IMG/VR virus record: IMGVR_UViG_3300021438_000002
DNA length: 35,868 nt
DNA from: an uncultured virus (IMG/VR IMGVR_UViG_3300021438_000002)
Taxonomy: Duplodnaviria; Heunggongvirae; Uroviricota; Caudoviricetes
Strand: one strand, 5' to 3'
In this document: one piece after another, positions 1-35,868 of the stretch
Layout of the letters: each line of letters starts with the position of its first letter
Numbering within the stretch: position 1 is the first letter of the stretch
Notes under the pieces: generated by a model
Database searches by the model: none
Seen by the model: the letters and a program-made list of their open reading frames with translations, nothing else
Told to the model about the DNA's origin: nothing
Program-made: the position numbers and the translations under genes

Positions 1-867
1 ATGCCAGCACCGAAGACCGACCTAAAGAAGTTTCTAGACGCCAAAGCAAAGCCGTCACGTTTGATTGGTGACATTGAACGTCACCTACAAAAGCGTCCAG
101 TAGGAGACCGTAGCACCACTGTGCTACACCCATCAGAAATTATCAAGAAGGATTGGTGCAAGCGTGCATCCTACTTCCTATTGAATGGGCACACCAAGAT
201 TGCTGAAAAGCCCAACCTACGCCTGCAGTCTATCTTTGATGAGGGTCACGCTATCCACCACAAGTGGCAGACATGGTTCCAAGAGATGGGTGTGCTGTAT
301 GGTCGTTTTACTTGTACTTCATGTGACTTCAGCATCTTTGACCTAGGTGTTATGGACTGCCCACAGTGCGGAAAAAACACCTTTGAATACCGTGAGGTTA
401 CCCTTAAGGATGACGAACTCCGTATTGCTGGGCATACAGATGGTTGGGTTAAGGATGACCGTGGAGACACGCTTATTGAAATCAAATCAATCGGTCCAGG
501 AACTATCCGTAACGAACAGCCAGGGTTGTTTATGGATGCTGGTGGAGACTTCATGAAAGCATGGAAGAATGTTCGTCGTCCATTTGCCAGCCACATCCTG
601 CAGGGTCAGGTATACCTAGAACTCATGAACCGCATGGGTTATGTGGGGGCTAATGGAGAGCCAATCAACGAGATTGTTTTCCTCTACGAACTTAAGGCTG
701 ACCAAGACTATAAAGAGTTCACAGTAAAGCGTGACTACGAGTTGGTACAGCACGTCTTTGATGGAGCCGCAATGGTTGTGGAGGCTGTCAATAACAAGAA
801 GGCTCCAGTATGTTCAAACAACTGGGCTGGTACTTGTAAGCAATGTGACCCATACATGGAGGACTAA
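1..867 (+). CDS. Cas4-like PD-(D/E)XK exonuclease
   Basis: HPSE..C..CKR N-terminus, GH-x-DG...LIEIKS nuclease motif, Q-x-x-x-Y motif (QGQVY), C-terminal C-x6-C-x2-C; inserted CxxC...CxxC zinc ribbon. Confidence 0.8.
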   Translation: MPAPKTDLKKFLDAKAKPSRLIGDIERHLQKRPVGDRSTTVLHPSEIIKKDWCKRASYFLLNGHTKIAEKPNLRLQSIFDEGHAIHHKWQTWFQEMGVLYGRFTCTSCDFSIFDLGVMDCPQCGKNTFEYREVTLKDDELRIAGHTDGWVKDDRGDTLIEIKSIGPGTIRNEQPGLFMDAGGDFMKAWKNVRRPFASHILQGQVYLELMNRMGYVGANGEPINEIVFLYELKADQDYKEFTVKRDYELVQHVFDGAAMVVEAVNNKKAPVCSNNWAGTCKQCDPYMED

Positions 868-1313
868 TGTCTGCGTTAGAACGATTTGGTGAGTGGAATC
901 TACACTTTAATAAACCAGATACCGAGCAAGTAACCTTACCTTCAGACATCACAGATGTCAGTTCTGAAGAACTGGGTAATCTTTTTACTAGACTCACTGC
1001 TTGGACTGATTACATTGCCTCACAACTGGCTGTCGCACAGTTGGAAGAGCGTGGAGCCCAAAAGAAACTAGAGTTCCTAGAGAACACCCTGTTGGTTAAA
1101 CGAATGGGAGCCCATGTAAAGGGCGAACGAGTAACCACAGTTAAAGCAGAGATTGCTGTCCATCAAGATGTAGTGGACTTGTCTAACGAGTACGAAGAGA
1201 AGTATGCTTATCGTAAGTTAGTAGAAATGCTACTGAATAACCACGAGCGTGACCTATCCTTGGTCAGCCGTGAAATAACTAGACGCTCAAACGATTTTAG
1301 GAGAAACATCTAA
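867..1313 (+). CDS. Helical protein, possibly a UvsY-like recombination mediator
   Basis: 148 aa, all-helical/coiled-coil pattern, TAATG-coupled to the nuclease; family call is weak. Confidence 0.35.
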   Translation: MSALERFGEWNLHFNKPDTEQVTLPSDITDVSSEELGNLFTRLTAWTDYIASQLAVAQLEERGAQKKLEFLENTLLVKRMGAHVKGERVTTVKAEIAVHQDVVDLSNEYEEKYAYRKLVEMLLNNHERDLSLVSREITRRSNDFRRNI

Positions 1314-1711
1314 TGGGAAGAATGAAAGACCTTTACACACTTCAGCAAGACGAGGCAGACCTACAGGAACTTGGAGAGGTTCAAGACCTTCCACAAGCCA
1401 TCAAAGACATCATCCGCAAAAGCAGCCCAAACGCAGAGTTTGAAGAGGCTGTTCAGCAGAAGTTCCAACACGCAAAACACGTGCTACTTAGTAAGCACAA
1501 AGATTACGGACCAACCAACATCAGCCTAAGCCCAGGCGGACCACTCAATGGTCTGCGTGTACGCATGTGGGATAAGTTTGCCCGTATTAATCATCTGATT
1601 GACACTGGTGCAACACCAGAACACGAGAGCCTAAGAGACTCATTCCTAGACATGGCTAACTATGCAATCATTGCCATGTTGGTATTGGATGACGAGTGGG
1701 ACCGTGGCTAG
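1313..1711 (+). CDS. DUF1599 / nucleotide-modification-associated domain 1 (MazG-like helical) protein
   Basis: K-H-K-D-Y-G...RMWDKFARI...ESLRDSFLDMANYAII signature. Confidence 0.8.
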   Translation: MGRMKDLYTLQQDEADLQELGEVQDLPQAIKDIIRKSSPNAEFEEAVQQKFQHAKHVLLSKHKDYGPTNISLSPGGPLNGLRVRMWDKFARINHLIDTGATPEHESLRDSFLDMANYAIIAMLVLDDEWDRG

Positions 1712-1943
1712 ATGGAAAGCCCTGTACTTTAAGTACAACCCCATGAACGCTAACAAACCCGCATCGATTGCTGACATTGCTTTTGACACAGGCGTTATTG
1801 CAGAGCGTGAACGCATCATCAAACTGCTAGAAGAAGCAAGAGATAAATGTGCTTGCTATCGTGAAGTCGGTATGCCTGTCTGTCGCCACCAGTTGAGCGT
1901 TGATGAGCAAATCGCTCTTATCAAAGGAGAAATCAATGGCTGA
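1704..1943 (+). CDS. Hypothetical protein (probable GTG start at 1704)
   Basis: ORF overlaps the upstream stop; AERERIIKLL motif; RBS for the next gene at its end. Confidence 0.55.
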   Translation: MARWKALYFKYNPMNANKPASIADIAFDTGVIAERERIIKLLEEARDKCACYREVGMPVCRHQLSVDEQIALIKGEING

Positions 1944-2055
1944 AAAGTTTATTTGTACAGGTTGCGGTAGAGACGCAATCCAAGATGACTACAACTACTG
2001 TAATACTTGTGAGTCCTACAAGTATTTTGCATGGGTAGAGGATGAAGATGAGTAA
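1936..2055 (+). CDS. 39-aa zinc-ribbon microprotein (MAEKFICTGCGR...YCNTCE...), absent from ORF track
   Basis: AAGGAG RBS, ATG at 1936, two CxxC, TAA at 2053-2055. Confidence 0.65.
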   Translation: MAEKFICTGCGRDAIQDDYNYCNTCESYKYFAWVEDEDE

Positions 2056-2266
2056 AGATGCCAAAATGCTATTTATTTCATTAGCATTGTTCTTTATAGC
2101 CTGTGTAATCATAATTTTTAATTCGCAACACGACTGCGGAACTATTGAATACCAAGACTTAAGTGGCACACATTCTCAATACGAGTGCCACGATAAAAAG
2201 CCAGCAACCTGCTGGGACAAGTACGCCACAGAAGCGTTGGCAATACAAATGTGTGAAGGAAAATAA
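2048..2266 (+). CDS. Small membrane-anchored protein
   Basis: Hydrophobic N-terminal helix (MLFISLALFFIACVIIIF), Cys-rich C-terminus. Confidence 0.55.
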   Translation: MSKDAKMLFISLALFFIACVIIIFNSQHDCGTIEYQDLSGTHSQYECHDKKPATCWDKYATEALAIQMCEGK

Positions 2267-2268
2267 CT

Positions 2269-2373
2269 ATGGAGCAAGTACTCTGGATACTAGGTGGGTT
2301 TACCATTGGTTACGTTGTTGTTAAGGCTGCAATAGCCCTAATTACTTGGGCTGAAAAACAAGAAAAGAAATGA
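2269..2373 (+). CDS. 34-aa single-TM microprotein (MEQVLWILGGFTIGYVVVKAAIALITWAEKQEKK), absent from ORF track
   Basis: AAGGA RBS, ATGA overlap with the next gene. Confidence 0.55.
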   Translation: MEQVLWILGGFTIGYVVVKAAIALITWAEKQEKK

Positions 2374-2957
2374 CCGAGAAACGGTTTGGGTCAGGTATTG
2401 GTAACCCAACCTCAATCTCCATAGGCATTGACCAATCCCTAACAGGGTTCGCAGTCACCTTTCTTGATACAGACGCCCCAGACCAGTTTGTTACCTATGT
2501 CTACAAGTCTCCGTACAACGGAGTTCAAAGATTGAAGGACATTTCTCGTTGGCTTATGGAGAAGATAGAGTCTTTTAGGGACTACTACATTCTGGACGTG
2601 GCTATGGAGGGAACAGTCCTAGCCAGCCAATCTGCCCTAGTCTTGGGGGAACTATCTGCCACAGTAAAACTCACTCTTTGGGACTACTTTGACGAGTACA
2701 CCAAGCAACCCCACCTCCAAACACCCCTACAAATACCCCCAATGACCCTCAAAAAGTATGCTGCTGGCAAGGGAAACGCCAAAAAGCAGGAGATGCTGCT
2801 CCAAATCTACAAGCGATGGGGTGTCGAGTTCAACGATGATAACGCCGCAGATTCCTACGCTCTGGCAAGGCTTGCTGGAAAAATTTCTGAAGGGGTCATC
2901 GAAAACGCAGTAGCCGAACAAATAAAAGACCCTAAGTATAGGGACCAAATCAACTAG
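2370..2957 (+). CDS. ruvC: RuvC-like Holliday junction resolvase
   Basis: IGIDQSLTGFA, VAMEG, LKKYAAGKGNAKKQEM, DNAADSYALA catalytic motifs. Confidence 0.85.
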   Translation: MTEKRFGSGIGNPTSISIGIDQSLTGFAVTFLDTDAPDQFVTYVYKSPYNGVQRLKDISRWLMEKIESFRDYYILDVAMEGTVLASQSALVLGELSATVKLTLWDYFDEYTKQPHLQTPLQIPPMTLKKYAAGKGNAKKQEMLLQIYKRWGVEFNDDNAADSYALARLAGKISEGVIENAVAEQIKDPKYRDQIN

Positions 2958-3013
2958 ATTTCCTTTATCCTTAGATGGAGGTAGGCGTATAACCCGTATT
3001 CTAAGGACCACAA

Positions 3014-3316
3014 ATGAGCGAAGAACTCACCCCTGAAACCCTACCCTCAACGGTAGAAGATTACCTCCGTGTAAGCAATAGTTCAAATCCACAATCCGTA
3101 GCCTCGGCAATAGCACACGCTATTTATGAAAGCCGTCAAGTAAAACTCCGTGCAGTTGGTGCTGGAGCAGTTAACCAAGCAGTAAAGGCTATTGCCATTG
3201 CTCGTGGTTATGTTGCCCCAAGAGGTTTAGACCTTACATGCAAACCAGGTTTCACTACTATCGATAGCCGTGATGGCGAGATAAGTGCAATCGTGTTTGC
3301 CATTTCAGCAAGTTAA
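3014..3316 (+). CDS. spoVS: SpoVS-family (stage V sporulation S, Alba-like fold) protein
   Basis: LRVS..SNP.SVA.AIA...AVGAGAVNQAVKAIAIARGYVAPRGLDL.C.PGF...EISAI. Confidence 0.9.
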   Translation: MSEELTPETLPSTVEDYLRVSNSSNPQSVASAIAHAIYESRQVKLRAVGAGAVNQAVKAIAIARGYVAPRGLDLTCKPGFTTIDSRDGEISAIVFAISAS

Positions 3317-3353
3317 AAAAGCCTTACTCTAGTAGTAAGCGAAGGAGTTATCC

Positions 3354-3800
3354 ATGGCTAAATGGACATCAATGGGGCATGGCATGCGTAAACGTGCAGG
3401 TCTGCCTTCAAATCACCACGAATCGGCAGGAGCCAACATGCGTGAACGCAATCACCCAACCCATCACGAAGCCTATGCAGCGGCACAGGAAGTCGGTTCA
3501 AGCCGTATTCCAGTAGGCGATGCAATCTATCAGGCTACCCCAGCCCCAGCACTTCAAGGAGCCCTAATTCCTAAGAAGAACCTACAGGCTGGAGACCCAA
3601 CTGGTATGGGAACCAAGCAGAACAAGCAGAACGTACCTTACGACGAGCGTCACGGTGCTCAGTACCGTATTACTGTTCCGTTTACCCCAACAATTGACCC
3701 TGCTGCTGGTCCAACCATGCAGAGTGCCAAGATTGTTCCATCTGTTCCAGGTCGCCAGAACCCAAACTTCCAGTCTGGTATGGAATACGCAAACCAGTAA
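3354..3800 (+). CDS. Hypothetical protein (Gly/Pro/Gln-rich)
   Basis: GAAGGAG RBS, phage-like codon usage. Confidence 0.7.
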   Translation: MAKWTSMGHGMRKRAGLPSNHHESAGANMRERNHPTHHEAYAAAQEVGSSRIPVGDAIYQATPAPALQGALIPKKNLQAGDPTGMGTKQNKQNVPYDERHGAQYRITVPFTPTIDPAAGPTMQSAKIVPSVPGRQNPNFQSGMEYANQ

Positions 3801-3810
3801 GGATTAATTG

Positions 3811-4044
3811 ATGTCCGCATCAATTTTGCAGAGTCAGCAAGCATTTAGCCTTCCATCGGACCCAGGTGTCCATTGGAACGCTAATGCCGCTTCCTCTACC
3901 CCTGGAGCCAATGCAAACTCCGTAGGATTAAAGTCGCATGCTCGGGGGGTTATTGAGCGTGGTCCTAATACTCCACCACGTTCGTATGACGCCGCTACTG
4001 GAGGCAGAAGCGACGTAGACTACGGAGCAGTTTATGGCACTTAG
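3811..4044 (+). CDS. Hypothetical small protein
   Basis: AAGGA RBS after the upstream stop; ORF in operon. Confidence 0.55.
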   Translation: MSASILQSQQAFSLPSDPGVHWNANAASSTPGANANSVGLKSHARGVIERGPNTPPRSYDAATGGRSDVDYGAVYGT

Positions 4045-4315
4045 TCCACGTGCTCAAGGAGTGCTACAAAAGCACCGAGTAATGTCCCAACCTCAGTTTA
4101 AAACTGCAGGCATTGAGTCCCCCGTAGAATCAGGACCAGTTCAGTCAAAAGGTAAAGTGAACCAGAAATCTGGTGCGTTTAACATTGCCGTGAGTGATTT
4201 TAACAAGCAGACCCACAGCGACGAACACCCAGGTGTTTTGTCTTACCAGACTGCAACTAGCGGTACTTTCTTGAGTCAAAATGAAGAACCTGTAAAGCAA
4301 GAAGGCGGTTACTAA
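4034..4315 (+). CDS. Hypothetical protein
   Basis: GGAG RBS; overlaps neighbours. Confidence 0.6.
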   Translation: MALSPRAQGVLQKHRVMSQPQFKTAGIESPVESGPVQSKGKVNQKSGAFNIAVSDFNKQTHSDEHPGVLSYQTATSGTFLSQNEEPVKQEGGY

Positions 4316-5127
4316 TGCCTAGAGGTGCTGCAGAGTTTAACGTAGGTATCCAAGCGGCTGTTCCAGCAATAGCCAGAGGAGCCGCTGACTACACTCGACA
4401 AATGGGTCTTGCTCCACGCCCAGCGTCTTTCAATAACATAGCAGTGGATTTGCCACAAGCACAGGGTATCGCTAGAGACTATCTAGCAGCACCTGACTTT
4501 GACCCAGCGGCACTGCCACATTACAGAGCCATGCGTGACGAAATTGGTCGTCAATACGACTTTATGACTAAACCAGTTGCTAAAGGTGGATTAGGTCTAT
4601 CTCATACTATTACCGCAGAAGACCCATACCCATCTGCTCGTGCCATGTTTAACGATGTTTCCGAAGGCAGAATCAAGAGCCTTGCCACTAAAAGCACTGG
4701 CTCACATCCATTTTTTACTGATGATGAGAACGACATGTTCCGTGCCGTTCATGACGTATTTGGTCACGCTGGTTCTGGTCGTAATTTTAATCCTGCTGGA
4801 GAAGAGGCTGCTTTCCGTAGTCACTTTGGCATGTTTACCCCTTTGGCTCGTGGAGCCATGGCTGCAGGTACTCGTGGACAGAACAGCACTAATAACTTTG
4901 GTGGACAGCCACCAGGTTCTTATGTAAAGGGCAAGACTATTGTTTTGCCGTCTACTCTAAAGTTTTTGCCTACTCCAAACCAGTTAATTTTGCCAACAAA
5001 ACTTACAGCACAATCGTCCCTAGAAATGCCTGCTAACGTAGGTCAGCAATTCCTAGCCACTATGGAGCACGCTAGGTCGTTTGGTCTTCCAGGGGCTCCA
5101 CATCCAGAAGCGAAATGGTTGAACTAG
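4315..5127 (+). CDS. Phage protein with NDxFRAVHDxFGH...GEE...TRGQNS motif (metallopeptidase-like domain recalled from large phage polyvalent/ejection proteins)
   Basis: ENDMFRAVHDVFGH, AGEEAAFRSH, TRGQNS. Confidence 0.55.
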   Translation: MPRGAAEFNVGIQAAVPAIARGAADYTRQMGLAPRPASFNNIAVDLPQAQGIARDYLAAPDFDPAALPHYRAMRDEIGRQYDFMTKPVAKGGLGLSHTITAEDPYPSARAMFNDVSEGRIKSLATKSTGSHPFFTDDENDMFRAVHDVFGHAGSGRNFNPAGEEAAFRSHFGMFTPLARGAMAAGTRGQNSTNNFGGQPPGSYVKGKTIVLPSTLKFLPTPNQLILPTKLTAQSSLEMPANVGQQFLATMEHARSFGLPGAPHPEAKWLN

Positions 5128-5128
5128 C

Positions 5129-5662
5129 ATGGCAGGTGGAGTAAATAACTATAGTGCCCAGCAAAACTGGCAATCTCTTGGCGGTAACGGCTTCAGTGGT
5201 TACAACAACCAAGGTGGTTTTGGTGGTCCTGTTGCACGTGGTGAACTGGACGCTATGCGTATCGGTACTGGACGTGTTCCACAAGCAGAATACCCTGATG
5301 GCTACTTAGGTACCATCCGCAGCCGTCGTGATGACCGCTTACTTGACTCCATTAAGAGTCGCCTAGGGCAAAAGTCTTACCAGCGTGGTGTCCATAAGGG
5401 TGAGCGTATTGAGCCATCTATGTACTACTGGTCACCAAGTTTCAACGCAGACATGGGCATCAAGCGTCAGATGAAGGCAAAGCAAGTACTGGATAACGGA
5501 GTTGTAGTCTGGAAAACCCCGAGAATGGGTCAAGACCTAAACCTCGTACCTGCTCCACACCTAGTAAATGACGGTAAAGCCAACACTGTGGCTAACGGTC
5601 CAACTGTTATTAACGCCCAACGTGCCAACGCCTTGAATTACTTGAAGCCAGTGTGGAGATAA
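5129..5662 (+). CDS. Conserved-looking hypothetical phage protein
   Basis: 177-aa ORF, Gly/Asn-rich N-terminus, globular-looking core (YPDGYLGTI...YQRGVHKGERI). Confidence 0.7.
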   Translation: MAGGVNNYSAQQNWQSLGGNGFSGYNNQGGFGGPVARGELDAMRIGTGRVPQAEYPDGYLGTIRSRRDDRLLDSIKSRLGQKSYQRGVHKGERIEPSMYYWSPSFNADMGIKRQMKAKQVLDNGVVVWKTPRMGQDLNLVPAPHLVNDGKANTVANGPTVINAQRANALNYLKPVWR

Positions 5663-5663
5663 G

Positions 5664-6047
5664 ATGCCAGCAAATCTCGCTACCTCGGGCTTCGGTTATG
5701 GAAGCAATGAAACTGATGGTCGTTACGACCACACTAAGCCATGGTCTGGTCCTGGGCAATCAGGTAACTGGTCATACCGTGGTCCATGGTCAAGCAACGA
5801 AGAGAAGTTGATTCAACAGGCTCTAGTTGTAAACAGCATGAAGCGTCAACTTATCCAAGAGATGGTGCGACCTCCATTACCTCAGATTCAATTGTTTCCA
5901 CAAAAAACTGGGTACATTATGGAGCAGCCAGGAATTGATGATGTCGTCAGTGCTGACAGAGTTTACATGGAGCCACGAGTTCAGTGGTTCTCTGGAGGTA
6001 TTGGCAGTTACTCAGGTAGCACACGTAATGGATTGGAAGGTGTCTAA
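5664..6047 (+). CDS. Hypothetical protein
   Basis: GGAG RBS, coupled ORF. Confidence 0.65.
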   Translation: MPANLATSGFGYGSNETDGRYDHTKPWSGPGQSGNWSYRGPWSSNEEKLIQQALVVNSMKRQLIQEMVRPPLPQIQLFPQKTGYIMEQPGIDDVVSADRVYMEPRVQWFSGGIGSYSGSTRNGLEGV

Positions 6048-6682
6048 TGGAGCAAGTTGATACTTTTCCTCATTTTGAAGAAGTTGCACCAGCAGAAGCC
6101 TCGTTATTTCTAAACAAGATACGTACTGCTAAAAAGTCACAGCCTCAAGGTGCTGCCGTAGATGTCCAGTCTTTAAACACCTATAAAACGCACAAGATGT
6201 TCATGACCAGAGATGGTTTAGCAGGCTATTCGGTTTCTCCTAGTGGAGAACTTACTTCGGTATTTAAGCATAAAAACGCTCCATACAAAGATGTTGCTCG
6301 TCACGCAGCCGAACACGCAGTTTTAATGGCAGGTGCTACCCATGCATCAGCGTTTGATGGCTACTTAACAGAAGCCTATGCTCGTGGAGGTATGAAGTCT
6401 GTGGCATACCAGCCGTTTGCTGACGAATACAAGCCAACTGGATGGAAGTTCGAGACTCACGGCAGACCTGATGTAGCGTTTGTCGCCGCAGACCGCTCCG
6501 TAGCACACGCAGCCATTTCGGCTCAACAAACTACCCAAAAGTTTTATGGACACCATTTCCAAGGCGGATTGCGAGCCCCGACAATCGATGACAATGATTT
6601 GGGGTACCAAAAAGCAAAAGAGGCTGGCGAAGCAAACACTGCCGAACAAATACCGAGTGCGAGACGTAATGCCAGCAAATAG
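6047..6682 (+). CDS. Divergent GNAT-fold-like protein
   Basis: AGYSVSPSGELTSVF...AFDGYLTEAY...GW....G.PDVAFV pattern resembles GNAT-like domains of phage polyvalent proteins. Confidence 0.45.
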   Translation: MEQVDTFPHFEEVAPAEASLFLNKIRTAKKSQPQGAAVDVQSLNTYKTHKMFMTRDGLAGYSVSPSGELTSVFKHKNAPYKDVARHAAEHAVLMAGATHASAFDGYLTEAYARGGMKSVAYQPFADEYKPTGWKFETHGRPDVAFVAADRSVAHAAISAQQTTQKFYGHHFQGGLRAPTIDDNDLGYQKAKEAGEANTAEQIPSARRNASK

Positions 6683-6851
6683 ACCACCAAACAGAGCCAG
6701 CATTCATTGGGCTAACCCAGCCTTAGCCGAAGGCATGCGTCAAATCCGCAGAAGCAACGCCGCTGGTGTTCACGAGGATAAGCGTACTCGTAGAGTAAGA
6801 ACCAAAAAAGCCGCAGATACCAAAGCAATCAACGAAAGTAAAGAACAGTAA
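6669..6851 (+). CDS. Small basic protein starting MPANRPPNRA
   Basis: ATG at 6669 is near-identical in DNA and protein to the start of the gene at 8338. Confidence 0.6.
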   Translation: MPANRPPNRASIHWANPALAEGMRQIRRSNAAGVHEDKRTRRVRTKKAADTKAINESKEQ

Positions 6852-7237
6852 TGGCAACAAATCTTGTTTTTAAACCTTTTAGAGGTGGAGTAAACACAGC
6901 CCAAAAGCACATCAACAACATAGCGGCTAACCTCCATACGATAAGAAATCACGGGTACAGACTTGCAGATAAGTCCTACCGAATTACTAGCCAGTTCGAT
7001 GAGCACATGGCAAACGCTTATTCTGCTCTAAACACCTCGTTAAAAGAGGCTCGTGGTGGCTCTAGTCGTCAGACTGCGGCAACAGCAATTCAGCACTTAT
7101 CTAGTGCGGTAAACCTAATTGGTGTACACCTACCAAACAGTCTTGCCCATACAGAAGCCTCTGCAGCCCTAAACTCGGCAATTCAATCCCACGCAGCCCT
7201 AACCAAGCACGAAGCGGAAACGAGTAGCAATGTTTGA
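6851..7237 (+). CDS. Hypothetical Ala/His-rich helical protein
   Basis: TAATG-coupled ORF. Confidence 0.6.
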   Translation: MATNLVFKPFRGGVNTAQKHINNIAANLHTIRNHGYRLADKSYRITSQFDEHMANAYSALNTSLKEARGGSSRQTAATAIQHLSSAVNLIGVHLPNSLAHTEASAALNSAIQSHAALTKHEAETSSNV

Positions 7238-7430
7238 TGAAGGTGGCGGAGAAACGATGGCACTTCAGGCTTACACAATCCAGAAAAATGCTAACCTTAA
7301 TAAGAGGAACATGCTTTGCCCTACCTGCGGCATCATCATGAACCCTGTGGAGTTTATGTACAGCAAAGGTATGTGCCCTCCATGCTATGAAGACAGAATG
7401 GCTAGACGAGTGAAAGGAAAACTTGCCTAA
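7230..7430 (+). CDS. Zinc-ribbon protein
   Basis: CPTC...CPPC. Confidence 0.6.
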   Translation: MFDEGGGETMALQAYTIQKNANLNKRNMLCPTCGIIMNPVEFMYSKGMCPPCYEDRMARRVKGKLA

Positions 7431-7732
7431 TGCTTGTAAACTCCAACCGTCGTGGTGCCAAGGACGTTAACCCTAAAAAGGCTATGCAAATACAGGTTGC
7501 CTTGGACTATCTAAAGGCTCTAGACGAACACGGCAGAGCGGTGGGTCAATCAACCGACTTCAGAAGACTTGATGCCGCACAGGCTAACCTTCAAACGGCT
7601 AAACAAAGCCTTCTCCATTATCATGACGGAGACGAATCTGCTGCTTCACAAACAGTGAACGAAGCAGACCAATTAAGAATTCAGGGCAAAAGAGACGCAA
7701 TTAAAAACGGTCAAGACCCTACAAGTATCTAA
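7430..7732 (+). CDS. Hypothetical protein
   Basis: TAATG-coupled ORF with AAAGGA RBS. Confidence 0.6.
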   Translation: MLVNSNRRGAKDVNPKKAMQIQVALDYLKALDEHGRAVGQSTDFRRLDAAQANLQTAKQSLLHYHDGDESAASQTVNEADQLRIQGKRDAIKNGQDPTSI

Positions 7733-7753
7733 ATCCAATAGAAAGAAGCAATC

Positions 7754-7960
7754 ATGGCAGTGAACACATCCCGTTCAATGAACGAAAGCCTAGGCGAAGG
7801 TGCTACCGATGGTAAGTACCGCAAGATTCGTCCTAACACCCAAGTACTAGACCTACAAGGTAATGAGCAAGTTCTGGACAACCGCCAGAGCCTACACCCA
7901 TTCTATGGGTATGGTTTTGCTACTACCGAGTACCAAGAGAAGCAGAATCCAGGTAAGTAA
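7754..7960 (+). CDS. Hypothetical small protein
   Basis: AGAAAGAAG RBS-like site; ORF in operon. Confidence 0.65.
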   Translation: MAVNTSRSMNESLGEGATDGKYRKIRPNTQVLDLQGNEQVLDNRQSLHPFYGYGFATTEYQEKQNPGK

Positions 7961-8335
7961 ATGCCACTATTTAGAAGACGCCCTAAAGCAGGTTCTGGCA
8001 TGGGTCCAGTAACCGAAATGAACCCACATCGTGACGTTCCTCGTATTCCAGGAGTTACACCTCCACCAGGATACGTAGCATCTTCTGGAAGCAAACCTGT
8101 AGGTGCACCACCGAGCGGTAGCACTTCAGCAATGAAACCTGCAGAAAAGCCTCGTTCATACAATGACGGAAAGTCAGAAGAGCACCTAAAGGCTCGAAGC
8201 AGTGAGCACCCTGACTACACTAATCGTCAGGTTGGCGAAGCACGAGACAACGCTGTAGACAACGCTAATAGATTTGGTGGACCAGTCACAGAGGCTCACG
8301 TTAAAGATGCACTAAAGAGATTGAACGGTAGATAA
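7961..8335 (+). CDS. Pro-rich hypothetical protein
   Basis: Directly follows the upstream stop. Confidence 0.6.
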   Translation: MPLFRRRPKAGSGMGPVTEMNPHRDVPRIPGVTPPPGYVASSGSKPVGAPPSGSTSAMKPAEKPRSYNDGKSEEHLKARSSEHPDYTNRQVGEARDNAVDNANRFGGPVTEAHVKDALKRLNGR

Positions 8336-8337
8336 TC

Positions 8338-8598
8338 ATGCCAGCAAATAGACCTCCAGATAGAGCCCCTTACGGCAGTCACCTGCCTTCAGGCATTAAG
8401 AAACTGGCAAACATGGCTGCCTCAAAGCAGTTTGACAGAACCAGTTCAAAACAAAACCTAGCAAACTATGCTGACCCACACTGGAAAGGTCCAAAAGGTC
8501 CTGACGCTGGTCCAGCAGCCTCACCTGCTAAAAAGCCTAAGAAGCCTAAAGACCCAAACTTAAACCCAAACATGGCAGTGCCATTTGGTAGGAGATAA
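8338..8598 (+). CDS. Small basic Pro/Lys-rich protein starting MPANRPPDRA
   Basis: ORF in operon; N-terminus shared with the 6669 gene. Confidence 0.65.
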   Translation: MPANRPPDRAPYGSHLPSGIKKLANMAASKQFDRTSSKQNLANYADPHWKGPKGPDAGPAASPAKKPKKPKDPNLNPNMAVPFGRR

Positions 8599-8600
8599 TC

Positions 8601-8936
8601 ATGGCTAAACCAAAGAGAGTATCTAACAGAAATGGTGCTGAAGACGCAATCGTTGCTAGAGAAGCCTTTCAAGGAAGCAACTTCTCTGGAGGTCCTTCAT
8701 CAGGATTGCCGTCAAGTGGTCGTCTTAACAAGGAAAATGCAGACAAACTCTATGCAGAGAAGCCTAACTACATAGTTAAGTCTTATGGAACGCCTATTGC
8801 ATGGCATGGAGATAACGGCTGGACAGTTCCAGACCAGAAGCACAGTGTTTCAACTTCAAACCACCAAGGTATTGTTCGTCGTGCCCTAGGACTAAATGAC
8901 CACTTTAAGAGTGGGCAAGGACTAGCAAGACTCTAG
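8601..8936 (+). CDS. Hypothetical phage protein (Y.V.SY.TPIAW...S.STS.HQ family)
   Basis: AGGAG RBS; motif YIVKSYGTPIAW...HSVSTSNHQ. Confidence 0.65.
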   Translation: MAKPKRVSNRNGAEDAIVAREAFQGSNFSGGPSSGLPSSGRLNKENADKLYAEKPNYIVKSYGTPIAWHGDNGWTVPDQKHSVSTSNHQGIVRRALGLNDHFKSGQGLARL

Positions 8937-8978
8937 TATCACCACTAAACTTATTCCGTAACTAACAAGGAGCATTAC

Positions 8979-9542
8979 ATGTCTGACATTCCATTACTTG
9001 GCTCAAGACAAATGGAGCACAAGGGTCCACTTATTCGCCTACTCCGTTGCCTAGTCTGCAACACCTGGGAAGAACTTCCTGACTGGGATGGCAAAGTAGA
9101 GGAAGACTTTCTTCTGGAGGTCTCCATTGAAAAGCATAAGTTCCCATCGGGTGAGCCTCATGTAGGAAAACTGTTTAAAGTCCCAGTGTCTTACTGGGCT
9201 AGTCCAGAAAAGCGTAAGGCTGTTCTACAGCAACTTGGGCAGGGTGGCTCCATAGGTTTGGATGCTCTTGACCCAGACAAGTCATTCTACGACAGCAAGA
9301 TGACATTTGCTGAAGACGCTATGAACTGCTGGAAGTCTCGTCTAAGCCCTAAAGATGGCTGTGGAGATTACCAGACTCCACAGAAGCGTATTCTCCCTAA
9401 GACCGCTGCGGAGCGTAAGGAGTTAGGTCTCCCTAGTCCAGCAGATGCCCCAGGACCAAAGGTTTACATTTGTAACTTTTGTCCTGTACACTCAGTAGTA
9501 ACTACTCGTAAACGCCAAATTCTTGGCTTATACGACAAGTAA
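8979..9542 (+). CDS. Putative Zn-binding protein
   Basis: AAGGAG RBS; CxxC...H...H and C..C..CxxC-x2-H clusters. Confidence 0.65.
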   Translation: MSDIPLLGSRQMEHKGPLIRLLRCLVCNTWEELPDWDGKVEEDFLLEVSIEKHKFPSGEPHVGKLFKVPVSYWASPEKRKAVLQQLGQGGSIGLDALDPDKSFYDSKMTFAEDAMNCWKSRLSPKDGCGDYQTPQKRILPKTAAERKELGLPSPADAPGPKVYICNFCPVHSVVTTRKRQILGLYDK

Positions 9543-9550
9543 GGAATAGC

Positions 9551-9664
9551 ATGGCAAAGGCAAAAGGTGCTCGTAACACTAACCGTCAAAACGGTAAAGC
9601 ATCCAAAAAACGACCAAAGGTATTCGATGCAATCAAGCGTCGTCTAGTAAACAAGGAGAAATAA
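9551..9664 (+). CDS. 37-aa highly basic microprotein (MAKAKGARNTNRQNGKASKKRPKVFDAIKRRLVNKEK), absent from ORF track
   Basis: TAAGGA RBS, ATG 9551, TAA 9662-9664. Confidence 0.65.
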   Translation: MAKAKGARNTNRQNGKASKKRPKVFDAIKRRLVNKEK

Positions 9665-9958
9665 ATGGCAAACGACAAGCAAGTAGAAGTAGCATTCTTG
9701 GTACTACTACACACCGATGGCACATTTGCTGTCAAACTTGAAGACCTAACGGAGCCTGTGGAGGCTGCTCGTGTGGCTGATGCTGGAGATGTGCTAAACG
9801 TCTCACAGACCATCATTGAAGAACTAAAGGCACAGGCTTTAGTCAGCCGTATTGTGTTGGCTCTTCAGCCTCCACAGCAACCTACTGTCTCAGACAAGGT
9901 TAAGGACGCCCTAAAAGAGCGTGGCATTGACCCTGAAAGTACCTCCATAGCCGAGTAA
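9665..9958 (+). CDS. Hypothetical protein
   Basis: AAGGAG RBS. Confidence 0.7.
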   Translation: MANDKQVEVAFLVLLHTDGTFAVKLEDLTEPVEAARVADAGDVLNVSQTIIEELKAQALVSRIVLALQPPQQPTVSDKVKDALKERGIDPESTSIAE

Positions 9959-9967
9959 ACTAGTCGT

Positions 9968-10873
9968 ATGACTGGTTTAGGTGCGTATGAGACATCGTAC
10001 TTCAGCACACCATCAGCAACCCTTGACCCGACGCTCTTCCAAGGGCGTCACTTGCAGTCCTGGGTGCGTCAAGGCGTAATGTCTTTACTTAATGACTTTT
10101 TGAGTCGAAAGTATCGTCATGCCGAATTATGGACGCATCCTTGGCTTGCAGGGTCAGGGGTTTCTTACCAATGGTCAGCCGCACGCCAGCCTGCTGACCT
10201 AGACTGCCTAGTAGGCGTGAACTTTGTACAGTTCCGCAAGGCTAATCCTGCCTTCACTGGTCTTAGTGACAAAGAGATTGCCGCCCAACTAAACGAAGAG
10301 TTTAAATCTGAATTACAGCCAGACACTGAAAATTGGAATGGCTACGAACTTACTTTTTATGTAAACCCAACCGCTACGGACATCCGCTCCATAAAGCCTT
10401 ACGCTGCGTACGACCTCAAATACGATGAGTGGACTGTAACTCCTAGCCAGAACTCTAAAGCCCCATCTAAGCCTGAATGGCAGAGTGTGGCTCATGGAGA
10501 TGCCATGATGACTAACCAAGTCATGACTAGGTTTACTAACGCCAAAAATGACCTAACTGTGGCTACCAATCCAGCCGCTAGACGCAATGCTGAGACCCGC
10601 CTTTGGTCAGCAGGAGCACAGGGCAATGCCCTATTCAATGAAATCCATGACAACAGAGCACTAGCCTTTAGTGCTAATGGAGAAGGCTATAACGACTTCC
10701 ATAACTATCGTTGGCAAGCAGGCAAAAGCACTGGAGCAATCCAAGCCTTGCGAACTATTAGGGAAAACATGAAGGGCATGCTACAAGAAAAAAATAGTTC
10801 TACTTATGGAGTGGAATTCCCAGATTCGGCTACGCTTATTAGAAGAGCAGCCCTACAAAGAAATGAGCAATAA
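9968..10873 (+). CDS. Pol-beta superfamily nucleotidyltransferase-like protein
   Basis: LAGS-x12-DLD motif, later acidic residue (YELTFY), helical C-terminal domain. Confidence 0.65.
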   Translation: MTGLGAYETSYFSTPSATLDPTLFQGRHLQSWVRQGVMSLLNDFLSRKYRHAELWTHPWLAGSGVSYQWSAARQPADLDCLVGVNFVQFRKANPAFTGLSDKEIAAQLNEEFKSELQPDTENWNGYELTFYVNPTATDIRSIKPYAAYDLKYDEWTVTPSQNSKAPSKPEWQSVAHGDAMMTNQVMTRFTNAKNDLTVATNPAARRNAETRLWSAGAQGNALFNEIHDNRALAFSANGEGYNDFHNYRWQAGKSTGAIQALRTIRENMKGMLQEKNSSTYGVEFPDSATLIRRAALQRNEQ

Positions 10874-11622
10874 TGGCTAGAAAAAGATTCGACCCTAAAG
10901 AACCAGTAGATGTTCCTGTATCTCCATCAGGTGCCCCTACAAGAACTAACGGGTTTATTCGTGCAGCCCAAGATACTAGTCCACAACGCTTCAAGAGCAG
11001 TGGAGCAGCCTTGCGTGAACAGTTTAGAACACTGATGGCACAAGCCAAAGACAGGGCATCAGGCTTGCCTGCCAGAGACCAGTCCAGTGTTTTGGATAGA
11101 CCTTTAGAAATGGGTGGCGTAATTGCTGGAACCGTAGACCCAAACAAAGTTAGCCAAACAAACATTTACCAGTGGTCTGATAGAACACCAAACCTAAACT
11201 TAAACAAAAGATTAAAACAACACCTAATAGATTCAGATTACGTGGCAACCAAGGCTTCAACAGGTCATTATGCACGGTTAGCCCAAAATGAAATCACACA
11301 GAAAAACGGTAATTCAATTATCTCTGATTTGGGTACCCATTTTCTTAAAGTTCACAATGGAGACCACCAAGCAGAAACCAACAGGCTTTCAGACCTAATC
11401 GACAAGAATGACCCACAAACAATTATGGAGCATGCCGCAGCGGCTGGAGTACAGGTATTCCATGACACTACCTCTATTGGAAGCCATCGACTACGAGTAC
11501 TTGTTGCTCCTGGCGTTCTTCAAAAGGGCGAAGCAAAACCATTTAGAAATAACACAGCAACACCAATTACTGCTAGGCAAGATGTGGACAGCCTACCAAA
11601 GGCTGCAAGATACGAGAAATAA
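10873..11622 (+). CDS. Hypothetical protein
   Basis: TAATG-coupled 249-aa ORF. Confidence 0.65.
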   Translation: MARKRFDPKEPVDVPVSPSGAPTRTNGFIRAAQDTSPQRFKSSGAALREQFRTLMAQAKDRASGLPARDQSSVLDRPLEMGGVIAGTVDPNKVSQTNIYQWSDRTPNLNLNKRLKQHLIDSDYVATKASTGHYARLAQNEITQKNGNSIISDLGTHFLKVHNGDHQAETNRLSDLIDKNDPQTIMEHAAAAGVQVFHDTTSIGSHRLRVLVAPGVLQKGEAKPFRNNTATPITARQDVDSLPKAARYEK

Positions 11623-11628
11623 CCCTAA

Positions 11629-12114
11629 ATGCAAATACTCGTAGAACTAGATGGCGTACTGAGAAACAAAGATGACGGGATTATCTCCACAGGAGTGCTT
11701 ACATACTCCATGCTTACTGCCTATAACCGAATGACTATCATGTCAACCAGCACCGAAGAAGACACCCTTCGCTGGTTAAATGTCAATAAGGTTGTAGATG
11801 TGGATAACATCATAGACTCCTCTGTTGCTTTGGAGGGGGAAGACCTTGCGGAGCGACAAATCAACTTTGCTCGAAGCAGAGGTGCTATTGACTTGTTCAT
11901 TACCAGTAATCCTAAGTTGTGGGCTTATGCTTTTGACTTAGGTATTACCTCCATAATGTTTGGAGTACCTTCTTACATCCGCCCTGAGTTCCGTCCAGAT
12001 GCACCTAAAAAGGTTCGCTCCTGGGACTCTATTCAAGAGGCTATCGACCGACAGAACGAGGCTAGGGTCAAAGACTTGCGTCTTACTCGCAGCACCGATG
12101 TGAGTTTTGAATGA
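11629..12114 (+). CDS. HAD-superfamily-like protein (degenerate motif I)
   Basis: MQILVELDGVL N-terminus (ExD rather than DxD), Rossmann-like pattern. Confidence 0.55.
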   Translation: MQILVELDGVLRNKDDGIISTGVLTYSMLTAYNRMTIMSTSTEEDTLRWLNVNKVVDVDNIIDSSVALEGEDLAERQINFARSRGAIDLFITSNPKLWAYAFDLGITSIMFGVPSYIRPEFRPDAPKKVRSWDSIQEAIDRQNEARVKDLRLTRSTDVSFE

Positions 12115-13583
12115 TTATTTTCAATGGTGTGGAGATTCCCTCCAATAGAACGCTTCTGGAAAAGTGTGGAGTTCAGCATGTAATGCTCAACTACTGGGGG
12201 CTCCGTAAGCGGGGACTTCCTAAGACTAAGGCTTATCTAGTAGGCGAACATTTCTATCCAAACATGAAGGTATGGATAGACTCTGGAGCCTCTTCTGCGG
12301 ATGAAGCCAACCTTTCTAAAGAAGAACTACTTGAATACGCAGCGGATTACGAGGAGTTTATCTCCTACAACTATGAGCGTATTTCAGGCTGGGTTGAGTT
12401 TGACAGTCAAGTCCTAGGTCTTGAATGGGTAGAACAACAACGCTACACCCAAGGGGCGGACCCTAAGCGATGGGTTGTATGGAGAGAAAAATACGGAACT
12501 CCTAAACTTCAAAACTGGGCTACGGAGTTCCCAAACATTGCAATCCCTTACGAGACTATTGAGTCTATGACTTCTCTATCAGGCATTGTTCGAGGCTTGA
12601 AGAGCCGTCTCAATGTAGATTTCCATGCTCTTGCAACAGCAAAGCCAGACAACCTTCGTCAAATACCTTTCTCCACAACCTCCACACTGTCTTGGATAAG
12701 CCCTATGAGGCGTGGTGAGACCATCATTTGGGATGGTCAGAAACTTGTTCGTTATCCAAAAAACATGAAGGCACAGGCTCGTCCACGCTACAAGGCTTTG
12801 TTAGAAAAAGAAGGCTTTGACTTTCAGAAATTCGTGGATGACGACACCCTAGAAGCGACCAGAGTGGCAGTCTGGTCTTACTTACAACTCGAAGCCAGCA
12901 TGAAGAAAGGCAATCACATGTCCCAGTTAGCCGATAGTAATGACGACCCCCTATACACAGGTTTGATGCAAACAGGGGTAGGTGCTTCTAATAACAGTGG
13001 TTCTGAGACTCTCAAACAAGAACATACAGAACTTGTCCAAAGAGACCCTAAAGACATCTCTCCATTGCCTGTTTTTGGCTACCAAATGAAGACCATTGTG
13101 GAGACTGAAAATGGTCATGATGTGCTCAAAGATGTGCCTGTTGTACATTCTCAAAGTGCTTCTCTACGCAACTGCAACACCTGCTTTGTCGCAGCGAACT
13201 GCCCTGCTTTCAAGCCCGATAACACCTGTGCTTTCAACTTGCCTGTGGAGGTAAAGACTAAAGACCAACTCAAGTCTTTGCTCACTACAATCATCGAAAT
13301 GCAGGGTCAGAGAGTAGCATTCATGCGGTTTGCAGAGGAAATGAATGGTGGCTATGCAGACCCAAATGTGTCTCAAGAAGTAGACCGCCTATTCAAACTT
13401 GTAAAGTCTATGAAGGAACTTGATGAAAACAAAGAGTTCATTCGCATCACTGCGGAGAGGCAATCTAGTGGTGGTGTTTTGAGTGCAATCTTTGGTGATA
13501 GAGCACAGGCTTTAAGAGAGATGAACCAGCCTCTAAATGAAGAAGAAACCACAAAGATTATCCGTAACTCACTGGAAAACTAG
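12111..13583 (+). CDS. TGT/DpdA-like (IDSGA) domain fused to a C-terminal four-Cys and helical domain
   Basis: VWIDSGA, DFHALA, STLSW motifs; CxxC-x5-C-x8-C near residue 355. Confidence 0.45.
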   Translation: MIIFNGVEIPSNRTLLEKCGVQHVMLNYWGLRKRGLPKTKAYLVGEHFYPNMKVWIDSGASSADEANLSKEELLEYAADYEEFISYNYERISGWVEFDSQVLGLEWVEQQRYTQGADPKRWVVWREKYGTPKLQNWATEFPNIAIPYETIESMTSLSGIVRGLKSRLNVDFHALATAKPDNLRQIPFSTTSTLSWISPMRRGETIIWDGQKLVRYPKNMKAQARPRYKALLEKEGFDFQKFVDDDTLEATRVAVWSYLQLEASMKKGNHMSQLADSNDDPLYTGLMQTGVGASNNSGSETLKQEHTELVQRDPKDISPLPVFGYQMKTIVETENGHDVLKDVPVVHSQSASLRNCNTCFVAANCPAFKPDNTCAFNLPVEVKTKDQLKSLLTTIIEMQGQRVAFMRFAEEMNGGYADPNVSQEVDRLFKLVKSMKELDENKEFIRITAERQSSGGVLSAIFGDRAQALREMNQPLNEEETTKIIRNSLEN

Positions 13584-13619
13584 GCTTTCTTACTAGCCGA
13601 TAGTACTTAGGAATAATAC

Positions 13620-13979
13620 ATGAAACTAGGTCCAGACAAAAATGATGTTATTTACATTGAAAATGAGACCAGTGAAAAAGCACTTCAACAGTCTTATTCT
13701 CTAAAAAAGTATCTTTATGGAATAAGCAAAGAAAACTATCTTTCTCTTGTGGAGAAACAAGGCTCTAAGTGTGCTTCTTGTGGAGACGATGCTACTGGTG
13801 CTGAACACACGCTGCACATTGACCACAACCATGAAACTAATGAAATACGAGGATTGCTTTGTGCTGGCTGTAATACGGCTTTAGGTTGGCTTCATGATGA
13901 CCCAGTTAGGATTACTAAACTTGCGGAGTATCTCCATAACTCTGGTACTGGTATGTTTATCCCTGAAAAATCTTCCTAG
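13620..13979 (+). CDS. Endonuclease VII-family (His-Me finger) nuclease
   Basis: YGIS...Q...CASC...IDHNH....RGLLC..CN..LG...DD. Confidence 0.85.
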   Translation: MKLGPDKNDVIYIENETSEKALQQSYSLKKYLYGISKENYLSLVEKQGSKCASCGDDATGAEHTLHIDHNHETNEIRGLLCAGCNTALGWLHDDPVRITKLAEYLHNSGTGMFIPEKSS

Positions 13980-14075
13980 ATTTGTGAAGTTAGCAGAAGG
14001 GTTGTAGGCTTCTACCACCGACAATAGAACTCCCACAATCGTGGAGTATTTATCTAAAACAAGAAATGGTGGTCT

Positions 14076-16112
14076 ATGACTATGTTCTCATTCCGTCTCG
14101 CAGAAGACTTTGTAACAACCTATAAGGACAAGAAGCCACCTTTTGGCTATAAGGATGTTGCTGGCAACTCCGTAGGTGAAATCACCTTTCTTCGCACTTA
14201 CTCTCGCAAAAAGCCAGATGGCTCTAAGGAAACTTGGGCTGAAGTCTGTGAGCGTGTAATCAACGGGATGTATTCCCTCCAGAAGGACTGGGCTAAGTCT
14301 TCTAGGCTTCCATGGAGCGATGCCAAAGCCGCCGCCAGTGCTAAGGAGGCTTATGACCGCCTGTTCAACTTGAAGTGGACACCTCCAGGACGAGGACTAT
14401 GGGTTATGGGCACGGAAATCGTAAACAAGCAACGAAACTCGGCTGCGTTGCAGAACTGTGCTTTCGTATCCACTTTGGAAATGACTAAGAACAATCCTGC
14501 CAAGCCTTTTGCTTTCCTTATGGAGGCTTCTATGCTTGGTGTAGGAGTTGGCTTTGATGACAAGGGTGCGGACAAGAACTTTGAAATCTATGCTCCATCA
14601 TCTCCACAGGAGTACCTCATCCCTGACACTCGTGAAGGTTGGGCAGAGAGCACTACGGCTCTCATCAACTCTTTCTTGAAGCCAGACCAGCCTTTATGGA
14701 GTTTCAACTACGATGAAATCCGTCCTTATGGAGCACCTATTGCTACCTTTGGTGGAACGGCTGCGGGACACGAGCCTCTTTTGAAACTCCACGAGCAAAT
14801 CGCAAAGATGTTTGCTGGACGCAAAGGTGAAAGGCTTTCTCGCAAAGACATTGCTGACATTGGAAACATGATTGGGGTCTGTGTAGTCTCTGGAAATGTG
14901 AGGCGTTCTGCTGAACTGCTCATTGGTCGCATTGACGATGAGGACTTCTTGAACTTGAAGAACGCTGAACGCTTCCCAGAGCGTAACTCTTATGACCCTG
15001 AAGCCCCAGGATGGGCTTGGATGAGTAACAACTCCGTAGAAGTCTCCGTAGGAACAAACTTTGACTCCATAGTGGAGGGTATTGTGCGTAATGGAGAACC
15101 TGGAGTTATCTGGATGGACACATCTAAGGCTTATGGAAGGCTTGTGGATGCTCCAAACAACAAGGACTGGCGAGTCATGGGCTATAACCCTTGTGCTGAA
15201 CAGTCTTTGGAGTCTTTCGAAATGTGTACTCTTGTGGAGACTTACTTGAATAGACATGACTCTTTGGAAGACTTCAAGAGAACTTTGAAGTTTGCTTATC
15301 TCTATGCCAAGACTGTGACTTTGCTTCCTACTCACTGGGAGGAGACCAATGCCATCATGCAACGCAACAGGCGTATTGGAACCTCCATAAGTGGCGTGGC
15401 AAACTTTGCTGACAACAAGGGGCATCATGTGCTTCGTCAGTGGATGGATGAGGGCTATGCAACTGTCAAGGGCTATGACCAGACTTACAGTGAATGGCTT
15501 GGCATTCGTGAGAGCATCAAGATGACTACTGTAAAGCCTTCTGGAACTGTCTCTATCTTGGCTGGTGAAAGTCCAGGAGTTCATTGGACTTCTGGAGGTA
15601 AGTTCTTCAATCGTGCAATACGCTTTGCTAACAACGACCCTATGCTCCCGTTGTTCAAGATGGCTAACTACACTGTGGAGCCTGCATCCGAGAGTCCAGA
15701 CACTACCTCAGTGGTATTCTTTCCTATCAAAACTGATGCTAAACGCTCCGAGAAGGAGGTCTCAGTCTTTGAAAAGATGGCTTTAGCCTCCACAGCACAA
15801 CGCTACTGGAGCGATAACTCCGTAAGCGTGACTGTTACTTTTGATGTGGAGACAGAGTCAGACCAAATCGGTACTGTGCTCCACATGTACGATGGTCAGA
15901 TGAAGACTGTTTCATTCTTGCCTATGGGTAACATGACTTATCCACAGATGCCTTATACGCAGATTACGGAGGACGAGTATGATGCTTATGCTATGAAACT
16001 CTTTCCGATTGACTTTGCTGGAGTCTATGGAGGTCTTGGTGTGGAGGCTATCGGTGAGGCTTACTGCACTACCGATGCTTGTGAAATCAAACTAATAAAG
16101 GACAACCAATAA
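14076..16112 (+). CDS. nrdJ: Class II (adenosylcobalamin-dependent) ribonucleotide reductase, monomeric RTPR type
   Basis: RTYSR, PPGRGLW, QNCAF, VVSGNVRRSA, NPCAEQ, TTVKPSGTVS, C-terminal CTTDAC. Confidence 0.95.
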   Translation: MTMFSFRLAEDFVTTYKDKKPPFGYKDVAGNSVGEITFLRTYSRKKPDGSKETWAEVCERVINGMYSLQKDWAKSSRLPWSDAKAAASAKEAYDRLFNLKWTPPGRGLWVMGTEIVNKQRNSAALQNCAFVSTLEMTKNNPAKPFAFLMEASMLGVGVGFDDKGADKNFEIYAPSSPQEYLIPDTREGWAESTTALINSFLKPDQPLWSFNYDEIRPYGAPIATFGGTAAGHEPLLKLHEQIAKMFAGRKGERLSRKDIADIGNMIGVCVVSGNVRRSAELLIGRIDDEDFLNLKNAERFPERNSYDPEAPGWAWMSNNSVEVSVGTNFDSIVEGIVRNGEPGVIWMDTSKAYGRLVDAPNNKDWRVMGYNPCAEQSLESFEMCTLVETYLNRHDSLEDFKRTLKFAYLYAKTVTLLPTHWEETNAIMQRNRRIGTSISGVANFADNKGHHVLRQWMDEGYATVKGYDQTYSEWLGIRESIKMTTVKPSGTVSILAGESPGVHWTSGGKFFNRAIRFANNDPMLPLFKMANYTVEPASESPDTTSVVFFPIKTDAKRSEKEVSVFEKMALASTAQRYWSDNSVSVTVTFDVETESDQIGTVLHMYDGQMKTVSFLPMGNMTYPQMPYTQITEDEYDAYAMKLFPIDFAGVYGGLGVEAIGEAYCTTDACEIKLIKDNQ

Positions 16113-16333
16113 TGATTACTGTGTATAGCAACCCAAACTGTGTTCAGTGCGAACAGACCAAGAGATACCTGTCTCTCCATAACATCCTATTTGAAAGCAA
16201 AATGATTGCTGATAGCCCAGAAATCAACGCTTTGATTACGGAGAAAGGCTATACCTCTGCTCCAGTAGTCGTTACGGAGAAAGATAGTTGGTCAGGCTTT
16301 CGTCTTACGAAACTAAAGGCTCTTACTCAATAA
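16112..16333 (+). CDS. nrdH: NrdH-like glutaredoxin
   Basis: CVQC active site, APVV, WSGFR. Confidence 0.92.
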   Translation: MITVYSNPNCVQCEQTKRYLSLHNILFESKMIADSPEINALITEKGYTSAPVVVTEKDSWSGFRLTKLKALTQ

Positions 16334-16343
16334 CCCCAGATAC

Positions 16344-16383
16344 AAAAAAAGCCCCATGACCAACAGGTCATGGGGCTCTTTTC
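16344..16383. terminator. Bidirectional intrinsic terminator between convergent nrdH and integrase
   Basis: A7-GCCCCATGACC-aaca-GGTCATGGGGC-TCTTTTC; perfect 11-bp stem with U-tracts on both strands. Confidence 0.9.
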
Positions 16384-17496
16384 TTACAGGAACTCATTGG
16401 CTATCTCGGATGCCTTTGAGGTCTGGTGTCGTAGACGATGCAAATAGCGTTCAGTAGTGCTTATGCTTTGATGCCCAAGGCGTTCTTTGACTTCATGCAC
16501 ATCTATGCCTCCTTTGAGGAGCAAAGTTGCATTGGCATGTCGTAAGTCGTGAGTTCTTGGGAACCAGTTTATGGAGGACTTGTCTATTGCTGACCTCCAC
16601 ATACGCCTCCATGTGTCCCTAGGGAGATGGTTGCTAGTGTTTGCGGAGGTCTTCTCCACATCCACAGTGCTTGCTATAAGGCTTTTGCTAAACAGCAAAT
16701 CCTTACGCTCTAGCCCATGAACTTGTGCATGAGTCAGCAACTCTTTCATGAACTCCGCACTGACTACTACTAGCCTGCGGTGCCCAGATTTAGTTGCTGG
16801 AATAATCCTGAACCTATCCCCATTGTTGGCTTTAGCCCCGAGGTCAGAGACCCTACGCTGGACATAAACCTCGTTTGATTTCTCATTGAGGTCTTTGAGT
16901 CTGACCTCCGTAGCCTCTCCATAACGACAACCAGTAAGTGCCAAGAATGTGGCAAACAACTTACTGGAGTCACTAGGGAGGTGGCTAAGGATGTCTTTGA
17001 ACTCGTCAGGCTCCAGTACATTACGGAGTTCATTACTGTCGAGTTGTTTGATTTTGATTTTGTGAGTTGGGTTCGCATCTAGTTGGTCAGCCTCCACAAG
17101 GTCTTGCAGTGCGGAGCCTAATGCTGACTTGGCTTGAATGCGAGTTGCACTACCGATGCCATCTTGACGGAGAGTCTCCAGCATCTCACGCACAGTTACA
17201 CGCTTGATGCTATTGACTTTACGCTTACCTAGCACAGGTAGAACATGGGTGACAAGTACCGAGGTGTAGTTCTTCTTGGTAATCGGCAGGAGGTCGGCTT
17301 TAGGGAGCCACGCCTTGATGTATTGCTCCAAGGTCATGTTTACCCTGTACGAGCCCTGTACGCCCAGTTTCTCGGCTATTTGGGCTTGCTCCAGTGCCTC
17401 TTCCCGACTGGAGAATGTACCAGCCGAGCATCGGGTGCCTGACTTGTCACGATAATAGCCTGTGTGGCGTTCGCCACGACTAATCGTGTATGCCAT
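16384..17496 (-). CDS. Tyrosine recombinase / integrase
   Basis: TGCRYGE (R), TKS (K), HDLRH (H-x-x-R), LGH, TTERY (Y); N-terminal arm and SAM-like core-binding domains. Confidence 0.92.
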   Translation of the reverse strand: MAYTISRGERHTGYYRDKSGTRCSAGTFSSREEALEQAQIAEKLGVQGSYRVNMTLEQYIKAWLPKADLLPITKKNYTSVLVTHVLPVLGKRKVNSIKRVTVREMLETLRQDGIGSATRIQAKSALGSALQDLVEADQLDANPTHKIKIKQLDSNELRNVLEPDEFKDILSHLPSDSSKLFATFLALTGCRYGEATEVRLKDLNEKSNEVYVQRRVSDLGAKANNGDRFRIIPATKSGHRRLVVVSAEFMKELLTHAQVHGLERKDLLFSKSLIASTVDVEKTSANTSNHLPRDTWRRMWRSAIDKSSINWFPRTHDLRHANATLLLKGGIDVHEVKERLGHQSISTTERYLHRLRHQTSKASEIANEFL

Positions 17497-17591
17497 TGCG
17501 GTTCCTAAACGCTGGATGCCTACGCTTTGACTGCTCTTTGAGGATTTGCTCCAAAGAGAGTTCTACGATTTGCTTACGCTTGATACGCCTA

Positions 17592-17888
17592 CTAAATAGG
17601 CTTTTTAGTTTGACTAATAGCAACTGCTATGCTCCTTCCTAGTCTTTCCAGACTCTTTAGGTGGTCTATCTTTTGTGATGGATGGTTTCTCATTCGCTTA
17701 CGCTCCTGAACTGTTGCTCCACCCCAGATGCCATACTGCTGGTTATCTTTGAGTGCTTGGTTCAAGCATGCCAAGACCATAGGGCAAGTAGCACAGAGTG
17801 CCTTTGCCTCCTTAGTCTTCTCTTGAACTTCCCCAAACTCGGGGAAGAATGTTTCTGTCTTATCGGTGCAGGGTAATAGGGTGCTCAT
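17592..17888 (-). CDS. whiB: WhiB-family Fe-S transcription factor (probable start 17888)
   Basis: C...FFP...AKALCATCP...C...YGIWGG...ER. Confidence 0.9.
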   Translation of the reverse strand: MSTLLPCTDKTETFFPEFGEVQEKTKEAKALCATCPMVLACLNQALKDNQQYGIWGGATVQERKRMRNHPSQKIDHLKSLERLGRSIAVAISQTKKPI

Positions 17889-18031
17889 AGCAAACCCTTT
17901 CTTTTTAGTAGTTGTCGTAGTTGTGGTTTCCAGAACCCATACCATCTGTTTCTCCATAGGGCTACATAAGCCCTGATGGGATAACGGAGCGGTTGGTATG
18001 GAGCACGATGTCTTGCAGTTTTTTTACTCAT
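17885..18031 (-). CDS. 48-aa basic/aromatic microprotein (MSKKTARHRAPYQPLRYP...), absent from ORF track
   Basis: Fills the gap exactly, overlapping the neighbouring start and stop codons on both sides. Confidence 0.5.
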   Translation of the reverse strand: MSKKTARHRAPYQPLRYPIRAYVALWRNRWYGFWKPQLRQLLKRKGLL

Positions 18032-18518
18032 TGGTGAACCAAATGTATGCGTAGCCATCAGGGGCTGTACCAGTGTCTTCTGCCCAACCGAACTGGCTGT
18101 ACCAGTCGTAGTTCTTGGCTAGAAGTGCTGTGCGGTGGCTAGAGGCGATTGCCTCAAACTTCGCATCATTTCGCATCCACTTAGGTTGAGGGGCTTTACT
18201 GGTCGTTTTACCAGTTGCTACACCCCTAGCGTAGGTGCTCATGACTTTGTCATAGATGGTGCTGTTGTAGCCACGCTTTTTCCATTCGATGACCATTGAG
18301 ACCACATACCAAAGTAGTTCGTGTTCTGCTCCAGCCCACATCTTGACTGCTGGGTGATTAGCCCAGCCCTTTGGCTTGCGGTGGTTGCCATCAGGGTCAA
18401 GTTCTAAGAGGGTCAGCATAATCTGCCAACCCTCCAGAGCCTGCTTGTTGAGACGCTTGTTGTCCAGTGTCTTGGCAACTTCGTCCCAGCCATTAGTTGT
18501 TGTTATGAATGTCTGCAT
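18024..18518 (-). CDS. MSMEG_6728 / pyrimidine-dimer DNA glycosylase (DenV-like) family protein
   Basis: MQTF...LD.KRL.KQ..E..QI...W.NHPAVKMW...EWKKRGY...SHR..LL.K...Y..F. Confidence 0.8.
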   Translation of the reverse strand: MQTFITTTNGWDEVAKTLDNKRLNKQALEGWQIMLTLLELDPDGNHRKPKGWANHPAVKMWAGAEHELLWYVVSMVIEWKKRGYNSTIYDKVMSTYARGVATGKTTSKAPQPKWMRNDAKFEAIASSHRTALLAKNYDWYSQFGWAEDTGTAPDGYAYIWFTNE

Positions 18519-18888
18519 CTGGTTCCTCCATGAGTACCTCTAGTTGATGTTTGATGCTGTATGCAAATACAGTCAGAGCCAATCGACCCTCGAACTGTTG
18601 TAACTCTTCTTGCTTTGTAACTGTGTCCAATAAAGTGATAGCCCAATCTAACTGACTGTCTTGACCTCTTTGGTGCTCCTCCGAGAACTCGGATGGTCGT
18701 ACAAGAACATCACTGCCTGTTTGATTGACAGGCAGATGGTTCTGCATGTAACGGAGACTCATGGAGAATGCTTTGAGTGTTTGTTGTCCGTTGTAGTCCT
18801 TAGTCAGTTCATCACTGACCAGTCCGTTCAGTACTTCGATTGCCTCTTTCAAAGCATGAAGTTGCCCTTGTTTGTAATCGCTACTCAT
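18493..18888 (-). CDS. Hypothetical protein with an internal tandem duplication
   Basis: YKQGQLHALKEAIEVL...GQQTLKAFS vs HQRGQDSQLDWAITLL...GRLALTVFA. Confidence 0.6.
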   Translation of the reverse strand: MSSDYKQGQLHALKEAIEVLNGLVSDELTKDYNGQQTLKAFSMSLRYMQNHLPVNQTGSDVLVRPSEFSEEHQRGQDSQLDWAITLLDTVTKQEELQQFEGRLALTVFAYSIKHQLEVLMEEPDADIHNNN

Positions 18889-19111
18889 TTATTGCCTCCA
18901 AATACTCTGCGATTTCCCTGAATAGTTCAGCAGTGGAGACACCAAGTCCCACTGCAATAGCCTCCAGAACTGCACTGGATGGCTCTTTGTTGCCTCTTTC
19001 GATGTCCGACAGATGTCCTATGGAGACATAAGGAGTCATCCTACGGAGCGTAATGTTCTGCTCGTTTCGTAATCTCCTGATTGTGTCACCTACTGCGTAT
19101 TTGAGTTCCAT
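18881..19111 (-). CDS. XRE/ClgR-like HTH regulator
   Basis: GDTIRRLR.EQ..TLR...VSIGHLSDIERGNKEPSS.VL. Confidence 0.85.
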   Translation of the reverse strand: MELKYAVGDTIRRLRNEQNITLRRMTPYVSIGHLSDIERGNKEPSSAVLEAIAVGLGVSTAELFREIAEYLEAINE

Positions 19112-19323
19112 TAGTCTCTCCCTACATCAACATTGTTTTCAGCATCGCACTCTTCACAGTGCACGATTACTTCGTCACTACCTCGTGTGCCAACTGCATC
19201 TACACCATCGTTATAGTGCTCACAGTCTCCACAATCGAATGAGACAGTCATTGCAACTTCGTCATCCCAAGGTGTGGCTGTTCGCCAGCCATCATAGCCT
19301 CCACCGATGTCATAACCACTCAT
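19111..19323 (-). CDS. Acidic zinc-ribbon protein
   Basis: CxxC...CxxC; coupled ORF. Confidence 0.55.
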   Translation of the reverse strand: MSGYDIGGGYDGWRTATPWDDEVAMTVSFDCGDCEHYNDGVDAVGTRGSDEVIVHCEECDAENNVDVGRD

Positions 19324-19553
19324 TACTTCCACTCCTCACCGATGGCAGTCATCAGTTCGTTGGGGCTCACCTTTAGAGCCTTGCACAGTTCCGCCATCGT
19401 GCCTGATGGCAGTTGGCGTTCCAGATGGAAGTACCTGCTAAGGCTTGACTTTTGCATCCCAGTTGCGATTGCAAACTGGGTCAGTGACTTGTGTCCTAGT
19501 TTCTTGTAGCGTGCTACGAACCAGTCCCATGTGATTTGTTCTTGCTTACTCAT
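19323..19553 (-). CDS. XRE-family HTH protein
   Basis: SLTQFAIATGMQKSSLSRYF...LCKALKVSPNEL. Confidence 0.8.
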   Translation of the reverse strand: MSKQEQITWDWFVARYKKLGHKSLTQFAIATGMQKSSLSRYFHLERQLPSGTMAELCKALKVSPNELMTAIGEEWK

Positions 19554-19848
19554 TGTTATCCTCCTCTAAGGATTTGTTGGTGTCTTTCCATGCAGTTAGG
19601 TCATCAAGTAATCCAAGGTTCTCTTGGTCTCGTGTCCATCGCAGAAACTCTGCCTGCTCGTCTTCTGACCAACCCTCAAAGAACTTTTTGACGATGGCAG
19701 TGTAGCCATCCTGTTCGTCCCAGTACAGGTTGACGAAGACATCTTTGCCCTTATACCTAAATGCGATTGGTCGTTTCCATGCCTGCACTTCATCAGCATT
19801 GACATAGGCGATGTCGATGTCTGGGTGCTCTTGCTCGTTGTTACTCAT
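19546..19848 (-). CDS. Hypothetical early protein
   Basis: GGAGGA RBS, ATGAGTAA overlap. Confidence 0.65.
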   Translation of the reverse strand: MSNNEQEHPDIDIAYVNADEVQAWKRPIAFRYKGKDVFVNLYWDEQDGYTAIVKKFFEGWSEDEQAEFLRWTRDQENLGLLDDLTAWKDTNKSLEEDNNE

Positions 19849-20023
19849 TGTTGTCCTCCTTAGAGACAGGGTTTGCCTTGCCCACTACTTCCCATGTGAA
19901 TGGGGTAGAGGTAAGTTCTTGTGTTGATTTGATGATTTCTTCAGCCTTAGCCCATGAGTGAACCTCATAGACAGGATGAATGTTGTTGACTTCATCGTGG
20001 ATGATTAGCGAATAGATTTCCAT
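19841..20023 (-). CDS. Hypothetical early protein
   Basis: AAGGAG RBS. Confidence 0.6.
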   Translation of the reverse strand: MEIYSLIIHDEVNNIHPVYEVHSWAKAEEIIKSTQELTSTPFTWEVVGKANPVSKEDNNE

Positions 20024-20145
20024 TGTTGCTCCTTAGTGTGTTGTTGTTCGTTGCGTTCTCCATAAGCCATGAGTTTTTGAAACCCACGACCCGCAAAGAA
20101 CCCGATGATTAGTACCAGTAGTGTGAACCCGTTGATTACTACCAT
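20005..20145 (-). CDS. 46-aa single-TM microprotein (MVVINGFTLLVLIIGFFAGRG...)
   Basis: TAATG coupling; hydrophobic helix. Confidence 0.5.
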   Translation of the reverse strand: MVVINGFTLLVLIIGFFAGRGFQKLMAYGERNEQQHTKEQQWKSIR

Positions 20146-20324
20146 TAGTTATTACCTGCCCAACTCTTTATTTCAGCCATAAACTCTTCGTCATCACTTG
20201 TGCCACCAAGTAAATACACAGCAAGTTCTACTTGACCTCGTAGGTATTCAGCGTTGGTTGAGCCATTGTTGTAAAGATAAATGGCATTCTTTATCCATTG
20301 TTTCAGCACTTTATTGCTTGTCAT
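20145..20324 (-). CDS. Hypothetical early protein (start MTSNKVLK)
   Basis: GAGGAGAACTAATG start signal. Confidence 0.6.
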   Translation of the reverse strand: MTSNKVLKQWIKNAIYLYNNGSTNAEYLRGQVELAVYLLGGTSDDEEFMAEIKSWAGNN

Positions 20325-20464
20325 TAGTTCTCCTCTGTTTGATGGCACTCGCACTGGCAAGTCCATGACTTGTCGTACCAAGTGATTGTGTGCTTACACT
20401 TATCGTGGGTTAGAGTTCGGCAGAACCCCGAGATGTATCGGGGCTCCGCCTGCTCCATAGCCAC

Positions 20465-20623
20465 TTAGTCGTTCTCCGCAGGCATCTCTACCTGCTCTAG
20501 CCATACGATTTCCATGCCATCAGGCATGGTTGGGGATGTGCTCATGACCAGTTGTTCTGCCTCCTCCTTAGAGTTGGCAGTCACGCTGACATGCACATCG
20601 AATGCGAATGTAAACTTCTCCAT
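20465..20623 (-). CDS. 52-aa protein (MEKFTFAFDVHVSVTANSKEEAEQ...)
   Basis: GGAGGTGGACTAATG start; V.A.S.EEA motif. Confidence 0.6.
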   Translation of the reverse strand: MEKFTFAFDVHVSVTANSKEEAEQLVMSTSPTMPDGMEIVWLEQVEMPAEND

Positions 20624-21081
20624 TAGTCCACCTCCTTAGTGTCCATAAGAATGTTGATGACCTCCACGATGGATGGGTCAGTGTTGTTTGCGATGTCATC
20701 GAATGCATCGACCTGTTCGCCAGTCCACTTGCCAACATCAGCAATCAGGATGTCGCACTGACCCCATGACCCATCATCAGCAACCCACAGTTTTTCCTTG
20801 TGGAGCGTGTACTTGGTCGCTGGTTCTGGAGTTGACTCCTTTACGAACTTTGCGAACTGGATAAGTCTGGCGTAGTTGTTCTCAATCTCTTCAAGAATGA
20901 ACTCTGCCCACTTATCCTCGTGAGGTTGCCAGACCACAATCTCTTTATGGCTAGGGTAGTCCTGCTCGTCTTTACCTAAACTTTCCAAGACTTCTTCGTA
21001 AGTTAGGTTTCCCCAGTCCGACAGAACAAGACCTAAAGCGATGCGTTCGGACTCTTTGATGATTTCAGGTGATAGTTTCAT
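20623..21081 (-). CDS. Hypothetical two-domain protein sharing its C-terminal domain with the upstream gene
   Basis: TKYTLHKEKLWVADDGSWG. Confidence 0.65.
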   Translation of the reverse strand: MKLSPEIIKESERIALGLVLSDWGNLTYEEVLESLGKDEQDYPSHKEIVVWQPHEDKWAEFILEEIENNYARLIQFAKFVKESTPEPATKYTLHKEKLWVADDGSWGQCDILIADVGKWTGEQVDAFDDIANNTDPSIVEVINILMDTKEVD

Positions 21082-21443
21082 TAGTTGACCTCTCTAGTGA
21101 TGTCGATGATGTCCATAACATCTTCAATAGTTGGTTCTCCAGAGTCAGTGATGTGCTCCAGAGCGTTGTTTTGTGAGTTTGACCAACCATTCCTGTCAGT
21201 GACAAGAATGTCGCCCTCTCCATAAGAACCATCATCAGCAACCCAGAACTTCTCCTTGTGGAGCGTGTACTTGGTGCTGACCAACTGGGTTAGTAACTTC
21301 TTTAGCACGAGGTTGTAAGCCTCATGTGCTCCATGTGCATAGGCGTAGTCCAGTTCCATGTCTTTTTCTGCTGTGTCTGCCATTTCTTGAGCAAAGACCT
21401 CTGCCTGTTGTTCAACAAATGCGATTAGTTCGTGATTACTCAC
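21081..21443 (-). CDS. Hypothetical two-domain protein (GTG start 21443)
   Basis: AGGAGG RBS; TKYTLHKEKFWVADDGSYG. Confidence 0.65.
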   Translation of the reverse strand: MSNHELIAFVEQQAEVFAQEMADTAEKDMELDYAYAHGAHEAYNLVLKKLLTQLVSTKYTLHKEKFWVADDGSYGEGDILVTDRNGWSNSQNNALEHITDSGEPTIEDVMDIIDITREVN

Positions 21444-21485
21444 TGTGTGCCTCCTAGGCGTTTGTTTGATGCTGATGTTACAGCG

Positions 21486-21527
21486 TGCATGGGTGAGGAG
21501 TTGAACCCCACCTGCGACCATCCATGC
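21486..21527 (-). ncRNA. tRNA-like minihelix (acceptor stem + T arm only)
   Basis: GCATGGA-N10-TGGGG TTCAACT CCTCA-CCCATGC-A in an intergenic gap. Confidence 0.5.
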
Positions 21528-21537
21528 CCTCGCAGAC

Positions 21538-21828
21538 CTATTCTGCGAACTGTTCTAACCACGATGCAAAGCCAATCAGTACCAATCTGTCTGGATGGGT
21601 TTTGATTGTATCGAGTAGCACTGACAGATAAACGGAACTCATAAGCGTTGCCCCCACAAGTGAGTGCCCTACCTTAGCCATTTCTTCTCGTTCGAACTCG
21701 TTGGTGAACTCGTAGATGCCCAGACTCTCCCTTGATAGGTCAGTCAGGTTCACCTCTTGCACCTCTGCATTGTAGAGATTGGTTTTGTTGTTGTAGGTCA
21801 GTACGACCTGTTTGCGTTTGTTACTCAT
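21538..21828 (-). CDS. Hypothetical early protein (start MSNKRKQ)
   Basis: GAGGA RBS. Confidence 0.6.
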   Translation of the reverse strand: MSNKRKQVVLTYNNKTNLYNAEVQEVNLTDLSRESLGIYEFTNEFEREEMAKVGHSLVGATLMSSVYLSVLLDTIKTHPDRLVLIGFASWLEQFAE

Positions 21829-21830
21829 TG

Positions 21831-22100
21831 CTATTCCTCTTCTTCTTGGAACTCGTTGCGACATGACCAGCACATCGTCCACATGATTGCCTCGTCACTA
21901 TCCATGCCTCGTTCACACACAGGGCAGACTGCGACCAGTTCGATGGCGTAACTCTTCTTGTCGAAGACCACACCACCAGCCTCGTTTACGGATTGCACTA
22001 TTCTTAGTCGAGCAATCTCCATAGCCTCCTCCACATCCTCCACAACGATTTGTCCGTTAGCGTGGGCTGTTTCGGTGATGATGTATGCATACTTAGGCAT
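21831..22100 (-). CDS. MPKY-type small protein with C-terminal zinc ribbon
   Basis: CPVC...CWSC. Confidence 0.6.
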   Translation of the reverse strand: MPKYAYIITETAHANGQIVVEDVEEAMEIARLRIVQSVNEAGGVVFDKKSYAIELVAVCPVCERGMDSDEAIMWTMCWSCRNEFQEEEE

Positions 22101-22261
22101 TAGTTCACCTCTTCTTCTAGTTGAACGCTAACGCTTGCGACATCATCGCCATCGTCATCAAAGCGTTGCTGAATAGCCCAAGCAATCTCCTGTGCTAGGT
22201 CTGCTGGGTTGATGACCTCTGCATGCTGGTTCCACTCTATGTTGATTTCGTATTTAGGCAT
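22100..22261 (-). CDS. 53-aa protein (MPKYEINIEW...), absent from ORF track
   Basis: AAGGAGAACTAATG start; TAATG coupling. Confidence 0.6.
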   Translation of the reverse strand: MPKYEINIEWNQHAEVINPADLAQEIAWAIQQRFDDDGDDVASVSVQLEEEVN

Positions 22262-22270
22262 TAGTTCTCC

Positions 22271-22465
22271 TTATCTGCCAAAGGTAACTGTTGATAGGTA
22301 CTTGGTTGCGAACACCTCGGCTTGCTCAGGTGTATCGCATTGTTCGTGGAAGTCCCATACGAAGTTGAGTGCTCCATTAGACCTCCGTAGGAACAGAGCC
22401 CAACCTCCATCTCCGTTCCATTGGAGTTGGAGGTCAGGGCGTGCAAGGATTGAATACCGCTCCAT
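22271..22465 (-). CDS. Hypothetical early protein
   Basis: GGAG...AACTAATG start. Confidence 0.6.
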   Translation of the reverse strand: MERYSILARPDLQLQWNGDGGWALFLRRSNGALNFVWDFHEQCDTPEQAEVFATKYLSTVTFGR

Positions 22466-22794
22466 TAGTTGTACTCCATAAGGGTCTGCACTTGTTTGTC
22501 AGTTAGACCAACAGTGTTGCCCTCACTATTAGCACCACCAGTGATGATGACATTGCCCACCATGTAATCGGTGGCTCCATAGTCATCAGTCCATAGGGCT
22601 GTGGCGATTGGGTTGAGTTCAAGCCCGTACATCTTGCCCTCCTCGTTTAGATAGAGGTCTATACCCTTGGAGTGCAGGCGGACTAACTGTATCCAGCCTC
22701 CGACTGTGCCTTGGGCTAGTTTGAGGAATGTATCCTCGGTAAACTCCACAACTGATTTAGAGCCATCAGTGTTGATGATAAGTGCCTTTTCCAT
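22465..22794 (-). CDS. DUF3846-family protein
   Basis: Q..VGGWIQ.V...LYLNEEGK..GL..N.IAT.L...D..VGNVII.G...EG....L. Confidence 0.85.
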   Translation of the reverse strand: MEKALIINTDGSKSVVEFTEDTFLKLAQGTVGGWIQLVRLHSKGIDLYLNEEGKMYGLELNPIATALWTDDYGATDYMVGNVIITGGANSEGNTVGLTDKQVQTLMEYN

Positions 22795-23021
22795 TAGTTC
22801 TCCTCCCAGTCTCGGGTTGCTGTTGCGAATGCCCAGATGATAACTGCGACTGCTGATGTAATGTACACACTTGCCACGATGATTGAGTTGACATAGCGGT
22901 CAAGCGTGGCACTGTTGTACACCTCGTACTCGAAGTAATACCTCTTGGCTAGAGATAGTAGGGGCACTGCATTGAGTGCCAATACCATTGCTAGGGCTAG
23001 TTTCATTGCAAAGTACTTCAT
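22794..23021 (-). CDS. Small two-TM membrane protein (start MKYFAMK)
   Basis: GAGGAGG RBS; two hydrophobic segments. Confidence 0.6.
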   Translation of the reverse strand: MKYFAMKLALAMVLALNAVPLLSLAKRYYFEYEVYNSATLDRYVNSIIVASVYITSAVAVIIWAFATATRDWEEN

Positions 23022-23242
23022 TAGTTGCCTCCTCGTTTGGCATTGGCTTGGATAAGAATGGCACCCAGATTGGTGCCAAGGTCTTCGTGCTGTTCGTCTC
23101 CTCTGGCACCTGACCACTTTTCAGTTTCAGGGTCATAGACACTTTGCTCTCGGTCGTTGAGCATGTCAGTCATGTCGTACTCGACACCCCAGTTTCGGGT
23201 CTTCGAGTTGTACACGACTACATAGTGGTATTGCTTACTCAT
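23021..23242 (-). CDS. Hypothetical early protein
   Basis: GAGGA RBS, overlap. Confidence 0.6.
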   Translation of the reverse strand: MSKQYHYVVVYNSKTRNWGVEYDMTDMLNDREQSVYDPETEKWSGARGDEQHEDLGTNLGAILIQANAKRGGN

Positions 23243-23474
23243 TGCTGTCCTCTATTCCTTGTTGAGTTTTCCATTGGTGAACGAAGTCAGCCAGTTCTTC
23301 ATTAGCGTACCCAAGGTTCAAGATGCCATCACCATCGGGGTCATTCTCCTGAATGAACTTTGCGAACTGTTCGTTGGTTAGGTCGAAGATGTCTGGTGTC
23401 CAGTACGCAACTAGCACTGGAGCATCAGGGTCTTGTTTGGATAAGTCAGCGATTAGGTCTTTGATTGTGCTCAT
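23235..23474 (-). CDS. Hypothetical early protein
   Basis: T.KDLI..L...DPDAPVLV small phage-protein motif. Confidence 0.6.
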   Translation of the reverse strand: MSTIKDLIADLSKQDPDAPVLVAYWTPDIFDLTNEQFAKFIQENDPDGDGILNLGYANEELADFVHQWKTQQGIEDSNE

Positions 23475-23719
23475 TAGAACTCCTCCTCTTCATCCTCGTG
23501 AGTGTTGCCGATGGCTGATAGGTCTAGGACTCCATTGCCAACTACTTCTTTTGGCTCGTCCCAGTCAGTCTCTCCGTTCTTCCACCACTTCTCGGACTCT
23601 GGTAGGTCATCCACATCGAATACCTCGTCCATAAGTTCCTTAGCGTGCTCCAGAGAGTCCGCCTCGAACTGAACGATGTGTGTGGTTGTTTCGTATTGTC
23701 TGAATGTGTACTTTGGCAT
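23474..23719 (-). CDS. MPKY-type small acidic protein
   Basis: FEADSLEHAKE motif; GAGGAG RBS. Confidence 0.65.
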   Translation of the reverse strand: MPKYTFRQYETTTHIVQFEADSLEHAKELMDEVFDVDDLPESEKWWKNGETDWDEPKEVVGNGVLDLSAIGNTHEDEEEEF

Positions 23720-24054
23720 TAGTTATACTCCTCGGTTAGTTGGTCGTAGATTGGTTGTAGCACTTGGTAATACTTGTTGTCATCCTCGATGCTGTGAGCA
23801 AGTAAGCCCATCAACACTTCGGCTTGATGCGGTGTAACTTTGATTGTGAATGCTGAAGGCGAAGAGTCTTCTTCTTCTTCATCGACCTCCACAGTCTCTT
23901 CCATAGCCTCCACTGGTGACTCCCAGTCGTGGTCTCCGTTTATCCAGTCATCTGCCTCTGCTTTGGTATCGAATGTTCCAACCCATGAGACTGGTACCCA
24001 TCCATAGCCCTCTCCATAGTTCACATAGACTCTCCATACTGTCTTAGTTGCCAT
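23719..24054 (-). CDS. Hypothetical acidic protein (start MATKTVW)
   Basis: GGAGGAG RBS upstream of ATG 24054. Confidence 0.65.
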   Translation of the reverse strand: MATKTVWRVYVNYGEGYGWVPVSWVGTFDTKAEADDWINGDHDWESPVEAMEETVEVDEEEEDSSPSAFTIKVTPHQAEVLMGLLAHSIEDDNKYYQVLQPIYDQLTEEYN

Positions 24055-24508
24055 TTGTTTCTCCTCCGTTAGTTGTTGTTTCATTGGTTGCTTGTTGCTG
24101 TAAGTCGCAAAGGTCACATCCGCAACCCTCGTCATCAGGGTCATCAGGGTCATAGCCGACATGCTGGTCTAGCGGTAAGCACGATGGGTGGTAGTTCCAC
24201 CCCTCTGCATCACGAACTTCGCAGTCCAGATAGATTTGCTTGTCGCACTCGTCACAGTTGAACCCAGAGCACTCGGCACATCCCCAGCCATCATCAACTG
24301 GCAAGCGGTTTACGAACCTGCCATAGCCGAACGCTGTGCTTTCGCCACAGTAGGTGCAGGGGTCGATGACCTCCACAGGTGTTGTATTAGTCTCCATTAG
24401 TTCTCCATCAGTTGTAGGTGTGTATTCTTGATTGCCCTCACATAGAGGGCAGAATGGTGTGCAGTCGAACGAGCCCTCATGATTAGGGCAGATGATTGTC
24501 TTACTCAT
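24044..24508 (-). CDS. Cys-rich multi-zinc-finger protein
   Basis: Multiple CxxC; in-frame internal GGAGAACTAATG start at 24397. Confidence 0.6.
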   Translation of the reverse strand: MSKTIICPNHEGSFDCTPFCPLCEGNQEYTPTTDGELMETNTTPVEVIDPCTYCGESTAFGYGRFVNRLPVDDGWGCAECSGFNCDECDKQIYLDCEVRDAEGWNYHPSCLPLDQHVGYDPDDPDDEGCGCDLCDLQQQATNETTTNGGETNGN

Positions 24509-24684
24509 TAGTTCTCCAGTTTCATGTCAGGGCAGTAAGCCTCGTGCAGTTTCCAGAACAGGTTGTCCACTCCACGCCACCACCAGAAGTGGTACCACTT
24601 GCTGGAATGGGCGTACATCTGGCACAAGTATGGTGCGGTCGCACAGGACTCTTTGGTGCAGTTGAACAGGTTTAGTCTTGCCAT
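24508..24684 (-). CDS. 58-aa Cys/His/Trp-rich protein (MARLNLFNCTKESC...), absent from ORF track
   Basis: AAGGAG RBS; TAATG coupling downstream. Confidence 0.55.
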   Translation of the reverse strand: MARLNLFNCTKESCATAPYLCQMYAHSSKWYHFWWWRGVDNLFWKLHEAYCPDMKLEN

Positions 24685-24708
24685 TGGTTTGCTCCTTGGT
24701 TGGGGGGC

Positions 24709-24730
24709 GAGGGGGGCGTGTGCCCCCCTC
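24709..24730 (-). repeat. G6/C6 intergenic hairpin, copy 1
   Basis: GAGGGGGGC-N4-GCCCCCCTC. Confidence 0.8.
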
Positions 24731-24741
24731 TATTGGTTGAT

Positions 24742-25410
24742 TTAGGCGTAGTCAATACGATAAGTAAGTAGTTCTTCAATCAGTTGCTCATAGGTGTCAG
24801 CACTGATGCTCACTTCACCCTTGACCTTGGTCATGAACACCGCATTATCATCATCAAGCGTGGCAACTTTGTTATCAGGTGTCAGCCACTGCTGGTCGAT
24901 GGTGGTGTAGATGCTGAACTTAGAGTTAGCACCGAACATTTCCTTGTGGGCATCTCTTAGGCGTGTCTCTCGGTCTTCCTTAGCCTGACGGAGGGCTGGC
25001 AACACTGCCTGCTCGTGGTCATACCTGCGAGCCTGCTCTGCCTCTTGTTTCTTCTGGCGTGCATCCACAGTGCTCCACATAACCTCCACAGCACTCCACA
25101 TCCCCCAGATTTCCTTGGGTGATGCTAGAGCCTGCATCTCCTGACCAGCCTCGTTGATGTGTTTGACGAGGAACTTGAATGTCTTGGCACCTTGCAGTGC
25201 TGGTAGTAGTAGGTCTGGTTTGCTGGCGAGGTTGGCTGGTGTCTCCCAGCCATGAAATGTCTCTTGGTACTTGGTGTGGTTCACCAGTTGCACCTTGATT
25301 ACATCCTGCTTGCGACAGGTCTCGATGGTGCGGAACCTCTGGTGCACATAACCTGACTGGGCTACCAGTTCATCGGTCAGTTGTAGTTTTAGAATGTCTT
25401 TGACTAGCAT
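24742..25410 (-). CDS. Hypothetical early protein (start MLVKDILK)
   Basis: AAGGAG RBS before ATG 25410; central coiled coil. Confidence 0.7.
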   Translation of the reverse strand: MLVKDILKLQLTDELVAQSGYVHQRFRTIETCRKQDVIKVQLVNHTKYQETFHGWETPANLASKPDLLLPALQGAKTFKFLVKHINEAGQEMQALASPKEIWGMWSAVEVMWSTVDARQKKQEAEQARRYDHEQAVLPALRQAKEDRETRLRDAHKEMFGANSKFSIYTTIDQQWLTPDNKVATLDDDNAVFMTKVKGEVSISADTYEQLIEELLTYRIDYA

Positions 25411-25466
25411 GATTGCTCCTTGATTGGGTTGGGTGTTTGATGGGTGTTTGGGTGTTTGGTTTTTGA

Positions 25467-25492
25467 GGAGGGGGGCTCCATAGCCCCCCTCC
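25467..25492 (-). repeat. G6/C6 intergenic hairpin, copy 2
   Basis: GGAGGGGGGCT-N4-AGCCCCCCTCC. Confidence 0.8.
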
Positions 25493-25499
25493 ATAGGTG

Positions 25500-27647
25500 T
25501 TACTTGACGAGGTTCTTGGCGATTGCAACATCGACCAGCGTGCGACCCAGACCGAACAACTGGTCGGCACTGGTAATCACTGCGGTAGCCTCGGCTTGAT
25601 GGGCGTTGATTGCCTGCCCCTTGGCGATGCGGTCAGCCTCCCAACTGCTGGTCGGGATGTAAGCCAGTGCAGTCAGCACGCCACCCTCACGAAGTGTCTT
25701 GACAACCTCGTCACACTTGTCAGACTGGTTCCACTCACCATCGGTGATGAAGATTGCCAGTTTGACTGCACGAGCGGAGTTGGCGAGCACATCCTGTGCA
25801 TACTTGAGAGCATGCAGTGGGTCAGTGCCACCTCCACAACCTCCATTGCGGAGGTCGTTGGTTGCCTTGTCACTGGCGTGGTACAGCACTTCGGCATTGC
25901 TACCAAAGGTCACAACTGAACAGGATGCATCCACCTTGTCCAGTGCAGACTTGATGCCCCACATTGACTGGTAAGCCATGCCGATTTCAGAGCCCATAGA
26001 GCCTGACTTGTCGAGCAAGATGACACACTCGATGTCGACTGCATCTTCACGACCCATGTCCCAGCGGTCGAACGCCTCTGACAAGTCCACATCTTCCTGC
26101 ATGAACCTGTCGATGTTCAATCGACCAGCCTCGACCTCGGTCTCCCAGTTTGGGTCGTACTGCACTTTGAGTTGTTCAAGGGCTCTACCGAACTCGTAGG
26201 CACCCTTGCGAGCATCCGCAGTGGTGGAGCCTGTTGTCCACTTTGAGTCACGAGGAGCCTCGGCACGATTGCCGACCAACTGCAACTCACCAGAGATGCG
26301 TGCGATGTCATCAGCCAACTGGTCTCCATAGATGTCCAGAAGATTGTCCAGAGCATCCTTTAGGAGGTCTTGGGCAGACACTGGAGGCGATGTAGGAGCA
26401 TTCTCCTGACCAGCACCAGCACTGTTGCCACCGACCTTGTCAGGTTCAGTTGGGTTGCCATCATCGTCAGAGTCAGAGTCAGAGTCTTCACCCTCACCCT
26501 CGCCCTCACCATCGGTGCCCTCGCCCTCGCCACCCTCGGTCTCACCCTCGGTCTCGGTTTCGGTCTCGTCATCTCCAGAGTCATCTCCAGAGTCTCCATC
26601 ATCTCCATCAGAGTCCGAGTCATCAGAGTCATCAGAGTCAGAGTCAGAGCCCTCACCCTCGCCATCCTCTGACTCCTCGAAGTCATCAGGGGTTGATGGG
26701 TCACCGAAGTCGAAGTCATCATCGGTCAGGTCAGCATCGTCCTTGTCATCCTCCAGAGGCTCCACATCGTCCTCGTCAGTGACTGGGGTGTTCTGTGCCT
26801 TGTCCTTTGCCTTGTCCTGCTCTGACTTCTTCAAAGGTCTGCCAGTAGGTGTTGGCTCGTACTCACCCTTGCCACCGCATGGAGTCGGGTTGCCAATCTG
26901 GCATCCACCCTCCTGCGGAGTCTCGCCCTCACCCTTGCCACCCTCGCCACCAGTTGGTGGTTCAGGAGTCACGCCTACCTCCATAAGGATTTCAGCGTAA
27001 CGCTTGATTAGGGGCTTGGCAGTCTCCACATCCATAGGACTGGTGAATGTCAAGGTGCGGTAACTGTCGATGACTGATTTGAGTTCAGCCACGAGGTCTT
27101 GTCTCTTGAACTTGTCTCGCAAGGTTCTGCGGATGCGAGCGTTGATGAACTTGCGACCACCGACCAGTGCATACTGGAGCGACCAGTCAGAGCCCTCTGC
27201 CAGCAAGTGCTGGTAGATGGTGGCTTTGAGCCAAGGTGTGGTGCTCGGGTACAGTGCAGTCCACAGGGTCTCTATACGCTGGTCTTCCAGCATGTTGAAG
27301 TACTTGTACAGGTTGTTGTCCCTGACCCATCGCACGATGGCAGAGCCATTGCGAGGGGTGAACAGGATGTGACACAACTCATGCACCTGCAAGCCCTTGA
27401 ATGATGCGACCTGCATCGGTGTGGTCAAGTCACCTAGGTGGTCAGAGTTGAATGTGATGGTGTTGCTGGTGCTCCATGCTGGTGCCTCGTGGGTACCTGC
27501 TGGAATGACACGAGCCCTGATGGCACGCTCCGCCATGATGACTGCATACTTCTCGGCAACCTGTGAGGCACGAGCGTGGCGGTCTTGGGTGCGGTCACTG
27601 TGAACTAGGTGCTCGGTCATTACGATGTTCGGCATTACTTTGCTCAT
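25500..27647 (-). CDS. CobT-like VWA-domain protein with N-terminal HExxH region and long acidic linker
   Basis: HELCH and FNMLEDQRIE; D/E/G/S-rich linker; MIDAS DKSGS...GGTD...ITDGE. Confidence 0.85.
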   Translation of the reverse strand: MSKVMPNIVMTEHLVHSDRTQDRHARASQVAEKYAVIMAERAIRARVIPAGTHEAPAWSTSNTITFNSDHLGDLTTPMQVASFKGLQVHELCHILFTPRNGSAIVRWVRDNNLYKYFNMLEDQRIETLWTALYPSTTPWLKATIYQHLLAEGSDWSLQYALVGGRKFINARIRRTLRDKFKRQDLVAELKSVIDSYRTLTFTSPMDVETAKPLIKRYAEILMEVGVTPEPPTGGEGGKGEGETPQEGGCQIGNPTPCGGKGEYEPTPTGRPLKKSEQDKAKDKAQNTPVTDEDDVEPLEDDKDDADLTDDDFDFGDPSTPDDFEESEDGEGEGSDSDSDDSDDSDSDGDDGDSGDDSGDDETETETEGETEGGEGEGTDGEGEGEGEDSDSDSDDDGNPTEPDKVGGNSAGAGQENAPTSPPVSAQDLLKDALDNLLDIYGDQLADDIARISGELQLVGNRAEAPRDSKWTTGSTTADARKGAYEFGRALEQLKVQYDPNWETEVEAGRLNIDRFMQEDVDLSEAFDRWDMGREDAVDIECVILLDKSGSMGSEIGMAYQSMWGIKSALDKVDASCSVVTFGSNAEVLYHASDKATNDLRNGGCGGGTDPLHALKYAQDVLANSARAVKLAIFITDGEWNQSDKCDEVVKTLREGGVLTALAYIPTSSWEADRIAKGQAINAHQAEATAVITSADQLFGLGRTLVDVAIAKNLVK

Positions 27648-27695
27648 TGCATCTCCTTGATTGGATTGGATTGGGTTGGTGGTGGAGGGTGGAGC

Positions 27696-27724
27696 GGAGG
27701 GGGGCACCACCAGAGCCCCCCTCC
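27696..27724 (-). repeat. G6/C6 intergenic hairpin, copy 3
   Basis: GGAGGGGGGC-N9-GCCCCCCTCC. Confidence 0.8.
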
Positions 27725-27730
27725 ACAGTC

Positions 27731-29122
27731 TTAGGCTTGTGGAGCCTGTACTGCCTCGATGTCTGGGATGACGAAGTCACCCAGAGCAACACCGAGGTCT
27801 TTGGCGATGCCATCAGCGTGCGTGTACATCGCATCGAGCACCGCTTGTCTCTCCTCGCCTGCTGGGTAACAGTTCACGAGCATGCCGACTGCATAACTGA
27901 ATGATGCAGGGGCTTGACTCACGAAGTTGTTGAGCATGCGAGTTGTGAATGGGGTGTGCAGTCTCTTCTCTGCATAGGCACCTCGTAACTTGGTCGCAAG
28001 GTCGAGGAGGTTCTCCGATGGGATGAAGTGTGCCTCTATCTTGCGGTCGTACTCGAACTCCCACTTGTGATTGAACCTCGACAGTAGAGCCTCGTCTTGG
28101 TTCTGGGTGCCTCGGTAACCTGTGTTCATGTCAGCCACGAGGATGCACTCTGGGTGCACCTTGATGACTCGACCGAGTTCAGGCACATACACCTCACGCT
28201 CTTCGAGCAAGCGGAGGAAGTACGAGGCGGAGCGTGGGCTCATGCGAGTCAACTCGTTGAGGAGCACGACTGATGGTTGCTGGATGGCAGTCACCAGTTC
28301 ACTGTGCCTCCATAGAGCCACGCCCTTGTCTCGGGTGGCTACGAACCGACCGATGACCTCTGCGATGGTCGTGGCTGGCGTGCACTCGAACTGTACGAAT
28401 GGCACACCACGCTTGTAAGCCTGCACACGAGCACTGGAGGTCTTGCCAGTGCCTGCACCTCCGTTGATGCAGATTGACTGGCTTAGGTTCTGTGCCAGTT
28501 GGTAGGCATCGTCCTCGGGCAGTCCATGCACGATGCGACTGATGTAACTAAGGATGCCCTTGGTCGATGCAGTCGGGGTCTCTAGGGTCGCATACTCCTC
28601 GTGGGTGGCGAGGTGTGACTGGACTGGCAGAGGCTTGCCAGTTGAGTCCAGTGAGTCCTCCAGAGGTGTCTTGGCACGCTCCGCAAGGAACTCCACAGTC
28701 TCCGCATCCACAGTCGCAACTGGGGTCAGCGTGACTGCCTGCGGTACCGACATCGCCATGACTGGGGCTGGCATGACTGCTGGAGCCACCACTGGTCTTG
28801 GAGCGATGGTGCCACGAACTGCACTGGCAACTGCACCCTTGCCCTCGACTGCTCGCACCAGTTTTTGGAGCAAGGTGGTCGGCTTAGGCAGGGTGTCGAG
28901 GTCTCGCATGTCAGCATCGGTCACGAGCACATTGGCGTGGTCACCGCCTCGGGTGTCGATGGCTTGGAAGTCAGCCTCGGTAATCTCCTGCCAGTCGGCA
29001 CGAGCCCCGAAGACTTGTCGGGTGAAGTAGCGGTTCTTGGTCGGGTCAGCAAAGGCAATCAGCACTGTGTGACGGATGTGGTCAGGGTTGGTGTTCTTGA
29101 AGATAGAGGTTACTGGTCTCAT
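27731..29122 (-). CDS. MoxR/CbbQ/CobS-type AAA+ ATPase
   Basis: Walker A GGAGTGKT, Walker B variant VVLLNE, HPEC..VA.MN.GYRGT...ALLSRF, TTRML. Confidence 0.88.
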   Translation of the reverse strand: MRPVTSIFKNTNPDHIRHTVLIAFADPTKNRYFTRQVFGARADWQEITEADFQAIDTRGGDHANVLVTDADMRDLDTLPKPTTLLQKLVRAVEGKGAVASAVRGTIAPRPVVAPAVMPAPVMAMSVPQAVTLTPVATVDAETVEFLAERAKTPLEDSLDSTGKPLPVQSHLATHEEYATLETPTASTKGILSYISRIVHGLPEDDAYQLAQNLSQSICINGGAGTGKTSSARVQAYKRGVPFVQFECTPATTIAEVIGRFVATRDKGVALWRHSELVTAIQQPSVVLLNELTRMSPRSASYFLRLLEEREVYVPELGRVIKVHPECILVADMNTGYRGTQNQDEALLSRFNHKWEFEYDRKIEAHFIPSENLLDLATKLRGAYAEKRLHTPFTTRMLNNFVSQAPASFSYAVGMLVNCYPAGEERQAVLDAMYTHADGIAKDLGVALGDFVIPDIEAVQAPQA

Positions 29123-29180
29123 GATTGAGGCTCCTAGGGTTGGTGGTTGGTGGTTGGGTGGTCGGTGATGCAGGGGGGTC

Positions 29181-29202
29181 GTGGGGGGCGTGAGCCCCCC
29201 AC
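29181..29202 (-). repeat. G6/C6 intergenic hairpin, copy 4
   Basis: GTGGGGGGC-N4-GCCCCCCAC. Confidence 0.8.
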
Positions 29203-29213
29203 TATAAGGGTGA

Positions 29214-29891
29214 TTAGGCAGAGGCAGTCACATACAGTTCAGGGTAGAACCTGCGTGACCAGTCCTCACGAAACGCCTCCTCGTGGAGGTCATTCCATGC
29301 CTTGGACTTCTGTTGCCATTCGTACTGGTCGATGACCTCTTGGTCACGCTTGGCTTGGTGCTCTAGTCCCTCCACGAACTGTTTGATGTGCCAGTGGTAA
29401 AGACGAGACTTGGTCTGCCAGTCCTCGAAGTCTGCACGAGCCCCAGACATCTCCAGACCTTGGAGGTCGTTGGTCAGGGCGGTTGCCTTGTCGATTACCT
29501 CCTGCAACTTGTGCATCTCCTGCTGGAGTTTGATGCGTGCAGAGCCGACCGACTGGGCTGGGTGGTTGTCTGCTGGTCTCCATGCATGCTCTACTGCATC
29601 GAGGTTGGCGATGTCACCGAAGTGGGCATCCTGAACTGTTCGCCAGATTGAGCCATCCCATGCTGAACGCCATGCGACCAGCGTGGTCTCCCATGCCTCG
29701 GCAAGTTCAGATTTGATTGGCTGGGCAGGCAGGATGAAGTTGGCTGGGTTGAGTAACTTGTACTGCTCTGGGGTCAGTTGCTCCGAGGTATAGCCATCGA
29801 GGGTCAACTGGATTGGGTTGATTGGTTCAGCGTTACGAGCCTCGATGCGAGCGATGGTCTCTAGGTATGTCTTCTTGGTTACTTTACTCAT
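29214..29891 (-). CDS. Hypothetical helical protein, first gene of the leftward operon (start MSKVTKK)
   Basis: AAGGAG RBS 8 nt before ATG 29891. Confidence 0.7.
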   Translation of the reverse strand: MSKVTKKTYLETIARIEARNAEPINPIQLTLDGYTSEQLTPEQYKLLNPANFILPAQPIKSELAEAWETTLVAWRSAWDGSIWRTVQDAHFGDIANLDAVEHAWRPADNHPAQSVGSARIKLQQEMHKLQEVIDKATALTNDLQGLEMSGARADFEDWQTKSRLYHWHIKQFVEGLEHQAKRDQEVIDQYEWQQKSKAWNDLHEEAFREDWSRRFYPELYVTASA

Positions 29892-29934
29892 GGGCATTGC
29901 TCCTTGATTGGGTTGGTGGTTGGTAGGTGATGCG

Positions 29935-30008
29935 TGCCCTGTTGGCGAGTCGAACGCCATGACCACGAGGGTCAGTGCAGTGCATGAATGCACGCCAGCA
30001 CACAGGGC
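29935..30008 (-). ncRNA. Non-canonical tRNA-like element
   Basis: Perfect 7-bp acceptor GCCCTGT/ACAGGGC + A; perfect T arm TGGCG-TTCGACT-CGCCA; non-canonical D and anticodon arms; no encoded CCA. Confidence 0.7.
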
Positions 30009-30020
30009 TAAAGCCATTGG

Positions 30021-30276
30021 GAATAGTCAGGTCTGCACTCGTAAGTGGTCAGGCGATTACTTGAGGGGTCTACTCCCACCTCGTGCCTGCACTCCCTGCT
30101 ATTCGTTTCGTCCACTATTGAGTTACCCCACACATCTGGTGGCATGGGCACCTGTTCCGCTACCGCAGTCAGCCGAGGAGCACTGGGCTGGTAGTCACCG
30201 AGGTGACAGTCGGGGCAGACCCCCCACCCGACCCCCCGAGGGGGGTGGGGCGAGGGCGGAATACCCGAGGCGGAAC
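30021..30276 (-). ncRNA. Candidate structured 5' leader or ncRNA
   Basis: Long-range helices GTTCCGC/GCGGAAC and GAATAG-CAGG/CCTG-A-CTATTC with nested hairpins; begins at the predicted TSS. Confidence 0.5.
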
Positions 30277-30282
30277 GAGACC

Positions 30283-30312
30283 AGTATGGCACACATCTCC
30301 ATGCGGTGTCAA
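30283..30312 (-). promoter_or_regulatory. Sigma70/SigA-type promoter driving the leftward early operon
   Basis: TTGACA-N18-CATACT with extended -10 TG. Confidence 0.75.
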
Positions 30313-30408
30313 CACCATTTAGAGACATTCCTAGAGCCCAGTAAACATAAGGGTTGTAGAGGCGTTGGAGAGTTGCCGATGGGCGTGTCTAAGTGCTCCA
30401 TAGGGGTG

Positions 30409-30459
30409 TTTTTTGAGCGTTTTTGAGGGTGTTTTTGGGGTCATTTTGGGGGTGTTTTT
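30409..30459. other. Phased T/A tracts (bent DNA)
   Basis: T4-6 runs starting at 30409, 30420, 30432, 30444, 30455. Confidence 0.6.
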
Positions 30460-31278
30460 GGAGCCTCTGGAGCCCCTCTGGAGAGGGTCGAGGAGCCAGC
30501 GTCAGGCACCCCACCTGAGCCGTCCAGCGACCCAGTAACGGCACCCAGTGACCGAGCCAGCCGATGGGTCAGGAGGAGCCCTAGGAGCCCCTAGGAAGCC
30601 CCTGCACCCTGCCGACCGACCATCGGGGGGTTCGGGGGGCAGAGCCCCCTGTGAGGTCACACAGAGGGTCAGGATGACAGAGAGAGACACACAGAGAGGG
30701 TAATCAGATGCAGTCAGAGAGGAAGTTTTGCTGATGGGTGCCCTGCTTGATGGTGCACTGGTGGGTGATGGCTGGCATAGCCCCATACGGGGCTGTGGGG
30801 CTGATGGAGGGCATGTCAGGTCAGTATGAGGTGGATACCCAGTCAGGGGGGTCGTGGTCACCACGAGGCTGTTATGACCTGATAGCAAGGTGGAGGGGGT
30901 GCTGTATGGCTGGCGGTACAGCCACGAGCCACCTGTCAACTGTCACAGTAGCCAAAAGAGCCTATGGAGCCATCAGCCACGCCATCACTCGGTCACCTGA
31001 CCACCCCTGAACCCCTTGTAAACACTGGGGTCAGGCAGGTGGTGCCACCTCACTGGGAGTCAGGGGGGCAGGTGGTTATGGAGGTCTGTGGAGGGGGGCA
31101 GGTTAGACGAGGTCGCAGGACGGAACCGCCAGATGACACGCCCGAATCACGTCTACAAAGATGACGCAGTAGCCTAAAGTCGCCCCTGCCTCCATAAAAC
31201 GCCCCTGCTCCACAGCCTCCACAGCAAAAAGTGTCAGTTTAGCCAGAGAGACAGACACACACCCGTCATAATGGCTTT

Positions 31279-31620
31279 ATGAGTAATAGAAACCCTAATA
31301 GCACCCTTTCACCGCTATTTCAGCCACCAAACTTCCAAGACGTTAATCAAGGTCCTATGAGGGCTAACAAGGCTAAAGAGATTCTTTGGCATGCCCACGC
31401 TAGGTACATCCAAGCAGGGGTGCCAAAAGACATCCTTGCTGCTATGGAGCCGCACATCAAGCAGGCTGCTAGAGGCTACTACGACAGACATGTCAAGGGC
31501 TCTCAGGATGCTAACCCAGAGCAGAGCGTGGCTCACATTGCCACTTTAGGCACTTTTGGTGGTGCTCCAGAAGTAATCGGCGAGAACTTACAGCGTCTGT
31601 TGGACAAACACGGTCTGTAA
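31279..31620 (+). CDS. Hypothetical protein, probably leaderless
   Basis: CATAAT 6 nt upstream of ATG, no RBS. Confidence 0.65.
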   Translation: MSNRNPNSTLSPLFQPPNFQDVNQGPMRANKAKEILWHAHARYIQAGVPKDILAAMEPHIKQAARGYYDRHVKGSQDANPEQSVAHIATLGTFGGAPEVIGENLQRLLDKHGL

Positions 31621-31622
31621 TT

Positions 31623-31964
31623 GTGCTCAATCCAGAACAATTCAAGGAGCATCTGAATAGTCTTCCTACACATCGCACTGCAGAGGACCTATTCGGCAGT
31701 GTCATGCTAGAAGACCACGAGGACCTCCATGGTCGTTTTGACGAGGCTGGCGGAGATGACGCCAAACTTTTGAAGATGAAGTACAAAAACGCCAAGGAAA
31801 ACGGTCTAAAAGACGACATTTTGAAAAATGGCATTCAAGACCCTATTGAGATACACGTTGACCGTTATGGAGACCAGACTTTGACTCAAGGACATCACCG
31901 TTTGGCAGTCATGCTAAAGCATCGTCCAACTACCCCTATCCCTATTTCGTATTGGGAAGGCTAA
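31623..31964 (+). CDS. ParB/Srx N-terminal-like domain protein
   Basis: LKDDILKNGIQDPIEI...QGHHRLAV. Confidence 0.75.
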   Translation: MLNPEQFKEHLNSLPTHRTAEDLFGSVMLEDHEDLHGRFDEAGGDDAKLLKMKYKNAKENGLKDDILKNGIQDPIEIHVDRYGDQTLTQGHHRLAVMLKHRPTTPIPISYWEG

Positions 31965-32345
31965 ATGGGAGCAAATAATGCCGATTTCCACGGTTACACT
32001 TTTGAACTGCAAGAAGGTCCTGTAAACCACGTCATTACCGCTAGAACTTCTGACGGAAAAAGAGTGGGAGAACTGGGTCTACATAAATTCGGTTCTACTG
32101 CGAGCATTAGTTGGATTACAGTCCACCCTGACTGGAGAAGAAAAGGAATTGCCACAGCAATGTGGAAGCATGCCAATGACCTCCATAACCAAGGTATCCT
32201 AGAGAAAAAACCAGAGATGAGTGGCTTTAGAACCATTGATGGAGATAACTGGGCTAAGTCACTTGGTGAAGACATTCCAGAAAACAAAATGCCACCAGAG
32301 CAGAGCAATCCTAAATACTTAGACAAAGAAGCATGGGGTAGGTAA
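31965..32345 (+). CDS. GNAT acetyltransferase with MGANNADF leader
   Basis: ISWITVHPDWRRKGIATAMW acetyl-CoA motif A. Confidence 0.85.
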   Translation: MGANNADFHGYTFELQEGPVNHVITARTSDGKRVGELGLHKFGSTASISWITVHPDWRRKGIATAMWKHANDLHNQGILEKKPEMSGFRTIDGDNWAKSLGEDIPENKMPPEQSNPKYLDKEAWGR

Positions 32346-32779
32346 TGGGAGCAAATAACGGAGATTTTGCCGCTGGTCACAGTGGAGATGCCAAGATAGC
32401 GTACGAGCCATACACAGACAAAAATGGCAACACCATGCATGCTTTTCAGATGAGAGATGCTCACGATAACCTACTTGGGCATCTAAACCTAGATTCATCA
32501 GGGATGATTCAGCAGATAGAGACTCGCCCCGAGTTTCGTCGTCAAGGCATCGCTACTGCTCTATACAACCATGCTGTGGCAGCGAGTCAGACGAATCCTG
32601 CTATTCCTACTCCTAGACATTCTGGTTCAAGAACACCATCAGGCAATGCTTGGGCTAGAGCAGTGGCTAGAAGGTCTAATGAGCCACTTGTGCCACAAAG
32701 AACAAAGGTATCTCCTAGTACATACGCTATGCGTGCAGCAATGTGGGAAATGATGCTGCCATTGAGCAGGGGTAAATAA
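32345..32779 (+). CDS. GNAT acetyltransferase with MGANNGDF leader
   Basis: IETRPEFRRQGIATALY; HSGSRTPSGNAWA. Confidence 0.85.
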   Translation: MGANNGDFAAGHSGDAKIAYEPYTDKNGNTMHAFQMRDAHDNLLGHLNLDSSGMIQQIETRPEFRRQGIATALYNHAVAASQTNPAIPTPRHSGSRTPSGNAWARAVARRSNEPLVPQRTKVSPSTYAMRAAMWEMMLPLSRGK

Positions 32780-33165
32780 TGAGTGCTAATAACGAAGACT
32801 TTGGTAATGGCACAGGTACTGGTCGCTCCATAACCATGTACCACGGAACTGATGAAGATTCCGCCAAAAGCATCATGGCTAATGGTTTCCGTGACAATGT
32901 CTACTTACACCCTAATCCAACCATTGCAGGAGACTACGGCAGCCACATCGTCAAGGTCACTATCCCAGACAACTTGAAGTTTGAAAGCCCTTATTACTAC
33001 GAGCGAGACCACGATGGCGAAGAGGCGGATGGCACATACGACGAGAACTACTACAGTCCGCACAACTCTGAAAACCCTGACCGAATTATCTACGATGGTC
33101 GCAAAGTCACCCCTATCTCTATGTACAAGCACGATTACGTAACTTCAGCGGGGTATCAAGAATAG
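32779..33165 (+). CDS. ADP-ribosyltransferase-like protein with MSANNEDF leader
   Basis: MYHGT....AKSIMANGF...VYL......A..YG. Confidence 0.6.
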   Translation: MSANNEDFGNGTGTGRSITMYHGTDEDSAKSIMANGFRDNVYLHPNPTIAGDYGSHIVKVTIPDNLKFESPYYYERDHDGEEADGTYDENYYSPHNSENPDRIIYDGRKVTPISMYKHDYVTSAGYQE

Positions 33166-33578
33166 TGGGTGCTAATAATGCAGACTTTCAAGGTGGATTT
33201 GAAGGATTTACGGAGGCGTATCACGTAAGTCCTAGAGCCAATAGGGAGTCTATTGAGGCTAACGGATTTGACCCAGAGAAAAGTCAAACCAGAAGTTTTG
33301 GCGATGACCGTTATCTTCCTGGAGTTTTTGGGCACGTTCATAAAGAAGACGTAGACCCTACGTATGCGATGGGATGGCAGCCAGGTTTATTGTCAAATGC
33401 GGGGGGTGATGTTTACCGCTACAGATTGCCTAACAAAGACAATCAATGGGATGAGAACAGCATTTTGGATTCTGTGCGTACTTCCAGTAAAATCCCGCCA
33501 CACCACATTGAGCGTGTAGGTCACGTTACTTCTACTGGAAAACTACACTGGCATCCAGAGGAGCAATGTAATGACTAG
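33165..33578 (+). CDS. ADP-ribosyltransferase-like protein with MGANNADF leader (GTG start)
   Basis: AYHVSPRANRESIEANGF...GVF...KIPPHHIERVG. Confidence 0.55.
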   Translation: MGANNADFQGGFEGFTEAYHVSPRANRESIEANGFDPEKSQTRSFGDDRYLPGVFGHVHKEDVDPTYAMGWQPGLLSNAGGDVYRYRLPNKDNQWDENSILDSVRTSSKIPPHHIERVGHVTSTGKLHWHPEEQCND

Positions 33579-33867
33579 AAATAATGCAGACTTCCATGGG
33601 TACACCTTTGACCATTCATCTTCTGAGGATGGCACTGCCGTAGTTGCTTATCACCCAGAAGAGCGTAATCCTGTGGGCATGTTGTACTTAGAACCAAATT
33701 ATGGAGATGGCGGTCTAGTCCGAGACGTTAACGTCTTAAATGCTCATCGTCGTAAAGGAGTTGCCGCAGGTATGTGGAACTATGCCAAAAACAATGGACT
33801 GAATCCACTTCACTCCAAAAACCAAACTGCCCTAGGTAAACAATGGGCGAAAGCAGTAGGTGACTAA
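33571..33867 (+). CDS. GNAT acetyltransferase with MTRNNADF leader
   Basis: VRDVNVLNAHRRKGVAAGMW; HSKNQTALGKQWA. Confidence 0.85.
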   Translation: MTRNNADFHGYTFDHSSSEDGTAVVAYHPEERNPVGMLYLEPNYGDGGLVRDVNVLNAHRRKGVAAGMWNYAKNNGLNPLHSKNQTALGKQWAKAVGD

Positions 33868-34568
33868 TGGAACCAAGTAGACAGATAAACAAGCACGAAG
33901 CAGATGAGGCAAAGATTCTTTCTGCTTTAGGTCCTAGATTTAAACAGGGTAACTACTCGCTGCACTTTAGCCATGAGTATGGCGAAAACTATCGTCTAAA
34001 CGCCTTGTGGAAGCCACCAGGGCAAAAAACACACATTGGCGTAGGCAGTTTGGGGTTTGACGCTAGAACTGGCGAGACCCATGTATCTGTGCACCCTGAA
34101 CACCACAACACCGCTGTAGCACCTGTCTTATTAGCAGCAGGCAATAAAATTAGCCGTCTTTTGGGTGGTGTTGGCTTACAGGGTGTTCGTAACACTACTG
34201 ATGATAGTTTCAGGTTGATAAAAAGATTCTTTCCCGCTGATTCAACAAAAATCACGCTCCGAAATCCGCAAGAACCTATGGGCGATGCTACAACTAAGTT
34301 ATACGTTCAATCAGAAGGAGCCCATGCGTTGGGCAGGGTTAGGTATCAAGCAGGGGTTAATGACTCAGATTTTGTAGTTCATTCTTGCTTTAGTTGTGGT
34401 GGCACTCGGTCAGACCGCAGATGGATGACTGACCGTGTGTGGTCGCAGGCGAATGAGCCACGAAGACGAGCGAATCAAGGCATGATTCCAGCAGACTGTC
34501 CAGACTGTAAAGGTTCTGGTGTCGAAATACAGGGGCGTACTCCTGAACGTGTCATTGGATTACGTTAA
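33867..34568 (+). CDS. Degenerate GNAT-like domain plus DnaJ-type zinc finger
   Basis: VGSL...VSVHPEHHNTAVAPVLL; CFSCGGT...CPDCKGSG. Confidence 0.5.
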   Translation: MEPSRQINKHEADEAKILSALGPRFKQGNYSLHFSHEYGENYRLNALWKPPGQKTHIGVGSLGFDARTGETHVSVHPEHHNTAVAPVLLAAGNKISRLLGGVGLQGVRNTTDDSFRLIKRFFPADSTKITLRNPQEPMGDATTKLYVQSEGAHALGRVRYQAGVNDSDFVVHSCFSCGGTRSDRRWMTDRVWSQANEPRRRANQGMIPADCPDCKGSGVEIQGRTPERVIGLR

Positions 34569-34606
34569 CCCTTTAATCTCCTTTACTGTGTGGGAAAATT
34601 AGCATT

Positions 34607-35868
34607 ATGCCCGAGATAACTCCTGAAACTAATGAATCGAATCCTGAGTGCCCTTTCTGCGGCGATAATCACCCTATCGACCTATCGGCTGCTGGAAACG
34701 TAACGTATAGCCAACCAGGCAGAGAAGGCGTATTAACTTTTCCGCATCACACTCCTTGTTCTACTTGTGGTACTTACCACGCAAGAGGGCTAAACCACAA
34801 CACATGCGGTACTTGTGGCGAGGTGCACTCAGACATACGTCCTTGGGCTTATGGAAGAGGCGATGATGCCAACATAATGCTTGAAAACCCACAGCATGGT
34901 CCTAATCGCTATTGTGAGGGCTGTAATGATTATGTTGACCAAGAACATGCCGATGATTGGGAAGAACGCCATTATGGCAGTGAAGTTCGTGACTCAGAAG
35001 CCCAAGACGAAGGTTGGCATTCAAGATACCCTAGAAATGAACACGAACTAGTTAATGAAGAACCAGAGCGTGTAGCAGGTATTAATGAGCGTCTTGGCAA
35101 AATAATTAAGATGCATGATGCCCGTGTAGCAGACAGCCCTTATTTTATTAAGCATGCCCCGTCAGGAACCTACTATGGTCAACACGGTAACAATGTGCAG
35201 GTTTATCACAGGAATGCTCCAAATACCCGTGTAGGTAGTTTGACCTATGATGATGAAGGCACAGTGGGCTCAATGTACATTGACCACCGTCACCAAGGCA
35301 CTATGGCAGCCGTTCAAATGCTTGTTGCTGCTCACCGTCATCTTAAAGACACTGTTGGCAATCCAATTGGGTTATTGCGTACTGAAAGCACTACAAATCA
35401 ATCTGCTGGTCTAATTAAGAACATTGACCCAAACAGTACTTATCTACGCCATGACAATGCGGATGAAGGTAAAAATGAAAACTGGGTTGATGGACAAAGC
35501 GACATTAGCAATACGCCACTTAGAAATGACTCTTTACGATTAACTAAAGAAGAGTGGCAAAGAAAGTCCGAAGAGTCGGGGCGTTCTGTGGCTGACCTGT
35601 TGGCGATGAGTTATGACCCTAAAAACCGCTATGTTGCGTATGATGCAGGTCGTCCAAGTGATGAGGCTAAGGCAATTGGTGAACAAATTAAAAAACACCA
35701 AGACGAAGAGTCAAAGGACGAAGAAAAACAATACAAACGTGTAGTCGGCACTGCTGCTGCCAACATAATCGCACAAGGTGTGCATGAAGTTCCAGGAGAC
35801 ATGCCTGCTCATGATTGGCTAGAGAATGCATGGAAACCCTCTGCACGAGACCGAATCGATGCTCTGCG
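34607..35868 (+). CDS. Large protein, truncated at the window end: N-terminal CxxC-x3-H zinc modules and a degenerate GNAT-like domain; absent from ORF track
   Basis: Open frame from ATG 34607 (MPEITPETNESNPECPFCGDNH...) to the end; VGSLTY...MYIDHRHQGTMAAVQML. Confidence 0.7.
   Translation, partial: MPEITPETNESNPECPFCGDNHPIDLSAAGNVTYSQPGREGVLTFPHHTPCSTCGTYHARGLNHNTCGTCGEVHSDIRPWAYGRGDDANIMLENPQHGPNRYCEGCNDYVDQEHADDWEERHYGSEVRDSEAQDEGWHSRYPRNEHELVNEEPERVAGINERLGKIIKMHDARVADSPYFIKHAPSGTYYGQHGNNVQVYHRNAPNTRVGSLTYDDEGTVGSMYIDHRHQGTMAAVQMLVAAHRHLKDTVGNPIGLLRTESTTNQSAGLIKNIDPNSTYLRHDNADEGKNENWVDGQSDISNTPLRNDSLRLTKEEWQRKSEESGRSVADLLAMSYDPKNRYVAYDAGRPSDEAKAIGEQIKKHQDEESKDEEKQYKRVVGTAAANIIAQGVHEVPGDMPAHDWLENAWKPSARDRIDAL

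Follow-up and report, generated by a model that had tools for sequence, protein, structure and literature searches.

A Phe-anchored peptide on unrelated small proteins of an uncultured freshwater actinophage: a candidate head-loading signal

Why do five consecutive phage genes, whose products belong to unrelated folds, begin with nearly the same short peptide? The question is raised by a 35,868-nucleotide stretch of an uncultured member of the Caudoviricetes (IMG/VR record IMGVR_UViG_3300021438_000002), hereafter the window. The initial annotation had proposed that the peptide addresses a modular arsenal of host-modifying effectors to the capsid or a common scaffold. The five N-termini that it quoted were confirmed at 31965, 32345, 32779, 33165 and 33571, the fourth gene having a GTG start codon, and a six-frame search of the window found the shared pattern NN.DF five times, always at residues 4-8 of these genes, compared with a mean of 0.055 and a maximum of 1 in 200 base shuffles of the window. 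The five ORFs encode separate polypeptides of 98-144 aa each and abut or overlap at stop/start junctions. The array also extends beyond the 31965..33867 interval first described, the genes at 31279, 31623 and 33867 bearing variant tags. Its members, together with a possible second patch, are as follows (the second dialect is defined below).

31279..31620, + strand: first gene of the rightward array, with variant tag TLSPLF, which by eye resembles LSPMF of relatives
31623..31964, + strand: probable ParB/Srx-like protein with second-dialect tag MLNPEQF, kin to bodies with a weak ParB_N match, itself without a Pfam match
31965..32345, + strand: GNAT acetyltransferase-like protein, tagged MGANNADFHG, 126 aa (Pfam PF13508, E 1.4e-7; RRKGIA motif)
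32345..32779, + strand: GNAT-like protein, tagged MGANNGDF, 144 aa (Pfam PF00583, 22.5 bits)
32779..33165, + strand: probable ADP-ribosyltransferase (ART)-fold protein, tagged MSANNEDF, 128 aa, with YHGT (weak ART-PolyVal match; Atlas neighbours)
33165..33578, + strand: predicted ART-fold protein, tagged MGANNADFQG, 137 aa, GTG start (structural match of the predicted model)
33571..33867, + strand: GNAT-like protein, tagged MTRNNADFHG, 98 aa (Pfam GNAT match above cut-off)
33867..34568, + strand: array gene with degenerate tag MEPSRQI (MEPGRQF and MEPGRQL in relatives), without an assigned family
34607..35868, + strand: larger array gene truncated by the window end, no tag seen, relatives known
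4034..5127, + strand: possible second patch after spoVS, comprising 4034 (with SQPQF close to its start) and 4315 (MPRGAAEF), noted by eye; tagged genes occupy a similar place in relatives

The five bodies had been described as three GNAT acetyltransferases and two ART-like proteins. The GNAT part stands, with all three (31965, 32345 and 33571) above the PF00583 cut-off and motif A, defined as R/Q-x-x-G-x-A, present in this cargo, marking them as putative acetyltransferases. The ART part was borne out structurally for 33165 and is weaker for 32779, for which the ART-PolyVal match is sub-threshold (E 0.0029; 18.8 bits, the cut-off being 31.2) and the ART-family neighbours in the Atlas fall below the naming bar. 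Sequence searches with 33165 returned no Pfam match, no Pfam family common to its 27 family members from the homologue search and no match to the PDB. Its predicted model (mean pLDDT 85) aligned with TreX (Z 9.9, rmsd 3.2, 107 aligned, model residues 14-132), TreTu (Z 8.0) and KptA/Tpt1 (Z 8.2), and the His at strand 1 of the ART fold was found as H20, nearly invariant across homologues. Foldseek, which the initial annotation had suggested for the bodies, gave no match for this model at E<=0.001, and the rows at E>0.001 came from the same superfamily. On its model, 33165 is thus predicted to be an ART fold, and 32779 is probably one as judged from sequence. The 33165 family also has a conserved C-terminal RVGH...HWHxEExC module (window:33510-33575), possibly metal-binding.

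As had been claimed, the tag is independent of the fold behind it, since profiles of the unrelated ART (A1) and GNAT (A2) families align over columns 1-11 only and residues 1-5 are modelled at pLDDT <50 in both the 33165 ART and the 33571 GNAT model. It is accordingly highly improbable that the tag forms a structural element of these folds. Such a role would fit the nearly fixed spacing between tag and strand 1 in GNAT cargo and the single bridge formed by F8 in the GNAT model, where strand 1 begins at residue 11; set against it, the best ART structural matches of 33165 begin at residues 12-14, the distance from the tag Phe to the first H-x-[ST] ranges from 2 to 27 residues, and low-complexity proteins are headed by the tag too. 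Homologues keep the peptide. By reading, the 33165 homologues (n = 26) comprised 22 with NNADF-like tags, 2 with the second dialect, 1 degenerate and 1 untagged, in a search whose query included the tag and whose 27 matches were reduced by dropping P0037 (2,362 aa, a short spurious match), whilst a body-only search with 32779 yielded four close homologues, all four tagged.

By sequence, the window phage is a freshwater relative of the Streptomyces myophage BRock/GiJojo. Its Cas4 is 36% identical to the BRock/GiJojo counterpart, and the portal of a window relative is 55% identical to theirs; GiJojo is described as a cluster BS myovirus (PMC11465772). The window encodes WhiB, reported to serve as an actinophage marker (PMC6802176), as well as SpoVS, a class II ribonucleotide reductase and one integrase-family gene. 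The sequencing runs that best cover it are freshwater metagenomes, one of them possibly its origin, and the carrier viruses are a common group, uncultured, freshwater and predicted to infect Actinobacteria. Complete relatives have genomes of 91-98 kb. Marker trees pair the window only with G001, its nearest record, whose sequence does not include the tagged array, and deeper forks are mostly unsupported. A search of genome contigs with one pattern, NNADFHG, gave no match and hence neither host nor prophage. In relatives the array opens a rightward unit that continues with Hsp20 and lysis-type genes, terminase, portal, scaffold and capsid, and for which we infer late expression; no RNA data set was listed among the runs covering the window, and a promoter/terminator scan did not exceed the shuffle level.

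Several other features of the window were recorded. Phage-encoded SpoVS (window:3014-3316) was present in 12 of the 12 relatives examined, and two genes after the apparent spoVS of GiJojo, at the position of window genes 4034 and 4315, the 79-aa gene gp166 (L190:11068-11307) carries SRNAEF close to its start. The early strand encodes a pair of an AAA ATPase and a VWA-domain protein (window:25500-29122, - strand). A queuine tRNA-ribosyltransferase-like gene (window:12111-13583; PHROG 887) has as its counterpart, at the matching place in GiJojo, a gene annotated dpdA-like, which suggests DNA base modification. Between the divergent arms lies a GC-rich stretch of ~1.2 kb without a convincing gene (window:30000-31278), with short direct repeats at 30404-30472, which is kept in related strains.

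Tabulating the cargo across relatives, as the initial annotation had advised, showed that the tag recurs on many body types. Pattern scans for the NNADF class, excluding matches <55 aa, recovered 61 tagged proteins (54 non-redundant) in 16 BLAST body clusters; as proteins chosen by their tag, the 54 show breadth rather than frequency. They included 21 GNAT, about 10 Arr-like ART and five members of the 33165 family, the remainder being ParB-like, zinc-finger-like and low-complexity bodies, and tagged cargo was mostly 80-190 aa in size. Relatives also use a second dialect, N-L-[SGN]-x-x-[QL]-F (NLSxxQF) and LG[KR]QF (LGKQF), for which 152 tagged proteins were called in 45 loci after removal of three duplicate loci, with none called in three of the 45. 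Homologues carrying this dialect were found for 40 of the 54 NNADF-class bodies. The product of 31623 (MLNPEQF) and its orthologue (MARSDEF) are 72% identical without gaps and with the Phe in register, and the sequence MGAENNLGPMF bridges the two dialects. The tag Phe falls between residues 7 and 25 or close to the C-terminus, the tag also following N-terminal extensions. NNADF is thus one dialect of a wider Phe-anchored tag, and homologous bodies can exchange one dialect for another with the register kept. The strict NNADF pattern was present in four of the five records first picked by tag or cargo, in seven of 21 further records and in none of the five of those that were >=90% complete; it is a lineage dialect. 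The near-complete relatives G010 and G013 had no tagged genes in the zone, and some genomes are almost without the array. No published description of this tag was found in a literature search that covered subscription journals and supplements thinly, and virion proteomics of BS/C phages may exist. A sliding-clamp-motif reading was dropped, the clamp-binding motif being QLxLF and NNADF and NLSxxQF being without its leading Gln. Some array proteins do contain QPTLF, QLPMF or QLAMF (L048:14616-16274; L151:1864-2274, 5618-6483), which we take to resemble that motif.

The synonymous differences among the five tag codings, previously taken to indicate selection on the peptide, are real, and the selection they implied was upheld, as departures cluster at third codon positions. 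For codons 4, 5, 7 and 8, bases differing from the majority of their column numbered 1/224, 8/224 and 85/224 at positions 1, 2 and 3, respectively (0/132, 7/132 and 42/132 for the same codons of non-GNAT cargo), and at N5, D7 and F8 the residues are fixed while third positions show background diversity. Other codons are biased, with AAT in 31/35 at residue 4, GCA in 28/35 at residue 6 and AGA in 26/35 for Arg at residue 3; the bias at N4 and A6 fits a shared DNA origin or start-region bias. TA precedes the start in 39/54 tagged genes.

The array was also found to be modular and fast-changing, as proposed, with related strains gaining or losing whole genes at tags. In related-strain contigs, aligned at 80% likeness, the joint 32348->32783 (run X5) leaves one whole GNAT (32345) cleanly absent, the tag of 33165 is kept before the sequence diverges (33185, 33190), and 31613-31964 is swapped for 1,072 other letters, whereas short-sided joints (e.g. 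31994->33567) may be tag cross-matches. Array gene orders differ likewise in L018, L015, L186 and L188. This coincidence of strain breakpoints with tags, the three biased codons (residues 3, 4 and 6) and the TA before the start would all suit an explanation in which the conserved start matters only as nucleic acid, acting as a recombination boundary and/or a translation-coupling leader. We consider it improbable in view of the fixed residues with freely varying third positions at N5, D7 and F8 and of a Phe that moves along the protein or to its other end. Gene conversion was not detected, tags within a genome being no closer at synonymous sites than those between genomes (p 0.25), and start-region RNA folding revealed nothing shared or remarkable (z -0.33 to 0.71). 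A secondary recombination role for the tag codons is likely.

What, then, might the peptide do? Tagged ORFs made up 36/428 of those upstream of the capsid gene on the same strand, 19/829 elsewhere on that strand, 1/470 on the opposite (early) strand and 1/298 in internal control windows, counts obtained with a crude gene caller and regexes written after the data were seen, on collection scans that select for tags; the number of tagged genes per genome ranged from 0 to 10. The array thus shares a strand with the structural genes and lies upstream of those for the head. From the breadth of the tag, the peptide-level selection, the exchange of dialects and the enrichment upstream of the capsid gene, we lean, with a little better than even confidence, towards the tag being a head-loading signal like the capsid-targeting sequence (CTS) of T4, carried by a hypervariable array of predicted host-modifying enzymes. 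The tag would be a portable docking label, anchored on its invariant Phe, by which unrelated small proteins are brought to the prohead during assembly, either to the inward side of the capsid protein or to the scaffold. The cargo would then travel inside the capsid and be ejected into the next host, where it could acetylate or ADP-ribosylate host targets. A gene gaining the first 8-12 codons would join the arsenal, the array turning over gene by gene at tag starts. Binding partner, packaging, ejection and activity of the tagged proteins are what we infer here.

Several observations count against head loading, among them the two near-complete relatives without tagged genes in the zone and, as described below, the weak likeness of scaffold tails to the tag and the failure to find a protease that would release cargo. 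In addition, a distance of ~10-25 kb that includes non-virion genes (e.g. Hsp20) separates the array from the head genes, and a HAD hydrolase located between array and head genes starts with the tag-like MSKNNDF. A small heat-shock protein (IbpA-like, Hsp20) follows the array in L018 (7957-8487) and many other loci. Both the HAD hydrolase and the position of Hsp20 would suit a tag through which the enzymes dock on some common intracellular partner (for instance a phage hub, the neighbouring Hsp20, or a protease or adaptor of the host) and which controls their localisation or turnover, as would a tag at either terminus and the failure to find a head protease in five complete relatives. We rate such docking as unlikely, albeit the likeliest alternative, given that the tag is nearly missing from the early strand, that Hsp20 persists in G010 with no tagged genes in the zone, and that cluster C phages encode homologous domains close to the portal gene. 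In the mycobacteriophage Tonenili, ParB-like, GNAT and ART-like domains are joined in the 751-aa protein gp97, three genes before the portal, and array bodies show direct BLAST homology to it, an arrangement that we also count in favour of head loading. Between the gp97 domains (Tonenili, L038:11419-17727) the motif [RK]-T-A-[GS] is repeated, recurring in gp258, gp257 and the portal; in cluster C it may mark a site for a protease or for targeting.

Contractile injection systems use N-terminal loading signals, and the tag might instead guide its cargo to the contractile tail. Among cultured phages the nearest relative is a myovirus that has genes for sheath and tube, and the cargo is small, both of which would accommodate tail loading; folded globular domains, with as many as about 10 types of cargo in one genome, would, we reason, suit the head better, and no test pointed to the tail, making this distinctly improbable.

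Within the head-loading reading, the scaffold offers a candidate model for the docking site. It ends in a GLF-containing tail in 75/80 capsid loci, mostly N-[RS]-G-[QRK]-G-L-F (e.g. NRGQGLF), the other five having given nothing (n = 3) or spurious matches (n = 2), and by eye this tail resembles NLSQQLF. Scored among 6,853 Phe windows, nine scaffold tails ranked at the 84th-97th percentile with the second-dialect matrix and at the 48th-94th with the NNADF matrix, a likeness to the tag that is weak and suggestive at best. Portal, scaffold and capsid genes are adjacent in relatives, and no HK97-, T4- or ClpP-type protease (PF04586, PF03420, PF00574) was detected in the five complete relatives, the PF03420 (S77) control being silent; T4-style clipping is therefore doubtful, although a divergent protease may be present. 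A more specific proposal, which we put forward tentatively as possible rather than probable, is a protease-independent loading code, used by a very abundant clade of freshwater actinophages, in which an either-end, dialect-drifting Phe peptide fills the scaffold-tail pocket of the capsid protein, dozens of single-domain host-modifying enzymes amounting to a 'distributed polyvalent protein' reshuffled by recombination at the tag codons.

The tag provides a sequence handle with which the arsenal that a large uncultured clade probably delivers from its virions can be catalogued, many of its cargo families being without a name; among 8,000 scored candidates, 3,896 capsid-protein clusters matched at E<=1e-10, distant relatives included. 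Protease-free head loading, if true, would widen the T4 CTS principle to actinophages, and a peptide of 8-12 residues would become available for directing proteins into their capsids. Experimental tests are feasible, as the cultured relatives GiJojo and BRock carry tag traces.

Among known systems, which serve here as analogies, the phage polyvalent proteins are proposed early-acting virion effectors with several domains per polypeptide (PMC5512222), and ARTs have been proposed as frequent virion cargo in myoviruses (PMC9503650). The array shares the GNAT, ART and ParB-like repertoire of such proteins, as seen in Tonenili gp97, but here the domains are encoded one per gene, each bearing a tag of its own. 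The cluster BS phages BRock and GiJojo share the portal-scaffold-capsid order, the GiJojo scaffold ending SNRGLFG, whereas the 52 GiJojo genes read contained no tagged enzyme array, only traces such as that in gp166. In Staphylococcus aureus, the 80alpha scaffold and SaPI CpmB have a C-terminal RIIK motif in common that gives CpmB, which redirects capsid size, access to the place where the scaffold binds the capsid protein (PMC5644958). The scaffold tail of the relatives (NRGQGLF), closing on a conserved Phe, recalls this pair, although CpmB is not cargo and the similarity of tag to scaffold tail is weak. The analogy with T4 internal proteins, drawn from the outset, holds in part. The T4 CTS is described as a ~10-residue N-terminal peptide on internal proteins IPI-III and Alt, whose system includes clipping of cargo by a prohead protease of the gp21 type (PMC9026906). 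In both cases a short, fold-separable N-terminal peptide of about ten residues is common to divergent small proteins, an ADP-ribosyltransferase, in our case a predicted one, is among the cargo and the repertoire varies between related phages. The tag described here, a candidate packaging signal, differs in its own sequence and its dialects, in having no evident cleavage site and no gp21-type protease found (control silent), and in its occurrence after N-terminal extensions and at C-termini. Overall, we do not file the array as a member of the T4 CTS system, and by analogy we consider it slightly favoured that it works in the same way, which is the most plausible account of the tag.
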